In this document: positions 1 through 64,000 of the stretch, in pieces | Position numbering within the stretch: position 1 is the first letter of the stretch | How the letters are laid out: every line of letters begins with the position of its first letter | Source: Chamaesiphon sp. | GTDB lineage: Bacteria > Cyanobacteriota > Cyanobacteriia > Cyanobacteriales > Chamaesiphonaceae | Assembly: GCA_965246715.1 (NCBI GenBank) | Contig: CBDFFH010000002.1 | Span: 32,001-96,000, forward strand | Direction: 5' to 3' | DNA length: 64,000 bases | The notes under the pieces: generated by a model | What the model was told of the DNA's origin: nothing | Database searches by the model: none | What the model saw: only the letters and a program-made list of their open reading frames with translations | Position numbers and translations under genes: made by a program

Positions 1-810
1 ATCTTGGATCTTAAAGGCAAGATCGATTGGGGTGGTTGTATGCCAGAGGGTTTGGGCGGTATTGTAGATGCTAGTAACTAATGGAGCGTTTTCAGAATGA
101 AGAAGGTCATGACTGTTGATGAGTTGTTGGCTCGCTATGCTGCTGGGGAGAGAGATTTCAGTGAAATTAGATTGGTCGGTATCATTGGCAATCGAACCTT
201 TAATGGCTTTAGCTTGAAAGATGTTAACTTGAGTGGGGCTAACTTTAGCAAGGGGTACTTTTTGGATGGTCAACTGGAGCGAGTTAACTTGAGTGGGGCT
301 AATTTGAGTGGAGCTAGAGTGACAGATATCATGATCGAGGATGTCGATCTGAGTGGGGCTAATTTGAGTGAGGCTGTCTTGCAAGGTGCTAGTGCTAGAA
401 GCACTTCCATGGAAGGAGCTAACTTCGAGAATGCCATCTTGGCTGAGTCGGGAATGGATGATTCCTGTCTCAACAATGCTAATTTCAGCGGTGCCGAACT
501 CTGTGAAGCATTCTTCACAAGATGTACTTTTACAGGTGCTACTGTCAATATCAACGAACTTCGCGGTTGTTATCTGACTGAAACCCTTTTGCCCGATGGA
601 GAGATTGTTACCAACGGCATCCAAGATTGAGTTGGCTGCAAAATTTTCATCTGCTAATAGTGATGCGCTACTAGGTAATAGTCCATCACTTCTCGATTCA
701 ATTGCTTCTTCTATAAAATCTGGCAACTCTGATAAGAAATCATAGTTAGTTAGAGTCTCAAGGTAATTAATACTCACCCGCCAGTCTTGCCATCTATTCC
801 ACTCAGAAAC
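1..810 (-). pseudogene. 5'-truncated fragment of a large protein: NucA-like DNA/RNA non-specific endonuclease C-terminus followed by a long linker; frame continues beyond the window start
   Basis: Manual translation shows no stop from 837 down to 1 on the minus strand. It begins VSEWNRWQDWRVSINYLETLTNYDFLSELPDFIEEAIESRSD, resembling the W..VS...LE.LT.YDFLS C-terminus of NucA-type nucleases, and ends ...TPIDLAFKIQD at base 1. The upstream in-frame stop is at 838-840, just beyond a REP-like palindrome at 811-830. The only possible start nearby is GTG at 777. Confidence 0.7.
97..630 (+). CDS. Pentapeptide repeat protein
   Basis: N-terminal ELLARYAAGERDF motif typical of cyanobacterial pentapeptide proteins, repeated (A/V)NLSG units, C-terminal LPDG. 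Confidence 0.9.
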   Translation: MKKVMTVDELLARYAAGERDFSEIRLVGIIGNRTFNGFSLKDVNLSGANFSKGYFLDGQLERVNLSGANLSGARVTDIMIEDVDLSGANLSEAVLQGASARSTSMEGANFENAILAESGMDDSCLNNANFSGAELCEAFFTRCTFTGATVNINELRGCYLTETLLPDGEIVTNGIQD

Positions 811-1061
811 GTAGGGTGGGCACTGCCCACAGACAATTTAGAGCCGAAGTCATGAGAACTTAAACTGTTTTTATCGATCGAGAAATCACTTCACCAATCG
901 ATCGAGCTTAATCACCTAAATCCTCGCATTACTAAATCGACAATGGTGCTTAAACTGTTTGCTTCGATCGAGAAATCCCTTCACTAATCGATCGATACTA
1001 ACAGACCCAAATATTTATATTACTAAATCGACAATGTGCTGGTGGATATTACCCACCCTAG
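811..1061. repeat. REP-like pair enclosing two ~90-bp tandem units
   Basis: GTAGGGTGGGCACTGCCCAC at 811-830 and a degenerate inverted copy GGTGGATATTACCCACCCTAG at 1041-1061. Between them, two units (~859-948 and ~949-1040) share CTTAAACTGTTT, TCGATCGAGAAATC and ATTACTAAATCGACAATG. Confidence 0.75.
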
Positions 1062-1276
1062 GGGATATTTGATGTTATTCACCAATTTCTAAATTCATCA
1101 AACTAGCTACATCTTGAGTTAACTGGATAAAATAACCGCAGCATCAATCGTAAATGGTTTCTCTGCCATTGCGATCGCGCAAGCCTGTCTCAACCTGTCG
1201 ATATTGGCGGGGGTGAGCAATGACGATCGATTCGCTAATCCGATCGAGCCATTACTTCCAGATTAGCTAAAATCAA

Positions 1277-4200
1277 TTAGACTACAACCTCCTCGCTAGC
1301 AAGTTGACTGAGGAATTGGAGCGACTTGAAAATATAGTTCGCACAAGTAGCTGGCGAACTTTGATAAAAAGCACGCCACGCAAATGATTTGTAGCGATCG
1401 TAATTAGCTGGCTCGAAGGCGGTACGATCGAGTTGGATATCGACGATCTTTGGTAAGTCTCGATCCAACCAAGCGAGTCGCACGGCATGTCCGATCAGGA
1501 CATCGAGCACGATATATTCTTCGATTTTTAGCTCGGGATTATGTTCTGATAAAGCGGCTAAAGCCATCAGTGCTTCGATGTTTAATTTACGATATTCTGG
1601 TGCAACAATTTTATTGAGAAGATGCTCGATTCGGAGGGCAAATTTCTTCTCGCCTGGGGTCATTTCGGCTAAGATTAACTCGCTATCGAGTCGATTGCGT
1701 TTTTCTAATTTATCGCCAATTGTCAACCCCTTACAATGTTCGAGCAATCGCCAGATACTCGGATAGAAATCTCGATCGACTCGCGCGATCGCGCCTTCTT
1801 TCCGACGTTGGTACAACCAATTTATCGAGGGCAAATCTAGCTCTGTCGTGGCATTGACGATCCATTCGATCCGATCCTGTGACTGGTTCAAATGTAAAGA
1901 TTCTTGCTGGAAGACGGTTTTACCTAAATCTTGATAGTCTGCCAGAACTTTATTGAGTCGCGTTTGGATTTCAAATGGACTCAGTTCCATCAATTTTTCA
2001 TAAGCTTCATCTTGAGTAATTTTTAACTCCATCACTAGTTCGCTAGTCAGTAACACAATCAAATAACCAACTCTTAATGTTAGCAACCCTTTAACCAATT
2101 GTGGCTGAGATTTGATTAATAACCCGAGATAAATAATTACTTCCTGTGTCAAGACGCGATCGCGAATATCTTCCCGACAAAAGAGATCGATTTTTTCGAC
2201 AATTTCAGTATGCGACATCGGTGCGGCGATCGCGGCATCTTCGCTATAAGCCATCCCTACCGTAATTTGTTTACCACTAATCAATATATCTGTCACCGCA
2301 TCTGATAAACTGATATCGACCTTGCCTAATAATCCCGCAGCATAGCGCACGATCGCCCACTGTGGACGATTGCTAAAACTTCCGGCCTTAAAATAAACTT
2401 CATCGAGTAAATTAGCCACAGTTACCTTGACGATCGCACCGCCGAATCCAGTATCGAATTCCAATCCTTTTAAGCGTTGGAGGGTATGTAATAGTTCGAT
2501 TTGCTGATAGAGATTTTCAGATGCGCGCAATTGCTTGAGCAGCAGTGAAGTACTTGTTTCTGCCTCTAATAAAAATTCTTGAGTATTAGTTAATGGCTGA
2601 TTGCGATCGGGATTGTAAGCTAAATAGTATTGTTTGGGTACTTGCGGATCGATTCTTGTTGCCTCAAATTTAAATGAGTTCAAATTATCGATGCGTTCGA
2701 TTCCCGCTGTAAGCTTCAATTGATTGAGCGCTCCCAACCGAATTGGCACGTCATTACATTTACCTTGTTTGAGTTCGGCAATTAGTTCTAATAATGGCGA
2801 AGCATATTGTTGCCCCTGGAATTCATCTTGACCTTCTTGTAATAACAATTTAGTCAATAATAGTGTCAGTGTCGGTCGGCCTAATTGCGTCCAATGTTCG
2901 CTAATATAGGCAATCTCTGTCTTAATTTGTGATACCAGAAAATGGTAATCGAGCGTGAGATAAAATTGTTGGCTATCTAAAAACGCGGGCAGAAATACGA
3001 TCGTTTCGCCCCGAATACTAAAGATCCGCGAAGTTGTCAGACTCCGCAAGCGTCGAAACGGACGACCAGTTAAGCCTAATTTGTCATTGCGGCCAATTTG
3101 GGTATACGCAGCGGCTAGTTCTGTCGATTGACGCACTTGGATCGGCTCTAATTGCGCGGGTATTTGCGCGGCAATGCCATATTCAGCCAGTTGTGCTTGT
3201 AATTCTTCATCTTCAGCAATTAACGCGATTTGCACCGTGCGACGACGTTTGTTTCCAATCCGTAAGTGTCGCCCCAATGGATCTAAATCTCCTGGTGCGA
3301 GAAAGCGATCGAATAATAGTTCGCCCAGGAAATATAAACTTTGCGCCCAAACTAGGGGTAAATTATCATTTGGCAGTCGCGCCTGACTGTGTGGCTGTGC
3401 TTTCTCGGCTTCAATTTTATCTTTAGGAACGTAATATAGTTCTGGCAATAATTGGATCCCATCGCGGTCTACTAATACGCTTGACAGCAATCCCCGATAC
3501 TTAGTGATTTGAGCGGTATCGCCACTAAATAACGCATCGAGATATAAATAAGTGAAAAATAACGGCCATTCACACTCGATCCCTTCAAATTGGAGTAATT
3601 CTGTGGGTTCGTAATGCAGCCGGGTATGATCTTCGATGACTGTTTGATGCCCGTCGCGCAAGAATCGCTTACAGCCATATTTACCTTCCAATTTCTCGAC
3701 GATCTTCGTGCGCGTCCGCTCGACTAATTGCGGATCTGTCACGGCAAATGCTGGAAATCCGATCGCACTCAACAATGCGGCATCGGTTTCTTTGGAACTC
3801 GACTCGCGCGGTAACAGCGATGCCAATGTCAAGCGCGCACGTGCGATTTCATCTGGTAAAACGTGAATCACCGAAGCCTGAGAACCCCGCGCCCCAAATA
3901 AGTCTAAACCATTAATTGCTTCGAGTGCCGCTTTAGCCATCCCGATCGAGCTGGCATTTAATTCGACGCTGCCATGATTGATCTTATCGCCGCGCTCCCA
4001 CAGTCCATAATCGGGCGTACGATAGGTGCGTCCGATATAATAAACCAAATTTTGGACGAAATTTACTTCATCCTGAGTATAGATACATGGCAATCCCGAT
4101 GCGGTCATTTGCGCCAGCACGAGGATAAATAATGAAGTTGCATCCAATTGCAGATGTCCCCACTCATCGTCACCGACAACGATATCCCCCGTTTGCGTAC

Positions 4201-4552
4201 TGTATTTGGCATGAAGTGCATCTAACGGCGATTGCGTCTGCTTGAATTGCTCGACCTTATCTGCTTGCCGCAACATGCAAAATAGCAACCCGCGCATCAA
4301 CTTCACGACGCTCTGCTCTAACTCAAACAATCGCCCTGGCGGGGCATCTACTTTCCGATAAGCCAGTGCCAATCCCCACACGGCCAAGATCGTATATACA
4401 TTGTCCCGAACCCAGGCATCTGTATAGTCTCCATGTGCGGTAATCGCCGTACTCGCCGGAAACAATCCCGTAATCGGATTTTGACGATCGAGGATAATCG
4501 ATTGAATTTGTTGATAGTATCGATCGAGTTGGACAGAGCGGTTCGGATTCAT
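1277..4552 (-). CDS. Glycoside hydrolase family 15 / phosphorylase-b-kinase regulatory subunit-like protein
   Basis: 1091 aa with DAWVRDNVY, HLQLDATSL, DYGLWERGDK, RFLRDGHQT and ECEWPLF motifs. Confidence 0.9.
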   Translation of the reverse strand: MNPNRSVQLDRYYQQIQSIILDRQNPITGLFPASTAITAHGDYTDAWVRDNVYTILAVWGLALAYRKVDAPPGRLFELEQSVVKLMRGLLFCMLRQADKVEQFKQTQSPLDALHAKYSTQTGDIVVGDDEWGHLQLDATSLFILVLAQMTASGLPCIYTQDEVNFVQNLVYYIGRTYRTPDYGLWERGDKINHGSVELNASSIGMAKAALEAINGLDLFGARGSQASVIHVLPDEIARARLTLASLLPRESSSKETDAALLSAIGFPAFAVTDPQLVERTRTKIVEKLEGKYGCKRFLRDGHQTVIEDHTRLHYEPTELLQFEGIECEWPLFFTYLYLDALFSGDTAQITKYRGLLSSVLVDRDGIQLLPELYYVPKDKIEAEKAQPHSQARLPNDNLPLVWAQSLYFLGELLFDRFLAPGDLDPLGRHLRIGNKRRRTVQIALIAEDEELQAQLAEYGIAAQIPAQLEPIQVRQSTELAAAYTQIGRNDKLGLTGRPFRRLRSLTTSRIFSIRGETIVFLPAFLDSQQFYLTLDYHFLVSQIKTEIAYISEHWTQLGRPTLTLLLTKLLLQEGQDEFQGQQYASPLLELIAELKQGKCNDVPIRLGALNQLKLTAGIERIDNLNSFKFEATRIDPQVPKQYYLAYNPDRNQPLTNTQEFLLEAETSTSLLLKQLRASENLYQQIELLHTLQRLKGLEFDTGFGGAIVKVTVANLLDEVYFKAGSFSNRPQWAIVRYAAGLLGKVDISLSDAVTDILISGKQITVGMAYSEDAAIAAPMSHTEIVEKIDLFCREDIRDRVLTQEVIIYLGLLIKSQPQLVKGLLTLRVGYLIVLLTSELVMELKITQDEAYEKLMELSPFEIQTRLNKVLADYQDLGKTVFQQESLHLNQSQDRIEWIVNATTELDLPSINWLYQRRKEGAIARVDRDFYPSIWRLLEHCKGLTIGDKLEKRNRLDSELILAEMTPGEKKFALRIEHLLNKIVAPEYRKLNIEALMALAALSEHNPELKIEEYIVLDVLIGHAVRLAWLDRDLPKIVDIQLDRTAFEPANYDRYKSFAWRAFYQSSPATCANYIFKSLQFLSQLASEEVVV

Positions 4553-4709
4553 GTCGGAAATACTGGAGAGGGACTGGTCTCTAGTCGATTTTACTTAGTA
4601 TAAGCCGCGCGCAGCTCCAATACCAACTAATCAGTGCCTACCCGATCGGGAAAAATTATACTAAAGATCTGCTGTTTTTTGGGAATGATTGCGGTTTTTC
4701 AATTTATCT

Positions 4710-4727
4710 GTTACATTATTTAACAGG
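4710..4727 (+). promoter_or_regulatory. HLR1-like (RpaB) direct repeat upstream of hli
   Basis: GTTACATT-AT-TTAACAGG resembles the (G/T)TTACA(T/A)(T/A)-N2 direct repeat known upstream of hli genes. Confidence 0.6.
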
Positions 4728-4762
4728 TGATGATAAATCTTAATATATCTGGAGTCAAAGAC

Positions 4763-4915
4763 ATGCAAGCTAAAAATCAAGACGACGCAAAATTTGGTTT
4801 CACTCCTTCTGCCGAAAATCTGAACGGACGCATGGCTATGATTGGCTTCATCGCTGCTATCGTTACTGAATTAGTTACCGGACAAGGCACACTTCACTTC
4901 CTCGGCCTTATGTAA
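4763..4915 (+). CDS. hli: High-light-inducible protein (Hli/Scp, one-helix CAB-like)
   Basis: [20 protein letters not shown] (ExxNGRxAMxG); GGAG at 4751 precedes ATG 4763. Confidence 0.92.
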
Positions 4916-5021
4916 TTCTCGCTACAACATTATTAATTAGACAAACTTTGGCTGGGTATCCCCCGGCTTTTTTCATGCCGATCGAGCCAATCGGGAATTC
5001 GCAGCTACACAAAAAATATGG

Positions 5022-5154
5022 GGCGTTGCTGAATATGGGTATGATTTTTTGTAGGGGTGCCCCTTGTGAGTACCCTGAATCGATGCGGGGTAAGCACGAG
5101 GCATTACCCCTACAAAAATTGTTTGTGCGTTTCATATATTAATTCAGCAACGCC
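5022..5154 (+). mobile_element. MITE family A, copy 1 (~133 bp)
   Basis: 13-bp TIRs GGCGTTGCTGAAT / ATTCAGCAACGCC; flanks AAATATGG / AAATATGA (7 of 8 match); near-identical to 11131-11263 and 35150-35282. Confidence 0.85.
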
Positions 5155-5192
5155 AAATATGATTAACTAGCGGCGAATTCATTCGCTCGGCA

Positions 5193-5579
5193 TTATGCTG
5201 CGCCTATCAGTGTTAACTCGATCGTATTACCGTCAGGATCTTGAGTAAATAAAGCCGCTCTACCAGAATTACTCATTTTAACTACCAGATTTGCTGCGAG
5301 TAGCCGTTGTTGAGCTGCAGCCAAATCTCTAACTCCCATAGCGATATGTGGATTGCGAGTAGATATACTCAGATCGATGGGAGCGGATCGATAATCCGGA
5401 TCTGCAATCAAATGCAGTTGAAAATCGCCAATTTGATACCAAGCACCAGGATAATTGAGCGATCGATCGATCCGCTGCAAGCCTAAAATATCCGTATAAA
5501 ATTCGATAGCTTTGTCTAGATCGGCTACTAATACCGCTGCATGTAGACAATTAATAATTTCGATCGCGGGAGGAAGCAT
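5193..5579 (-). CDS. VOC/glyoxalase family protein
   Basis: LHAAVLVADL..A..FY..ILGL, QLHLI and DPDGNTIEL motifs. Confidence 0.88.
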   Translation of the reverse strand: MLPPAIEIINCLHAAVLVADLDKAIEFYTDILGLQRIDRSLNYPGAWYQIGDFQLHLIADPDYRSAPIDLSISTRNPHIAMGVRDLAAAQQRLLAANLVVKMSNSGRAALFTQDPDGNTIELTLIGAA

Positions 5580-5756
5580 AAGCTGAGGGTAATTAAATTA
5601 AAATGTATTCCAAGTAAAGCCTACAACTATCTGGAAAAATCCGATCGTGAAGTTTATCGATCGAGGATATATTATTTCGGTAAACGATCCCAATAATTGT
5701 GTATATATCGATCGAGCTTCAATTATTTACATCAAGCAATTTACGGCTAGAAAATT

Positions 5757-6239
5757 ATGCAGAAAATTTGGCAGAGCGTTGTAGTAGCCGCAATTGTGAC
5801 TATCGGCTGGCAACATCACGATCGAGCGGTTGCTGTCACCGCAGTCGATCGGATCCAACCATCCGTGGCGACCACTGGAAAATTAGCCCAAAGCCGAAAA
5901 TCGATCTGTGCGAACATGGCATTTAGAAATAATGCGGGCATTCTGCATCAGGGTAAGTTAATGCTCAACAAGAGTGGCAATGGTTCGATGCAAGTCGAAT
6001 ATTTCAGTGCGAGCAAAAATAGGACTGAGGTGATTATCCAATCGATGACGATTCAGGACTCGCCTTATGGCATCCTTATCGTCGGCAGCAATCCAGTCTA
6101 CGCAGGAACTAGAATCAGAAACACTACCTACCATCCCGACAATTTTCTGATAAAGGTTCAAGAAAATGGTGACTATCTCTTCTTTGCATTCGACGGTCAA
6201 GGCACTAGATCGCCAGTAGATGTTACCGACTGTCGCTAG
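5757..6239 (+). CDS. Hypothetical exported protein
   Basis: 160-aa ORF with a signal-peptide-like N-terminus and a Y.PDNF motif. Confidence 0.7.
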   Translation: MQKIWQSVVVAAIVTIGWQHHDRAVAVTAVDRIQPSVATTGKLAQSRKSICANMAFRNNAGILHQGKLMLNKSGNGSMQVEYFSASKNRTEVIIQSMTIQDSPYGILIVGSNPVYAGTRIRNTTYHPDNFLIKVQENGDYLFFAFDGQGTRSPVDVTDCR

Positions 6240-6351
6240 CAATCGCTGCTCGTCCCCGATTGCTATCAGCAAGGCTCGGACAACGGCTTAATTACGCTCA
6301 TCTCGATTTTTGCGGATTAATACGCCCCAAATTACGAACAGAAGTAATAAT

Positions 6352-6483
6352 GCAAAGTCCGCCTTCGCGGACTAATAAACTAGTCCGCGAAGGCGGGCTT
6401 TTGCCGCTCGCGGCAACAACCGGACTTTGCACTCTGAGGAGCGGTTTCTAACCGCTTTGCTGATAGGTAGCAACTTGAGTTAA
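6352..6483. repeat. AGTCCGCCTTCGCGGACT hairpin repeat with nested 27-nt insert and a MITE end
   Basis: Inverted pair AAAGTCCGCCTTCGCGGACTA / TAGTCCGCGAAGGC; 6431-6481 is nearly the reverse complement of ~42831-42881. Confidence 0.75.
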
Positions 6484-6514
6484 GTAATTTTGTCAGCTGC
6501 CCCTGGGCAAATTA

Positions 6515-7930
6515 CTAAGAAGCTCTGACAATCCGCTGGGGCAAGAGTGGCGCAGTAGCACTCGATCCTCGCGCAGTAGGTGCGAGTAATGATTGAGCGA
6601 GGAGGTGACGATAAAGGTCGCTGAGTTGAACGGCGACACCAGCCCAACTGAAGTTTTGTTGAACCCTGGCTGAAGCCTGTTTGCGAATTTTGCGCGTCCA
6701 GATATCGTCAGTTAAAATTCGTTCGATCGCGTTAGCAAAGCCATCGACATCCTGCGCTGGTACTAGCAATCCAGTCTCTTCAGAAATCACTGTAAACTTC
6801 AGACCCCCAACATCCGAAGCCACTACAGGAGTGCCACAAGCCATCGCTTCGATCGCGACTAACCCAAAGGGTTCGTAGTGACTGGGAATCACGCAGACAT
6901 CGGCAGCTGTATAGTATAGCGGCAAGCGATCGTGTCCGACCATCCCGACGAATTCAGTATTAGCGATTAAGTCCAATTCCGTGACGATCTCTTCGATCCG
7001 ACGACGCTCGGCACCATCAGCTTCGAGCGGATCGCTCCCACCGACGACTAATAATTTTAAGTGTTGCGGATCGATTTCTTCACCTCGATCCAATTTGCTG
7101 CGCAATTCGCCCATTGCCCGCACGAGCGTTTCGATGCCCTTGCGTTTGTCAAATCGACCGACATACAACACGACTTTTTCCTTGGCGGGGATGCCAAGTT
7201 GTTTGCGGGCTTCCGCTTTAGAAATCGGACGGAAGTTGCCAATATCCGTCCCACAGGGCACGATATCGATCTGACCGAGGTCGGAAACCAATTTGCGTAA
7301 ATCGTTACGCTCTTGAGGGCTAGTCGCTACTACCCGCTGCGACTGTTCGAGAATTTGTTTTTCTACCTCCAATCGCGTTTTGGCAATTTCCGGAATCTCA
7401 TCGACCGCGAGGTACTTCACCGCACCGAGCGAATGATAAGTATGTAATAGTTGGATATTTTGGCTGCGTTGGAGTTGCAATCCTACCCACCCAGACATCC
7501 AGTAATTGGTGTGCGCTAGCGGATAGTTAGTGCCTTCTTTTTGCTGGAACTTCTGAAATGCCTTGACGAATTCCGGCATGTATTGAAATAACTCGTCACG
7601 CGGAATATAGGTCTCGGGGCCAGCCGTCAACCGAATCGTGCGACAGTGTGCGGAATGCTGGACGATCGTGGGGTCGTAGGGGCTACTCTTGCGAGTGAAC
7701 ATATCTACTTGCCAACCCAACTTCGCTAGTGCTTCACCGACTTGTCTAACGTAGACATTTTGACCACCAGCGGCATCTTTGCCAATTTCAGCAGCCGGAT
7801 CGCCATGTTCGGAGATCAGCGCGATCGCTTGACGGGTGGGAATTTTGGCTGGGGAGATCGGGAATGGATGATGGGATTGTGTTGTAGGAACGTTCTTAAC
7901 GATCGTTGTGGGAAATTTTCCGGTTGACAT
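6515..7930 (-). CDS. GT4 glycosyltransferase (SPS/MshA-like)
   Basis: HGDP..IG...AGGQNVYV, HTYHSLG, GRFDKRKGIETL and PSHYEPFGLVAIEAMACG motifs. Confidence 0.9.
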   Translation of the reverse strand: MSTGKFPTTIVKNVPTTQSHHPFPISPAKIPTRQAIALISEHGDPAAEIGKDAAGGQNVYVRQVGEALAKLGWQVDMFTRKSSPYDPTIVQHSAHCRTIRLTAGPETYIPRDELFQYMPEFVKAFQKFQQKEGTNYPLAHTNYWMSGWVGLQLQRSQNIQLLHTYHSLGAVKYLAVDEIPEIAKTRLEVEKQILEQSQRVVATSPQERNDLRKLVSDLGQIDIVPCGTDIGNFRPISKAEARKQLGIPAKEKVVLYVGRFDKRKGIETLVRAMGELRSKLDRGEEIDPQHLKLLVVGGSDPLEADGAERRRIEEIVTELDLIANTEFVGMVGHDRLPLYYTAADVCVIPSHYEPFGLVAIEAMACGTPVVASDVGGLKFTVISEETGLLVPAQDVDGFANAIERILTDDIWTRKIRKQASARVQQNFSWAGVAVQLSDLYRHLLAQSLLAPTARGSSATAPLLPQRIVRAS

Positions 7931-8234
7931 ATCTGCACCTCAATAAAAAATCAATCTCGATCGGTAAATTTAAGTTCAGCACCCGAGCGCTCGATCGCAT
8001 CGTGGATAATGAGCCAAGATGTAGAATCCGAAGTAATTACTCCAAAGGGCTACAACCTGTTTAACGCCCAATTTTTGCCTTGTTGCGCGGCGTTATCGAT
8101 CTGCTGAAACATTGACTCGATCGGTGGGAGATTGTCACTCTTGCCGAACGACGCGCAAGCGCGACAAATCTAGTTAGTCTGTAAAAGTGGATGTTGCTGT
8201 CAAATTCTCCTCGGCGGAGTCCTGGCAACCAAAG

Positions 8235-9302
8235 CTATCTCGAGCCGACAAGATGGCCATTATGGACGAATTTATCTGCCAAAACCTTTTGATATACAGC
8301 TTCGTAGCCTGCGGTCATTTGAGCGACGCTAAAGCGGTGGGCGACATATTCGCGACAGCCTGCGCGCGAGATCTTCGGAATTTTCGCTACCGCTGCGATA
8401 CAGTCGGCGACGGTATTGCAGATATAACCACTGACTCCATCGACAATAATTTCCGGCACCGAACCGAGATTCATGGCAATGACGGGCGTACCCGCCGCCA
8501 TCGATTCGATCGTGACTAGCCCAAATGGTTCCCGCCAATTAATTGGGAATAACGTGGCAATCGCTCGACCCATCAGTTCGTTTTTCATCAAGTGGTCGGC
8601 TTCACCCAAAAACTGAATCTGCACGCCGTCGATGTGTGGCTCGATCTCCTGCTGGAAATATGCCACATCGACAGGATCGACTTTGCCAGCCATTTTCAAG
8701 GGGATACCGGTTGCTTTGGCAATCTCGATCGCTCGATCGGGGCCTTTTTCAGGCGAGATCCGGCCGAGAAATGCTAGATAAACAGGTTCGTCAGCAGTTG
8801 GGAAGAAATGATGCGAACTGACATCGATGCTGTTGTAAACCGTTGCGACATGATTTAAGCCCAGCCGATCTTCCCGCTGGGCATTGGAAATGCTGACATA
8901 CGGTTGCGTCTTGGCATAAGCGAACATCTTCTCATTGTCTGGAGTGAAGATGCCATGCAGTGTGTGAATTGTCGGCGTTTTGGTCAGTTTGCTATAAGGT
9001 AGCGCCGCGCAGCCCATATGTGAGTGAATCAGATCGAACTCTCCAGCTCGTTCGTACACCTGAGCTAACTGGAGCATTTCATAAATGCCAGGTTCCACGA
9101 TCGTGGGATCTAACCGTAATGCTTGAGGATGGATCGACTCTAGTTTCGCGGCGGTAATCGAATCTCCCGATGCAAATAGAGTAACGTCATGCCCTCTGGC
9201 GACTAACTCATCTGTTAATAGTCCGACTACTAATTCTATCCCTCCATATGCTGGTGGGGGAACCCGTTCCCACAAAGGTGCAATTTGGGCAATTTTCATC
9301 AT
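8235..9302 (-). CDS. GT4 glycosyltransferase
   Basis: VPPPAYGGIE, FLGRISPEKG and WREPFGLVTIESMAAG motifs. Confidence 0.9.
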   Translation of the reverse strand: MMKIAQIAPLWERVPPPAYGGIELVVGLLTDELVARGHDVTLFASGDSITAAKLESIHPQALRLDPTIVEPGIYEMLQLAQVYERAGEFDLIHSHMGCAALPYSKLTKTPTIHTLHGIFTPDNEKMFAYAKTQPYVSISNAQREDRLGLNHVATVYNSIDVSSHHFFPTADEPVYLAFLGRISPEKGPDRAIEIAKATGIPLKMAGKVDPVDVAYFQQEIEPHIDGVQIQFLGEADHLMKNELMGRAIATLFPINWREPFGLVTIESMAAGTPVIAMNLGSVPEIIVDGVSGYICNTVADCIAAVAKIPKISRAGCREYVAHRFSVAQMTAGYEAVYQKVLADKFVHNGHLVGSR

Positions 9303-10064
9303 AATTCTCCTGAATATTGTGAGCTATTCAGTGAGTGGAACTGCATAATCTCGCTAATCTATTTAGATTAAACATCGCTATCCGAGCGATTGAAAATGGC
9401 TCTACCTACACTAATAACTCAATAAAACTATCTCGAATGAACTTAGATCGAGAGTGTAAGAACTTGTGCCAGCAATACTTGTAGCTATTGCAGCTCTTAC
9501 TATTTAGTTTTGTGTTTATTTTGTTAAAGTAACTTAACTATAGATGTAAAACCTTGTTACTGCAATAATCTTAACAAAATCTTTATATTTTAGATTTTAA
9601 TAAATTCTCTGCTGTAAATATCTCGATACTGCCTTGGATTCAGCGATTTTTACAGCTAAAAAGACATGTGTTTTAGTACATCGATCTGCGCTAACGCTCG
9701 AATGAATCGATCGATTTGTCGCGATTATTTGCAGCGTAAGTAATATTTAATACCGCTCGATTCTCTTAATTCTAAAGGAGCGGCTTTAGCACCAGTATGG
9801 GGACACCAACGCGGATGCATTTTGGTATGGCTACTGCCGATCGACAGGGGTGGTGCCATCCACGTAAAAACAGCAAATCGCTAGCGTGAAACTACCATTT
9901 CAAAACCACCCAAGCTACAGCGGGGTGTCTACCCCATCCCAATCTCCCGACCCAATTCTCGCCAGGGCCGATCGCCAATGGCTTGCATCGCAGCTCTGAA
10001 AATCTCGATCGAGTGCTTGACATATTCCCATATACCTGTGATATGATGAATAGTGTTATCGCAA

Positions 10065-10136
10065 TGGGGTGTCGCCAAGTGGTAAGGCATCTGGTTTTGG
10101 TCCAGACATTCCGAGGTTCGAATCCTTGCACCCCAG
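10065..10136 (+). tRNA. trnQ: tRNA-Gln(TTG)
   Basis: Acceptor stem TGGGGTG/CACCCCA, anticodon arm TCTGG-TTTTGGT-CCAGA, T-loop GGTTCGAATCC; CCA not encoded. Confidence 0.97.
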
Positions 10137-10223
10137 TTAGAATTACAGTCCAACTATTTCAGTCAGAGTTCGATTGCGTATACTCTGGCTGACTGTGGTA
10201 TTAAGCAAAGGAATAGTAACTGT

Positions 10224-11036
10224 ATGAATGCTACGCGAATTCTCGCCCTAGATTTTGATGGGACGATCTGCGATGGAATGGCGGAGTATTGGCAGACGGC
10301 ATGGCGGACTTATACCCAGGTATGGCAGCTCGACAGGTTAGAGCCGTCGGCGGGAGTTGCCGAAAAATTCCGAGAATTGCGCCCGCTGATTGAAGTAGGT
10401 TGGGAAATGCCTGTATTGATTCGGGCACTGACATTAGGTATTTCTACTGAGCGCATGGTAAGTTCTTGGCAGCGGATTCGCGATCGAATCTTAGCAGACA
10501 GTCGGCTCAGTGGGGTCAAAGTCAGTCAGCAGTTGGATTTGGTGCGGGATACGTGGATTCAGCAAGATCTAGCAAGCTGGTTGCGATTGCACCAATTTTA
10601 CCCTGGGGTCGTCGATACACTCAACTCCCTGCCCGGTCGCAAAATTCAGCCAATTATTATCACTACCAAAGAAAGTCGCTTCGTCTCCCAACTTCTACAA
10701 GAGCAAGGGATCGAGCTAGCTAGTGAATTTATTTGGGGGAAAGAACTCAAGCGCAGTAAGACAGATAGCCTCAAAACGATCCTCGATCGCGGTGCGAAAA
10801 AATCGCCGACGGTGTGGTTCGTGGAAGATAAACTGAGTACGTTGGCAAAAATTGCGTCTCAGCCCGAGCTAGAAGCAGTCAAGTTATACTTAGCAGACTG
10901 GGGCTATAATACCACCGCCGAGCGGGAATCGGTGTCGCAACAATCGCGGATTCAAATGCTATCGCTGTCTGACTTACCGACACTCGGTGGCGAAGCGAAG
11001 AAAACCGCCGCAGTTAAAGCAACCTTACCAGTTTGA
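10224..11036 (+). CDS. HAD-family hydrolase
   Basis: LALDFDGTICD, TTKE, FVEDK and LADWGYN motifs. Confidence 0.88.
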   Translation: MNATRILALDFDGTICDGMAEYWQTAWRTYTQVWQLDRLEPSAGVAEKFRELRPLIEVGWEMPVLIRALTLGISTERMVSSWQRIRDRILADSRLSGVKVSQQLDLVRDTWIQQDLASWLRLHQFYPGVVDTLNSLPGRKIQPIIITTKESRFVSQLLQEQGIELASEFIWGKELKRSKTDSLKTILDRGAKKSPTVWFVEDKLSTLAKIASQPELEAVKLYLADWGYNTTAERESVSQQSRIQMLSLSDLPTLGGEAKKTAAVKATLPV

Positions 11037-11130
11037 TCTCGATCGAACCAGGTTAGAGCGGCGATCTCTATTTTTTAATGCCTCGCTCTCCAGATCCTCG
11101 AATTCTTGAAGAATTCGGGGATATTTAATT

Positions 11131-11263
11131 GGCGTTGCTGAATATAGGTATGATTCTTTGTAGGGGTGCCCCTTGTGGGTACCCTGAATCGATGCGGGGT
11201 AAGCACGAGGCATTACCCCTACAAAAATTGTTTGTGCGTTTCATATATTAATTCAGCAACGCC
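11131..11263 (+). mobile_element. MITE family A, copy 2
   Basis: Same TIRs as 5022-5154; perfect 8-bp target duplication ATTTAATT (11123-11130 / 11264-11271). Confidence 0.9.
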
Positions 11264-11292
11264 ATTTAATTTTAGAGATATTTCAATACTTC

Positions 11293-11506
11293 TCGGATCG
11301 GAACTGCTAGCGACTGAAGTCGCTGCTAGTTACGCAAAGTCTGCCTTCGCGGACTAGTTAATCAGTCCGCGAAGGCAGGCTTTTGCCGCTCGCGGCAACA
11401 ACCGGAGTTTGTAATCTTAGCCCCGATTTCAATCGAGGGCAGTACTAGAACGTAGCAACTATTCTTAACCCGTTGGCGTAGCCTCTCCGCTAGAAGAAAC
11501 TGACGG
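11293..11506 (-). mobile_element. MITE family B, degenerate copy with nested mini-inserts
   Basis: Reverse complement aligns with 25452-25676, including the GGAGAGGCTACGCCAA insert, CCCTCGATTGAAATCGGGGCTAA and the GCCTTCGCGGACT hairpin. Confidence 0.7.
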
Positions 11507-11540
11507 TAAATTAGGTTCCTAACGAGTGGCGCTAACGCTT

Positions 11541-12833
11541 TCACACAAATAAGCGTAGCAAAGTAAAGATACTAGCACTAAGTAGTGAAGCGATCGGAAT
11601 TGTCACGATCCAGGCTAAACCGATCGATTTGAGAGTATCGAGGCGCACATCTTGCCAATTTTTCACCAGTCCTACGCCCACCACCGCACCGACTAAAGCA
11701 TGGGAAGTCGAGACAGGTAAACCCAATCGGGAGGCAATCAAAATCGTCGCAGCGGTGGCAAGTTCGGCCGCAAACCCACTACTAGGTTCGAGTTTGATAA
11801 TTCCCTCGCCGATCGTGGCAATAACGCGCTCGCCCCAAATTGCTAAGCCAGTGACGATCCCGATTCCACCGAGTACGAGTACCCACAGCGGAATTTCGAG
11901 ATTGGCGAGTGGGACGGTACCAGTTTTTTGGATGAAGAGGATCGTGGCTAAGGGCGCGATCGCATTACCGACATCATTGGAGCCATGAGCAAACGCCACG
12001 CAGCACGCACTCAGGAGCTGAAATCTCGCTAATTGTCGCTCGACAATCTTGCGTGCATCCAAGTTGCTAGCTAATTGCATCGGTGAGGGGATGAGTTCGT
12101 CGTCTGGCAATTTAGTTGTCAAGCGATCTTCAGCTAGTTTGCGCCAGCCGACGAGTGTAATTGCTAAAGCAGCCAGCCCACCCAATCCCAGGGCAAAATC
12201 ATGGCGGGGAACTGCGGGGAGAAAATCTAACGGGAGAGTTTCAACGACGGGTGGTAAGACAATTACCCCAAATACACCAACGAGAATCAGTGATAACCAC
12301 GGCATCCAAGTATCGATTTGCACCAGTGGTTCGTCGCGATCGAGAATCCAATATTTAATCAGCGAATAAAAGCCCGCCGCCACCACTGCGCTTACTACCG
12401 GAGTAACCACCCATGCCAAGGAAATTACGCCCAATGCCGACCATGATACTGCCTGTGCGCCTGCGGCAACCCAGCTGAATCCAGCGATCGCACCCACAAC
12501 TGCATGGGAAGACGCAACGGGTAAGTTTTTGGTAGTAGCAATTTGCAACCACAAGCCACAACTAATCAGTACCGCGATCGTCCCGATTAATAATGTTTGT
12601 GGTTGGGTGATAAAAACATCAGGATTTGTGATACTAGTAGCTAGAGTTGAAGCCACCTGTCTGCCAAATAATACCGCACCGGTAAACTCTAAAATTCCGG
12701 CAATGACGATCGCTTGTTTGAGCGTCACAGCTTTAGATCCGACAGAAGTTCCCATCGAGTTGGCAACATCATTAGCACCGAGATTGCAAGCAACATAAAA
12801 TGCTAGAAAGCAGACAAACACAAGAAATAACAT
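11541..12833 (-). CDS. pit: PiT family inorganic phosphate transporter
   Basis: GANDVANSMGTSVGS, HGSNDVGNAIAP and PVSTSH motifs. Confidence 0.92.
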   Translation of the reverse strand: MLFLVFVCFLAFYVACNLGANDVANSMGTSVGSKAVTLKQAIVIAGILEFTGAVLFGRQVASTLATSITNPDVFITQPQTLLIGTIAVLISCGLWLQIATTKNLPVASSHAVVGAIAGFSWVAAGAQAVSWSALGVISLAWVVTPVVSAVVAAGFYSLIKYWILDRDEPLVQIDTWMPWLSLILVGVFGVIVLPPVVETLPLDFLPAVPRHDFALGLGGLAALAITLVGWRKLAEDRLTTKLPDDELIPSPMQLASNLDARKIVERQLARFQLLSACCVAFAHGSNDVGNAIAPLATILFIQKTGTVPLANLEIPLWVLVLGGIGIVTGLAIWGERVIATIGEGIIKLEPSSGFAAELATAATILIASRLGLPVSTSHALVGAVVGVGLVKNWQDVRLDTLKSIGLAWIVTIPIASLLSASIFTLLRLFV

Positions 12834-12995
12834 TGCGCTAGCGATGAGGTGAGTAAAATTAATCCATTGGTGTCGTCAATTTTAACCCAGCAATAACGGC
12901 AGATGAGGCGATCCAGATCGATCGACACAAACCAAGCGCGATATTAGGGTAGAGCGGCTCTGCCAAAGATTCATAACCGATAATTCCTAATTTTT

Positions 12996-13256
12996 ATGGC
13001 ACAACACAATCCCCATAGCATTCAACTCCAAATCAATCGGATGTTCGAGAGCGGTCAATCATTATTTGCGATAACCAAAGTTCAAGATTGGCTCAAACAA
13101 AGAAATGAAGATCCCAACGATTACGAAATTATCTTTAACAAACAACCCGCACCTGTCGGTTCGCGAGCGGTGATGACCGTCACCACCCAATTGCGCCGTA
13201 AAGATGGACAAACTGTCGATGAATGGTTATTAACTCAGTTAAACGATCTGGCATAG
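12996..13256 (+). CDS. Small hypothetical protein
   Basis: Clean 86-aa ATG ORF directly upstream of the WecB/TagA gene. Confidence 0.7.
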   Translation: MAQHNPHSIQLQINRMFESGQSLFAITKVQDWLKQRNEDPNDYEIIFNKQPAPVGSRAVMTVTTQLRRKDGQTVDEWLLTQLNDLA

Positions 13257-13317
13257 CTTGACAATCGATCGGCAAAGATTGACGATGAACACAATATCAA
13301 ACACTCCTGCTACTTTC

Positions 13318-14089
13318 ATGTTCGATCGCAAGGTTACACCGCTACCACAATTCGAGATTCTAGATCAACCAGTAAATCTAGCTGATGATTATGTCGGCTG
13401 GTTGGTCGATCGGCTCCAACAGGGAATTGGCAGCCATGTTGTCACTATGAATGCCGAGATCGTCATTTATGCAAATCAACACCCTGAATTCGCCCAAATC
13501 GTTCGACAAGGCAGACTTAATCACACCAGATGGTTCGGGGATTATTTTAGCCTTGCGGTTACATGGGATCGTGCAGCGTAAGTATGCCGGGATCGAGCTG
13601 GGTGAAGATCTATTGCGGTTAGCTGGTAAACCAGAGCATAATTATCCGGTTTTTTTCTATGGTGGCAAACCCCAAGTAGTCGAAAAAGCCGCGAAAAAGT
13701 GGCAAACCGATTTGCCGGATCTAAATATTGTTGGTGTCCAGCATGGTTACCTCAACCCCGAGGAACAAGCCAAACTCGAACACCAATTGACCGTTACCCA
13801 ACCCAAAATTATTCTGGTAGCAATGGGGGTACCGCGTCAGGAGATGTGGATTCGCGAACATTTTCATTTGTGTCCGCAGTCAATTTGGATCGGTGTCGGT
13901 GGCAGCTTTGATGTCTGGTCGGGAGTGAAAAAACGTGCGCCGCAACTAATTCGTAATTTGAATTTAGAATGGTGCTATCGGACGCTTCAAGAGCCTAGCC
14001 GCTGGCGGAGAACGCTGGCCTTACCCCAATTTGCAGTACTGGCATTAGGTGAGAGAATTTGGCGCAAGGGTAAGCTAGTACCGAATTAG
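13318..14089 (+). pseudogene. WecB/TagA/CpsF glycosyltransferase split by a one-base frameshift
   Basis: N-terminal HVVTMNAE..EFAQIVRQ is in one frame; ADLITPDGSG..FFYGG..VAMGVPRQE..GVGGSFD..LEW is in another. There is an extra G at 13510-13511 (CAA-G-GCA). The start could be 13285 or 13318. Confidence 0.8.
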
Positions 14090-14396
14090 GGCGCGTTATT
14101 AGCGATCGAGTAGCAAGAGCGGTTACGCTACAGTATGTTCGCTCGGTCGCTCGCGCCAATATCCTCCCCACCAAGAACGCGGATCGAGCTTACTGGCCAC
14201 AAGCGTCCGAGCGGTTAAACGGAATAGAGCATTCTGGCAATCCTGAATGTTTGCGAATCGATCTTTAGTCGCTGTCCCGCTGCCGTTGTTATGGTCGCAG
14301 CCTCTTGTAGAAATCGCTCGATCTCGATCTCTAGCGACTATGCCCGATCCGGTTAAACTGGAGACAGAGTTCCGATCGTTCTTCATTCTTGGTTTC

Positions 14397-15722
14397 ATGT
14401 CCCTACCTGCGGAATTATTCCTAGTTTTCGTACTGATTTTGGTCAATGGCATCTTTGTGATGTCGGAGATGGCGATCGTTTCAGTCCGAAAAGTTAGATT
14501 GCAACAATTGGCGAATCAAGGCGACCGCCGTGCGAAAATCGCCCTAGACTTGTCACAAACGCCCAATCGTTTTTTGCCGACAGTACAGGTCGGCATCACC
14601 TTGATGGCGATTTTGTCGGGTGCTAGAGGTGAAAGTGCAATTTCGCGAGCCGTGACACCACTGTTGGAAAATATGCTGCCGCCACAATACAGCGAACCGA
14701 TTGCTTCAGTGCTAGCGATCGTCATTATTACCTATCTCACCCTCGTCATCGGCGAATTAGTACCCAAGCAATTAGCCTTAAATAGCCCCGAACGCATTGC
14801 GAGTCTGGTTGCTTTTCCGATCGATCTGCTCGCAAAATCTTCTACACCACTGAATATCGTCCTGAGCGGCTCTACCAATTTTGTCGTCAAACTCCTGGGA
14901 ATCAGGCCGTCGAGCGAGCCAGATGTCACTGAAGAAGAAATCAAGGTGATGATCGAGCAGGGTACCGAAACTGGGATGTTTGAGGAATCCGAGCAGAATA
15001 TGGTCGAAGGAGTATTGAGTTTAGGCGATCTCAAAATTGGTGCGCTGATGACACCCCGCCCCGATATTACCTGGATCGATATCGAAGATCCGCTCGCACT
15101 CACCCGTCAGACGATTATCGATAGCGGTTATTCACGATTGCCTGTGTGTGAAGGCGAACTCGATCGGGTGTTGGGAGTCATTCATGTTGCCGATCTGCTC
15201 TCTCAAACCTTACGTGGCGAAGAACTCAATTTGACATCTTTACGTCAACCGCTATTTATTCCTGAGAGTACGCGCGGATTGAAAGTATTAGAGCAGTTTA
15301 AAAAATTTGGCACGCATATTGCGATGGTGGTCGATGAATATGGGGTAATCCAAGGGTTGGTTACCATGCACGATCTATTTGAAGAGATCGTCGGCGATAT
15401 GACCGACTCAAATGAAGAACCCGAAGAACCTCAAATCATCCAGCGCGAGGATGGTTCGTGGCTACTGGATGGAATGCTGTCGATCGAAGAATTTCTCGAT
15501 CGCTTCGATATTCCCGAAACCGAAATGGTCGATCGAGGTAACTATCATACGCTCGGTGGTTTTGCGATCATGCAATTAGGCAGAATTCCGATTTCTGGCG
15601 AACATTTTGAATGGCAAGAATTAAAATTTGAAATCGTCGACATGGATGGTAAAAGAGTCGATAAAGTATTAGTTAAAATGCCCGACGATCGCGAACATGC
15701 GACAGAAAAGAGCGATCGCTAA
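14397..15722 (+). CDS. Hemolysin family / CNNM (DUF21-CBS-CorC) protein
   Basis: SEMAIVS, GELVPKQLAL, MTPR, SRLPV, VDEYG and DMDGKRVDKV motifs; start at ATG 14397 inferred. Confidence 0.92.
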   Translation: MSLPAELFLVFVLILVNGIFVMSEMAIVSVRKVRLQQLANQGDRRAKIALDLSQTPNRFLPTVQVGITLMAILSGARGESAISRAVTPLLENMLPPQYSEPIASVLAIVIITYLTLVIGELVPKQLALNSPERIASLVAFPIDLLAKSSTPLNIVLSGSTNFVVKLLGIRPSSEPDVTEEEIKVMIEQGTETGMFEESEQNMVEGVLSLGDLKIGALMTPRPDITWIDIEDPLALTRQTIIDSGYSRLPVCEGELDRVLGVIHVADLLSQTLRGEELNLTSLRQPLFIPESTRGLKVLEQFKKFGTHIAMVVDEYGVIQGLVTMHDLFEEIVGDMTDSNEEPEEPQIIQREDGSWLLDGMLSIEEFLDRFDIPETEMVDRGNYHTLGGFAIMQLGRIPISGEHFEWQELKFEIVDMDGKRVDKVLVKMPDDREHATEKSDR

Positions 15723-15835
15723 TCAGTAGTTGGACTGTGATTGGCTGTCAAAAACCCACCTTCGGTAATTGCCGACATTTTCAAAGCGGAGAGCAATCGC
15801 GATATTATAGAGATGAACTCTATCCGATCGATGGC

Positions 15836-16258
15836 ATGACCTTTACTTTATTTGGTCGCTGGCAAATTCGAGTTTTATTATTAGCGACAGTGGGATTGGT
15901 GCTGACGATCGGGATGGCAATTAAAGCTGGCGGTGCGCTCGCCGGACAAACAGTACTCATGTTGCTGTATTTAGGTCTATTTGGATTGGTGTGGGATGCG
16001 ATCTACCATCAATTGCAACGATTGCGCTGGGATGGCGATTGGAATGGGTTGTTGCAATTGGGTGGGGCGATTTGGGAAGGAATCTTTCTCGTGATGTCGA
16101 TCGAGTTGGGATTGCCAGGAATCGATCGAGTTCACTTCAATCTGGCTGGCTTTATCGGGTTCTATACCCTACTGTGCGTTCTAAATTTTGTCGTCACTCA
16201 CTCGCTGTTGCGAATTCTCTCACCATATTCGCGCTTCAATGGGGGACAATGGTTCTAG
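15836..16258 (+). CDS. Hypothetical membrane protein
   Basis: MTFTLFGRWQIR start, hydrophobic segments, RWDGDW and RFNGGQWF motifs. Confidence 0.75.
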   Translation: MTFTLFGRWQIRVLLLATVGLVLTIGMAIKAGGALAGQTVLMLLYLGLFGLVWDAIYHQLQRLRWDGDWNGLLQLGGAIWEGIFLVMSIELGLPGIDRVHFNLAGFIGFYTLLCVLNFVVTHSLLRILSPYSRFNGGQWF

Positions 16259-16350
16259 TCTAATCGTGGCTAGCGTTGCTCGCTCGTCCTCGATCGATCG
16301 GACAGTGTAAGTTTAGTTCGCAATCGTCCCATCAATTTTATCAAAATTTT

Positions 16351-16785
16351 ATGTTAAATCGCACGATCGCGACATTTGCTGCGGCGGTAATGCTATTTAT
16401 GGCTAGTTGGACGATCTCGCCGACAGCTTTGGCAATCACGCCGATCTCGCTCAAAGATCTCAGTTATAAAGATTGTCCGTCGGATGTTGCTGCAGGTGCT
16501 GTAACCAGTGGCGGCGTGACACAAGAAGCTAGTTGTTTCTTGATCGTGGGCAAAGCGGAAAACAAATCGGGCAAAGATGTCTATGATGTCGATGTCTTTG
16601 GCAGGATCTATGATGCCGACAATAATAATGTCCTACCAAATCGGGGACGTGTGGGTCTGATCGATCGGGTCGTTCCCGGAACTAGTGATTTTGAGATGCG
16701 AATTACCGTTCCCGAAAATTTGTCATTACCATTGCAACTAAAAAAATTTAAGGCATCGGGATTTACTACTAAAATCAGACAATAA
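16351..16785 (+). CDS. Hypothetical exported protein
   Basis: Signal peptide ending ALA, two Cys, DVFGRIYDAD motif. Confidence 0.75.
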   Translation: MLNRTIATFAAAVMLFMASWTISPTALAITPISLKDLSYKDCPSDVAAGAVTSGGVTQEASCFLIVGKAENKSGKDVYDVDVFGRIYDADNNNVLPNRGRVGLIDRVVPGTSDFEMRITVPENLSLPLQLKKFKASGFTTKIRQ

Positions 16786-17027
16786 ATCAGCAATTTGACT
16801 GACAAAACTTTGGTGTTAGCGGTTGTTTGCTTAACTCTTCCGTAGGGTAAACGCTAGTAGATAAACAAAACCCGCCTGCGCGGGTTAAGAGAATATTTAG
16901 TCTCCGAAGGTGGGCTTTGACGATCTAGCGCGTTTTCGAGCGCCAGCTCTCAAATGACTCATCCAGTCTCGAACGATATTTATTAGATTTTTGCTAACAA
17001 ATAGGTTGAGTTAATAGTATGAATTTT

Positions 17028-17300
17028 CTAAGCGTTGCGGGTAACTAAACTCCACAGGAAGATCGCTACCATCGAACCCAGTACCGCAAAAATCAATGAA
17101 GGAATTAAGGTGCCAGTGGCAACAGCGCCAATGGCGAATCTACCTGTTGTAATCAAAGTATATAGAGTACCACCGACAAAAGCGCCGACAATACCTAAGA
17201 CCATTGTCGAAAGAATTCCGCCGCCTTGAGTACCAGGATAAATCAATTTGGCGAGTGCGCCAGCTACTAAACCGAGTACTGCCCAACCAATAATCTGCAT
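17028..17300 (-). CDS. GlsB/YeaQ/YmgE (transglycosylase-associated) membrane protein
   Basis: GLVAGALAKLIYPG and LGIVGAFVGG signature. Confidence 0.9.
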   Translation of the reverse strand: MQIIGWAVLGLVAGALAKLIYPGTQGGGILSTMVLGIVGAFVGGTLYTLITTGRFAIGAVATGTLIPSLIFAVLGSMVAIFLWSLVTRNA

Positions 17301-17439
17301 AGCATTAATGCTCCATTTCTAGTGTTTAGGTCGATGCCTTATCTTACCAATTTTAATTGAATGCTAAAACTAGCTTAAAGATCGGTTTTCCCTATTCTAG
17401 CCGATCGGTCTAGTTCGCTTCGGATGGGTTAATTAATTC

Positions 17440-18774
17440 TTAACTTTTAGCACCAAATCCAGTCTTTTTAGGCGGCGATTTAGTCTTAGCTTTATCTTTA
17501 CTCACTTCGAGGACTGCTGCTTGAAACAGCTCGTGTAAATGAACCGGCACGCTAGCTAAATCGGGCAAATCTGGTTCCAGATATTTATTAAATTTTGTCA
17601 GTAACGAGTCTAAATCTGTTGCTAGATTAAAGTCTGGTTGTTGGACGATCTGACCGATCGCGGTTTGGAGCTGTTGGGGAAACCGCGCTGCCAAGCGTCG
17701 CCAGACAAATGTATTATTTTGGGGATCGGTGAGACATTTGTGGATAAAATTCAGCTCTGCGGGCAAATAGTGCGGATTGACAGGTGCCAAGAGCGTCTGC
17801 AAGCGCGGATAATCTGCCAAAAACATTTGGCCCCAATATTCATGACTCAGCGCGGTGACGGCAACTGCTTGTTGCAACTGCTTGGGAATCTCGACCTTAG
17901 GCGATACCATCTTGTCAGTGGCAGTTTTTGACCCTTGGGAGCTATCCGTTTCGGTCATGCCGAGGGTTTGGGTCAAAGCTTGTAACTCTTCGGTGGAGAC
18001 CCCCGCATCGTTGGCAATTTCAGCGATCGATTTCGATCGATCGACTCCCGCTGCATCCATCTGCCGATCGGTAATCCAGGTCTGAAATTCACCGATCCGC
18101 GTTTGGAGTTCTCTCCCAGACAGCGTCAGTTCGTCAGTGCCAAAAAATTCGACAAATCGATCGTGATAGATGGCGACTGATTCCCAAGCAGCAGCTAGCA
18201 GTTCGGGTGCATTACTGTAAAGATAATGCGGGTAATTTTGGCGAAAAGCACCGATTGCCACGGCTAATTTCGGTCTACCCAATCGCCCTAGCGAGATCCA
18301 AGGTGCTAAAATCGCCCAATCGATACCGACAATCGGACTGAGCTGGGCGATAATCACCTCTCCTACCTTCAATCGGGTGGTTGCAGCCTGAGCCTGGGCA
18401 TCGGCAAATTGGATGCGATAGTGCTTGGCAGTCAGCCAATTTCGCACTTCCAAGCCATTGGGGTAGATTTCGACGATCGCCATCAGTCCGACAAAGCTGC
18501 GCCGCCAACTCTCGATCCGCTGACGATCGGTTGGTGTCAGCTCTGGACGACTGTCCAGAAACAAGTCGAGCAAGGGACGACCTTCAACTTCCCCCTCGAT
18601 CGCAAATCGATGCACGATCAGTTTCCGTTGTCCCGGATCTAGTTGCGGATTGCGGATTAGTTGCCTCGCAGTAAAGCTTTCTAGCGCTGATGCGACGCTC
18701 CCTTCCGTTGTTTCGATAAACTCGATAATCGATGCCCACAAAATACCAGCTCGGGAGAAGAGAGGATCGAACAT
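17440..18774 (-). CDS. Hypothetical protein
   Basis: Long ORF with LGRPKLAVAIG motif and a KKTGFG tail. Confidence 0.75.
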   Translation of the reverse strand: MFDPLFSRAGILWASIIEFIETTEGSVASALESFTARQLIRNPQLDPGQRKLIVHRFAIEGEVEGRPLLDLFLDSRPELTPTDRQRIESWRRSFVGLMAIVEIYPNGLEVRNWLTAKHYRIQFADAQAQAATTRLKVGEVIIAQLSPIVGIDWAILAPWISLGRLGRPKLAVAIGAFRQNYPHYLYSNAPELLAAAWESVAIYHDRFVEFFGTDELTLSGRELQTRIGEFQTWITDRQMDAAGVDRSKSIAEIANDAGVSTEELQALTQTLGMTETDSSQGSKTATDKMVSPKVEIPKQLQQAVAVTALSHEYWGQMFLADYPRLQTLLAPVNPHYLPAELNFIHKCLTDPQNNTFVWRRLAARFPQQLQTAIGQIVQQPDFNLATDLDSLLTKFNKYLEPDLPDLASVPVHLHELFQAAVLEVSKDKAKTKSPPKKTGFGAKS

Positions 18775-18830
18775 AAGCAACTTTAAATATACACGGTACC
18801 TATTCTCAGTCTACCCTACCCAATTCACCT

Positions 18831-18856
18831 GTAGGGGTGCCCCTTGTGAGTAACCT
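18831..18856 (+). repeat. Solo REP-like palindrome
   Basis: GTAGGGGTGCCCCTTGTGAGTAACCT; the same unit occurs inside MITE A. Confidence 0.7.
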
Positions 18857-19019
18857 AGATCTAAGCTAGTACTTTACTCCCGAAAGCCATTGACTTCGAT
18901 CTTCTTGCGTCGATCGGAAAACCGTATAATAGATGTGAGCCTCGGTCGGCATAAAATGGTAAAGATAGATCGCTTGCCATAAGCCTAAACCCTCTACTCC
19001 GCATCCCAACCTTCTAAGC

Positions 19020-20078
19020 ATGACATCCGAACTGATTCGTCAACGAGCCGATCTGATTAACACTCAAGTAATTGCCAAAGATACCGGTAAACGCTTGGGA
19101 ATTGTCAAAGATCTATTAGTAGATATCGATAGTCGGGAAGTAGTCGCGCTCGGATTGCGTGATGGTTTTTTGGCGGCACCAGGCGGGCTAGTCAAGCACA
19201 TGTATCTCACCAGTGTCGAGAAGATGGGCGATGTCGTCCTCGTGCCCAATGATGACGCGATCGAAGATCTCGACCCCGAAAATTATACCAATCTAATCAA
19301 CTGTGAAGTCATTACCGAAACTGGCGACATGCTCGGTAAGGTACGGGGCTTCAAATTTAGCTGCGATGATGGCAAACTCACTTCCATTATTATCGCCGCA
19401 CTCGGACTGCCATTAATTCCCGATAACGTCATCAGTACGTATGAATTTTCGATCGATGAAGTTGTCAGCAGTGGCCCCAATCGGTTGATTGTTTTTGAAG
19501 GTTCCGAAGAACGACTCGAACAACTATCTGTTGGTTTCCTCGAACGGATCGGACTCGGCAAAGCGCCTTGGGAAGACGAATACAGCTATCGTCCACCAGT
19601 GATTCGCCCTGAAAATCAATTAGCTCCTGGGATACCTATCGCTCCGCCCCCACAAATAGTACGCCCCGCTCCACCAGTTCAACAACCCGTATGGCAAGAA
19701 GAAGACGATAACTGGCAGGAAGTTCGATCGGCACCATTGCCCCAAAAACTTCAGGCTGAAGCGCGTTATTATGACGACGATGATGATGGCGAAAATTGGA
19801 GCGAACCCAGCCACGAGAAACCTTTGCCAGCCAAGGTTTATCAAGATGTGCCCTATACCGTTACCCCAGCCGCAAAATCGATCCGTCAGGACAGCGTAGC
19901 TATCGATGAGGATGAGGATGAGGATGTGCTCACTTTAGATGACGATCCGTGGGGGAAAGATCGTCAATCGTTAGACTCTCAACGACCAAAATTAAATATC
20001 CCCCCAGCCAACCCGAAGATCGATCTCCCGCAAACTGTCAAGCAAGTTGAGTATCAGGAACAAGAGGAAGAAATCTAA
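19020..20078 (+). CDS. PRC-barrel domain protein with acidic tail
   Basis: Two PRC-like halves (VIAKDTGKRLGIV / VITETGDMLGKV) and a D/E/P-rich C-terminus. Confidence 0.85.
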   Translation: MTSELIRQRADLINTQVIAKDTGKRLGIVKDLLVDIDSREVVALGLRDGFLAAPGGLVKHMYLTSVEKMGDVVLVPNDDAIEDLDPENYTNLINCEVITETGDMLGKVRGFKFSCDDGKLTSIIIAALGLPLIPDNVISTYEFSIDEVVSSGPNRLIVFEGSEERLEQLSVGFLERIGLGKAPWEDEYSYRPPVIRPENQLAPGIPIAPPPQIVRPAPPVQQPVWQEEDDNWQEVRSAPLPQKLQAEARYYDDDDDGENWSEPSHEKPLPAKVYQDVPYTVTPAAKSIRQDSVAIDEDEDEDVLTLDDDPWGKDRQSLDSQRPKLNIPPANPKIDLPQTVKQVEYQEQEEEI

Positions 20079-20113
20079 CTCACCAGCTAATTAAGACTAA
20101 AATCCAAAATCGG

Positions 20114-20674
20114 ATGACCCTAGCAGAAATTCAGTCGTTTTTAACCAACCGCTTCGGACGAACGGTGCAACAACTCGATGCCGATTCTTATCAGGTAGAT
20201 ACGCCAGATTATCGATTATTAGTAATTCTTTCGGCAGCGCAGTCTTGGGTGAGAATGTTAGTGCCGATCGCACCTGCAGCCGAGGCGATGACCTTTGTTG
20301 AGGAGTTTTTATCGGCTAACTTTGATGTGACCTTAGAGACGCGTTATGCCCTGCATCAGGGCGTATTGTGGGGCGTATGGCAACATAGCGTTGCGGGATT
20401 GACGATCGAGGATTTTAGTACGGCGATCGAACATATTCTCGAACTCAAACAAGTCGGGATCGATCGAGCGTTTCGGGATTTCACAACCAAACAAGTCCGA
20501 GAAATCGTAAAAATTGCCAAGCAACGTGGCGATACACTCGCCCAAACAATGCAAACGCTCGATCGCTTTTATGCTGAGGGAATTATGGGCGATATCGGTG
20601 CGACTGAAGATACCCGCAAGGAGATGATGACGGCGTGGCAGTATCAATTAGAACGCTTGTGGAATGAATCGTAA
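20114..20674 (+). CDS. YbjN/CesT-like chaperone-fold protein
   Basis: LSANFD.T.ETRYAL motif. Confidence 0.7.
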   Translation: MTLAEIQSFLTNRFGRTVQQLDADSYQVDTPDYRLLVILSAAQSWVRMLVPIAPAAEAMTFVEEFLSANFDVTLETRYALHQGVLWGVWQHSVAGLTIEDFSTAIEHILELKQVGIDRAFRDFTTKQVREIVKIAKQRGDTLAQTMQTLDRFYAEGIMGDIGATEDTRKEMMTAWQYQLERLWNES

Positions 20675-20753
20675 TTGAGGGAGTTGACTGTGCTGAATTG
20701 GGATAGCCTCACATCTTGGCTCGGTACAGAAACATTAGTAAAATCATAGATTT

Positions 20754-20779
20754 GTAGGGGTGCCCCTTGTGGGTACCCT
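20754..20779 (+). repeat. Solo REP-like palindrome
   Basis: GTAGGGGTGCCCCTTGTGGGTACCCT. Confidence 0.7.
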
Positions 20780-20896
20780 AGATCTAGGCGATCGACTAAT
20801 TGAATCGTTCGAGCCAGATCTAATGATGGCGATCGATCCGGTCTTGCGATCGCCTGATTAGCTTGCTAAAATATAATAAGTTACAATAGCAGTTAT

Positions 20897-21097
20897 ATGG
20901 CACGGCAACTCAAACGCTGGGAATCCCCCCGCAAAGAAGGGAGAAACGATAAAGGTAAAGGCGGTTCGGCACGTCAGCGACAAATCAAAAAACGCAATCA
21001 GATGCTCCGCAACAAGCTTAAAGAAGGCGGCAACGATAACACTAGCAAAAATAACAATCCAAAAAAGGGAGAGAACATGATTCTCTCCCTTTTTTAA
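20897..21097 (+). CDS. Small basic hypothetical protein
   Basis: K/R-rich ATG ORF downstream of TATAAT; its 3' end overlaps a hairpin. Confidence 0.65.
   Translation: MARQLKRWESPRKEGRNDKGKGGSARQRQIKKRNQMLRNKLKEGGNDNTSKNNNPKKGENMILSLF
21061..21095. terminator. Bidirectional intrinsic terminator-like hairpin
   Basis: AAAAAAGGGAGAGAA-CATGA-TTCTCTCCCTTTTTT between convergent genes. Confidence 0.7.
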
Positions 21098-21130
21098 TGT
21101 CGATCGCCAGATCGATCTCGTCGGTAAATT

Positions 21131-21655
21131 CTAACTTTCGTGAGACGAGCGCAATAAATAACCGCTAGCAGAGATTAAGAGAATCGCGATCGCTAAATAT
21201 AGCATCTCCGTCACTGAGTTGACATGCAGCTCCATCACGCGCTTAAAAAAACTGACGATTAGTACCACAATTACCACTTTCAAAATTTTATCCTTGAGTT
21301 GGTCGAGCGATTTAACTTCTAATATTTGCAACTCGTCACTCTCTCTGGCAATATCGATCTTAGAGATAAACAATTCATACACGCCAAAGCTAAAAATCAG
21401 TAAAACGATCCCGATTAGGTACAGATCGATCCCGCCGATTACGCCACTCATGATTTTAGCTACAGTATTCTCCGAAATTTCCTTGCCCACGATGAGGTTG
21501 ACGTATTCACCCAATACCAGGATGATTTCTAAGCTACCCAAGATAAATAAGACTACCACACTAATGATGCCGAACACGACGGGTACAATCGCTAAAAAAC
21601 GCACCGTCCATAAAGACTTTTCGACAATTTGTTCTAACTTTTCTTTCGGATTCAT
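21131..21655 (-). CDS. YqhA/UPF0114 membrane protein
   Basis: IDLYL, FGVYELFIS and SLDQLK motifs. Confidence 0.85.
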   Translation of the reverse strand: MNPKEKLEQIVEKSLWTVRFLAIVPVVFGIISVVVLFILGSLEIILVLGEYVNLIVGKEISENTVAKIMSGVIGGIDLYLIGIVLLIFSFGVYELFISKIDIARESDELQILEVKSLDQLKDKILKVVIVVLIVSFFKRVMELHVNSVTEMLYLAIAILLISASGYLLRSSHES

Positions 21656-21768
21656 TTTAAGTTGTGTGGATCGATCGGTCTATGTTCTATTATTGGCACA
21701 CAGATCGATGCGTCGAAATCACCCGATCGATGTTAGTTCGAGCTGGTGATGTCAATTTACGAAGGTCT

Positions 21769-23421
21769 TTATTTAGTCAATTCCACCGTTACGGTTGCGG
21801 ACATCCCTGGGGCAATGCGCGACTCATAACCTTTCAAGCTTTGGGGATCGAAGACGACCTTCACAGGGATGCGCTGAACGATTTTGGTAAAGTTACCAGT
21901 AGCATTATCGGGAGGTAGCAACGAAAATCTCGCGCCAGATGCAGGTGCAACACTTTGCAGGCGACCAACAAATGGATGGTTGGCCAAAGAATCGATTTTA
22001 ACTTCAACTGTTTGCCCTGGCTGCATTCTACTAAGTTGTGTTTCCTTGAAATTGGCAACTACCCACGGATTGTTATCGACAATCGCCATTAAGGGCGTGC
22101 CGGATTGGGTTTGCTGGCCGACTTCGACTCGTTTGTTACCAATTCTGCCGTTATTTGGTGCGACGATATTGGTGTAGGACAGTTGGAGTTGGGCATCCTT
22201 AAGCGTAGCTTCGGCTTGAGCGACATTGGCAAGTGCGGCTTGATATTGACTCTTGTTGACATCCGTTTGAGAGTTCGCAGCACGAGCTTGCTCGACGCTG
22301 CCTTGGGAAGTGGTCAGTTGGGCTTTGGCGCGATTGACTCCCTCTTGGGCTTGGGCAACTCGGGAACGAGCTTGTAATACCCCCGATTGCGCCTGGGCGA
22401 ATTGAGATCTTGCTCTAGCTACGCCTTCTTGCGCTTGGGCGAGTTTGGCTCTAGCACTGACGATCGATTCTTTTGCTTGGGAGACACGGGATCTAGCTTG
22501 CTGAACTGCTTGAACGGCAGCGCTGCGTTGGGCGAGGGTAGCTTGATAAGTAGCTCTGGCGGTATCTAACTGCTGTTGTGGTGCGGCTCCGGCTTGTTGC
22601 AAGTTTTGGTAACGTTGGAAATCCGCTTTTGCTTTGATTAAATTCGCATCGATTTGGGCGACTTGCGCTTGAGCGGCAGGAACGCCCGCCTCGGCTTCGG
22701 CCAGGGATGCTTGGGCAGCGGGAATAGCAGACTGCGAATCATTTACTGCGGCGATCGCGGCACCAATTGCCGACTGGGCCTGAACTACAGCGGATTGGGC
22801 GATCGGTACTCCCGATTGGGCTTCGGCCAGAGCGGCTTGGGCACTGGAGATTCCTGCCGTAGAATTAGATACTCCGCCTTGAGCCTGAGTGCTACTAGCA
22901 GCGGCATTTTGAGCGGCAACTTGAATATTTGATTTTGTAGTAGCAGCTTGGCGTTTAGCAGTCTCTAGTGCGGCTTTTGCTTGAATTACTCTAGATTGGT
23001 AGTCGCGCGGATCGAGCTTGATGAGAGTTTGTCCGGCAGTTACCTGTTGATTGTCTGCGACTAAAACTTGGGCGACATTACCATTCACGCGCGCACTGAT
23101 GGGATAGATATCTCCGGTCACCGTAGCATTATCGGTCTCTTCGTGAGTCTGGGCAAATTGCCACCACCGCAACCCAAAGATGCCAGCTACAGTCGCAACT
23201 CCTAGGCCGATCGCGAGCAACAAGATCTGCTTTTTGCTGGGATGAAAGCCATGCTTGCGCTTGGGTGGAACTGCTGGATCTGCGACACTCGACCCAGCCT
23301 CAACAGGGACTAGTTCCGAACCTTTTACAGCCAGATCTGATTCCCGATCCAATTGTTTGTGACCATTGGATGTCGCGGTAGGGGGGTGTGCTGGAAGTGG
23401 CTGGGAATCGGTCAGTTTCAT
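21769..23421 (-). CDS. HlyD/EmrA-type membrane fusion protein
   Basis: ETDNA, LDPRDY, a long A/Q coiled coil, ANFKETQL and PPDNATGNFTKIVQRIPV. Confidence 0.92.
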   Translation of the reverse strand: MKLTDSQPLPAHPPTATSNGHKQLDRESDLAVKGSELVPVEAGSSVADPAVPPKRKHGFHPSKKQILLLAIGLGVATVAGIFGLRWWQFAQTHEETDNATVTGDIYPISARVNGNVAQVLVADNQQVTAGQTLIKLDPRDYQSRVIQAKAALETAKRQAATTKSNIQVAAQNAAASSTQAQGGVSNSTAGISSAQAALAEAQSGVPIAQSAVVQAQSAIGAAIAAVNDSQSAIPAAQASLAEAEAGVPAAQAQVAQIDANLIKAKADFQRYQNLQQAGAAPQQQLDTARATYQATLAQRSAAVQAVQQARSRVSQAKESIVSARAKLAQAQEGVARARSQFAQAQSGVLQARSRVAQAQEGVNRAKAQLTTSQGSVEQARAANSQTDVNKSQYQAALANVAQAEATLKDAQLQLSYTNIVAPNNGRIGNKRVEVGQQTQSGTPLMAIVDNNPWVVANFKETQLSRMQPGQTVEVKIDSLANHPFVGRLQSVAPASGARFSLLPPDNATGNFTKIVQRIPVKVVFDPQSLKGYESRIAPGMSATVTVELTK

Positions 23422-23601
23422 TTAAACCTCTTGTATCGATAGATTTATGGTCTGGACAAGATCGGGGATAAATGTGGCAACTTCGCTGCTGCGTCCGACT
23501 AACTGTAACAATTAGGGCTGGATCTCGCGCTCTACCGGATGGGGTAATTGTCGATTCCATGCTAATTTGGCTAGTTTGCGGGTACCTCGACCTAAATAAT
23601 T

Positions 23602-23631
23602 AACTATCTGGTTAGTTGTTCTATTATATCA
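23602..23631 (-). promoter_or_regulatory. Extended -10 plus TetR-like operator for the HlyD gene
   Basis: TG-A-TATAAT on the minus strand (23623-23631), immediately followed by the inverted repeat AACTA-N6-TAGTT (23602-23617). Confidence 0.45.
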
Positions 23632-23876
23632 TTTTGCTTAACATAGAGGTAAGCGAGCGCAATAAATTACTTGAGTAGTAAATTCAAGATTGCTCCACAT
23701 GTATCAATATCTCACTGGCCAAGGCTTTGCCAAGAAGATTGACAGATCTTCATCACCAGGATCGGACTTGTCGAAGTTAGGATCGAAGCATTGATGGCGA
23801 TCTCGGATAGCCAAAGCCGTCACAAGCTGTAGATCCATGCTCCCGAAGCGTTTTTGAATTAACTGAGGTAAATCAC

Positions 23877-25448
23877 TTGACCACGATCGCCGCACAGCAA
23901 CCACCACAACAAGTACCACTCAAAACCTGGATCGGCCTGCTTGGAGTAATGATCGGCGCATTTATGGCGATCTTGGATATTCAGATAACCAACTCGGCGC
24001 TCAAAGATATTCAGGGCGCACTATCTGCTTCGATCGAAGAAGGTTCGTGGATTGCCACATCCTATCTAGTCGCCGAAATTGTCGTGATTCCGCTGACTGG
24101 GTGGTTGAGTCGAGTATTCTCGATTCGCACCTACATCCTGGTAAACGCCGCACTATTTTTAGTCTTTTCGATCTGTTGCGCTTTGGCGTGGGATTTGAAT
24201 TCGATGATCGTGTTTCGGGGCTTACAGGGCTTCACCGGCGGCGTATTGATTCCGATGGCATTTACGATCGTCTTGACGACCTTACCGCCAGCCAAACAAC
24301 CGATCGGTAACGCTCTATTTGGTGTGACGGCTGTATTTGCGCCGTCAGTCGGCCCCACGATCGGTGGCTGGTTGACTGAAAATTTTGGCTGGCAATATAT
24401 CTTTTATCTCAATATCATTCCTGGGTTAGCCTTAATTGCGGCAGTCTGGTATGCGATTCCGGCTGGGGCGATGCAGTTAAATTTACTCAAAGGTGGCGAC
24501 TGGTTTGGGATTGGCGCGATGGCGATCGGGTTGGCTTCGCTGGAAGTAGTTTTAGAAGAGGGCAATCGCAAAGACTGGTTTAGCTCGGAACTAATCAGCC
24601 GACTGGCAATTACTGCGGTAATTTTCCTGACGATATTTTTTACGATCGAATTTACTAGCAAACGTCCGTTTATCAATCTGCGGTTGTTAAAGCGGCGGAA
24701 CTTTGGGCTGTGTACGATTATTAATGTCGCGCTGGGATTGGGTTTGTATGGTTCGATCTATATTTTGCCGCTGTATCTGTCCCAGATTCAGGGCTACAAC
24801 GCGCTCCAGATCGGTGAAGTGATTGCCTGGTCGGGGATTCCTCAGTTGTTTTTGATTCCGTTGATTCCCAAATTGATGCAACGGTTTGATGTACGGATTT
24901 TGTTAGCAACGGGGGTGAGTTTATTTGCAATTAGTTGTTTTATGAATTCAGATCTGACGGCGGATGTCGGGATGGATCAATTACGATTTCCACAGATCGT
25001 CCGCGCGTTCGGACAACCGCTGGTGTTAATCCCGTTGACAGCTACAGCTACGGCAAATATGGAAAGATCGGAAGCTGGTTCGGCATCGGCGCTGTTTAAT
25101 ATGATGCGAAATCTCGGCGGATCGATCGGGATTGCCACGCTCGGAACGATCTTGGATCTACGGGAGAAATTTCATTCGAGTATTATCGGCGAATCTGTCT
25201 CGCTCTACAATCCCGCCACCCAAGAGCGACTGAATCAATTGCAGCAAAATTTTATCAGTCGCGGGATCGACCCCAGTACGGCTTATCAACAGGCGATCGC
25301 CGCGATCGATGCCACAGTTCGCAAACAGGCGTTCGTGCTTGCCTACGGCGATTGTTTCTACTTTGTCGGCTGTTCTTTGCTAGTGGCTGGGATTGCAGTA
25401 ATATTCATCAAGAAGGTGAAGGTGAGCGGTGCGGGTGGCGGACATTAG
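23877..25448 (+). CDS. DHA2/EmrB MFS efflux permease
   Basis: AFMAILDIQI, WIATSYLVAE, GPTIGGWL, LEEG..DWF and RNLGGSIG motifs; TTG start. Confidence 0.92.
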   Translation: MTTIAAQQPPQQVPLKTWIGLLGVMIGAFMAILDIQITNSALKDIQGALSASIEEGSWIATSYLVAEIVVIPLTGWLSRVFSIRTYILVNAALFLVFSICCALAWDLNSMIVFRGLQGFTGGVLIPMAFTIVLTTLPPAKQPIGNALFGVTAVFAPSVGPTIGGWLTENFGWQYIFYLNIIPGLALIAAVWYAIPAGAMQLNLLKGGDWFGIGAMAIGLASLEVVLEEGNRKDWFSSELISRLAITAVIFLTIFFTIEFTSKRPFINLRLLKRRNFGLCTIINVALGLGLYGSIYILPLYLSQIQGYNALQIGEVIAWSGIPQLFLIPLIPKLMQRFDVRILLATGVSLFAISCFMNSDLTADVGMDQLRFPQIVRAFGQPLVLIPLTATATANMERSEAGSASALFNMMRNLGGSIGIATLGTILDLREKFHSSIIGESVSLYNPATQERLNQLQQNFISRGIDPSTAYQQAIAAIDATVRKQAFVLAYGDCFYFVGCSLLVAGIAVIFIKKVKVSGAGGGH

Positions 25449-25451
25449 ATA

Positions 25452-25676
25452 ACGTGAGTTTCTCCTACCGGAGAGGCTACGCCAACGGCTTAAGGATATT
25501 GGCTCCGCTCTGGCTCCGCCCTCGATTGAAATCGGGGCTAACGTTACAAAGTCCGCCTTCGCGGACTGAATATCTTAGTCCGCGAAGGCAGGCTTTTGCC
25601 GCTCGCGGCAACAACCGGACTTCGCATCATGAGCCGAGACTTTAGTCTCCAGGCTCCTCTTATCCCGAACTCAGGT
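25452..25676 (+). mobile_element. MITE family B copy between the convergent stops of the permease gene and gyrB
   Basis: Ends ACGTGAGTT... / ...CTTATCCCGAACTCAGGT; shares its right arm with 59239-59300. Confidence 0.8.
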
Positions 25677-27613
25677 TAAATATCTAAATCCATCATATTT
25701 AGTTTAGAACCATATGTTTCAATAAATTCCCGACGTGGCGCGACTCGATCGCCCATTAAGATTGTAAAAATCCGATCGGCTTCAGCAGCATCTTGAATTT
25801 CAACACGTTTGAGCGTGCGAGTTTGTCGATCCATTGTAGTCTCCCACAACTGCTGGGGCATCATTTCGCCCAATCCTTTAAACCGCTGAATATTGTAGTT
25901 GGCATTAGCCGGAAACTCAGCAATCTTTTGTTGCAACTCGCGTTCGCTATAGCAGTAATAGTGATTGCGCCCGCGTTCTAATTTATAGAGCGGTGGGCAA
26001 GCAATATAGATATAACCTTCTTCAATTAAGGCGCGTTGGTAGCGATAGAAGAAAGTCAGCAATAGCGTCCGAATGTGGGCACCATCTACGTCGGCATCTG
26101 TCATCAAACAGATCCGGTGATAGCGAAGCTGTTCGGATTTGAAATCTTCACCGCGAACTCCGAGTCCTAATGCGGTAATTAGCGCCTGGATTTCGGTGTT
26201 TTTGTAAATCTTTGAATCTTCAGTTTTTTCGATGTTCAAGATCTTACCCCGGAGCGGTAGGATCGCTTGAAACCTTCGATCCCGTCCTTGTTTTGCCGAA
26301 CCTCCTGCTGAGTCACCTTCGACGATAAAGATTTCAGATTCGCTCGGATCTTTCGAGCTACAATCTGCCAATTTACCAGGCAAAGTTGAGGATTCTAATA
26401 CCGACTTCCGGCGGACTAATTCCCGCGCTCTTCGGGCTGCTTCGGCGGCATTGAATGCTTGAATTGCTTTCTCTAAAATTGCGTCAGCAATATTGGGGCG
26501 AAATTCGAGATATTCAGTCAAGGCTTCAGAGACGATCGAGTCTACAATGCCCCGAACTTCAGTGTTACCTAACTTAGTCTTGGTTTGTCCTTCAAATTCA
26601 GGATTTGGTACCTTCACCGAAACAATTGCTGTTAAACCTTCGCGGATGTTTTCACCACCTAAGTTGGAGTCACCTTCTTTAAGTTTATTCCGTTTGCGGG
26701 CAACGGCATTCATCGTCCGCGTCAAGACGACTTTCAAGCCTTCTAAATGCGTCCCACCATCGATCGTCCGAATGTTATTCGCAAAACCTAAAACGTTATC
26801 GCTATAAGCATCAATACACCATTGCAGAGCGACTTCGACTTGAACTTTATTCTTCTCGCTTTGGATATAGATTACTTCTTCATGTAGCGGTTGCTTATCA
26901 GCATTGATATAGGAAACATATTCCTTAATCCCACCTTCATAGTAGTAATTTTCGACTTTGGGTGTATCGGTACCCAATAATTCCAACCGATAATCGGTAA
27001 AGCTGATCCGAATCCCTGCATTGAGGTATGCTAATTCTTTGAAGCGACTGGCTAAGGTATCGAAATCAAACTCGATACTCTCTTTGAAAATCTCTGTATC
27101 TGGTAAAAATGTGACCGTCGTACCCGTCCGATCTTCTGGACTGGGAACGACTTCCAATCCCGACACCGCGATCCCTTTTTCAAAGCGTTGGGTATGGATT
27201 TTCTGGTTTCGCCAAACTTTGACTTCTACTTGTGCAGAAAGCGCGTTTACTACCGAGATCCCGACTCCATGCAATCCACCTGAGACGGTATAACCACCAT
27301 CGCCAAATTTACCACCAGCGTGAAGCACGGTTAAAACTGTTTCGATCGTTGATTTACCAGTTTGGGGGTTGATACCTGCGGGAATCCCCCGTCCATCATC
27401 GACTACTGTTACCGAGCCATTGGCGTTAATTGAAATATCGATGTTTTTGCAATGACCAGCCAGTGCTTCATCGATCGAGTTGTCCGCAACCTCGTATACT
27501 AGGTGATGGAGTCCTTTCGGCCCTGTCGAACCGATATACATCCCCGGTCGAACTCGGACGGCTTCTAGTCCTTCGAGTACGCGAATGTTACCGTCATCAT
27601 AATCAGTGGTCAT
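25676..27613 (-). CDS. gyrB: DNA gyrase subunit B
   Basis: [56 protein letters not shown] and QRFKGLGEM motifs. Confidence 0.97.
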
Positions 27614-27782
27614 AAACGATGCTCCAATAATTGGTTCCAAGCCGCCTTTGGCTGCATTGATGATAAAATCACTCCAAAATTATAACACAAATAGGTTATA
27701 GGCGACGCTAGATAGTTCTGTGAATATTTTCTAGATTGGGATGGCTCCTAAATATTTATTAGTTTTCAGCACTATCCCTCGC

Positions 27783-27808
27783 AGGGTACCCACAAGGGGC
27801 ACCCCTAC
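27783..27808 (-). repeat. Solo REP-like palindrome
   Basis: Reverse complement of GTAGGGGTGCCCCTTGTGGGTACCCT. Confidence 0.7.
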
Positions 27809-27903
27809 AATAAATCTCAAAATTCCCTCTTTTCTTATTCCCCTCCTCGGAGCGGTGCGCCACCGACGGGTTTCCCGTCGCTCACGGCGCAACAAGACAG
27901 GGG

Positions 27904-29148
27904 TTAGGGGTGGGTTCCGGATTTGAGGCGGGTTTGTTTCGATTTCTCACGGGCTAATTCTCGCTCCTTTCTATATAGTTCGGCGGCATTGGATGCCTGA
28001 ATTGCTCGATCGATAATTGCATCAGCAACATCAGGATGAGATGCTAAATATACTGTCACGGCTTCGGACACGATCGAATCTACAATCCCGCGCACTTCAC
28101 TATTCGCTAATTTAGCTTTAATCGGGCCTGCCCACTCTGGATTTGGCAGTAACACCGACACAATTGCGGTTAAGCCGTTACGCGTATATGCGTCATTGAG
28201 ACTAGCATCTTTCGATTGGATTCTATTTTGTTGACTAGTAATTTGATTTAAAGTGCGATTTACAGCCATTTTTAACCCCTCGCAATGCTGCCCCCCTTCC
28301 ATCGTTTGAACTGTATTGGCAAAGCCAAGAATGTTATCAACATCGGTATCTAGACACCACTGAAGTGCTACTTCTACCCGAACCCGATCTTTTTCCGTCC
28401 TTGCATAAATAACATCCTCATGTAACGGCTGTTTTTCACGATTGAGGTAGGCGAGATAATCCCGCAATCCGCTTTCATAATAGTAGCTTTCTAGCTTGGG
28501 TTCGTTTATTTCTAATGATTGGAGCCGATAATCTGCAAAACTAATCCTAATCCCTGCATTGACACCAGCTAATTCTCTAAATCGATGCGCTAGGAGATCG
28601 AAATCAAACTCGATCGTTTTCTGAAAAATCTCTGGATCTGGTAGAAAGGATATTGTCGTCCCTGTGCAATCGTTTTCACTGGGTGAGATTTCCAATTCTG
28701 ATACTGCAAACCCTTTCTCGAAGCGTTGAGTATGGAGTTTACCATCGCGCCAAACCTTAACTTCGAGTTGAGATGATAGGGCGCTAACTACCGCAATCCC
28801 GACTCCATGCAAATTGCCGCCAATTCTATAATCACAATCTCTAGATTTGCTGACATAAAGATGCGTAAAAATTTCTTCGATCGAGAATTTACCAATTTGG
28901 TTATTTTGCTCGCTTTCAATCCCGCGCCCGTCATCGGTTACAGTAATCGAACCATTAGCATTAATCGAGATATCGATATTTTGGCAGTGTCCCGCTAGTG
29001 CTTCCTCGATCGAGTTATCGACAACCTCATATACTAAATGATGCAGACCTTTCGATCCGGTCGAACCGATATACATCCCTGGTCGGACACGGACGGCTTC
29101 TAGTCCTTCGAGTACCCGAATGTTACAGTCATCATAATCATCGGTCAT
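27904..29148 (-). CDS. Truncated, diverged GyrB paralog (GHKL ATPase + transducer, no TOPRIM)
   Basis: 414 aa from ATG 29148, colinear with gyrB up to the ...RELARE helix, then stops inside a GGGTTAGGGGTGGG repeat. Confidence 0.85.
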   Translation of the reverse strand: MTDDYDDCNIRVLEGLEAVRVRPGMYIGSTGSKGLHHLVYEVVDNSIEEALAGHCQNIDISINANGSITVTDDGRGIESEQNNQIGKFSIEEIFTHLYVSKSRDCDYRIGGNLHGVGIAVVSALSSQLEVKVWRDGKLHTQRFEKGFAVSELEISPSENDCTGTTISFLPDPEIFQKTIEFDFDLLAHRFRELAGVNAGIRISFADYRLQSLEINEPKLESYYYESGLRDYLAYLNREKQPLHEDVIYARTEKDRVRVEVALQWCLDTDVDNILGFANTVQTMEGGQHCEGLKMAVNRTLNQITSQQNRIQSKDASLNDAYTRNGLTAIVSVLLPNPEWAGPIKAKLANSEVRGIVDSIVSEAVTVYLASHPDVADAIIDRAIQASNAAELYRKERELAREKSKQTRLKSGTHP

Positions 29149-29342
29149 AAGCAACGCTCCGTTAATGGGCTGCAAGCCACCTTTGAAACACAAAAGATCG
29201 AATCGCCCCAAAGTTATAACATAAGCATTCTAAAGAGGGCAATAGACACTTCCGTGAATGTTTTAAACAAGATACCTTAACCTAATAAACTTTATTGCAG
29301 AACGCTCTCAACTGTTCACTGTTCACTATTCACTGTCCCCCT

Positions 29343-30251
29343 ATGCTCATAGTTATCTGCGGTGCGACGGCGACGGGGAAATCAGGACTAGCGATCGAGA
29401 TAGCCCAACGGCTTAATTCCAGGATCGTCAGTGCCGATTCGCGGCAAATATATCGGGAGTTTGATATTGCTACTGCGAAAGTATCTGCTGCCGAACTGGC
29501 CTTGGTGCCGCATTACCTTGTTAGTACATGCGATCCTAATTATACGCTAACGGTTGCGGAATATCAATTACAGGCACAGCAACTCATCGAGACGTTTCAT
29601 CAGCAACAGACCATTCCGCTCTTAGTTGGGGGAACGGGACTATATATTAAGTCAGTGGTGAAAGGGATGAAGATCCCGCGCGTCGCACCACAGCAAGAGT
29701 TGCGATCGCAATTAACTAGATTGGGGCAGGTGCAGTGTTATCAGATCCTTCAGCAAGTCGATCCACAAGCAATGCAAAAGATCCATGCCAACGATCCGAT
29801 TCGGACGATTCGCGCCCTAGAAGTTTATTATGTGACGGGTCGATCGATCTCCAGTCAGCAGGGTGAAGCTCCGCCGAGTTATCCAGTGTTGCAAATCGGT
29901 TTGGATTGTACGGATTTAGATGTGCTGACGCAACGGATTCAGCGGCGGACAAAGCAGATGATTGAGTTGGGTTGGGAGGCAGAAGTTGCATATTTAGGCG
30001 CAAAATATGGCTGGGATTTACCATTACTAAATACGCTGGGATATGCCGAGATGCGGCAGCATTTGCAGGGCGAAATTAGTTTAGCAGAAGCGATCGATCT
30101 TACCATTGTACATACACGTCAATTTGCCAAACGCCAGCGGACTTGGTTTCGCGCGATTCCCGAAATCGAGTGGTTCGATAGCGACGATAAGATGTTGCTC
30201 GATCGGGTGTGGGCGAGGATCGATCGATTTTACCGCGATTACAATCGCTGA
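29343..30251 (+). CDS. miaA: tRNA dimethylallyltransferase
   Basis: GATATGKS, SADSRQIY, VGGTGLY and FAKRQRTWF motifs. Confidence 0.96.
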   Translation: MLIVICGATATGKSGLAIEIAQRLNSRIVSADSRQIYREFDIATAKVSAAELALVPHYLVSTCDPNYTLTVAEYQLQAQQLIETFHQQQTIPLLVGGTGLYIKSVVKGMKIPRVAPQQELRSQLTRLGQVQCYQILQQVDPQAMQKIHANDPIRTIRALEVYYVTGRSISSQQGEAPPSYPVLQIGLDCTDLDVLTQRIQRRTKQMIELGWEAEVAYLGAKYGWDLPLLNTLGYAEMRQHLQGEISLAEAIDLTIVHTRQFAKRQRTWFRAIPEIEWFDSDDKMLLDRVWARIDRFYRDYNR

Positions 30252-30324
30252 GCTACTCGGATTCGGCAGGTCTTTTGTAGCTCGATCGGGGAATGCTATA
30301 GATACAGCGTCCCGCCTTTTCGCC

Positions 30325-31380
30325 ATGCCTGTAAATGTTGACACCATAACAGAGATTCTTGAATACCGACTCAACCAAGCTTTGCCCGACTGCGGGATTT
30401 CAGTCAAGTTTGTTGCACCGACGTTGAAGATCCGCACGACTCTAGCTCAGCCAACCGATCTCGAAATTCGATCGATCGTTCGAGCTTTGCAAATTTGCCG
30501 CGATAATCTCTCTGAGCTGACGATTCAAACCGTTACGATCTATGGATTGCGCGATAATCGGGTCGTGCTATGGAAAAAATCTTTTCCGATAGCGCGAGTA
30601 CTTGCAGAAGAGCGCAAGAGCGAGCATGATTCCGATTTATTTTCGTTTGAGAATCAGTATGTCAATCGCTTTGCTGTGCCGATCGCTTTTTTATTTAGCG
30701 CAATCTTGTACTGGAGCAAATTAGATCTACTGTTGTTGGGAATGCGGATTTGGATTCATGAGATCGGACATGCAGTGGTGGCATGGTTTTCGGGCCGCAG
30801 AGCAACACCGTTACCTTTTGGCTGGACGAATGTTAGTCTCGATCGCTCGCCGATCGTCTATATTTGTTTTCTAGGATTGTGGGGACTGCTATTTTATAGC
30901 GGATGGAAGGAGCGCAAACGTTGGACAATGGGAATTGCAGTTGTTGCAACACTCGTACAATTTGGGATGACGTGGTATCTGTCCCAAGACGCGTTTGAAA
31001 TGTGGTTTGCGTTTGGGGGTGTCGGTGGGGAATTTTATGTCAGTACGTTGCTAGTAGTTGGCTTTTATCTGCCGTTACCCGATCGCTGGCATTGGGGATT
31101 TTGGCGCTATCCAGCATTATTGATGGGTGCTAGTACCTTTTTTAATGCGTTGAGTTTTTGGCATCAAGTGAAACGGGGCACTGCGGCCATCCCGTGGGGG
31201 ACAATGTTAAATGGATCGGGAGATGCTGGTGGCGATATGAATCAGCTCCACGATTTCGGTTGGAGCGATGGGCAGATCGTGAATACTTATATCGCGATCG
31301 GCCAGTTGTGTTTGTGGGTGACGATCGGGATTTATGTAGTGCGGGCGATCTCTTCGCACCGTAAAGGTTTGAATCTATAA
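30325..31380 (+). CDS. Membrane protein with M50-like metallopeptidase motif
   Basis: HEIGH in a hydrophobic context, multiple TM segments, distal GGDM; start inferred. Confidence 0.7.
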   Translation: MPVNVDTITEILEYRLNQALPDCGISVKFVAPTLKIRTTLAQPTDLEIRSIVRALQICRDNLSELTIQTVTIYGLRDNRVVLWKKSFPIARVLAEERKSEHDSDLFSFENQYVNRFAVPIAFLFSAILYWSKLDLLLLGMRIWIHEIGHAVVAWFSGRRATPLPFGWTNVSLDRSPIVYICFLGLWGLLFYSGWKERKRWTMGIAVVATLVQFGMTWYLSQDAFEMWFAFGGVGGEFYVSTLLVVGFYLPLPDRWHWGFWRYPALLMGASTFFNALSFWHQVKRGTAAIPWGTMLNGSGDAGGDMNQLHDFGWSDGQIVNTYIAIGQLCLWVTIGIYVVRAISSHRKGLNL

Positions 31381-31436
31381 ATTAATTCCCAATCGCGGAT
31401 TGAGAGCGCCACAGATTCGGCGATCGATCTTATTTT

Positions 31437-32039
31437 TTAAGATTGAATTAAGAGATCGATGCGATCGAATGCATGATTGACTTGATGCCACAATTGTTGA
31501 TTGTGGGGGTCGGCTTTGAGTGCCTTTTTTAGATAAATCCGCGCTTTATTTAAGTCGCGCCGATCGATTAATTGATAGCCATATTGAGAGTAGATAATTC
31601 CTTGCCATTGACAAACTTGTTTGTCTGCGGGCGAATGGCGCGCCAATCCTTCGATGAGGACGATCGCTTTAAGATATTGTTGCTGACGCAATAACGTCCC
31701 AATCTCCCCATATAATTGCCACTTTAATTCAGACTCACCCGACTGGGGAGTCTGCGGTTCTGGCTGGGGAGCTGGACGAGAGACATTCTTGACGGTAGCT
31801 TGTGGCGCTGTCGATCGATCGGTTACGGTGGGCGAAGGTAAAGACGAACGCGAACCAAGATTATTTAGTAAAGTTTGATAAGCCTGACTGAGTGTGATAA
31901 ATCGTTGATGTGCTTCGGTATCGTCAGGATTGAGATCGGGATGCCATTTGCGCGCTAACAAACGGTAAGCAGTTTTTAGCTCGTCGAGCGATGCTTCGCG
32001 ACAGATACCTAGTAACTGATAACATTTGTCCAGATTCAT
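31437..32039 (-). CDS. J-domain protein with TPR-like C-terminus
   Basis: AYRLLARKWHPDLN (HPD motif). Confidence 0.88.
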   Translation of the reverse strand: MNLDKCYQLLGICREASLDELKTAYRLLARKWHPDLNPDDTEAHQRFITLSQAYQTLLNNLGSRSSLPSPTVTDRSTAPQATVKNVSRPAPQPEPQTPQSGESELKWQLYGEIGTLLRQQQYLKAIVLIEGLARHSPADKQVCQWQGIIYSQYGYQLIDRRDLNKARIYLKKALKADPHNQQLWHQVNHAFDRIDLLIQS

Positions 32040-32183
32040 TGTCGCTGCAATCGTGTATCTACTCAAGGGGTAAAATGTGATTTCGAGTCTTACTTCCTAT
32101 AGTGTTCCCTAGTCTGACGATCGAGTTGCCGCCAGACAACAACTTGTGTTGGCGAAGCCGCCACGATCCGGAAATTGCAGCGA

Positions 32184-32858
32184 TTAAGCGATCTGCTTGA
32201 CGGTCGATCGCTCCACATCATATGTAGCACAGATAATTTTGAGTTTTCCTATTTCGATAAATTGGCTTAGTAGGGGAGCCGTTTTGAGTCTGTCGAGTCG
32301 AGCGCGTTGGTAAGTGACAGGTTCGATGTGAAGGCGCTCGCAGATCAGCAACCGAGGATGATGTCTGGTTGCTAATTCGATTTGTCTACCACGAGCGGCG
32401 GTTGCCACCTCTTCGTTAGCTACAGTTGAATCGCTCCCTTCATCCAAAATCACGATCGCTTTTACACCCAAAAAGAGTACCGCATATTCGAGCGCACTAA
32501 TCTCCTGCAAGCTTGGAAACTGCTGTGAAGAGTCGATCGCAAATATTTCACTAAATTTGTGTCCGAAGATATTTTCGATCGCTGTAGGCAATCGAGCGTA
32601 ATTTAAGATGGCGACAGATGGTGTTTTGCCTTGGGCGGCTGCCGAGAGCGAAAGTGAGTTGTACTCGATATTTTGAGCGCGCATCTCAACAAATTGCTGA
32701 TTTCCGCTGAGCAATAATTCGATGATTCGCTCTGGAGTATCGTCCGCACGAATATCCAAATTACTATAACTGCTTCTCCGGAGGAGATTTCCGCCAACGA
32801 CCTTGGGATCGAGTAACTTTGGTCTGGTTAATCTGAAATTAGGGTTCGAGGTCAACAT
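32184..32858 (-). CDS. Beta-carbonic-anhydrase-like protein lacking Zn ligands
   Basis: LLSGNQQFV, AQGKTP.VAIL, E.IF, LEYAV..LGVK.IVIL and G.LKI..A.YD scaffold motifs, but no CxDxR or HxxC. Confidence 0.7.
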   Translation of the reverse strand: MLTSNPNFRLTRPKLLDPKVVGGNLLRRSSYSNLDIRADDTPERIIELLLSGNQQFVEMRAQNIEYNSLSLSAAAQGKTPSVAILNYARLPTAIENIFGHKFSEIFAIDSSQQFPSLQEISALEYAVLFLGVKAIVILDEGSDSTVANEEVATAARGRQIELATRHHPRLLICERLHIEPVTYQRARLDRLKTAPLLSQFIEIGKLKIICATYDVERSTVKQIA

Positions 32859-33274
32859 CTAGAATATTTTCGCTCGGATTCAATTTAAATATATTGTGGG
32901 GCAATCACTCAGCGCTAGCAGCTAGATCGATCGGAGATCGAGCGCAGTTGAGTTAATGCTACATGCCACAAGTTTAGTGGAACGATCTCTCGATGGCTTC
33001 TGCTAAAAATCGGATCTTCGAGCGATATTCAGCGATTTATTCGGCAATTATCATTAGATTGGCATCGTTAGTGTAACATTTCAACTATGAAGTTGCTTTG
33101 TATGACACGATAAGCTGCTCGAGTCTGCTTCGATCGAGTCTGGGCAATTGCGATCGATACAAACACAGCCCCATTCGTTAAGAACAGGGCTGATGGTTTT
33201 AGCTGGGGCGCGCCGCAGGCAATTAATTACCAGTTATCGCTGAGTTATGGCAATTTGCTTAACCAGAACTGACG

Positions 33275-34738
33275 TTATTTGATTCTTTCTAGCTTCCGCA
33301 TCACTGACTCATAGCCAGCTAGATTGTTTTGTGCCTGAAATAATTTTGCTGCCATTTTTAAATCCTGGGTCGCAGCAGGGTTAGCTTTGAGTTCGGCGTT
33401 GAGTAGCCCGCGATTGCTGTAAGCAAGGGCATAGTTGGGTTGCAAGCGGATTGCCGCATTGTAGTCCGCGATCGCTTTTGGATACTGACGTAGCTGAGCT
33501 TGGCTGACACCACGATTGAAATACAATTCGGCATTATTGGGATCGAGTGCGATCCCCCGATCGTAATCATCGATCGCTTTTTGATAGTCGCGATCGACAT
33601 AATACACAATGCCGCGATTGAGATAGACAAGCGCATAACCAGGTTTAAGACGGATTGCGGAACTATAATCGGCAATTGCCGCCGCGCGTTCGCCCATTGT
33701 AAAGTGCAAGATACCACGATTGTTGTAGGCTTCGACAAACTGCGGATTGAGGGCGATCGCTTTAGTATAGTCCGCGATCGCTTTGGCGCGTTCTCCAGCC
33801 TGGGCAAACATTACCGCTCGATTGAAATAAGCAGTGGCATCATTAGGATTGAGTTGAATGACCCGATCGTAGTCGCCAATCGCGCCCGCACGATCTCCGA
33901 GTGTGTTTTTAGCCCCCGCACGGTTGAAATAGGCATTGGGATTGGTAGTCTTAAGGCTAATCGCTCGATCGTAATCGGCGAGCGCGCCGCGATCGTCTCC
34001 CAGTGCGCTCTTTGCTTTGCCTCGGCCATAATAGGCATTGGCATAAGAGCGATCGAGCTGAATCGCTTTATTATAATCAGCGAGCGCACCTTGTTTGTCA
34101 CCGAGATCGAGCTTGATTAAGCCACGATCGTAATAAGCTTCGGCACTTTGCGAATTGAGTTGGATTGCTTTGTTATAGCTAGCGAGCGCTCCTTGTTTAT
34201 CTCCGGCTTGAGCCAATATTACCCCTCTGCTAAGTGCCAATTGCGGATCGTTAGGTTTGAGCTGGCTGGCGATTTGGAGGTCGGCTGCGGCACCAGTTTT
34301 GTCACCACTATTCAATCGTGCAAAACCGCGATTGGCATATGCTTCAAAATATTTAGGCTCGATTGCGATCGCGCGGGTGTAGTCGGCAATAGCACCAGCA
34401 GTATCGCCCATTGCGCCTTTGATGATGCCGCGATTGTTATAAGCATCGACAAAATTTGGTTGTAATTTAATCGCGCGATCGAGATCGGCAAGTGCGTTCT
34501 GTCGATCTTGCTGGCGATAGTGCAGCATTCCTCTGGCAAAGTAATCTCTAGCTGATTTTGGCTCGGGGGCAGTTTTGCTAGGTAGAGCGGTTTGGATTTG
34601 TTTCGGTTGACTCTCGATCGCCATGACTCGCTCGGTCTGTCCGCTAGAGCCGATCGCCACCATAAAACTTAGCATCAGTAGTGGCATTTTAGACACCCAC
34701 TGTAGCTCGATCGGTTGGTGTTGATGTTTAATTTTCAT
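33275..34738 (-). CDS. Tetratricopeptide repeat protein (exported)
   Basis: About 12 repeats of AY.NRG...A.ADY..AI...P after a signal-like N-terminus. Confidence 0.92.
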   Translation of the reverse strand: MKIKHQHQPIELQWVSKMPLLMLSFMVAIGSSGQTERVMAIESQPKQIQTALPSKTAPEPKSARDYFARGMLHYRQQDRQNALADLDRAIKLQPNFVDAYNNRGIIKGAMGDTAGAIADYTRAIAIEPKYFEAYANRGFARLNSGDKTGAAADLQIASQLKPNDPQLALSRGVILAQAGDKQGALASYNKAIQLNSQSAEAYYDRGLIKLDLGDKQGALADYNKAIQLDRSYANAYYGRGKAKSALGDDRGALADYDRAISLKTTNPNAYFNRAGAKNTLGDRAGAIGDYDRVIQLNPNDATAYFNRAVMFAQAGERAKAIADYTKAIALNPQFVEAYNNRGILHFTMGERAAAIADYSSAIRLKPGYALVYLNRGIVYYVDRDYQKAIDDYDRGIALDPNNAELYFNRGVSQAQLRQYPKAIADYNAAIRLQPNYALAYSNRGLLNAELKANPAATQDLKMAAKLFQAQNNLAGYESVMRKLERIK

Positions 34739-35149
34739 TATTTAAGATAAAATTTGCCGCCGCTCGATTAGCTCGTAAGATTATGTACTTTTTTGCTAGC
34801 TCGATCGGCAGTATTTATATATTGCTGTTGACATCAATATGTTAACAAATCTCTCAACTGTTCGAGATCGATCGCGCCAGAATATCGACGAACAAAAAAA
34901 TATCGACAAGTCGAAACCCGCCGATTGTCTAGCTTTTGTCGATCGATCCCAATGTATTTAATAATTACAACGATCGAGTGATGCAAAACTTACAGTTTTA
35001 TGATATGCGATCGGAACATAGGCATACTTAAAACGATATTGTGATATTTAATACCGATCGACATTAATAAATTCATCTGTAGAATTAGTCGATTCACCTA
35101 CGATCTACCAGCAGAAAATCAACAGATTTAAGCCGATCTTGCGATTTTT

Positions 35150-35282
35150 GGCGTTGCTGAGTTAATGTATGAAACGCACAAACAATTTTTGTAGGGGTAA
35201 TGCCTCGTGCTTACCCCGCATCGATTCAGGGTACCCACAAGGGTCACCCCTACAACAAATCATACCCATATTCAGCAACGCC
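35150..35282 (-). mobile_element. MITE family A, copy 3 (inverted)
   Basis: Perfect 8-bp target duplication CGATTTTT (35142-35149 / 35283-35290), abutting the glcD stop codon. Confidence 0.9.
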
Positions 35283-35288
35283 CGATTT

Positions 35289-36767
35289 TTAATACTGCTC
35301 GATGCCCACAAATTTTTGGGCAGAATTACCCGACTCACCACAAGTACGTGGCGTAGGAATAATCTTGCCAGGATTGGCTAATTCCTTGGGATTAAATACT
35401 TGTCTGACCCATTGCATTGTCTCTAGATCTGTGTCGGTAAACATCTCAGACATATAGCAGCGCTTATCCGCGCCAATTCCATGTTCGCCAGAAATACTCC
35501 CGCCAACCTTGACACAGAGTTTGAGAATTTCCCCACCCAAAGCTTCGACATGTTCCAGCGCGCCAGCAACTGAGTTATCGTACAAAATCAATGGGTGCAA
35601 ATTGCCATCACCAGCATGAAACACATTTGCGACATAATAGCCATATTTCTCGCCCAGCTTCGCAATTTCTTGGAGTACGTAAGACAACTGCGTGCGGGGG
35701 ATGACACCATCTTGAACGTAATAATCGGGACTGATTTTACCCATCGCCGCAAAGGCGGCTTTCCGCCCCTTCCACAGCCGCAAGCGTTGTTCGGGTTCCG
35801 TAGCCGTAGTCACATCTCTGGCACCATTAAGACGGCAAATATCGGCAATTAGTGCTTGATTTGTGGCTACTTCGACTGATGAGCCATCGATTTCCACGAG
35901 CAGGATCGCGGCAGCATCACGGGGATAGCATTGAGTTGCCACTACATCCTCCACCGCATTGATGCTAAAGTTATCCATCATCTCGATGCCAGCGGGGATA
36001 ATTCCGGCTCCGATAATACCCGAGACCGCACTCCCGGCCGCTTCGACACTCTCAAAATCTGCCAACATCACACAGATCGATTCGGGAGTTTTGAGCAGTT
36101 TGAGCGTAACTTCTGTCGCAATCCCGAGGGTTCCTTCCGAGCCGACAAATAGCCCCGTTAAATCGTATCCCGGCATTTCCCCTACCTCACCGCCGACATC
36201 GACGATTTCCCCACTGGGAATTACTAGCTTCAACCCGAGCACATGGTTGGTAGTCACCCCATATTTAAGACAGTGAACGCCGCCCGAATTTTCGGCAATA
36301 TTACCGCCGATCGAACAGATAATCTGACTGGACGGATCTGGCGCATAATAAAATCCCGCACCACTGACAGCCTGAGTCACCCAATTATTAATTACTCCCG
36401 GCTGTACCACTACTTGGCGATTCTCGAGATCTACTTTGAGGATCTGATTCATCAACGCCGTCACGATTAAGACACAATTTTCGACGGGCAACGCGCCACC
36501 CGATAAACCAGTACCCGCACCCCGCGCGATCCAGGCAATATGGAGATCGTCGCAAATTTTGACGATCGCGGCAATCTGTTCGGTAGTCTTCGGCAAAATC
36601 ACTAGCGCGGGACGTTGGCGATAACTCGTCAACCCGTCGCACTCATAAGTAATTAGTTCTTCCCGTCGCTGAATGATGCCTTTTTTACCGACGACTGCAA
36701 TCATTTGTGCAATAATCGGGTTCCAGTCACGATCTGTAGATTGAATTTTGCTATCTGCTACGAGCAT
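35289..36767 (-). CDS. glcD: Glycolate oxidase subunit GlcD (FAD-linked oxidase)
   Basis: RGAGTGLSGGA, PDPSS, GGVHCLKYG, HAGDGNLHP and GEHGIG motifs. Confidence 0.92.
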   Translation of the reverse strand: MLVADSKIQSTDRDWNPIIAQMIAVVGKKGIIQRREELITYECDGLTSYRQRPALVILPKTTEQIAAIVKICDDLHIAWIARGAGTGLSGGALPVENCVLIVTALMNQILKVDLENRQVVVQPGVINNWVTQAVSGAGFYYAPDPSSQIICSIGGNIAENSGGVHCLKYGVTTNHVLGLKLVIPSGEIVDVGGEVGEMPGYDLTGLFVGSEGTLGIATEVTLKLLKTPESICVMLADFESVEAAGSAVSGIIGAGIIPAGIEMMDNFSINAVEDVVATQCYPRDAAAILLVEIDGSSVEVATNQALIADICRLNGARDVTTATEPEQRLRLWKGRKAAFAAMGKISPDYYVQDGVIPRTQLSYVLQEIAKLGEKYGYYVANVFHAGDGNLHPLILYDNSVAGALEHVEALGGEILKLCVKVGGSISGEHGIGADKRCYMSEMFTDTDLETMQWVRQVFNPKELANPGKIIPTPRTCGESGNSAQKFVGIEQY

Positions 36768-36931
36768 ATGTCTCCAAAAGCGGGGCATTTACTGGATGTG
36801 GGTAACATCACTTTAACAAAAATATCCATAATTCAGAATCCATAATATATAATTCATAACTCCTTAATCTGTTCATTACCAAGACTTTACCTTTACCGAG
36901 TAGATTGAGGTTAGATTTTGGAGCAAGGCTT

Positions 36932-37573
36932 ATGATGTCGATCGTTCAAAGTGTAGAGCGGGATTACGCACAACAACAGGATCGCTCCTCTGTCCTCAAT
37001 AAGCGGTTGTATTTTCATACTAAGGGTGATGAGATTCCGTTGTTTCCAGAAGGAGTCTGGCAAGTAACTCAAGGCTTGGTGCAACTGAGTGCCAACTATG
37101 AGGATGGCGAACAAGTATTATTTGGTTGGGCCGATACTGGGGCTTGGTTTGGGACTCATGGCTCGGATACTCTAGACTATCAAGCGATCGCGTTATCGCC
37201 TGTCTATCTGCGGTGGCTGCGGTTGGACGAAATTGAGGGGTCGATGCGGCTCTCTCAGCTATTGTTACCCCAATTATCCAGACGGATGCGTCAAGCTGAA
37301 CTGCTGCTAATTATCAACGGTCGTCGCCATACGATCGAACGCTTGAAAGGTTTATTATCGTTGCTCAGAAACGAGCTAGGCGAATCGAACCCTAATGCTC
37401 AAACGCGCATCAAATATAAGTTTACGCATCAACAACTAGCTAGTGCGATCGGAACGACACGGGTGACTGTCAGCCGGATGATGGCTCATTTTCAAGCCAA
37501 AGGCTACATCACACTCGATCGGCACCGTCATCTCATTCTAGATGATAGCTATTTTGGGAACATCGGCAACTAA
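36932..37573 (+). CDS. Crp/Fnr family transcriptional regulator
   Basis: HTH motif THQQLASAIGTTRVTVSR. Confidence 0.88.
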   Translation: MMSIVQSVERDYAQQQDRSSVLNKRLYFHTKGDEIPLFPEGVWQVTQGLVQLSANYEDGEQVLFGWADTGAWFGTHGSDTLDYQAIALSPVYLRWLRLDEIEGSMRLSQLLLPQLSRRMRQAELLLIINGRRHTIERLKGLLSLLRNELGESNPNAQTRIKYKFTHQQLASAIGTTRVTVSRMMAHFQAKGYITLDRHRHLILDDSYFGNIGN

Positions 37574-37995
37574 ATTAGGGCGATCGAACAGCGCTGCTGC
37601 TATTTTGAGGAAGACGATCGAATTACCTGTCGATCTTGCCCCCTTGTTAGGCATTATTACCGATCGCGATAACTGATAGAGCGCCGCGATCGGTTGCCGC
37701 AAGCGGAAACAGGTTGATTTCGTGGGAGAGTGGTGCAGCGGCAATTACGAGAATATGCGTAATTATCACAATGTAGTAATTGTAAATGGTATTTTGGGAT
37801 AACTAAGTTTATAGGATAGTTCCGAGTTAGCCAACTCCGGAATTACTGATTAAATCCTGAATGCACGGAATTAGATCTCGATCGTCGATCGAGCGTATGC
37901 CTGTTTGGTAACAAGCTCCGTTAAATCGACACAAGTCGAGCTGTCATCGTGTAATTGAGGGAGAGCTTACCCAATTTATATCTACATAATATTCC

Positions 37996-39078
37996 ATGTC
38001 GATCGAAATTATGTCGCTGACCGATTCACGTTGGCAACGATACTTAAATACCGTCAAACATGATTTCTATCATCTTCCTGGTTATTTAGAATTAGAAGCA
38101 AAACGTTGTGGGGCATTAGCTGAAGCAATCTCGATCGAAGATGGCGAAAAATCCTTTTTCTTACCATACCTAGTTAGAGATTGTCATAAAATTTCGGACG
38201 GCGGTGAATTTGACCAAGCAGAAATATATGATGTAGTCTCGCCCTATGGTTATTCGGGTATGTTGCTCGGCAATTCAGATCGAGACCCCAACTTTATCAA
38301 GCAATGTTGGATGGCAACCCATCAATATTGGCGATCGCGCAAGATCTGCTCTGCTTTTTTGCGCCTGCATCCAATTTTAAATGAGGATCTCGATCTGTCG
38401 ATCGAACAGATCGATAGTAATGTTGTTTGTAATCGATCGGAAATCATCATTTGCGATTTAGATCGTTCTCTTGACGAACTGTGGCAACAGACTAGGCGCA
38501 ATCATCGAACTAAGATCGCTAAATTAAAAAAGTCAGGATTCACAGTTAGAATGGTGCCGATCGATCTTTATCTAGATAGATTTATCGATATCTACCATGA
38601 GACTATGTACAGAGTCAATGCTTCGAGTAATTATTTTTTTGAAAAAAGTTATTTTGATGCTCTAGTTAGTGCATTGGGAAATCGCATCTATCTCTGTGTC
38701 GTAGAACTAGAAGATAAAATTGCTGCTGCCATGTTAGTCACAGAATTTAGCGGGATCGTTCAGTATCATCTTGGTGGCACAAAGACAGAATTTTTGCCAC
38801 AATCGCCAAATACTATTTTGTTTAGCTATATTATCGAGTGGGGAAAAAATAGGTATAATAGGTACTTGAATTTAGGTGGTGGTCTGGGAGGACAGCAAGA
38901 TTCATTATATCACTTTAAAGCAGGATTTTCTAAGCAAACTAAAACCTTCGCCACGATTGGCTCGATCGTCGATCGCGAGCGATACGACTACTTATTAAAC
39001 TTAAGAGCCAAGGCTTTAAAAATAACTGTAGACGAACTCAAAAATTCAGCTTTTTTCCCAGCATATCGATCGAAATAA
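37996..39078 (+). CDS. GNAT/FemAB-like acyltransferase
   Basis: SPYGYSG, FLRLHP, QYHLGGT and NLGGG..DSLYHFK.GF motifs. Confidence 0.85.
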   Translation: MSIEIMSLTDSRWQRYLNTVKHDFYHLPGYLELEAKRCGALAEAISIEDGEKSFFLPYLVRDCHKISDGGEFDQAEIYDVVSPYGYSGMLLGNSDRDPNFIKQCWMATHQYWRSRKICSAFLRLHPILNEDLDLSIEQIDSNVVCNRSEIIICDLDRSLDELWQQTRRNHRTKIAKLKKSGFTVRMVPIDLYLDRFIDIYHETMYRVNASSNYFFEKSYFDALVSALGNRIYLCVVELEDKIAAAMLVTEFSGIVQYHLGGTKTEFLPQSPNTILFSYIIEWGKNRYNRYLNLGGGLGGQQDSLYHFKAGFSKQTKTFATIGSIVDRERYDYLLNLRAKALKITVDELKNSAFFPAYRSK

Positions 39079-39149
39079 CTACATGCGCTCGGAATTGTTA
39101 ACTCAGGATAAAATCGAAATTTTACACTAAATTAACTGAGGTCGGTAAC

Positions 39150-39917
39150 ATGCCACAACCTAACAATAATCTAGCACTGTACGATGATGTAGAATTTGCT
39201 ACTTGGGTCGAGATTACTGAGTTGTTTCCCGAAGAGAAATATATCATCGATCGCTATCTCGATCGCGATCTGAGCGTGGTGGAAGCGGGCACTAATAGTG
39301 GCAGAATTTTATTCCAGATGCAAAAAATGGGATTCACATCGCTGTGTGGATTTGACTACATACCCAAATTAATCGATGTTGCGATCGCCAGAGATCCCCA
39401 TCGCTCGATTAAATTTGAAGTTGGTAATGCGATCGATCTTGCCTATTTGGATAGTTCGTTCGACCAAATTATTTATATTCAGCAAATGCTCTGCATGATT
39501 GACGAGGCAACCGATCGGTTGCAGGCACTACAAGAAGCATATCGTATTCTCAAACCTGGTGGCACGGGGATATTTTCGGTGCTCAGCTTTGAGGGACGTT
39601 GCGCGAAACCGCTCTACTCTGCCTTTTTTGTGTATCTCTCCACCTTGAGAAAATTACGAGGGGCAGATCTGAGCATTCAGTATCAACCCTGGCTGATGCT
39701 GGGCGGCAAATTTAATTTGGGCGCGCTCGTCGATCGACCGCCGCATGTTTATTGGTACAAATCGGCTGAAATTTGTCAGTTGCTAACCTCCGTCGGCTTT
39801 AAGATCGAAGCTGTTGCTAGTAGTAGCCAACTCAGTCAAGGAATCGTCAAAGCTGCCGAGTGCGAGCTTACCACACAAGATCTCGACGGAGTATTATACA
39901 TAGTAGTAAAAAAGTAA
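39150..39917 (+). CDS. Class I SAM-dependent methyltransferase
   Basis: VEAGTNSGR, SFDQI and RILKPGG motifs. Confidence 0.85.
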   Translation: MPQPNNNLALYDDVEFATWVEITELFPEEKYIIDRYLDRDLSVVEAGTNSGRILFQMQKMGFTSLCGFDYIPKLIDVAIARDPHRSIKFEVGNAIDLAYLDSSFDQIIYIQQMLCMIDEATDRLQALQEAYRILKPGGTGIFSVLSFEGRCAKPLYSAFFVYLSTLRKLRGADLSIQYQPWLMLGGKFNLGALVDRPPHVYWYKSAEICQLLTSVGFKIEAVASSSQLSQGIVKAAECELTTQDLDGVLYIVVKK

Positions 39918-40107
39918 CTGTTACTAATCCATCAGAAGATCGATGCAATGCCAAAATCGATCTCGGTATAATGGCGGCAACCGCTAAATATTTAGGGCTG
40001 AGCATTCTGCGTTTTTTTGCTGAATCGGTATAGCTTCACTCGATTGCGTGTTAGCGTGGATTGTATATAAATTAACACCATCTAGTATTTACTCACATTT
40101 TCTGGCA

Positions 40108-41235
40108 ATGACAAAACCAATTTTGCTCTCAACTCCACACATGGGAGATCGCGAGCTAGAGTTCGTGAATGAAGCGTTTGCAACCAACTGGATCGCACCA
40201 GTCGGGCCTCATGTCAACGCTTTCGAGGAAGAGTTCTGTCAAGCCATCGGTGCCAGTCACGCTGCTGCGGTCAGCTCGGGTACAGCAGCTTTGCATTTGG
40301 CACTGAAGTTGGTTGGTGTGGATGTTGGCGATGAAGTATTTTGTTCGACCTTAACTTTCTCCGCAAGTGCCAATCCGATCGCTTATTTGGGGGCAAAACC
40401 CGTATTTATCGATAGCGATCGAATTTCCTGGAATATGGATCCACCGCTATTGCAAGCCGCACTAGCGCAACGTGCCAAAGTTGGGAAATTACCTAAAGCG
40501 GTCGTGCTCGTGCATCTTTACGGACAGAGCGCAGATATCGATCCGATCGTCGCAGCTTGCCAACAGTATGAAGTTCCCGTAATTGAGGACGCAGCTGAGG
40601 CGTTAGGCGCAACTTATAAAGGGCGCTCGCCCGGTACCTCGGGGCAAATCGGTATTTTCTCATTCAATGGCAATAAAATTATCACTACTTCCGGCGGTGG
40701 GATGCTCGTCTCAGAAGATGCCAGCATCACGTCCAAAGCCAGATTTTTGGCTACGCAAGCCCGCGACCCCGCCCCCCACTACCAGCACTCGGAAATCGGT
40801 TATAACTACCGCATGAGCAATGTTTTGGCCGGAATCGGGCGCGGACAGCTCCTCGTACTAAAAGATCGCGTCGCCGCCAGACGACGCAATTGTGAAGTGT
40901 ATCAGCAGGCTTTGGGTAAATTACCTGGGATCGAGTTTATGCCAGAAGCGCCCTGGGGACAGGCTACGCGCTGGCTGACTTGTCTGACGATCGATCCGAC
41001 GGCATTTGGTGCCGACCGCGAAACCGTCCGCTTAGCACTAGCTGAAGCCCAAATCGAAGCTCGCCCAGTCTGGAAGCCACTCCATCTACAGCCGATTTTT
41101 GCCGATAGCGAATGCGTTGGTGGTGAAGTTGCTGAAGATTTATTCGACAAAGGGCTGTGCTTGCCTTCTGGCTCTAATCTATCTGATGAAGACTTAGATC
41201 GGGTGATTCAGGCGATTAAACGCGTTGCCAGGTAA
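40108..41235 (+). CDS. DegT/DnrJ/EryC1/StrS sugar aminotransferase
   Basis: SSGTAALHL, VHLYGQ, IEDAAEALG, SFNGNKIITTSGGG and GYNYRMSN motifs. Confidence 0.93.
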   Translation: MTKPILLSTPHMGDRELEFVNEAFATNWIAPVGPHVNAFEEEFCQAIGASHAAAVSSGTAALHLALKLVGVDVGDEVFCSTLTFSASANPIAYLGAKPVFIDSDRISWNMDPPLLQAALAQRAKVGKLPKAVVLVHLYGQSADIDPIVAACQQYEVPVIEDAAEALGATYKGRSPGTSGQIGIFSFNGNKIITTSGGGMLVSEDASITSKARFLATQARDPAPHYQHSEIGYNYRMSNVLAGIGRGQLLVLKDRVAARRRNCEVYQQALGKLPGIEFMPEAPWGQATRWLTCLTIDPTAFGADRETVRLALAEAQIEARPVWKPLHLQPIFADSECVGGEVAEDLFDKGLCLPSGSNLSDEDLDRVIQAIKRVAR

Positions 41236-41357
41236 AATCTAGACAGCCAAGCAGCTCGATTGCCGCAGTTGCGATCGATTGCTGGATTTGACTGTAAACA
41301 GCGATCGGTCTTGACGGATAATAGAAATAAATCCACTCGATCGATCGCGATTAATTC

Positions 41358-42071
41358 ATGCGCTTTGATGTCATCACACTATTTCCCGATTTTTTTACTT
41401 CGCCACTCGGTTGTGGATTGCTGAGTAAGGCTTTAGCCAAGCAACTCGCAACGGTGAATATCACCAATCCGCGCGATTTTACTATCGATCGCCATCACAA
41501 GGTCGATGATGAGTCTTATGGTGGCGGTGTGGGGATGGTGATCAAACCAGAACCGATCTTTGCAGCAGTAGAGTCGTTGCCAGTATTGAAGCGTCGCCAG
41601 GTACTCTTGATGAGTCCTCAAGGCGAAAAGATCGATCGGGCGTTATTTGAGGAGTTACTCGCAAATTACGACCAGTTGGTGTTACTGTGCGGTCATTATG
41701 AAGGTATCGACGAGCGGGTGATGAATATTGTCGATCGGGAGATTTCTTTAGGTGATTTTGTGTTGACTTGTGGGGAAATTCCCGCATTGACATTAATTAA
41801 CGGCATTACCCGCTTGATTCCCGGTACGGTGGGTAAAGTTGAATCGCTCAAAGCTGATAGTTTTGAGGATGGATTGCTCGATTATCCCCACTATACGCGT
41901 CCGCCAGAATTTCGCGGTTGGCGCGTTCCTGATGTATTAATGTCTGGCAATCATGAAAAAATTGCCCAGTGGCGACACCAGCAACAACTCGAGCGCACTC
42001 GATCGAAACGTCCAGATTTATACGATCTATGGTTGAAAAATATCGATACTGAAAAGCCCTCTCTAGATTAG
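41358..42071 (+). CDS. trmD: tRNA (guanine-N1)-methyltransferase
   Basis: CGHYEGIDER, SLGDFVLTCGE and YTRP..VP.VL.SGNH motifs. Confidence 0.96.
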   Translation: MRFDVITLFPDFFTSPLGCGLLSKALAKQLATVNITNPRDFTIDRHHKVDDESYGGGVGMVIKPEPIFAAVESLPVLKRRQVLLMSPQGEKIDRALFEELLANYDQLVLLCGHYEGIDERVMNIVDREISLGDFVLTCGEIPALTLINGITRLIPGTVGKVESLKADSFEDGLLDYPHYTRPPEFRGWRVPDVLMSGNHEKIAQWRHQQQLERTRSKRPDLYDLWLKNIDTEKPSLD

Positions 42072-42119
42072 AGAAGGCTAGTTATTTCTAACTTAGATTA
42101 AGCTCGATCTTTGAGTGAT

Positions 42120-42587
42120 TTAGAATTTAAAACCAGCACCGAGTCTAACGTTGGTAGAGGAATTATTAGAACTCAACGGAACATCTAATGCCGCTTTTAG
42201 TTCGATGCTATCAGTGACACCAAAGTCAGCTCCAGCAGTAAAATAGGCTTGCGTAGTGCTATTGTTACCACCAGTAGCAACCGAGACACCACCACCAACA
42301 AAAGGCGTGATTTGGACTTTTTCACCACGAGTGGTATTGAAGTCATAGGTTAACGAAGTCCCAAAGACCGTACCGCCACTTGGGAATTCAACGAATGGAC
42401 GAAGTGATAAATTATCGCTGACACCGAATTTAGAATCGACACCAACAACTGTCTGACCGCCACCGATAAATAGTGCGGGGCCGATCGTATTTGTATTTCT
42501 ACCCAATTCTGCTTTAGCTGGCACGCTCATTCCTAGCGCAGCAACCGAGGAGCAGACCATAACTAATGCAACTAGATTCTTTTTCAC
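42120..42587 (-). CDS. Small outer-membrane beta-barrel protein
   Basis: Signal peptide ending AKA, alternating beta strands, C-terminal GAGFKF; GTG start. Confidence 0.8.
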   Translation of the reverse strand: MKKNLVALVMVCSSVAALGMSVPAKAELGRNTNTIGPALFIGGGQTVVGVDSKFGVSDNLSLRPFVEFPSGGTVFGTSLTYDFNTTRGEKVQITPFVGGGVSVATGGNNSTTQAYFTAGADFGVTDSIELKAALDVPLSSNNSSTNVRLGAGFKF

Positions 42588-42720
42588 TGTAAATTTCCCG
42601 TTTTAAGTAGCTTAGCTCGACTAACTTTTTGGTAAGCCCCTTTAGCAAAAAGTGACATTTCCAAATCTAAATAAAATTTAGAGCGAGCCGCAGGTATCGA
42701 TTTTTACCTGGTTAAGAAGC

Positions 42721-42748
42721 TTGACGGGAAAAGATCGCGCAAAGTTCC
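42721..42748 (-). promoter_or_regulatory. ECF-sigma-type promoter
   Basis: Minus strand reads GGAACTT-N16-GTCAA, ~135 nt upstream of the beta-barrel gene. Confidence 0.6.
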
Positions 42749-42825
42749 AGGTAAAGTTTTGCGATCGACTTAAATCAGTCGCAAACTTAAACCCAGCGGC
42801 AATTATCAAAAAAAGTGTATCGAGA

Positions 42826-42990
42826 TAATTAACCCAAGTTGCTACCTATAACCAAAGCGGTTAGAAACCGCTCCTCAGATTGCAAAGTCCGCCTTCGCGG
42901 ACTATATAAAGCAGTCCGCGAAGGCGGACTTTGCATCACTAGCCACGATTTCAATCGTAGGCTTTTCGAGGTAACAACTTTGGTTAATTA
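42826..42990. mobile_element. MITE family C carrying the GCCTTCGCGGACT hairpin (empty-site version)
   Basis: Imperfect TIRs TAATTAACCCAAGTTGCTACCT / AGGTAACAACTTTGGTTAATTA. Confidence 0.7.
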
Positions 42991-43037
42991 AATAAGAAAG
43001 GAGGGATGTATATCCCTCTTGTTCTAAGCTCGTGCTC

Positions 43038-45596
43038 CTAAGCCCACTGAATCAAGCCTAACTCATAGGGATTGCTCAGATGTGGGTGGTACGGTAAGAC
43101 TCGTAGTGACAAGCCTTGGAGACCGCTGGCGGAGTAGGCTACCTCGCTCGTGTAGAGGCTATTACCAGCACCATCTTTACCTTGGTAGGTCATCACCGTT
43201 GTGTCGGCATCGGTGATTTTGCCATCTGTATCGACAGCACCTTTATATAATTCGACCCGGACATCAGTGGGTTCGAGGCTGCCGAGCCGAATCAGACTCT
43301 TAACTGCGATCGATTGATTGACGCTGATATCTTCTGGTGCGGAGACATCGACGGTATTAATCTTGAGATCGCTCCAATGCTCGAACATTTTCACTTTCCA
43401 GTGAGCGAGTTCTTTACCTGCTTGGTAGCTATCTTCAGTGACGACGCGATTGCGATCGCTAGCTGGGAAATATCCTTTGTTAGCGTAGTCTCGGAGCATC
43501 CGCGCCGTGTTGAAGGTCGGACAATTGAGCCGGATGGCATCTTTCATCTTCGCGATCCATTTGTGCGGTAAGCCTTCTTTATCGCGATCGTAGAAGAGGG
43601 GGACGATTTCCTGTTCCAAGAGGTCGTAGAAGGAATTTGCTTCGACTTCATCTTGATACTCTTCATCAGAGTAGAGTTCGCCATGACCGATCGGCCAACC
43701 AGTGCGGACGTAATCAGCTTCATCCCACCAACCATCGAGAATACTCAGGTTGGGCAAACCATTCATCGCCGCTTTCATGCCGCTGGTACCAGAGGCTTCA
43801 TGTGGACGGCGCGGGGTATTGAGCCAGATATCACAACCAGCTACCATCACCCGCGAGACGTAGATATCGTAGTCGGGTACAAACACGACCGAATTCATCC
43901 CTTCAGTGCGGGTAAAGTGAACGATATCGCGAATCAGGGCTTTGCCTGGGATATCTTTGGGATGCGCTTTTCCGGCGATCACAAATTGAACTTTGCGTTC
44001 TTTGTTACCAACGAGGATTTTTTTAATCCGATCGAGATTCCGCAGGAATAAGGTCGCCCGTTTATAAGTAGCAAACCGTCGCGCAAAACCGATCGTCAGG
44101 ACACTGGGATCTAATGCTTGGTGAGCGCGATTTGTTTCCGCTAGAGTAGCCCCACGTTCTTTGAGATGGCTGACAATGCGTTCGCGGACGTAGACGACCA
44201 TTTCCGAGCGACTGTGCTCGTGATTGCGCCATAATTCCTCATCGGGAATCGCGTCGATTTTATTCCAGATCGGGTCTTCGATCGATTTCTCTGACCATTC
44301 TGGCCCTAAATAGCGATCGTACAGTTCTTGAACGGATTTGGCGACGCAACTGCGCGCGTGAACGCCATTGGTGATCGACGTGATCGGCACTTCATCGATC
44401 GGGACATCTTTCCACATGTTCTGGAACATTTCCCGCGAAACGACTCCATGCAATTTCGCCACACCATTGACGAAACTAGAAGTTTTCATCGCTAGCGCTG
44501 CCATACTAAATGGCGACGTTAGATCGCCAGTATTTTCCCGTCCCAAACCCATAAACTCATCTTTACCCAGTCCGTAGACATCGGCATAGTGACCGACATA
44601 GTAAATGGTTTTGTCTGGCGGGAATAGATCGAATCCCGCACTGACAGGGGTATGCGTGGTGAAAATCTGGGTGGATTGAGCGATCTGTTTGGCTTCGACA
44701 AATGAGAGCTTATCGCGCTGCATCAGCACCTTGATGTGTTCGAGAATCAAGAAGCCCGAGTGTCCTTCATTCATATGATAGACGCTAGGCTTGTGACCCA
44801 AAGCCTCAAGCGCACGGAAGCCACCGATCCCCAACATGATTTCTTGGTGGATGCGGGTATCTAAGTCACCGCCATAAAGTGCATCGGTAATATCTTGGTC
44901 GTATGCGCTATTTGGCTCAATATTTGTATCGAGTAGATATAGTGGCACTACACCAACTTGAACGCGCCAGACACGAGCGTATACCATCCGTCCGGGATAT
45001 TCCACCGCGATCCGGAGTTCGGATCCGTCAGCTTTGCGTTCTAGTTGAACGGGAATATTGTGAAAGTCGTTAATTGGATAGCGTTCTTGTTGCCAACCAT
45101 CGGCATTTAAGTACTGGGCAAAATAGCCCTTCTGATATAGCAACCCCACTGCCACTAAGGGTAAGCCCAGATCGCTGGCAGATTTAAGATGATCTCCGGC
45201 CAATACACCTAAACCGCCAGAATAAATCGGCAGACAGTCTACCAAGCCAAATTCAGCACAGAAATAAGCGAAGCATTCTTTCCCAACATTGCCAGCGCGC
45301 TGGTGCTTGTACCAACTGCGATCGTGCAAATAGGCATTGAGTTCGCCTGTCGCCCGCTCCATGTGAGCCAAGAATCCATCATCGGCAGCGACTTCTTGCA
45401 AGCGCGCCTGACTCACTCTCGCTAGCATTGCGACTGGATTATGACGGGTAGCTTCCCATAAATCCCGATCGAGTCTTTTAAATAGCTCCTTGATCTCCGT
45501 ATTCCAATCCCAATACAGGTTGTAGGCAAGTAGCCGTAGCGGTTCGAGGGAGGCTGGTATGGAAGGAGAAACATTGAATGTACGAATCGGCTGCAT
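43038..45596 (-). CDS. glgP: Alpha-glucan (glycogen) phosphorylase
   Basis: YSGGLGVLAGD, HMNEGH, ARRFATYKR, GKAHP and EASGTSGMK (PLP lysine) motifs. Confidence 0.96.
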   Translation of the reverse strand: MQPIRTFNVSPSIPASLEPLRLLAYNLYWDWNTEIKELFKRLDRDLWEATRHNPVAMLARVSQARLQEVAADDGFLAHMERATGELNAYLHDRSWYKHQRAGNVGKECFAYFCAEFGLVDCLPIYSGGLGVLAGDHLKSASDLGLPLVAVGLLYQKGYFAQYLNADGWQQERYPINDFHNIPVQLERKADGSELRIAVEYPGRMVYARVWRVQVGVVPLYLLDTNIEPNSAYDQDITDALYGGDLDTRIHQEIMLGIGGFRALEALGHKPSVYHMNEGHSGFLILEHIKVLMQRDKLSFVEAKQIAQSTQIFTTHTPVSAGFDLFPPDKTIYYVGHYADVYGLGKDEFMGLGRENTGDLTSPFSMAALAMKTSSFVNGVAKLHGVVSREMFQNMWKDVPIDEVPITSITNGVHARSCVAKSVQELYDRYLGPEWSEKSIEDPIWNKIDAIPDEELWRNHEHSRSEMVVYVRERIVSHLKERGATLAETNRAHQALDPSVLTIGFARRFATYKRATLFLRNLDRIKKILVGNKERKVQFVIAGKAHPKDIPGKALIRDIVHFTRTEGMNSVVFVPDYDIYVSRVMVAGCDIWLNTPRRPHEASGTSGMKAAMNGLPNLSILDGWWDEADYVRTGWPIGHGELYSDEEYQDEVEANSFYDLLEQEIVPLFYDRDKEGLPHKWIAKMKDAIRLNCPTFNTARMLRDYANKGYFPASDRNRVVTEDSYQAGKELAHWKVKMFEHWSDLKINTVDVSAPEDISVNQSIAVKSLIRLGSLEPTDVRVELYKGAVDTDGKITDADTTVMTYQGKDGAGNSLYTSEVAYSASGLQGLSLRVLPYHPHLSNPYELGLIQWA

Positions 45597-46030
45597 CAAT
45601 AAACTTCCTCGGCAATTAATTCCTCAATCTCTCATTGTGACCTACCTCGGTCGATCGGCACAATTTTCTCCACAATATCTTTACAAGTTCGGGTCGATCT
45701 GCAAATTAGAACACATTTAAGCTTGAGGGCTAGTGTGGATCGTCTGAAAGTGGCAGATCGACCGTCTCGCGATCGCGGATCTATTTTCCAAGTTTAGCCA
45801 ATGACTAGTAATTCTCGCTGTCTAAATGGGTACAAATAAGACAACCTCATCTTAGCTGGCTGTTGAAGCTCGTGCTACCTTCCGCAACACAGAGGCGATG
45901 CCAACGACGTTCGCGATTTATGGATGCAAAGTCAAGCCAATATGCTGAGCCAAAATTTAGTGTTTGTTCGAGCGAACAGATTAAAATGATCGATATAACC
46001 AGACAGAAATCTTCTCACACATCACACTGT

Positions 46031-46513
46031 ATGAAAATCAGCCAATATTTGTCTGTCATCATTGTTGGCAGTGCGATCTGGAGCTGTTTATCTGTTAAAT
46101 CTTCAGCCCAAGGATTCAATCTCAAGTTACCTGGAATGAGTCCGAGTCCAGTAACATCAACACAACAAAAAACTACCATCGCTCAAGCCGATCGAGATGG
46201 TACTGGAAATTCCAATCCTAATAAAGACCTTAGATTGCGCGAAATCGGCATTACCCGCGATAGCTCAGACAAATCGCTGCTAGTGGTAAAAGGCTCGATC
46301 GACAATCGGAGCGATCGCCCGCATTATGTCTACTACATCGTAGCCAAATTTATCTCCAAAGATTCATCGATCAAACAAGCGATCATCCCAGTCAATAGCA
46401 AGATCGAACCAGGCGAATCAGCACAGTTCAACCATGAAATCTCCACAGAGAGTATCAACTCGCTTGCTCCTGAGACAGTCAAACCTGTGGTGGTGAAGTA
46501 CGAGTATCGCTAG
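46031..46513 (+). CDS. Exported protein with Ig-like (FxLYD-like) domain
   Basis: Signal peptide and V.G...N.S...IEPGE...F pattern. Confidence 0.65.
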   Translation: MKISQYLSVIIVGSAIWSCLSVKSSAQGFNLKLPGMSPSPVTSTQQKTTIAQADRDGTGNSNPNKDLRLREIGITRDSSDKSLLVVKGSIDNRSDRPHYVYYIVAKFISKDSSIKQAIIPVNSKIEPGESAQFNHEISTESINSLAPETVKPVVVKYEYR

Positions 46514-46625
46514 GGATTAGGGGATAGGGGATAGGCTTTAGTAGTCAATAACAACCACAAGATTAATTTTCTCAGACGAGTGTTCTTGTCTAATTCCTAG
46601 TCCCTAATCCTTACGCCCTAATCAG

Positions 46626-47063
46626 CTAATAACCTAGCGCTTTAAGAATGTCACTGGCATGAGTGTCGGTTTTGACGCTTGTATCGATGTGGACGATGTT
46701 ACCCGTTTCATCGATCGCATAAGTTACGCGCTTGGCATAGCCACCACCATCGACATCATAAGCCGCAATGATATCACCGTTAGTATCGGCTAATAGGGGA
46801 AAGGGGAGATTAAATTTCTCAGTAAATGCTTGGTGAGATGACTCATCATCTTTGCTCACACCCAGAATGACAATCCCCTTGTCTTGATACATGGAATAGT
46901 TGTCCCGAAAGCTACAAGCTTGCTTGGTACAACCAGGAGTATCATCTTTGGGGTAAAAGTACATCACGACTTTTTTACCTGCCAACCCAGACAGCGTGAC
47001 AGTATTGCCAGCGGTATCTTTAACGCTAAAATCCGGAGCTTTGGTGCCGACAGCTAGAGCCAT
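46626..47063 (-). CDS. bcp: Peroxiredoxin Q / BCP
   Basis: FYPKDDTPGCTKQACSFRD motif. Confidence 0.93.
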   Translation of the reverse strand: MALAVGTKAPDFSVKDTAGNTVTLSGLAGKKVVMYFYPKDDTPGCTKQACSFRDNYSMYQDKGIVILGVSKDDESSHQAFTEKFNLPFPLLADTNGDIIAAYDVDGGGYAKRVTYAIDETGNIVHIDTSVKTDTHASDILKALGY

Positions 47064-47363
47064 GAGATAATTTCCCTGTAAAAGTTTACGATCGATCCTA
47101 TCGTTTACCTTAGAGCATTTCGATCGATTTTAACAGCTCGATCGGGATGGATATGCGGATTGTAGCGATCTTTACTGGCGATCGACACCTGCTACAGGTT
47201 AATCGTCCGCGCCGTGCACACAGAATATCGATAGTGTAACTGCGATTGCGATCGCCAGCTACAATCCACAACAGTTACACTTTCTGTATTATTCGTTAAG
47301 AATACTTATCTTTGTCGACTAGATGGGCATAATCGAATGTAAGCATATCTATTAGCTATCAGG

Positions 47364-48263
47364 ATGCCGCCACAAATGAAATTGACATCTTTGGGAACGA
47401 TCGCTATCGCATTAAGTGGGATTATAGCTGCTGGGGGGACGATCGATCGCGCCAACGCGACAACAATTACGCTCTATGATGGTGCCGCAAACACTACACC
47501 CGATAATTTTTCACCGCAATATCTAAATTTTTTTAGTACTGGTGGCACCCAAACTCCTGGTGGCGGCGTAACTACATTAGATACGAGCGGTGCTGAATCA
47601 CTCCAAGCTGGTTATACCAATTACAACATTTTGGTTAATCCCCTGGTAAATCCGCCGACAGTGAGCTTGACTTCTTTTGTAAATCCGCTATTTCCAATAT
47701 TGGATAGTAATGCTGGATACACGCTCAGCTTCACCATCAACATTAACTCACAAACTAATAATGGCGTAAATGGAGCGAATCGGGCGGGGTTTAGCGCGAT
47801 CGTGTTGGATAATAATCGCAAAGGCATCGAGATCGGATTTAGAAATTCTGATATCTTCGCTCAAACCAGTGCTAATTTTAACTCCATTTCTCCGCTAGAG
47901 CAAAAAACAGCTAGTTTAAATTTACTCTCTAATTCAAACACTTACGATTTAACTGTATTAGGCAATAATTATTCATTAACTAATGCTGGCAATATTCTAT
48001 TTACTGGTTTGCTCAGAGATTATACTGCTGCTATAAATCCAACAAATCCGTTAACCAGTGTTTATGGAACTGCTAATTTTCTATTCTTGGGAGACGATAC
48101 AACTTCGGCTGGTGCCAGTGTGAACATCCAGAAGATCGCGCTCACAACGAATACTCCCGTGCCAGAACCGAGCGGGTTAATTGGTTCGAGCCTAGCGATC
48201 GGATTTGTGGCGATGCTCAAGCGCAAATTGAATAGAGCTAGCAAGAAAGCTTCAGTCGAATAA
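47364..48263 (+). CDS. PEP-CTERM exported protein
   Basis: Signal peptide; C-terminal VPEPS, TM segment and basic tail. Confidence 0.88.
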   Translation: MPPQMKLTSLGTIAIALSGIIAAGGTIDRANATTITLYDGAANTTPDNFSPQYLNFFSTGGTQTPGGGVTTLDTSGAESLQAGYTNYNILVNPLVNPPTVSLTSFVNPLFPILDSNAGYTLSFTININSQTNNGVNGANRAGFSAIVLDNNRKGIEIGFRNSDIFAQTSANFNSISPLEQKTASLNLLSNSNTYDLTVLGNNYSLTNAGNILFTGLLRDYTAAINPTNPLTSVYGTANFLFLGDDTTSAGASVNIQKIALTTNTPVPEPSGLIGSSLAIGFVAMLKRKLNRASKKASVE

Positions 48264-48350
48264 AAGGAATATTGCCATGCTACTTAAAAGAAAACGATCG
48301 GCATCATCGATCGTGTTCTTTTAAACAGGTTAGGTTGTATTGAGAAAATG

Positions 48351-48458
48351 TAAGTAGCTAGGCGCAAATATTTATTAGATAGAAACTGCGTAAAACCTAG
48401 ATGGTGGGCAGTGCCCACCCTACGCAATATTTTATATTTAATTACGCCTAGCTACTTA
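48351..48458. mobile_element. MITE family D (108 bp) carrying a REP-like palindrome
   Basis: 14-bp TIRs TAAGTAGCTAGGCG / CGCCTAGCTACTTA; internal GGTGGGCAGTGCCCACCCTAC (48403-48423) is the inverse of 811-830. Confidence 0.8.
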
Positions 48459-48569
48459 GCTGTTGCTACGATTAATTTAGTCGATCGATAATCACCGCAC
48501 GGCTGAATTAGTAAAAATTCCGAATAAATGTTATATTTATTAGCTGTAAACAATCGCTATTAGCTAAAT

Positions 48570-49304
48570 TTGTCCTCTGCTTATTTATTAGTCTCACACG
48601 GGAGTCGCGATCCGCGCCCTCAAGTTGCTGTCGATCGATTGGCACAGCAATTAAGCCTCTATCTGCAACAGTTTTCACCAGTAGCTGCGCCAGTTATCGT
48701 GGCGACGGCACAATTAGAATTAGCTGACAAACCCTTACACCGTCAGATCCAAGATTTTGCCGGTAACTGGATGGCGCAGGGGGTCGATCGAATCGTCCTG
48801 TTACCACTATTTCTGCTTCCTGGCGTTCATGTTATGGACGATATTCCCGCAGAAGTCGCTATTGCCGAGCGAGAGCTGAACGAGCGGCTAAAATTAACTG
48901 TGGCACCCTTTCTGGGTTCTGCGCCGAATCTCGTCGATTTGTTCGCACAGAACCGTTCCGATCTGCCCAAATCGACTACAATTTTAGCTCACGGTAGTCG
49001 GCGAGCGGCTGGTAATACCACGGTCGAGCGACTAGCGACTAGTTTAGATGTGGAAATAGCTTATTGGTCGATCGAGCCGAGCTTGACTGAGCGAGTAAAG
49101 GAATTAATCGATCGTGGTGTGACAGAAATCGGGATCTTACCTTATTTTTTATTTACAGGTGGCATTACCGATGCAATCGTCGAGTTGGTGACAAATTTAA
49201 GCCAGCAGTTTCCACGGATAAAATTAACTCTTCAAGAGCCAATCGGTAATAGTCCGAGATTAGTAAAGACGCTCTATGAAATATTAGTATCGATCGACAA
49301 TTAA
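48570..49304 (+). CDS. Sirohydrochlorin chelatase (CbiX/SirB family)
   Basis: Two HGSR halves and PLFLLPGVHV; next to cobA; TTG start. Confidence 0.85.
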   Translation: MSSAYLLVSHGSRDPRPQVAVDRLAQQLSLYLQQFSPVAAPVIVATAQLELADKPLHRQIQDFAGNWMAQGVDRIVLLPLFLLPGVHVMDDIPAEVAIAERELNERLKLTVAPFLGSAPNLVDLFAQNRSDLPKSTTILAHGSRRAAGNTTVERLATSLDVEIAYWSIEPSLTERVKELIDRGVTEIGILPYFLFTGGITDAIVELVTNLSQQFPRIKLTLQEPIGNSPRLVKTLYEILVSIDN

Positions 49305-49431
49305 TTATTTATCAATACTGCGATTCTCTTCTGCTATAGACAGAACAGGCAATCTAAAATCCGCTTTCGATGCGCTTTCCGACGACGGAAAAAGTGCATC
49401 GCCAAATCCAAAATCCAAAATCCAAAATCGA

Positions 49432-50229
49432 ATGACAGAGATAATTGGTAAAGTCTATTTAGTCGGTGCAGGGCCTGGAGATCCAGGCTTATTGACGATC
49501 AAGGGTAAAGTCTTATTAGAGTCAGCTGATGTAGTGATCTATGATGCTTTAGTCAGTCCAGAAATTATTGCGATAATCTCCCCGCATGCCGAGAAAATCG
49601 ATGCAGGTAAGCGGATGGGACGGCACTCATTGTTGCAGAATCAAACCACCGAATTATTAATTGAAAAAGCCCACGAACATGCTGTTGTCGTGCGGCTCAA
49701 AGGTGGAGATCCATTTATCTTTGGGCGTGGTGGTGAAGAAATGGAAGATCTGATCGCCGCAGGTGTATCGGTTGAAGTGGTGCCTGGTGTCACCTCGGGC
49801 ATTGCTGCGCCAGCCTACGCTGGCATCCCGCTGACCCATCGGAATTATAGTTCTTCGGTAACTTTCGTAACCGGGCACGAAATGGCTGGTAAGTACCGTC
49901 CTGGGGTCAATTGGCGCGCGATCGCACACAGCGCTGAAACTCTGGTAGTTTACATGGGCGTTCATAATCTCGATCGGATTACTAACGAGCTGATCGCAGC
50001 GGGACTGGATCCCGATACCCCAATCGCCCTCGTGCGCTGGGGTACGACACCCCAACAACAAGAATTAATCGCTACCTTAGCAACGATCGTCGCCCAAATC
50101 GAGAGCCATCAATTTGCAGCACCCGCGATCGCGGTTATTGGTAATGTAGTGAAGCTGCACGATCGACTCGGACGCCTAAACAATCCTCAAGAAATCGCCG
50201 CGCAATTAGCAGACTTGTCGCGAGGCTAG
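49432..50229 (+). CDS. cobA: Uroporphyrinogen-III C-methyltransferase
   Basis: [26 protein letters not shown] and PLTHR motifs. Confidence 0.95.
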
Positions 50230-50418
50230 TTTTTCAAAATGCGCTTGAGTCTGATGTAAAAATATTTCGCGACTGTCCACTGCATTAGTTAGTGTCGGAA
50301 CTAAATTGCGAGCTTGAAGTGCCATATGCATTTGGAGGTGGGCTACATAGTCACTCATTTCTTCACCTGCTGCTAGGTGTGAATCTAGGGCAGTCTGGGC
50401 GAAATTGTTCTCCATCAC
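50206..50418 (-). CDS. Small hypothetical protein
   Basis: YVAHLQMHMALQARNLVP; 3' end overlaps the cobA end by 24 bp. Confidence 0.6.
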   Translation of the reverse strand: MMENNFAQTALDSHLAAGEEMSDYVAHLQMHMALQARNLVPTLTNAVDSREIFLHQTQAHFEKLASRQVC

Positions 50419-50636
50419 CGATTACTCTTACAAATTAAGATCTGATAACTTCTATATATCCCAAAAGTTATCATACCTTATCGATTCCCTTCAAACTTTG
50501 CAACGAAGTTTAACAAACCCAAGTTGCTAGCTAGAGCTGACAGGACGACCGATCGAGAACTATCGATCGCTCCTGACGGTACTCCCACTCTCCATTATGA
50601 TAGTGGTTGATACCACGAGCGCAATTTGAATTGAGT

Positions 50637-51599
50637 ATGAAATGGCTGAAACGGCATCTTGGTAATATTACAATTGTTGCCGTCGTCATTGTGGGGATTC
50701 GGTTCGGACAGGAATTGCAAGACTGGAGTAAGCTGCTCCAATACGAAGCACCGCCCCAAGTTGCCAAACTCGCTACGACTACGACAATGACCGATAGCGC
50801 CCGCCAGATATTCTATCTCAACCAACCCACGATCGAAAGTCGCAAGTCTGCGCTCAATCTCTGTAAAAGTACCGAACATACCGTAGTACTGGGCTGCTAT
50901 GTGCCGAACAAAGGCATCTTTCTCCAAGAAGTTTCCGATCCGCGATTACAAGGAGTAATGGAAGTTACTGCCGCGCATGAAATGCTTCATGCCGCCTATC
51001 AGCGGATGTCACTATTGGAGCAAACACAACTCAACAAACAATTACAATCGGCACTCCAGCAACTTCAAAATTCGCGGATCGTCCAATTGATCGAGACATA
51101 TCGGGCACAAGATCCCAACTCTGTCGATAATGAATTACACTCAATTTTAGGTACGGAAGTCCAAAATCTCAGTCCCGAACTAGAAGAGCATTACCGTAAA
51201 TATTTTACACAGCGATCGACGATCGTTGCTTTATCCGAGCGCTATGAAAGTGTATTTACCGCACTCCGCGAGAAAGCCAAACAGCTTGGCAAACAGTTAG
51301 TTTCCCGCAAATCGGCAATAGAACAGTTAGCCGCACAGGTAAAAAGTGAATCTGAAAACATCGAATCAGAACGATCGAGTCTCCAAGGTGCGATCTCTGC
51401 CAATACCCAAGTAGACTATAGTTTCCGCGTCACTAGTTTTAACAATCGAGTCCAAAGTTACAATCAACTAGTCGCTCGGCTCAAAGAGCAGACCGCTACC
51501 TACAATCAAATGGTCACCGAGCATAATTCACTCGCACTCGAAGAGAAATCATTAGTTGAGTCCCTGCAAAATAAAACATCGCAACAGATTGCGAGATAA
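50637..51599 (+). CDS. Putative Zn-metallopeptidase with C-terminal coiled coil
   Basis: N-terminal TM segment, AAHEMLH (HExxH), ELHS.LGTE and heptad-rich tail. Confidence 0.75.
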   Translation: MKWLKRHLGNITIVAVVIVGIRFGQELQDWSKLLQYEAPPQVAKLATTTTMTDSARQIFYLNQPTIESRKSALNLCKSTEHTVVLGCYVPNKGIFLQEVSDPRLQGVMEVTAAHEMLHAAYQRMSLLEQTQLNKQLQSALQQLQNSRIVQLIETYRAQDPNSVDNELHSILGTEVQNLSPELEEHYRKYFTQRSTIVALSERYESVFTALREKAKQLGKQLVSRKSAIEQLAAQVKSESENIESERSSLQGAISANTQVDYSFRVTSFNNRVQSYNQLVARLKEQTATYNQMVTEHNSLALEEKSLVESLQNKTSQQIAR

Positions 51600-51606
51600 T
51601 CTACTC

Positions 51607-52731
51607 ATGTTATTTTCGCAGGTAGAACAGTTGGATCGTCTAATTACCATCGCCCAAAAATTTGCCACACCCGGACAGGTAACAGCAGTTCGTGCCTTTG
51701 GGAGTGGCAATATCAATGATACATTTCTCGTCACTGTAGAAAACGGGACAGAATCTTGCTTTGTGCTGCAACGGATCAATACTCATGTGTTTGCGCAGCC
51801 AGCACTGGTAATGCAGAATATGTGCATCTTCACACAGCATATCAGCGACAAATTGCAATCTGCGCAGCCGGAACTCGATCGCCGTTGGGCGGTACCGCGA
51901 GTATTATTGACAGTAGACTTGCAAGACCATTGGGTCGAACCCGATCGGAGTTATTGGCGATCGATTAGTTTTATCGATGGCTCGGAATCGATCGATCTCA
52001 TCCAAGATATCGCACATGGACGCGAGGTGGGTTATGCACTTGGGAGATTTCATCATTTGATTAGCGATCTCGATCCCGATCGATTGGCGGATACGCTAGT
52101 AGGATTTCATATCACCCCACAATATCTCCAGCATTATCATCGGGTGCTGCCAACCTATTCGGGAGCGGTAGATCCACAAGTAGATTATTGCCTTAAATTC
52201 GTCGAGAACCGTCAGGAATGGGCACAAGTTCTCGAACAAGCCAAAGATGAGGGCAAGTTACCTTTACGTCCGATTCACGGCGATCCAAAGGTAAATAACG
52301 TAATGATCTGTACCACCACTCAGCAAGCAATCGGGATTATCGATCTCGATACTGTCAAGCCAGGGCTGGTACACTACGATATCGGCGACTGCTTGCGATC
52401 GGGTTGCAATCCCCTCGGTGAAGAGACTAAAGAGTGGGAAAGCGTGAGGTTTGACACTCACATGTGTCGAGCGATTTTAGAAGGCTATCTCTCTCAAGCC
52501 AGCGGCTTTCTGACAGATCGAGACTATGAGTATCTGTTCGATGGAATTCGCTTACTTGCCTTTGAATTAGGATTGCGGTTTTTTACCGACTATTTAGCTG
52601 GAAATGTCTATTTTAAAGTCACATATCCGACGCACAATCTCGATCGAGCGTTAGTCCAATTTAAACTCACTGAAAGCATCGAAGCCCAAGAATCAACAAT
52701 TAGAGCGATTATTGAGGAGTTGCGCGGATGA
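51607..52731 (+). CDS. Aminoglycoside-phosphotransferase-family (N-acetylhexosamine-kinase-like) enzyme
   Basis: GNINDTF, HGDPKVNN and IDLDTV motifs. Confidence 0.88.
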   Translation: MLFSQVEQLDRLITIAQKFATPGQVTAVRAFGSGNINDTFLVTVENGTESCFVLQRINTHVFAQPALVMQNMCIFTQHISDKLQSAQPELDRRWAVPRVLLTVDLQDHWVEPDRSYWRSISFIDGSESIDLIQDIAHGREVGYALGRFHHLISDLDPDRLADTLVGFHITPQYLQHYHRVLPTYSGAVDPQVDYCLKFVENRQEWAQVLEQAKDEGKLPLRPIHGDPKVNNVMICTTTQQAIGIIDLDTVKPGLVHYDIGDCLRSGCNPLGEETKEWESVRFDTHMCRAILEGYLSQASGFLTDRDYEYLFDGIRLLAFELGLRFFTDYLAGNVYFKVTYPTHNLDRALVQFKLTESIEAQESTIRAIIEELRG

Positions 52732-53285
52732 ATAGCTTTCTACTCAAACCTTTTCCCACGGCCAATTCCTTGCCAGCGATGCTCGTTCCGAGCGGCTTTG
52801 CCAACGAGATTAATGTGACGATCGATCGACAAGATGGGATGTTATCGATCGAGTATCGATTGAGTGGCGATCTAACCGCCTTAGAAATCGCACCACTAGC
52901 AGCAGTACCCACTCGCAAAGACAAACTCTGGGAAACTACATGTTTTGAATTCTTTTTGGGTATTCCTGGCGATCGAAATTATTGGGAATTTAATCTTTCG
53001 CCATCTGGCGATTGGAATATCTTTCATCTCGATGATTATCGTCAGGGGTTACGAGAAGAATTAGCATTTAGATCGTTGCCCTTGAAGATCGCTCGACAAC
53101 CCAATTTATTATCGCTAGGATTGGAATTAGATTTAAGTAAAATTGTTGCAGTGGAAAGATCGATCGAGGTTTCGATCGCCACAGTAATTAAACCTCGTCG
53201 TGGAGAGACTAGTTATTGGGCATCGACTCATTGCGGTGCAGTAGCAGATTTTCATCTACGGGATAGTTTTATGATTCGGAAATAA
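52728..53285 (+). CDS. DOMON-like domain protein
   Basis: LWETTCFEFF, YWEFNLSPSGDW and DFH motifs; ATGA overlap with the upstream kinase. Confidence 0.82.
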   Translation: MNSFLLKPFPTANSLPAMLVPSGFANEINVTIDRQDGMLSIEYRLSGDLTALEIAPLAAVPTRKDKLWETTCFEFFLGIPGDRNYWEFNLSPSGDWNIFHLDDYRQGLREELAFRSLPLKIARQPNLLSLGLELDLSKIVAVERSIEVSIATVIKPRRGETSYWASTHCGAVADFHLRDSFMIRK

Positions 53286-53530
53286 TTTAGAGACAAATTT
53301 CGATCGATAGTATACTGCTAAAAATTAGACCGCTTGTGTGAATAGGGGAACGCTGGAGATGTTTGTGAATTTAAGCGATGAAAATTGCTTCAGAGCATTC
53401 TATAATCATAATCAGGATTTCTTCACTAATTATATTTATTTGCCTTAGTATGCTCGATCTGGTGTCGATCGATCGTACTAAGTAATGAAAAGCCGATTTC
53501 CATTGCTTTCACAATTATATGAAAGCGGAG

Positions 53531-54274
53531 TCAAGTCAAAAATTGAAGTTCACTGTGAATTTGCGATCGTTCTAGATCGGACAAAGGCTCGCTCTCAAAC
53601 TCTACCTGAAAATGTTGTTGAGCGGCTTGAGTAAACGCATCAACAATTATTGGAATAGTTAACTGTAAAATTGCAGCAGGTGGCAACGATATAGATTCGT
53701 CAAATACTTGTCTAAATAACTCTCGATCGGGATTGAGTCGCATCGAACCATGTTGTAAAAGCGCACCAGATTTAATTAATTGGGCGCTACCGATGAGTTT
53801 ATACCCATCCTCACAAATTAGATCGGCACTAGTTGAGGTGCTAAAACAATTAGGGTTGTGAATATAACCTCTTCCGGCTGTGCCATATGCTAAATCTATG
53901 CCTAGAGATCGCCAGCCATCAATCAGAAATTGACAGATTTGTTGATATACTGCCGATCGGTTACCGACAAATCCCGAACCGATGAAGGCGTAAGTCAGAT
54001 CGCCTTGATGCAATACCCCGCGTCCGCCAGTCGGACGGGTGACGAGATCGACGGGACGATCTTGCCATGTGAGATTTTGCCAATGTGCTGGATAGTTACG
54101 TTGATGATAGCCTAGCGAAATCGTTGGCTTCGACCAAGTATAAAAGCGCAATGTCGGCCGAATTTTGCCGATCGCATGTTGTTCCAGCAGCCAACGATCG
54201 ATCGCCATTTGCATTTTCCCAGTAGCATTAATTACTGGAATCAATCGCCACGAAGTTATCGATCGATCTGTCAA
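53531..54274 (-). CDS. Lipoate-protein ligase A family protein
   Basis: RPTGGRGVLH, KLIGSAQ and LQHGS motifs. Confidence 0.88.
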   Translation of the reverse strand: MTDRSITSWRLIPVINATGKMQMAIDRWLLEQHAIGKIRPTLRFYTWSKPTISLGYHQRNYPAHWQNLTWQDRPVDLVTRPTGGRGVLHQGDLTYAFIGSGFVGNRSAVYQQICQFLIDGWRSLGIDLAYGTAGRGYIHNPNCFSTSTSADLICEDGYKLIGSAQLIKSGALLQHGSMRLNPDRELFRQVFDESISLPPAAILQLTIPIIVDAFTQAAQQHFQVEFESEPLSDLERSQIHSELQFLT

Positions 54275-54289
54275 TTAATTAGACTCCGA

Positions 54290-56215
54290 TTAATGGTGAC
54301 TACCAACATGAACGCGCGGACGTTTGTGCGGATCTGGTTCGGCTTTACGGAGAATTTCGCGGGTAGTAACTGGAATATCTCCTTCTCCAAAGACGATAAA
54401 TCTGAACATAAATATCAAGGGATTTTCCTCACCCCAACTAAAGTAAATATGTGGTGGTTTCCCAGTAGTGTCGCGTAAATATAATAAGCAAGAGGCGATC
54501 GCATTGGGCACGGCAGAACTATAGATCCGCAGAATATGATATCCGCCGACTTCCAATCCTTGAACTTCTAATTTATCTTCAAATTCCGAAGCATCCGTAA
54601 CTTCAACTTCGAGAAAGACGATTTTTTGGTCGGCAGGTAACAGATTATCCTCCCGAATTGCTTGTTCTTTCTCTTGATATTCGGCAATATCGCCAGCATC
54701 TAGATCGTTGGCAATAATCCGCACTACACCACTAGTAATATCGTTGATAAATTGTTGCGCGCGATCGTCTAAAATTACCTCGGTACTCCGGCGTTCGGTC
54801 GCTCGATTGACCCGTGACAGCAGCGATACTACGATAATCGTTCCGATAAAAAAGCTAGCAATTCTAATCCCATCGGGACGTTCGATGACATTTACTGTAG
54901 TAGTATAGGCAAAAACCAGCGTAATCAGCCCAAAAATCCACGGTGCATAGCGATTGCGTCCGCGCCGACTCGCCAGTGTTACGGCAAATGCCGCTGATGT
55001 CATCAATACCAAAACTCCAGTTGCATAAGCGCCGCCTTGCGCTTCGACATCAGCATGAAAGATCAAGGTGACAATAAAGGCGATCGTGGTGAATACTAAT
55101 ACTAGCGGGCGACTCATCCGCGCCCACATCGGTGCCATCCCGTAACGGGGTAGATAACGCGGCACGATATTTAACAATCCAGCCATTGCCGAGGCACCTG
55201 CAAACCACAAAATCAGAATCGTACTGACATCGTAGACAGTCCCAAAGCCGCTCCCTAAATAAGTGTGCGCGAGATAGGATAAGGCTCTACCATTAGCGAC
55301 ACCGCCAGCTTTAAATTTATCTGCCGAAATCAGTAGCGTCGTAATAAAACTCGTACTAATCAAAAATGCGCTCATAATCAGCGCTGCAGATGTTAACAAT
55401 GTCCCCGTATTGCGAATCCGTCCGCGTGGCTGCTCGTGGGTATCTTGCGCGTCTCCTGTCACTAATGGCATCACCGCGACACCAGTTTCAAATCCCGATA
55501 AACCCAAAGCTAGTTTGGGAAAGAGTAATGCGGAAACTGCCAGCATATTTAGCGGATTGCCATGTTCCCTAAAAATTGCCGTTTGCCAGTCGGTAACTGT
55601 CACGGGATTGGCGATAACTTGACTGATGCCGACAACAACCACGATCGCATTTAAACTCAAATAGGCAATTACTAAAACCACCGCAATCCCAACAGCTTCC
55701 TTAAATCCCTTGAGAAAGACAGCACCCAATAAACCGATCAGGATGAGTGTAATCGTCAGTTGTTGTCCGTGTAGCGATGCTTGTAGATAGGGATTTTCGA
55801 CGAGGTGCATGGCGGCATCAGCTGCCGACAGGGTAATCGTAATGATAAAATCTGTACCGACAAATCCCAGCAGCACCAAGACGAGCAACTTACCTTGCCA
55901 CCAATCGAGGAGCTTTGCCAGCATCGCGATCGAACCTTCCCCATTTGGACTAGTTGCGGCTACTCGTCGATAAATCGGCAGGGCACCAAAGAGCGTCAGG
56001 AGGATTAAAATAGCGGTAGCGATGGGGGATAAAGTGCCTGCTGCTACTGCCGCAATTCCTGGTTGGTAACCCAAGGTGGAAAAATAATCGACCCCCGTCA
56101 AACACATGACTTGCCACCACGGATGTTGGACATGGTGAGCTGAGGATGATTGAGATTCTTCTGCTAACAACCACTGAAATAATGGGCTGCGTCGTCTGCG
56201 GTGGGTATCATTCAT
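54290..56215 (-). CDS. APC-superfamily permease
   Basis: [20 protein letters not shown] and multiple TM segments with a soluble C-terminal domain. Confidence 0.88.
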
Positions 56216-56571
56216 GAATGGATAGATAGTTGTTAGGAAGTATGCATTAGGAGTCGGCGCGATCTAAATTACGATCTCCTTTAATAAATAACTGTCAACC
56301 GTCCGCCGTCAACTGTCAACTATCAGCGATCGAATACATTAGACTTCCGGCATGAAGCTGGCAATAAAAATCACAGCTAAGTCTACCTTCGTGTACCGTT
56401 GCTGGTGTCGCGAAAAAATGCGTCCAGCTTCGATCGATTAGCCGCTACAGTCGCAAATGGGACTCGATCGATTAAAGTAAATACATTATTACTTATCTAA
56501 ACTCCAGTATTAAATAAGTCTCCACAACTGGCTCGTCCAAACATTCAGAATTTATAACTCATAATTTTTCG

Positions 56572-57207
56572 ATGCGTTTACCCCTACCCCAATTTGGCAG
56601 CGGTGCCAAAAATCCTCAGCATATTGCTGAAGTAATCGAGACATCTACTTGCGAATTTCTGGCGCAATGTTTGGAACCAGAAGATCTCAAACTCGCCGTG
56701 ATGCCAATATTTGGCAGTATCGTCAAAGCTGCTGACGAGGAGACAGGCAACCAAATTCTTGCGGTAGTTTATCATGCTACCACTGCCCCGATCGATTCCG
56801 TCCACCGCGCGCGGGCACTGGGGATGTCACTAGACGAATTACGTGAAGAACAGCCACAGATTTTTGCTATGCTCAAAACCGAGTTTAAGGCGGCAATTAT
56901 CGGGTTTGAGGATGCGAAGGGGCAAATGTATCAGTTCCTCCCCCCACGTCCGCCCCAAATCCATCAAGGGGTCTATCAGTGTGATGCGGAGGAGATTATC
57001 AAATTCAGCGAGCAGTTAGAATTTTTGCGGACATTATTACAAGTGCAAGGTGCTCCAGTAGAAGCCCTCACCGCAGCTACGATTCGTGAAATCCATCAAT
57101 TGCGCTCGCGCGACCGCTCTTGGCTGGTAACGGCAGGACGCACTGTCAGTCTGATTCTCAAAGATGATTACGATCGATTGCGGTATGTTCTATCGCAGAT
57201 CCGGTAA
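56572..57207 (+). CDS. HAS-barrel domain protein
   Basis: MRLPLPQF..AEVIET and LPPRPP.IH..V pattern. Confidence 0.75.
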   Translation: MRLPLPQFGSGAKNPQHIAEVIETSTCEFLAQCLEPEDLKLAVMPIFGSIVKAADEETGNQILAVVYHATTAPIDSVHRARALGMSLDELREEQPQIFAMLKTEFKAAIIGFEDAKGQMYQFLPPRPPQIHQGVYQCDAEEIIKFSEQLEFLRTLLQVQGAPVEALTAATIREIHQLRSRDRSWLVTAGRTVSLILKDDYDRLRYVLSQIR

Positions 57208-57316
57208 TTATCGGAAACAAGGGCATTGCTAAATTGCGGGATGAAACGCTCGTCGGTATTTAGGGGAGGGACAATTTATGAATTGCCCCGCCGCTTTTGC
57301 CGCCAAATCTCGAGCG

Positions 57317-57895
57317 TTAGCGCATCGCCGTAAAATTTTTAGCCATCTGGAGATGCATTGAGACTACAGGTAAAATCTCGTTTGCAAAAGCTTTAATATC
57401 GGTATTTTGACCTTGCTGGAGTTCATTTTGAAAAGCAGCTTGAGTCTTGGTATGACCTTTGGTTTGTCCGTCCATATATGCGCGATCGAATTGTTTACCA
57501 GATAATGTTTTCAAGCGATCGAGTAATGCCTGATTTTCGGCACCCACACTCTTGGGCAAAGTCAGCCCTAAACTAGTAGCGATCGGTTTGAGCTTATTAC
57601 TCGAGTCTGTATGTGCTTGAATCATTTCGCGCGCATATTGCAATACTTGCGAATTTTGCGAGCGTTTGAGTGCTAGTTGACTGCTTTGAATTTCGGTCAG
57701 ATCGCTTTGAGCTGCTTTGCTAACAAACTGTCGATCGGCAGTATTTAATGATGTAGATTTTTTGGTGCTGTCTGACATCGGACTTGCTGAGGGCATGCTA
57801 CCTTGGGCTAAAGCTGGCACCATTGCGCTGAAGCCGACTACACTCAATAAACATATACTTGTGAAGAAAATTCTGGGAGAATAAATCGATTTCAT
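57317..57895 (-). CDS. DUF4142 domain exported protein
   Basis: DRQFV..AAQ....EI, FDRAYM and LP....HL.MA motifs. Confidence 0.85.
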   Translation of the reverse strand: MKSIYSPRIFFTSICLLSVVGFSAMVPALAQGSMPSASPMSDSTKKSTSLNTADRQFVSKAAQSDLTEIQSSQLALKRSQNSQVLQYAREMIQAHTDSSNKLKPIATSLGLTLPKSVGAENQALLDRLKTLSGKQFDRAYMDGQTKGHTKTQAAFQNELQQGQNTDIKAFANEILPVVSMHLQMAKNFTAMR

Positions 57896-58908
57896 GACTG
57901 AATAAATAGTTGACGTTACTGAATTAGGGTATAAATTATTGTCCAAATGGAGGGTCAGGTCAATTCATGAATTGCCCTTACCCTCAATGAATCTGGGAGA
58001 TCGCTGCTGCTAATTATTTAAAAATTGAGCAAACTGCGAACTACATTGATGCCTGACCTGATGATGCTGGCATTTGAGACTCCGACGAGACACCATTGGG
58101 CATTTGACTTTGGGCCGTTTGTCCCTGCGGAATTTGTCCTGGCGACATATTTCCGTTGGCTTGGCCGGGTAAACTGATGCTCACGACTTTTTGTTTGTGC
58201 GCTTCCGATTTCGGCATAATTAATGACAACTAATTATTCTCGACCGCAAATATAACCTGTATTTGTTATCTACTTAACAGCATATTCATCACACTAATGA
58301 ATCGAATCTGTCTAAAGGTAGAAATGAATTTTGGGGAATTAGAAGAGTACAGGAGGCGACTCAGCAGTCGATGATGTCGCATCTGCTGTATGCCCATCGA
58401 TAACAGCCTAAGTATTTCCACCCGGATCGGCGGTGTGAACTAGCTCTTGTTGCTCGGTTGGTGGCGGACGCTCGATCTCCCACATCAGACATCCCTGCTT
58501 GTGAAGATCGATTTATTCTGCCCACATTCGATCTTTAATCCTCGCCCCAGCCCTGAAATGTATCTAATTGCGATGAGATCGCCTCAAATTCATCCAATCT
58601 CAAGATCGACCACACCCCGCAATCATGCGATATAGTTAGTTGTGATTGATTTAGGTTCGATCGATACTCTAAGTTATTGAGGATATTTTGTTGTTGCTAG
58701 AATGTGCTCAAGCAGAAGAGTCGCCAGACCAGATTTATTATTTACCTTTTTAACAGCGATCGTTTATTTTGCCGATCGATAATTTAACCTTACTCGATCG
58801 ATGGTTGAAAATAATTGCCAATCATCCTACCGTCATTGAAATGTTCGCAGCAATAAAGTAATTAGACTACCGATCTCGAGCGCAGTCGATCGATGTATTC
58901 GTAAAATA

Positions 58909-59300
58909 ACGTGAGTTCGGGTTAAGGATATTTGCTTCGTTCAAGCACCGCACGCGATTGTGTCTTGTCGCGCTAAACCCTCGGCAAAGCCGAGGAGCGC
59001 GCGCCGCAAATCGGTGCTAATAGTGCAAAGTCCGGTTGTTGCCGCGAGCGGCAAAAGCCTGCCTTCGCGGACTAGATAATTAGTCCGCGAAGCGAAAAGT
59101 GCATTTGGTCGGCTAGCCTTTTGGTCGGCTCGCCGACCATTAGACCAGTAGGTCTTGGGGTTTCCCCAAGTAGAGCACCTTTTCAAGACAGCGACGCGCG
59201 CTCCTCGGGTTCCCCGAGGGTTTAGCGCGTCAAGACAGGCGGACTTTGCATCATGAGCCGAGACTTCAGTCTCCAGGCTATTCTTATCCCGAACTCACGT
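58909..59300 (+). mobile_element. MITE family B copy with several nested hairpin inserts
   Basis: TIRs ACGTGAGTTCGGG / CCCGAACTCACGT; 7-bp duplication TAAAATA (58902-58908 / 59301-59307). Confidence 0.85.
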
Positions 59301-59642
59301 TAAAATATCATCGATGTAGATCTATCCTCAAGTCTCGATCGATATGGCTCAATCTCTACAAATAACTATCGGCTTAGTTGGCTGCAGGTTATCGATTGGT
59401 AGTGTTGCAACTATATTATCGCTGCCGTGTTCGGTACAGTCAGCACAATACACCTAGACTGTGCGCCCAAAAATTATTCATCCAGAGTTAGAGTAGTTAC
59501 GATTGAATCGATCGATTAAATTAGCTACCAAAAACAATACCATCAAGATCGCTGACTCCCAATGAGTCGTTGTCGAACTTGATGGCTATTGAGATGTTTA
59601 GATTAAGTCAATTACTTAAGTAACTATCGACCGAGATTCTGA

Positions 59643-59951
59643 CTATGGCTTTTTAGTTGCGTCGGGCTTTTTACCGTCAGCAGGCTTAGTTTCAGTTTTG
59701 GTTTCAGTAGTCTTGGTGCCATCAGCAGGCTTAGTTTCAGTTTTGGTTTCAGTAGTCTTGGTTTCAGCACCAGACTTCATTGCGTCACCAGATTTACCGT
59801 CTGCAGCAGGGGATGCCGCAGGGGATGCTGCAGGTGTAGTAGTGGTCTCAGTCTTCGTAGCGTCGGGAGTTGTCGTGGTTTTGTCGCTACAAGCGGTCAA
59901 ACCAGCAGACATAGTTAAGCTGGCGATTACCAGTAAAGTTTTCCAGTTCAT
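59643..59951 (-). CDS. Small low-complexity lipoprotein
   Basis: Lipobox LTAC; PAAS and TKTTETKTETKPADG repeats. Confidence 0.85.
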   Translation of the reverse strand: MNWKTLLVIASLTMSAGLTACSDKTTTTPDATKTETTTTPAASPAASPAADGKSGDAMKSGAETKTTETKTETKPADGTKTTETKTETKPADGKKPDATKKP

Positions 59952-60143
59952 TTGAAATTTCCTCACACTTATATTTAAATCGACTAGCGATTCGACTACT
60001 ATTCTAGCACCGCGATCGCAAAAATTTACGATCCGCGAAACAGTGGAAACCGAATTCTTTTTGCACTTCGGTATGGTGAAAACCGAACGATCGCCTGAAA
60101 TCGTCGCTCTAGCCGCTTTTCCAGGGTCTCGCCAGCAAGATTA

Positions 60144-60244
60144 GTAGACAGTGGACAGCTAACAGTGGATAGTAAATACAGTAACTAGTGGTTAGTGGCT
60201 AGTTACGTGCTAACCACTAACCAACAACCAATAACCAAATAACT
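60144..60244. repeat. Short tandem heptamer-type repeats (STRR-like)
   Basis: Degenerate 7-mers such as AGTGGAC/AGTGGTT and AACCACT/AACCAAT; similar arrays at 29311-29337, 46511-46535 and 49402-49429. Confidence 0.6.
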
Positions 60245-61093
60245 GTGAAATCACCACTTCCCGGTCTTAGTCTCGCTGAAATTTTGGAATGGACGATCGA
60301 GCTAAGCTGGACGGCAACAGCGATGTTGAAGTCTTATTATCGAGCCAGTAATGCAGATCTGGACGTGCGGGATAAGGCTGAAGGCCCCGTCACAGTGGCG
60401 GATGAGGCGGTAAACAAATATATCCTCGAGCGTCTTCAAGGACTGTGTGGCAACTTTTGTGGTTATTTGACGGAAGAAACTTATCAATGTGGCGATCGTG
60501 AATTGCCGGACAATTGGGTGTGGATTGTCGATCCGTTGGATGGAACGCGAGATTTTATCGATAAAACTGGCGAATATGCGATCCATATCGCGCTGACATA
60601 TCAGCATCGTCCGGTGCTAGCTGTAGTAGCAGTGCCAGAATCCGATAAATTGTATGCAGCGATTCAAGATTGCGGTAGTATCTGTATCACCTCGGATAAG
60701 GTGCGGAAACCCATAACAGTCGCTAGAGATAAAAAATTAACCGATTTAGTTGTGGTTGCCAGTCGGAATCATCGCAGTGAAAAATTAGTCCGATTATTAG
60801 AGCTACTGCCTTGTCAGCAACACAAAGAAGTCGGCAGTATCGGTTGTAAAATAGCGGCAATCGTCGAGCGACAAGCGGATGTGTATGCCTCGCTGTCTGG
60901 CAAATCGGCTCCGAAAGATTGGGATTTTGCGGCACCAGAATTGATTTTAACCGAGGCTGGCGGCAAATTTACTTACCAAGATGGCAGTCCAATAAAATAT
61001 AATCGCGGCGATGCCAGTCAGTGGGGATGTGCGATCGCGAGTAATGGGGAATGGCATCAGCAGTTACTAGATACTGTCAATAATGTTATTTAA
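60245..61093 (+). CDS. cysQ: 3'(2'),5'-bisphosphate nucleotidase / inositol monophosphatase family
   Basis: PVTVAD, WIVDPLDGTRDF and WDFAAP..I..EAGG motifs; GTG start. Confidence 0.88.
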   Translation: MKSPLPGLSLAEILEWTIELSWTATAMLKSYYRASNADLDVRDKAEGPVTVADEAVNKYILERLQGLCGNFCGYLTEETYQCGDRELPDNWVWIVDPLDGTRDFIDKTGEYAIHIALTYQHRPVLAVVAVPESDKLYAAIQDCGSICITSDKVRKPITVARDKKLTDLVVVASRNHRSEKLVRLLELLPCQQHKEVGSIGCKIAAIVERQADVYASLSGKSAPKDWDFAAPELILTEAGGKFTYQDGSPIKYNRGDASQWGCAIASNGEWHQQLLDTVNNVI

Positions 61094-61930
61094 AAAACTG
61101 TTTGGAGTCGTTGAGAAACACAAGCAACAGATTGGCAAAATTGCGATCGGTAGTTTTATCGTCACCAATTTACTGGCTTATGTTGGCGTATATGTAATGA
61201 CACATACACATCTAGCCAGCGCAAGTAGTTTGAGTTTACCGCGTCCGACTAGTCCGCGACTGCCGAGTGATGTGGGATTGAAATACGCGACCGTCCGTAT
61301 CCCAAGTGGTAAGGATAAATGGGTGGAAGCCTGGTCGATTCCAGCAGCTTTATCGACAACGTCCAAAGGCACAATTTTGCTATTTCCTGGACATTTATCG
61401 AGCAAAGGCAAGCAACTGATTCCACTAGCACAGGTATTTCATCAATTAAATTATGATTGTCTCCTGGTAGATTTTCGGGGTGTTGGCGGATCTAGTGGCG
61501 ACACTACAACATTGGGAGCCACAGAGGCGCAAGATGTTGCCGTAGCAATGCAATACATTCGCCAGATCCACCACGAACGTCCGATAATTTTGTATGGACT
61601 ATCGATGGGGAGTGCAGCGGTTTTAACTGCGATCGCTAATGAGAAAATTGCCCCCGATGCGATCGTCTTAGAATTGCCATACGCTCGACTGCTTGATGCC
61701 GTTAGAAGTAGGGTTAGCAAGAATAGCCATCTACCCACATTTCCACTTAGCGAATTATTGGTATTTTGGGGAGGAGTTCAACATGGATTTGATGGATTCG
61801 CACATAATCCCGTCGATTATGCGCGGCAGGTAAAATGTCCGACCTTAATCCTGAATGGCGGACTAGACCCCTGGACGCAGCAATCAGAAATTAATGAAAT
61901 TTTTGCGAATATTAATAGCCAAAAGAAATT

Positions 61931-63345
61931 GGTTCTACCGAACTTACTATGCTAAATCAAGGATTGAAATGCCATGCTAGCAAACTTCTGATCTGAAAAT
62001 TCTCAAAATTTCTAAACCCATATCCCATTCTTTTTATTAGCTTGAGTTTATTGTTAATTCCTTCGACGACTCCTTGAGTTGTTCTATTATCAAAATAGGC
62101 AATTATTTCACCAATCCATCTTTTAATAGTTCCACAACTCTTGGGGAATTTCCCACAAGCATTCTTGAGCCAGTCACACAAGCTTATTAGCCCATTTCCC
62201 CAATCTGTTTTTGATTCAAATATATCTCTAAATAACTCTTTTGTTTTGTGCATTGCTGCTAATTCTGGAAAAACGTCTCCAATCTCTTTCAACTTCTCTT
62301 TTTGCAATTCATTCAAATCCGCTTCGTTTTTGAGTATTGCATATTTACTGTGAGTTAATGCTGCTAATTTCTTGTTCTTTTCATCTTTGTTCTTCACCCT
62401 CTCAGCCTCTCTTTTGATTTTAATTCTCTCTCGATCTAACTCTTCATTTATCTGTTTCATTACATGAAATCTGTCTCCAACCACTTCAGCATTTGGTATC
62501 AATTCATTTACCAGACTTTTGTATGATGAAAATAGATCGATACTTACTTCTGTAATTTGGTTCAAAACCTCCGAACCCCAAGACTTCAAGCACTCACCAA
62601 TACATTCTTGAGTCCTTTTTGGTAAGATGGCTATTAACTCTCTTTTTTCTAGATCTACTAACACCGCACAATAGTTTTTTTGCCCTTTAACAAAGGCAAT
62701 TTCATCAATTCCTAGTCTGGTTAAATTCTCTGGCTTTTTTTGCACTAGATTTACCCCAGCTTTTTTGATTATTGTCTCCACTTCTTGCTCACTTAATCCA
62801 TTTCTTTTGGCAACACTTTTAATATCACTAGCTAGACTCTCTTCGACAATCTTCTGCTTCATTCGCTCGGTGAAATGACTTCTCTTTTTGATGAAATTTA
62901 ATTCCTCACTGAATTTTCGACCACAACTCATACACTTGAATTGACGACGATTAATTTTAAGGTAAACATCATGTTCACCGAATGGTAGATCTCTCACTGT
63001 TAATTGGTGATTCTCATGAAGTTTATTACTTTCAGTTCCACAATGAGGACACACTGCTTTTAATTGCTGATTTTCTAGATAAATAAAATAACCGATTTCA
63101 TCTAAGATCTTATAAGCAGTGACGGTCATTCCGTCGATATTAAGAATTTCATTAATGGTTTTTAGTTGCGATTTGGATGACATAATGCAATTCAAGCTTA
63201 TTTGTTGCCAGAAATCAAGATCTTACTATTCTATAATAAAATCTGTCATTTATGCTGCACCAAGCTTCCATAACTCAAAATTATCAATTTTGTCAATTAA
63301 ACTTGATTCTTATCCACTACTTAGCATAGCAAGTTCGGTAGAGCC
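61931..63345 (-). mobile_element. Complete ISL3-family insertion sequence (1415 bp)
   Basis: TIRs GGTTCTACCGAACTTACTATGCTAA / TTAGCATAGCAAGTTCGGTAGAGCC; 8-bp target duplication AAGAAATT. Confidence 0.95.
61957..63183 (-). CDS. ISL3 family transposase
   Basis: CPHCG..CMSC zinc finger, LGIDE, DRFHV and EGINNKLKLIKR..YGF motifs. Confidence 0.95.
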   Translation of the reverse strand: MSSKSQLKTINEILNIDGMTVTAYKILDEIGYFIYLENQQLKAVCPHCGTESNKLHENHQLTVRDLPFGEHDVYLKINRRQFKCMSCGRKFSEELNFIKKRSHFTERMKQKIVEESLASDIKSVAKRNGLSEQEVETIIKKAGVNLVQKKPENLTRLGIDEIAFVKGQKNYCAVLVDLEKRELIAILPKRTQECIGECLKSWGSEVLNQITEVSIDLFSSYKSLVNELIPNAEVVGDRFHVMKQINEELDRERIKIKREAERVKNKDEKNKKLAALTHSKYAILKNEADLNELQKEKLKEIGDVFPELAAMHKTKELFRDIFESKTDWGNGLISLCDWLKNACGKFPKSCGTIKRWIGEIIAYFDNRTTQGVVEGINNKLKLIKRMGYGFRNFENFQIRSLLAWHFNP

Positions 63346-63474
63346 AAGAAATTAGTTACTTTCGATCGAGCCGGACACGATTTGCTCATCTCGATCGATC
63401 GAAATTTATGGGAACAAAGTATCGCCAGGTTTTTAAATACCATTTCGATCGCCAACTAGCAATTCGATTGTAGA

Positions 63475-64000
63475 TTAACGACCTTGGGATCTACGTCGAT
63501 CGATTTCCCGTTGCAGTTCGTCAATTTCTCGCTGTAAGCGTTCGGTTTCGCTATCGGTTGGCGTAGTTGAGGCGGTTTCTACCGTGACTCGTTGATAGTT
63601 ACCGCGTCGAATATCTTGATACTCGCTTGAATTTGCCCACTCTTGTAGAAAGTGAATTCGTTCGACGGGAAATGGATGAGTTAGCATTCCATTTACGCCG
63701 ACATACATCAAAGCTTTGTAGATTTGATTCAGTCCATCTTCATCTAAATTACGGTAATCTTCTGACTGTTTGATAAATTCTTCGAGGCTACATTCATCGA
63801 CATATTTACCACTACCACCAGCAATTTTCATCATGGTTGTCATCACCGTGTGGGGATTTTCCATTACTAGGAGTGCAGCGCGATCGGATGATAGTTCGGC
63901 TTTACGCCGCCATTCATAGAAAGCAACGATCAGGCCATTACTAATAATATTGCCCAATCCAAACGTCATCTCGCCAATAACTGAAGCTGCATTCATCACC
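63475..64000 (-). CDS. M48 family metallopeptidase (partial; 5' end outside window)
   Basis: RKAELSSDRAAL and THPFPVERI motifs. Confidence 0.85.
   Translation of the reverse strand, partial: VMNAASVIGEMTFGLGNIISNGLIVAFYEWRRKAELSSDRAALLVMENPHTVMTTMMKIAGGSGKYVDECSLEEFIKQSEDYRNLDEDGLNQIYKALMYVGVNGMLTHPFPVERIHFLQEWANSSEYQDIRRGNYQRVTVETASTTPTDSETERLQREIDELQREIDRRRSQGR

Follow-up and report, generated by a model that had tools for sequence, protein, structure and literature searches.

A pentapeptide-repeat gene of the cyanobacterium Chamaesiphon sp. lies wholly inside, and antisense to, a fragment of a giant exoprotein gene. In relatives, where the arrangement is intact, the overlap is a selected inner gene within a stop-free spacer of the host frame, and the pentapeptide gene and the neighbouring nuclease domain vary together as a swappable module between conserved flanks. 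On the sequence evidence, we think it fairly probable that the pentapeptide protein is the cognate inhibitor of the variable NucA-type nuclease of a giant, likely type I-secreted surface protein, and that the copy described here is a nuclease-less spare immunity cassette between two REPs. The window is the whole stretch of 64,000 nt that was analysed (G000:C2:32001-96000), and positions refer to it unless a contig or locus is named.

The nested gene and its truncated host frame

The gene at 97..630 on the plus strand is intact and encodes a 177-aa pentapeptide-repeat protein (Pfam PF00805, E 1.7e-23, 82.3 bits against a cut-off of 20.2), likely a nuclease inhibitor. As the original prediction had stated, it stands in exact antisense register with a minus-strand frame that has no stop from 837 to 1 (279 codons), and TTA, CTA and TCA are absent from it despite 19 Leu and 14 Ser codons. 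Under the codon frequencies of the other pentapeptide genes in this genome, the lack of antisense-stop codons in this gene has P = 1.8e-4, and 0/27 control regions (other pentapeptide regions of the same genome) were free of antisense stops. When the minus frame was extended to the left of the window, it stayed open as far as G000:C2:30432 (window position -1568), for 802 codons in total, with the stop at G000:C2:30429-30431. The pentapeptide protein is predicted to form a quadrilateral beta-helix (pLDDT 95), and its model matches HetL, Np275/276, QnrB1 and MfpA with a Foldseek probability of 1.00. An N-terminal helix with an ELLxRYAAGERDF motif is followed by the beta-helix and a C-terminal LPDG cap, the net charge being -12; N-termini of the ELLxRYAAGERDF type are present also in ordinary pentapeptide genes of the same genome. 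A metagenome scan with this pentapeptide returned 16 loci at identities of at most 36%, and the parent gene was not found among them. The best identity of the window gene to the relatives examined is at most 39%, and the selection figures given below come from the relatives' copies. A promoter and terminator scan gave results at chance level.

On the minus strand, 1..807 is the right part of the 802-codon host frame, itself a fragment of a giant exoprotein gene. In the direction of that frame, it starts with the C-terminal ~45 residues of a NucA-type (Endonuclease_NS) nuclease, whose active site is absent (673..807), continues with a Ser/Thr/Gln/Ile-rich, stop-free linker read from the antisense strand of the pentapeptide gene (97..630), and ends in the window with a conserved spacer (1..96) before the DLPTGQLAE/HExGH domain; on the plus strand, this spacer is the upstream region of the pentapeptide gene, with GGAG at 83-86. 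Left of the window, the minus-strand frame goes on with the HExGH domain (here HEMGH), Big_9/Cadherin_5 and one PKD domain.

The NucA-type C-terminus that had been suspected outside the overlap was recovered with a nuclease profile that was built from relatives and, among PDB entries, is closest to Anabaena NucA (E 3.5e-77). The last 48 positions of this profile align with residues 11-55 of the minus frame (807-673) at 34.9 bits, with 8.3 bits as the best of 1000 shuffles, whereas the 279-aa minus translation had no match in Pfam. In addition, this tip shares 31/47 residues with the end of the intact nuclease at L208, which is the best-scoring partner locus of family f18 for both the window nuclease tip and the window pentapeptide, the pentapeptide score being modest. 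Only profile positions 224-271 of 282 are present, so that the catalytic core is missing. Of the nuclease-bearing frame that had been proposed, the C-terminal tail of the nuclease thus stands, but the catalytic GH..N..E part does not; the window has no working nuclease, and an intact one was rejected as a candidate. The codons at 808-837, originally counted as part of the gene, turned out to be a REP repeat.

On the right of the fragment, a GTAG-type REP (811..830, plus strand) has its GTAG end toward the cassette and lies 3 nt from the start of nuclease homology. On the left, homology to the intact giant gene stops within ~10 nt of a second, inverted REP at G000:C2:30426, a few nt past the host stop. 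The right border also carries an internally deleted REP/RAYT transposase locus (805..1253, no strand assigned), three collinear pieces of which match a RAYT locus of contig C21, while ~355 nt and ~80 nt are missing. The large multi-domain host with an antisense-pentapeptide linker that had been envisaged exists in relatives, but the window copy is a REP-bounded, truncated fragment of it. No stop and no frameshift interrupts the 802 codons, which suggests that the fragment was captured recently. Contig C36 of the same genome bears a paralogue whose nuclease is complete (PF01223, E 7.7e-16); with it come a nested pentapeptide gene of divergent sequence and both a REP and a RAYT gene.

By eye, the minus-strand genes at 1277-4552, 6515-7930 and 8235-9302 are ordinary ones, the first for a glycoside hydrolase 15/phosphorylase kinase-like protein and the others for glycosyltransferases. 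Counterparts of the 1277-9302 genes that look almost identical are found in another genome (G011, locus L060), with an IS and a pentapeptide fragment close by. Two reverse transcriptases of the group II intron type, both fragmented, were recognized by eye to the left of the window (L001:2805-6355 and 6459-8204), and the same locus holds a DUF4351 fragment and a Gp49 (RelE-like)/HTH toxin-antitoxin pair that sits between REPs.

The intact nested locus in relatives and selection on its two frames

In 41 genomes (the organism's own and 40 relatives), the region lay within open frames as long as 9,337 and 10,783 codons, and intact host frames of ~8,500-11,600 codons occur across Chamaesiphon, Nostocales, Altericista and others, the closest named records being Chamaesiphon. 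The conserved HExGH domain, in which His-Glu-x-x-His is invariant (23/23), was matched in 13/26 other genomes of the genus, in 31/301 genomes of family f7, where many frames have 10,000-11,600 codons, and in 10/401 genomes phylum-wide, several of them weakly. Named carriers are Anabaena, Nostoc, Calothrix, Aulosira, Cronbergia, Tolypothrix and Altericista, several on plasmids; for two plasmids, the PLSDB tables list the giant CDS alone and not the nested gene. The first part of the giants holds CARDB, He_PIG and Big domains together with a weak RHS signal (PF05593, E 7e-6 and 2e-5) and propeller domains, and from the nuclease on the order is Endonuclease_NS, linker, HExGH, Big_9, many PKD and Calx-beta or DUF4114. 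PF01223 scored above its cut-off in 6/7 proteins scanned, the seventh being a truncated copy.

Conservation of the overlap and its link to the nuclease, both part of the original prediction, were confirmed: all 28 nucleases that are in frame with a linker (28/28) have an in-register, antisense-stop-free pentapeptide gene. Their catalytic residues are kept for His in 27/28 (the 28th is cut by the locus end), for Asn in 22/28 and for Glu in 27/28. More generally, 57/64 anchored records have a pentapeptide gene on the opposite strand, starting 60-111 nt from the anchor, with 55 in register and 2 frameshifted. The other seven comprise three pattern misses in which the gene is present, one duplicate, one record cut by the contig end and two that truly have no gene (L095 and L102). 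The 57 nested genes encode 120-318 aa, with a median pairwise identity of 30%. Of the 150 top-ranking nuclease representatives in a large library, 89 terminate with the nuclease; 28 run on into the linker and 33 into other tails.

Several arrangements were seen besides. Two different modules of nuclease plus nested pentapeptide share one 8,564-codon frame (L167 and L211, G135:C83). In a related giant (L148-L149, G604:C1), whose frame has 10,758 codons, an RHS core is present and HExGH is immediately preceded by an unidentified toxin-like domain, with no nuclease in that place and no nested pentapeptide gene. Antisense ORFs of 285-331 codons opposite the post-HExGH region (L064:761-1705, L100:788-1642 and L095:1755-2747) are probably due to codon bias. 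Plasmid NC_019772.1 carries a cmr operon of CRISPR type III-B, ~3 kb upstream of its giant gene (L168:1-6422).

Antisense stops are avoided throughout the homologous nested genes. They account for 3/10,186 codons in the 57 genes, all in two broken copies, against 255/5,067 (5.0%) in the 27 control genes from other pentapeptide regions of the genome. An open antisense frame could arise as a chance or codon-bias by-product of the pentapeptide repeats, and the available text of one study describes long antisense ORFs in prokaryotes as common and mostly unselected (10.1101/724807); the host linker, unconstrained in its amino acids, fits this explanation. We consider it highly improbable, and in fact already largely refuted, given that the controls (open in 0/27 genes) and the un-nested f18 partners described below (open in 0/13) are closed, and that the frame links a Pfam nuclease to Pfam Ig/PKD domains inside ~10,000-codon frames annotated as single CDSs.

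Selection was measured in 8 independent pairs of >55% identity (6 pairs for the nuclease, 7 for the HExGH domain). The host linker had a pN/pS ratio of 0.88, compared with 0.37 for the pentapeptide frame, 0.30 for the nuclease and 0.39 for the HExGH domain. The pS of the pentapeptide (0.48) is near that of the flanks (0.51-0.53), indicating that the host amino acids in the overlap are nearly free. One orphan-orphan pair gave a pentapeptide dN/dS of 0.43, and a non-independent pair from a single genome gave 0.75. Selection on the inner frame, taken together with these nearly free host amino acids, identifies the overlap as a selected gene in a stop-free spacer. Dual coding, as it had been suggested, applies in the weak sense that the host frame stays open, but beyond openness there is no constraint on the linker amino acids (0.88). 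Dual coding at the amino-acid level was rejected, since synonymous change in the inner gene is not reduced and the linker has a pLDDT of ~21. In the AlphaFold model of nuclease-linker-HExGH from which this value is taken (mean pLDDT 47), the nuclease is mostly at 70-90 and the HExGH domain is too low to interpret.

Un-nested partners, module exchange and REP borders

A nuclease-profile search of 301 genomes provided natural controls in which the two genes do not overlap. In family f18, the nuclease forms the end of large proteins and is followed by a separate, non-overlapping pentapeptide gene in 13/13 scored cases (11 convergent, tail-to-tail, and 2 co-directional), showing that an internal position of the nuclease is not required. 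These partners use antisense stops freely (179/3,118 codons, 5.7%); a few with few antisense stops (2/156 and 4/157) may be recently un-nested. Reading through the f18 nuclease stop revealed no preserved linker and no fixed register. Stand-alone NucA, in turn, has NuiA (PF07924) tail-to-tail at 13/24 loci, a count based on 14 candidate ORFs picked by eye, 13 of which matched PF07924. The idea that the pentapeptide is inseparable from its nuclease had to be given up, as partners are un-nested in f18 and the pentapeptide gene often occurs without a nuclease.

Closely similar nucleases in different layouts have similar partners too (ranks 1, 2 and 2). Over all f18 nucleases, the pentapeptide of the nearest nested nuclease was in the top 3 of 25 for 4/13 only, and the remaining 9/13, all cases of weakly similar nucleases, had ranks of 8-20. 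In a nuclease tree from a quick search, stand-alone NucA is set apart as its own clade (17 rows, SH-aLRT 99), and nested and C-terminal forms interleave with at least 5 forced changes, which does not fix the direction of origin. At L204-L205, giant genes and nuclease tips alternate with pentapeptide genes, and a run of further pentapeptide genes stands at the end. Arrays in f18 were seen at this locus (G097:C98:111600-134800) as well as at L200-L209 and L212-L213, including alternating head-to-head pentapeptide clusters.

Across 26 copies, mean identity is 0.36 for the nuclease and 0.34 for the pentapeptide, compared with 0.64 for the HExGH domain, and four copies whose HExGH domains are 93-96% identical bear quite different modules. 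The nearest neighbour of a pentapeptide is that of its nuclease in 13/26 copies and that of its HExGH domain in 3/26. The partial Mantel correlation is 0.30 with the nuclease (p 0.005) and 0.14 with the HExGH domain (p 0.14). The distance correlation is modest (rho 0.30), and adjacent DNA co-transfers whatever its function. Given this adjacency and the non-independence of kin, the module data show a recombining unit and not binding.

The GTAG-type REP has 89 copies in the genome, some of them beside a Y1 transposase gene; the Y1_Tnp matches scored 22.3, 24.1 and 20.1 bits, close to the cut-off of 23. In a search within 700 nt of the pentapeptide stop, a GTAG hairpin faced the cassette in 21/27 truncated copies, versus 3 weak non-REP hits in 25 nuclease-bearing copies; the orphan set included L110, which is cut by the locus end only. 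REPs stand at both ends in only 5/28 truncated copies, a RAYT gene lies within 3.2 kb in 13/27, and L153 and L162 are tandem cassettes. Other REP-bordered cassettes in this genome hold deaminase+SUKH, AHH+Imm11 and Gln_amidase+Imm35, and REPs also border three RHS fragments with downstream genes, one of which is a pentapeptide-GUN4 gene. The REP-bordered regions are L217:2776-12369, L218:9746-13633, L219:3493-5523 and 11867-14000, and L220:3621-8680 (contigs C21, C55, C35 and C36), in four REP-rich regions of the genome chosen by eye for REP density and not at random. The presence of such REP-bordered toxin-immunity pairs places the window cassette in a cargo class of toxin tips and immunity genes. 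Some REP/RAYT- or IS-bounded fragments have no pentapeptide gene (L102, L095 and one on G000:C38). The last of these is a tiny REP-adjacent scrap of the giant gene with ~40 codons of the start of the HExGH domain (G000:C38:151400-151800). DUF4351/Rpn-like genes were often noticed, by eye, on the other side of REP-bordered cassettes.

A candidate immunity function and its rivals

For the nested pentapeptide, an immunity role is likely the best reading. In the mechanism that we propose, a cytoplasmic acidic beta-helix would bind and block its own type of nuclease, as NuiA does NucA, while the giant would be exported by type I secretion, so that its C-terminus would have to stay free. Type I secretion reads a C-terminal signal, and if the C-terminus is needed for export, an internal warhead with an embedded antidote gene would be favoured. 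Nuclease and antidote would then travel together on one exchanged piece of DNA, the nuclease may be set free by the HExGH domain acting as a protease, and REP/RAYT activity likely excises and re-plants pieces with the antidote gene, which could give protection against the nucleases of other strains. We know of no entry route into target cells. Type I secretion genes indeed flank several giants: the G337 giant is followed by an ABC/C39 transporter, HlyD and a PPIase, and HlyD adjoins the G011 giant. No type I secretion gene is listed in the 50 kb shown around the NC_019772.1 giant, and no GGxGxD repeats were found near the C-termini of the giants, several of which have a C-terminal domain rich in Gly and Asn in common. 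The nested proteins are acidic, with a pI <5.5 in 55/57 and a median of -4.6 charges per 100 aa versus -2.5 in controls; control pentapeptides are acidic too (17/27), as are most nuclease domains (pI mostly 4.4-6.3), and charge therefore does not show DNA mimicry. A wider reading is that of a polymorphic nuclease warfare among cyanobacteria on ~1-MDa type I-secreted adhesins, with a swappable warhead in mid-protein, an antisense-nested, DNA-mimicking pentapeptide as antidote, and REP/RAYT elements that cut out and stockpile the cassettes. This wider reading we regard as tentative and lean slightly away from.

The same inhibitor might instead serve a household purpose, keeping the cell safe from a nuclease tethered to an adhesin, whose digestion of extracellular DNA would serve nutrition or the remodelling of biofilms, much as in NucA/NuiA, with no warfare between strains and with the orphans as REP debris. 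The closest solved relative is the secreted NucA, the giants consist mostly of Ig/PKD/CARDB/Calx-beta adhesin domains, no delivery domain was identified in them, and the fragments that have no pentapeptide gene would also fit. We find this unlikely because nuclease and pentapeptide are ~35% identical although the flanks are up to 96% identical, because nuclease tips come in tandem arrays with their own partners, and because the orphan-orphan pair retains a pentapeptide dN/dS of 0.43 and the same REPs border known toxin-immunity pairs. A slightly smaller probability goes to the pentapeptide being a linked passenger or a non-inhibitory protein (chaperone, regulator or gyrase protector), trapped by a two-gene fusion across it and persisting by an unrelated function of its own. 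The N-terminus shared with ordinary pentapeptide genes, the co-transfer that adjacency alone yields and the weakness of the charge evidence are in line with a passenger. However, the pairing survives three layouts (nested, convergent and co-directional) and is repeated tip by tip in arrays, the pentapeptide gene takes the position of nuiA, and it diverges at the rate of the nuclease and not of the flanks. We therefore continue to favour a cognate nuclease inhibitor.

MfpA, Qnr and AlbG have gyrase as their target. PDB titles likewise name gyrase and not a nuclease as what they act on; they have the same beta-helix fold as the window pentapeptide (Foldseek) with a sequence identity of only 11-19%, and the cyanobacterial HetL and Np275/276 are closer Foldseek matches. 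Some protective pentapeptides have been proposed to inhibit proteins that bind DNA, according to the available part of PMC7159879. With NucA/NuiA of Anabaena sp. PCC 7120 (PDB 2o3b and 1zm8; PF01223 and PF07924), the system shares the nuclease family, the catalytic motifs and a small partner gene placed tail-to-tail on the opposite strand, NuiA being described in the accessible text of PMC13522737 as protecting the cytosol. Unlike in NucA/NuiA, the nuclease is here a hypervariable internal domain of a ~10,000-aa protein, and its partner is a PF00805 pentapeptide beta-helix nested in the coding sequence and not NuiA (PF07924). To polymorphic toxins of the Rhs/CDI type, as presented in the portion of Zhang et al. 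2012 that was at hand (PMC3482391), the likeness lies in a large repeat-rich protein with a variable nuclease module and a cognate small gene, and in orphan tip/immunity cassettes and polyimmunity-like arrays, which here are a matter of genomic layout only. Those systems have a C-terminal toxin and a separate immunity gene, whereas here the nuclease is internal and the partner antisense-nested; a variable toxin domain on a conserved large scaffold was found in our giants as well, and the toxin is C-terminal in f18 only. The same portion of PMC3482391 has 0 occurrences of "Pentapeptide", "NuiA" or "T1SS".

Among the GH-E His-Me finger toxins, a YjbI-like pentapeptide gene lies beside a toxin gene for which no immunity gene is annotated (Jablonska et al. 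2017, PMC5714182, partial text). They belong to another nuclease group in a T6SS context, and the text available to us reports no overlap and does not call the pentapeptide an immunity protein; the excerpt of PMC10933656 adds nothing further on a nuclease-pentapeptide neighbourhood. REPtrons resemble the borders described here in their GTAG-tagged hairpins by Y1 transposase genes, with cyanobacterial examples known, but no capture of toxin-immunity cassettes is described in what was accessible of PMC3733652, whereas here REPs stand at cassette breakpoints. Antisense nesting of a nuclease and a pentapeptide is undescribed in the literature searched, which included few subscription papers and left supplements aside; such loci could be listed in Additional File 1 of PMC3482391. 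In summary, the system works like NucA/NuiA and like a polymorphic toxin-immunity pair, yet it fails the defining features of both, as the partner is not NuiA and the toxin is not C-terminal.

Fully nested antiparallel pairs that are functional on both strands are thought to be rare in prokaryotes. The nesting described here is a case conserved over several cyanobacterial families, and with it come stop avoidance, selection resolved by frame, and natural controls in which the genes are not nested. To our knowledge, most cyanobacterial pentapeptide proteins have no known function, and our observations offer a testable one, with a candidate new class of nuclease inhibitors of which dozens of natural cognate pairs exist. 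They also point to a conflict system, as yet undescribed, of cyanobacteria that form mats and biofilms, and suggest a role of REP/RAYT elements in collecting immunity genes. If this is true, the stockpiling of cassettes would be a host-beneficial job for RAYT transposases, and the DNA-mimicking pentapeptide beta-helix would be a new class of nuclease immunity protein.

Follow-up and report, generated by a model that had tools for sequence, protein, structure and literature searches.

Organization of the locus

Here, we describe a natural TOPRIM-less copy of the gyrase B subunit that lies beside gyrB in Chamaesiphon sp.; the window, meaning the whole 64,000-nucleotide stretch of DNA that was analysed, holds the following features at this locus (basis in brackets).

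21769-23421, minus strand, emrA (Pfam)
23877-25448, plus strand, emrB (Pfam)
25676..27613, minus strand, gyrB, 645 aa (ORF translation, Pfam)
27614..27755, minus strand, gyrB leader (leader alignment)
27904..29148, minus strand, TOPRIM-less GyrB paralog, 414 aa, GHKL ATPase plus transducer, approximately GyrB43 (ORF translation, Pfam)
28099..28926, minus strand, swapped central cassette, about codons 75-351 of the paralog (triplet test)
28117..28134, minus strand, switch loop WAGPIK in place of FEGQTK (alignments)
28792..28863, minus strand, hypervariable ATP lid / P-loop, residues 96-119 of the paralog (alignments)
28939..29148, minus strand, paralog codons 1-70, with N-terminal strap (Y5, I10), RPGMYIG and N-box E41/D44/N45
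29149..29290, minus strand, duplicated gyrB leader, 5' of the paralog (leader alignment)
29343..30251, plus strand, miaA, divergent neighbour of the paralog (Pfam IPPT)

The intact 414-aa open reading frame that the original prediction placed between gyrB and miaA translates without stops, and adjacency of miaA and gyrB is the default order across genomes, with the paralog inserted between them. An assembly artefact was rejected: in run X1, possibly the source sample, the window allele is present with 0 differences on a single 957-bp contig, and orthologs are independent.

The paralog is a copy of the GyrB ATPase and transducer domains without TOPRIM, 64% identical to GyrB 1-414, with Pfam matches above cut-off to HATPase_c (PF02518) and DNA_gyraseB (PF00204) and to neither Toprim (PF01751) nor DNA_gyraseB_C (PF00986). 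It is a GHKL protein, with a Bergerat fold carrying N, G1 and G2 boxes plus an S5-like transducer, and E41, N45, D72, G74, G116 and G118 are invariant among Chamaesiphon-type paralogs, a group of 50 clusters to which the window copy belongs and for which neither TOPRIM nor a C-terminal GyrA-binding domain is recorded. Its profile scores fall below the curated cut-offs (465.7 bits against 882.4 for gyrB, TIGR01059; 359.4 against 899.95 for parE). As predicted, it ends near the boundary of the 43-kDa ATPase/transducer fragment: domains and end point are those of E. coli GyrB43 (PDB 4WUB, 1EI1, 6ENG), which the structure model (pLDDT 75) resembles at TM 0.77-0.79, and the top Foldseek matches include GyrB43/ParE44. 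GyrB43, however, is a laboratory fragment, whereas the paralog is a natural gene beside intact gyrB. PDB 3CWV, a 369-aa entry titled 'DNA gyrase, B subunit, truncated', has the same TOPRIM-less architecture, as do database 'ATP-binding protein' clusters with HATPase_c and DNA_gyraseB alone. The similarity to 3CWV is distant (E 6e-36); the entry presumably comes from Myxococcus structural genomics, and a literature search found no paper on it.

This domain content is that of an ATPase subunit, as in the split topoisomerases phage T4 gp39/gp60 and topo VI B/A, so that the paralog might be one half of an enzyme completed by a separate TOPRIM subunit. This is highly improbable: tblastn with GyrB on the 99.8% complete genome, at E values up to 1, found no separate GyrB-type TOPRIM or C-terminal fragment, which led us to reject a split enzyme with such a piece, and degradation has affected the C-terminal helix toward TOPRIM as well as the coupling loop QTK. 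Because it lacks TOPRIM and the genome has no stand-alone TOPRIM partner of GyrB type, the paralog cannot supercoil DNA alone, in agreement with the prediction; gyrB is the sole full-length GyrB/ParE found in the genome.

The leader and extended -10 element were also said to be duplicated, and both boxes lie where predicted on the minus strand (TGTTATAAT at 27679-27687 for gyrB; TGTTATAAC at 29213-29221 for the paralog), within a leader of which about 130 nt align. The paralog box is identical in the four Chamaesiphon paralogs aligned; a generic sigma-70 scan calls neither box because there is no -35 match. In Synechocystis, homeostasis raises the expression of the gyrase genes (PMC9825172). 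The EmrAB-type pump noted beyond gyrB fared less well, since emrA and emrB are present but divergent rather than forming one operon. They lie beside gyrB in one of ten other genomes (flank at least 4.8 kb) and are missing in one paralog-bearing genome; a link to the paralog was rejected, as the adjacency is not conserved.

Conserved and altered residues

The motif readings stand in full: RPGMYIG, EVVDNS and LHGVG are retained in the paralog, while DDGRGIP has become DDGRGIE, EFEGQTK has become EWAGPIK and the lid reads THLYVSKSRDCDYRIGGN. The host gyrB has EVADNS at the position of EVVDNS. Relative to GyrB, the lid carries a one-residue deletion and is directly followed by S120A, equivalent to E. 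coli Ser121 of the K+ site (excerpt of PMC4388272, for lid and K+ site), and in the switch loop E. coli Gln335 of the QTK motif (excerpt of PMC4159350) is replaced by Pro. Compared with GyrB43, the paralog differs by Gln335Pro, Ser121Ala, Asp49Glu, Pro79Glu and a shortened, variable lid, and shares E42, D45, N46, E50, D73, R76, G77, I78, R136, T165, Y5 and I10. The lid exists in 43 versions among 50 paralogs against one among 71 GyrB proteins, and two paralogs (P0042 and P0044) differ almost exclusively in segment 71-125.

Retention was scored at GyrB-invariant sites in the two tandem families (Chamaesiphon/Microcoleus), with site groups picked after the alignments had been viewed. It is high in the adenine/aminocoumarin pocket (8 sites; 0.96/0.96), at E41 plus D44 (1.0/1.0) and in the strap region (0.97/0.89), low in the lid plus K+ site (0.39/0.53) and in QTK (0.25/0.48), and 0.78/0.71 at other GyrB-invariant sites; T-segment residues are retained at 0.89 in Chamaesiphon against 0.08 in Microcoleus. 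Of 224 invariant sites, 24 have been lost in the two tandem families alike, with an odds ratio of 3.5 (p 5e-4; the sites are not independent). Both catalytic acids, the general bases of GHKL ATPases (PMC13614785, section 6), are invariant in all 70 proteins of the two families; with regard to ATP binding, hydrolysis and nucleotide-driven dimerisation, the sequence combines a kept general-base pair with changes at the K+ ligand Ser121, at Gln335 and in the lid. Arg136, a coumarin contact of GyrB (PMC3189412), is kept in 45/50 Chamaesiphon-type and 19/20 Microcoleus proteins, and Tyr109, at which FicT targets GyrB, in 44/50 and 20/20. Pocket substitutions comprise Asp73Asn in 5/20 Microcoleus proteins and Asn46Tyr in both Streptomyces proteins aligned.

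Such a pattern could mark neofunctionalisation into a GHKL ATPase or DNA clamp acting on its own, which still binds ATP, hydrolyses it slowly and uses its Pro/Arg switch loop in a TOPRIM-free job, namely binding DNA, a DNA-mimic protein or another partner. Its support lies in E41, D44, N45, D72, G116 and G118, invariant in 50/50 Chamaesiphon-type paralogs, in the gains D48E, V110I and F340W (50/50) and Lys337 to Arg (44/50), in the T-segment cavity residues (PMC6030046) kept in Chamaesiphon, and in orphan proteins that keep E41/N45/D48 and fix A-G-P in 109-114 of 120. We nevertheless find it quite unlikely, as no partner gene travels with the paralog in any lineage examined, Microcoleus has lost the cavity residues, some lineages have broken ATP-binding residues, and the patchy, mosaic distribution is unlike that of a housekeeping enzyme. 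An altered Lys337 position is also found in Arabidopsis GYRB3, likewise gyrB-derived with the gyrase role lost, which in the excerpt of PMC2845627 retains the transducer part plus a SANT domain, while the paralog retains the whole ATPase domain.

Selection and allelic mosaicism

The paralog is preserved by purifying selection, as the absence of internal stops had suggested: dN/dS is 0.25-0.34 among four alleles, against 0.04-0.07 for gyrB in the same comparison, and 0.36 for six pooled Microcoleus alleles against 0.05 for gyrB. Between paralog and gyrB, pairwise NG86 gives dN 0.245 and dS 1.35. With dN/dS away from about 1, no stops or frameshifts, and intact orthologs within 50 clusters, it is neither a pseudogene nor a decaying one-off. 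Constraint varies along the protein, dN/dS being 0.63-0.90 in the lid against 0.23-0.42 in body segments, and the lid carries 95 of 781 differences among close pairs where 51 are expected, in a pairing biased toward such an excess.

The middle of the gene, codons 75-351, is swapped between species. In the near-conspecific genomes G000 and G011, whose GyrB proteins are identical, neighbouring genes are 94-100% identical and the paralog 70%; the window paralog has a middle resembling that of G004, a distant species, within G011-like ends (triplet test, p<=2e-4). Sites of CGATCG, which we take to be the HIP1 core, do not coincide with the cassette breakpoints at codons 75 and 351. This mosaic cassette, together with patchy presence with deletion remnants and repeated origins, goes beyond the original prediction.

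Codons 1-70 have probably been partly homogenised with gyrB; the residues they encode share 83-88% identity with host GyrB and cluster with it in an N-terminal tree, and the family-fixed D48E falls within this otherwise most gyrB-like part. The same features would suit a trans-acting gyrase modulator, in which the strap would let the paralog join full-length GyrB at the ATP gate and close it off, so that gyrase is damped or reset by a brake of the cell's own making, comparable to Qnr/MfpA/YacG, which protect by inhibition. Y5 and I10 of the strap are invariant in 50/50, strap retention is high in both tandem families, the GyrB strap completes the ATP site of the partner subunit (excerpt of PMC4159350), and a shared promoter would hold paralog and GyrB in proportion. 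The 5' similarity, however, extends to synonymous sites (pS 0.25 against 0.57-0.87 elsewhere in Microcoleus) and to near-identical leaders, so that gene conversion is a sufficient explanation and selection for pairing need not be invoked. If relaxation induced such a brake, it would also oppose homeostasis; the model predicts neither interspecies cassette swaps nor 43 lid versions, and the families of orphan and plasmid copies have no linkage to gyrB and are far from host GyrB (about 28% identity for the orphans). We therefore hold modulation to be unlikely.

Recurrence in other bacteria

Similar truncated paralogs, which it had been proposed to look for in other cyanobacteria, occur in Microcoleus/Kamptonema in tandem at the same miaA-gyrB site; this copy is probably of independent origin. 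Four TOPRIM-less lineages, including orphan and Streptomyces proteins, share replacement of Gln335 by Pro/Ser/Ala (in 50/50 Chamaesiphon-type paralogs) and of Ser121 by Ala/Gly/Cys, and a remodelled lid; look-alike copies with the same changes have likely arisen several times. One protein consists of two tandem TOPRIM-less repeats and one orphan is fused behind a SUKH-like domain (a match below the Pfam cut-off), faint hints of an immunity role elsewhere. Among 22 proteins scanned, orphan and plasmid copies have no recurring neighbour. A metagenome scan with generic patterns gave 80 loci at 41-55% identity, none of the paralog family, and a pattern scan of genome contigs gave 16 matches, two of the family (both Chamaesiphon) and 14 without GyrB similarity. 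The best 15 matches listed in a phage collection search lie at 41-46% and are unannotated, and where non-photosynthetic relatives give two matches, parE is the likely cause.

Absence or breakage in close relatives had been named as a sign of a decaying duplicate, and the picture is divided: the paralog is intact in 4/27 genus genomes and 3/27 carry internal-deletion remnants. These remnants, a broken copy in one Microcoleus genome (copies occur in 8/71) and 15 genomes whose miaA-gyrB interval lacks the paralog favour long-lived, near-useless duplicates, arising by easy tandem duplication at gyrB, relaxed in lid and QTK by loss of TOPRIM, slowly deleted, and kept open in frame by gene conversion and recombination; the near-neutral lid and the 5' homogenisation fit as well. 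This explanation is nonetheless improbable. Body segments synonymously far from gyrB retain the low dN/dS given above, derived residues are fixed in 50/50, conversion cannot maintain orphan families unlinked to gyrB, and the same Pro replaces Gln335 in three families (43/50 Chamaesiphon-type, 15/20 Microcoleus and 114/120 orphan proteins) while 109 TOPRIM-bearing representatives keep Gln.

A possible decoy role

The reading we put forward, as possible though somewhat short of probable, is that the paralog is an uncoupled decoy for inhibitors of the GyrB ATPase, co-regulated with gyrB. The paralog keeps the adenine/aminocoumarin pocket and has lost residues by which ATP hydrolysis is coupled to movement; as a decoy it would bind antibiotics of the ATP site, or toxins from neighbours that bind GyrB, and, by soaking up the inhibitor, spare the single essential gyrase. 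The copied promoter might raise the paralog upon gyrase inhibition, weakened lid closure could keep the pocket open to inhibitors and limit poisoning of the real GyrB, and lid alleles may differ in the ligands bound. Attackers of the GyrB ATPase exist, in the form of aminocoumarins, cyclothialidines and FicT. The high-copy 5' half of gyrB reportedly sequesters coumermycin, as is said to have been found by del Castillo in 1991; in both cases a fragment without TOPRIM would titrate a drug of the ATP site, but the earlier fragment was engineered and wild-type, whereas the paralog is chromosomal, diverged and polymorphic.

The decoy reading is indirectly favoured by the kept pocket, the lost coupling residues, allele swapping and recurrence, and cassette swaps, 43 lid versions and patchy presence suggest a conflict-like population pattern. 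Inhibitor-binding residues are kept at 0.96 in both tandem families, with D73N and N46Y as exceptions. Several observations weigh against it. Mimicry of the target is expected of a decoy, yet identity to GyrB in segment 71-125 is no more than 53%; lid dN/dS does not exceed 1, so that relaxed constraint explains lid variation equally well; and invariant catalytic acids plus, in Chamaesiphon, T-segment residues exceed the needs of a passive sponge. Asp73Asn and Asn46Tyr would reduce aminocoumarin binding, and one ligand class thus cannot account for every lineage. Nor is any inhibitor source linked: a Fic connection was rejected, a fic gene lying near one of five Streptomyces copies and the genome's two Fic-domain genes lying elsewhere, and PADLOC 2.0 matched no defence family for any of four proteins.

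Aminocoumarin producers carry gyrB(R)/parY(R) in their clusters, second gyrB-like genes also tied to ATP-site drugs, which encode full-length, drug-insensitive working subunits; the paralog, by contrast, has no TOPRIM, retains the drug contacts and lies at the housekeeping locus. Qnr/MfpA, YacG and GyrI are accessory genes that shield gyrase from poisons, as the paralog putatively does, but have unrelated folds and bind gyrase, whereas the paralog corresponds to part of their target; the excerpt of the gyrase-modulator review concerned (PMC10886550) describes no truncated GyrB paralog. More tentatively, bacteria may repeatedly have made the GyrB ATPase half into a polymorphic immunity protein, here termed 'GyrB43 decoys' and marked by a Gln335-to-Pro/Ser switch loop, a lost K+ site and a hypervariable lid, with promoter-copy induction in cyanobacteria and cassettes traded between species.

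Implications

The GyrB ATP site is a validated antibiotic target, and mutations there that confer resistance are usually crippling to the enzyme (PMC3189412); a second copy of the pocket, free to vary, would evade this trade-off, and the literature searched describes no such natural resistance route or gene family. If the immunity reading is true, allele diversity would reflect GyrB-ATPase antibiotics or toxins yet to be discovered in the biofilms of streams and soils, and in cyanobacteria gyrase inhibition would induce its own antidote. The repeated Pro/Ser at Gln335 and Ala at Ser121 amount to a natural experiment on the coupling of hydrolysis to movement in type IIA topoisomerases. As the alleles are small soluble proteins, every rival explanation lends itself to direct testing, and new gyrase inhibitors could be sought with the alleles as baits. 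Genes of this type carry the annotation 'DNA gyrase subunit B' or 'ATP-binding protein', which, with their mosaicism, means that gyrB-based typing of Chamaesiphon and Microcoleus can be misled.

A TOPRIM-less copy of GyrB beside gyrB

In the window, gyrB is preceded by a second, shorter gyrB-like gene, referred to here as the paralog, which is adjoined by the divergent miaA on the side away from gyrB.

25676-27613, minus strand: gyrB, 645 aa
27904-29148, minus strand: paralog ORF, 414 aa, immediately upstream of gyrB

The paralog aligns to GyrB residues 1-410 with 64% identity, and every motif change quoted in the original prediction is correct, as are its two -10 boxes. HATPase_c and DNA_gyraseB domains are present in the paralog, with no Toprim domain, and the window's genome holds no further GyrB/ParE matches, even at E 1; that the protein forms part of a split enzyme is hardly credible. 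Its AlphaFold2 model (input alignment of 50 sequences) has the GyrB43 fold, with pLDDT 75, pTM 0.76 and low confidence at the strap, the ATP lid and the QTK (switch) loop, and the top Foldseek matches are GyrB and ParE structures.

When tested for GyrB/ParE membership the paralog falls outside, and it is classed as a GHKL protein. The TOPRIM-less architecture is already in databases as 'ATP-binding protein', occurs in ESM Atlas clusters from several phyla and is shared by PDB 3CWV. No published description of such paralogs was found in the literature searched, which mostly excludes subscription journals, nor in passages from a 2024 review covering proteins that inhibit gyrase. Judged by sequence, the paralog may be filed among target-sequestration or gyrase-protection genes as a putative new variant.

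Residues kept and lost

Residues are given in E. coli numbering, obtained by alignment (add 1 to host GyrB numbers within the ATPase domain, subtract 8 at the QTK loop), and 71 Chamaesiphon GyrB sequences served as the reference for 50 Chamaesiphon paralogs. All 50 keep Tyr5, Ile10, Glu42, Asp45, Asn46, Glu50, Asp73, Gly117 and Gly119, while Asp49Glu, Val111Ile and Phe332Trp are fixed and Gln335 is invariably replaced by Pro, Ser or Ala; Ser121 has become Ala in 48 and Lys337 Arg in 44, and the lid is shorter by one or two residues in 47. In published work, the counterparts of Glu42 and Asp45 act together as bases (PMC13614785), the activating K+ is coordinated by Ser121 (PMC4388272), Gln335 is a two-state switch coupling hydrolysis to transducer motion (PMC4159350), and Lys337Gln abolishes ATPase activity, Arg not being among the substitutions tested at 337 (PMC2845627). 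Residues kept and lost, read with these published roles, suggest a paralog that can likely still take up a ligand at the adenine site, its coupling machinery having been lost.

Among GyrB-invariant residues, in groups picked after the data were seen, the fractions retained (Chamaesiphon/Microcoleus tandem families) are as follows: adenine/aminocoumarin pocket 0.96/0.96, catalytic acids 1.0/1.0, lid and K+ site 0.39/0.53, QTK 0.25/0.48, other positions 0.78/0.71. With its catalytic acids complete and its switch loop replaced, the protein might instead work as a stand-alone clamp, which we consider unlikely.

As a control, Gln335 was followed in 150 representatives at 50% identity, 145 of which cover the position. 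It is kept in 109 bearing the TOPRIM motif and in 30 lacking it, nearly all with a canonical lid, which are likely fragments or frameshifts; five motif-less representatives have lost it. The one case that seems to deviate is a protein built of two TOPRIM-less repeats in tandem, and both repeats are altered.

Distribution and selection

TOPRIM-less clusters made up 50 of the 120 matches listed in a protein search (384-417 aa, except one of 470 aa), and 44 of them outrank every full-length GyrB among those matches; the few named members are Chamaesiphon. Across 27 genus genomes, the paralog is intact in four (G000, the window's own, G004, G011 and G016), with miaA adjoining each time, and is reduced in three (G020, G005, G042) to remnants with the middle deleted. 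In 15 genomes miaA lies directly beside gyrB with nothing between, and one genome gave no match whatever. Among the four paralog alleles dN/dS (NG86) is 0.25-0.34, against 0.04-0.07 among gyrB genes; from these values and the patchy presence, the paralog is under purifying selection, evolves faster than gyrB and is dispensable. A copy in slow decay, for which such remnants might be expected, is distinctly unlikely.

In each remnant (L023:9300-9560, L024:2400-2677 and L183) the first 69-86 codons run straight into the last 15-55, and what is missing corresponds roughly to the portion exchanged among live alleles. At a contig edge in G016 (C320, L030:5925-6086), a second miaA stands beside another gyrB-like 5' end, representing a strain mixture or a second locus. 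One paralog record (P0053) has a 54-residue insert precisely at the switch loop, and the GyrB of several relatives (L037, L009, L016, L138, L139) has an insert of some hundred residues near 423-452, likely an intein, a label taken from a source name.

Mosaic alleles

Between G011 and the window the flanking proteins are 94-100% identical and GyrB is identical, yet the paralogs share only 70% identity, with nucleotide identity of ~0.95 at both gene ends and 0.53-0.85 between. The middle of the window's paralog is nearest to that of G004, though the G004 gyrB is distant (pS 0.24-0.28 vs 0.52-0.62). A triplet test assigned codons 75-351 to the swapped portion (p<=2e-4, 5000 shuffles) and found the G004 allele likewise mosaic, but found no mosaicism in gyrB. 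Segment 71-125 is 70% identical among paralog proteins and 99.4% among GyrBs, its distances being uncorrelated with those of the two ends in paralogs (-0.01, -0.04; 0.80 and 0.54 in GyrB), and 50 paralogs carry 43 lid versions where 71 GyrBs carry one. Since lid dN/dS lies below 1 (0.63 in six pairs, to 0.90), diversifying selection on the lid is only suggested.

Sequencing run X1, which may be the sample that the window came from, yielded the window's allele as a 957-bp contig (0 differences, depth 5.9). A second contig (depth 19.3) covers this stretch too, and an insertion shared with G011 is present; a single sample therefore likely contains both alleles.

Other TOPRIM-less lineages

Across 400 genomes sampled from the phylum as a whole, a second GyrB match within the same order or class appeared in only five rows, all of one family (f18). 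Each is a TOPRIM-less copy immediately upstream of gyrB, 46-48% identical to the window's paralog; in the four loci where miaA was seen, it lies on the far side of the copy. Those homologs that have names belong to Microcoleus and Kamptonema (20 clusters), and 8 of 71 genomes of the Microcoleus genus carry the copy, two of them split across contig ends, with a fragment in one of the 71. In a tree built without the lid and QTK columns and the long-branched orphans described below, the Chamaesiphon paralogs and Chamaesiphon GyrB form sister groups (SH-aLRT 98), but the rejection of a constraint uniting both tandem families is marginal (AU p 0.046), and two independent origins are therefore likely, not certain.

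Loci of the other lineages
Microcoleus/Kamptonema tandem copies: L143-L147, L150-L156 (G231, G352, G372, G046, G099, G471, G450, G439)
Orphan family: L026:7105-8163, L027:411-1463, L028:5786-6820, L029:5740-6732, L188:607-1608
Streptomyces linear-plasmid copies: L136:3295-4473, L137:4959-6149, L180, L181, L182

The orphan family (~340 aa, 330-350, and 27-29% identity in the best 120 of 763 matches) is present in 3 of 221 genomes of the order, and 109-114 of those best 120 have A-G-P at the switch loop. These GyrB43-like proteins, with a His-rich lid (HxPHxH) and FAGPT[KR] loop, occur in scattered cyanobacteria, Beggiatoa, Hahella and Tahibacter, and their genes have no fixed neighbours. Streptomyces linear plasmids carry ~390-aa copies, some adjoining a terminal helicase gene; the two aligned have an EGST[RK] loop. 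All four TOPRIM-less lineages combine Ser121 to Ala, Gly or Cys with a remodelled lid.

Among further records, P0378 (747 aa) comprises two tandem TOPRIM-less GyrB43 repeats, P0240/P0530 is an orphan fused behind an SMI1/KNR4 (SUKH)-like match (E 8e-4 and 0.03, below cut-off), and P0218/P0533 are orphans with a 130-aa C-terminal extension of no known type. P0362, a single record of a cyanobacterial-type copy (393 aa, EGATL loop, Ser121Ala, 65% to other cyanobacterial GyrBs), is a possible additional origin.

Regulation and a possible decoy role

All four Chamaesiphon paralog leaders have the extended -10, and Microcoleus/Kamptonema paralog leaders are near-identical to their own gyrB leaders. 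In Synechocystis, disturbed supercoiling up-regulates the non-manipulated gyrase subunits (PMC9825172); by analogy, the copied leader and -10 suggest that gyrase inhibition would induce the paralog. The 5' likeness of paralog and gyrB includes synonymous sites, so gene conversion contributes to it, and strap conservation is weak evidence that the paralog pairs with GyrB; a gyrase modulator is a minority reading, rather unlikely. Two palindromic elements (genome matches ~59 for one, ~6 for the other) lie in the intergenic stretch that separates the paralog's stop codon from the gyrB leader (window 27780-27900), and a 7-nt tandem repeat 5' of miaA (window 29295-29345; L021) is far longer in G011 than in the window.

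Taken together, the intact pocket, the loss of coupling, the patchy distribution, the exchange of cassettes and a presumably stress-coupled promoter are best fitted, if tentatively, by a decoy for inhibitors of the GyrB ATPase domain: the pocket would still take them up, and the promoter would raise the paralog under gyrase inhibition. The 5' half of gyrB in high copy reportedly sequesters coumermycin (del Castillo, 1991). Aminocoumarins and cyclothialidines attack this domain (PMC3189412), as do FicT/Fic-1, at Tyr109/111. Against a decoy stand a lid far from that of the target GyrB, Asp73Asn in 5 of the 20 Microcoleus proteins, Asn46Tyr in the two Streptomyces proteins that were aligned, and the lack of any inhibitor source tied to the paralog. 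T-segment residues, whose positions are partly presumed (PMC6030046), are retained in Chamaesiphon paralogs (0.89), which also tells against a decoy. The SUKH-like fusion and the tandem-repeat protein offer weak extra hints in its favour.
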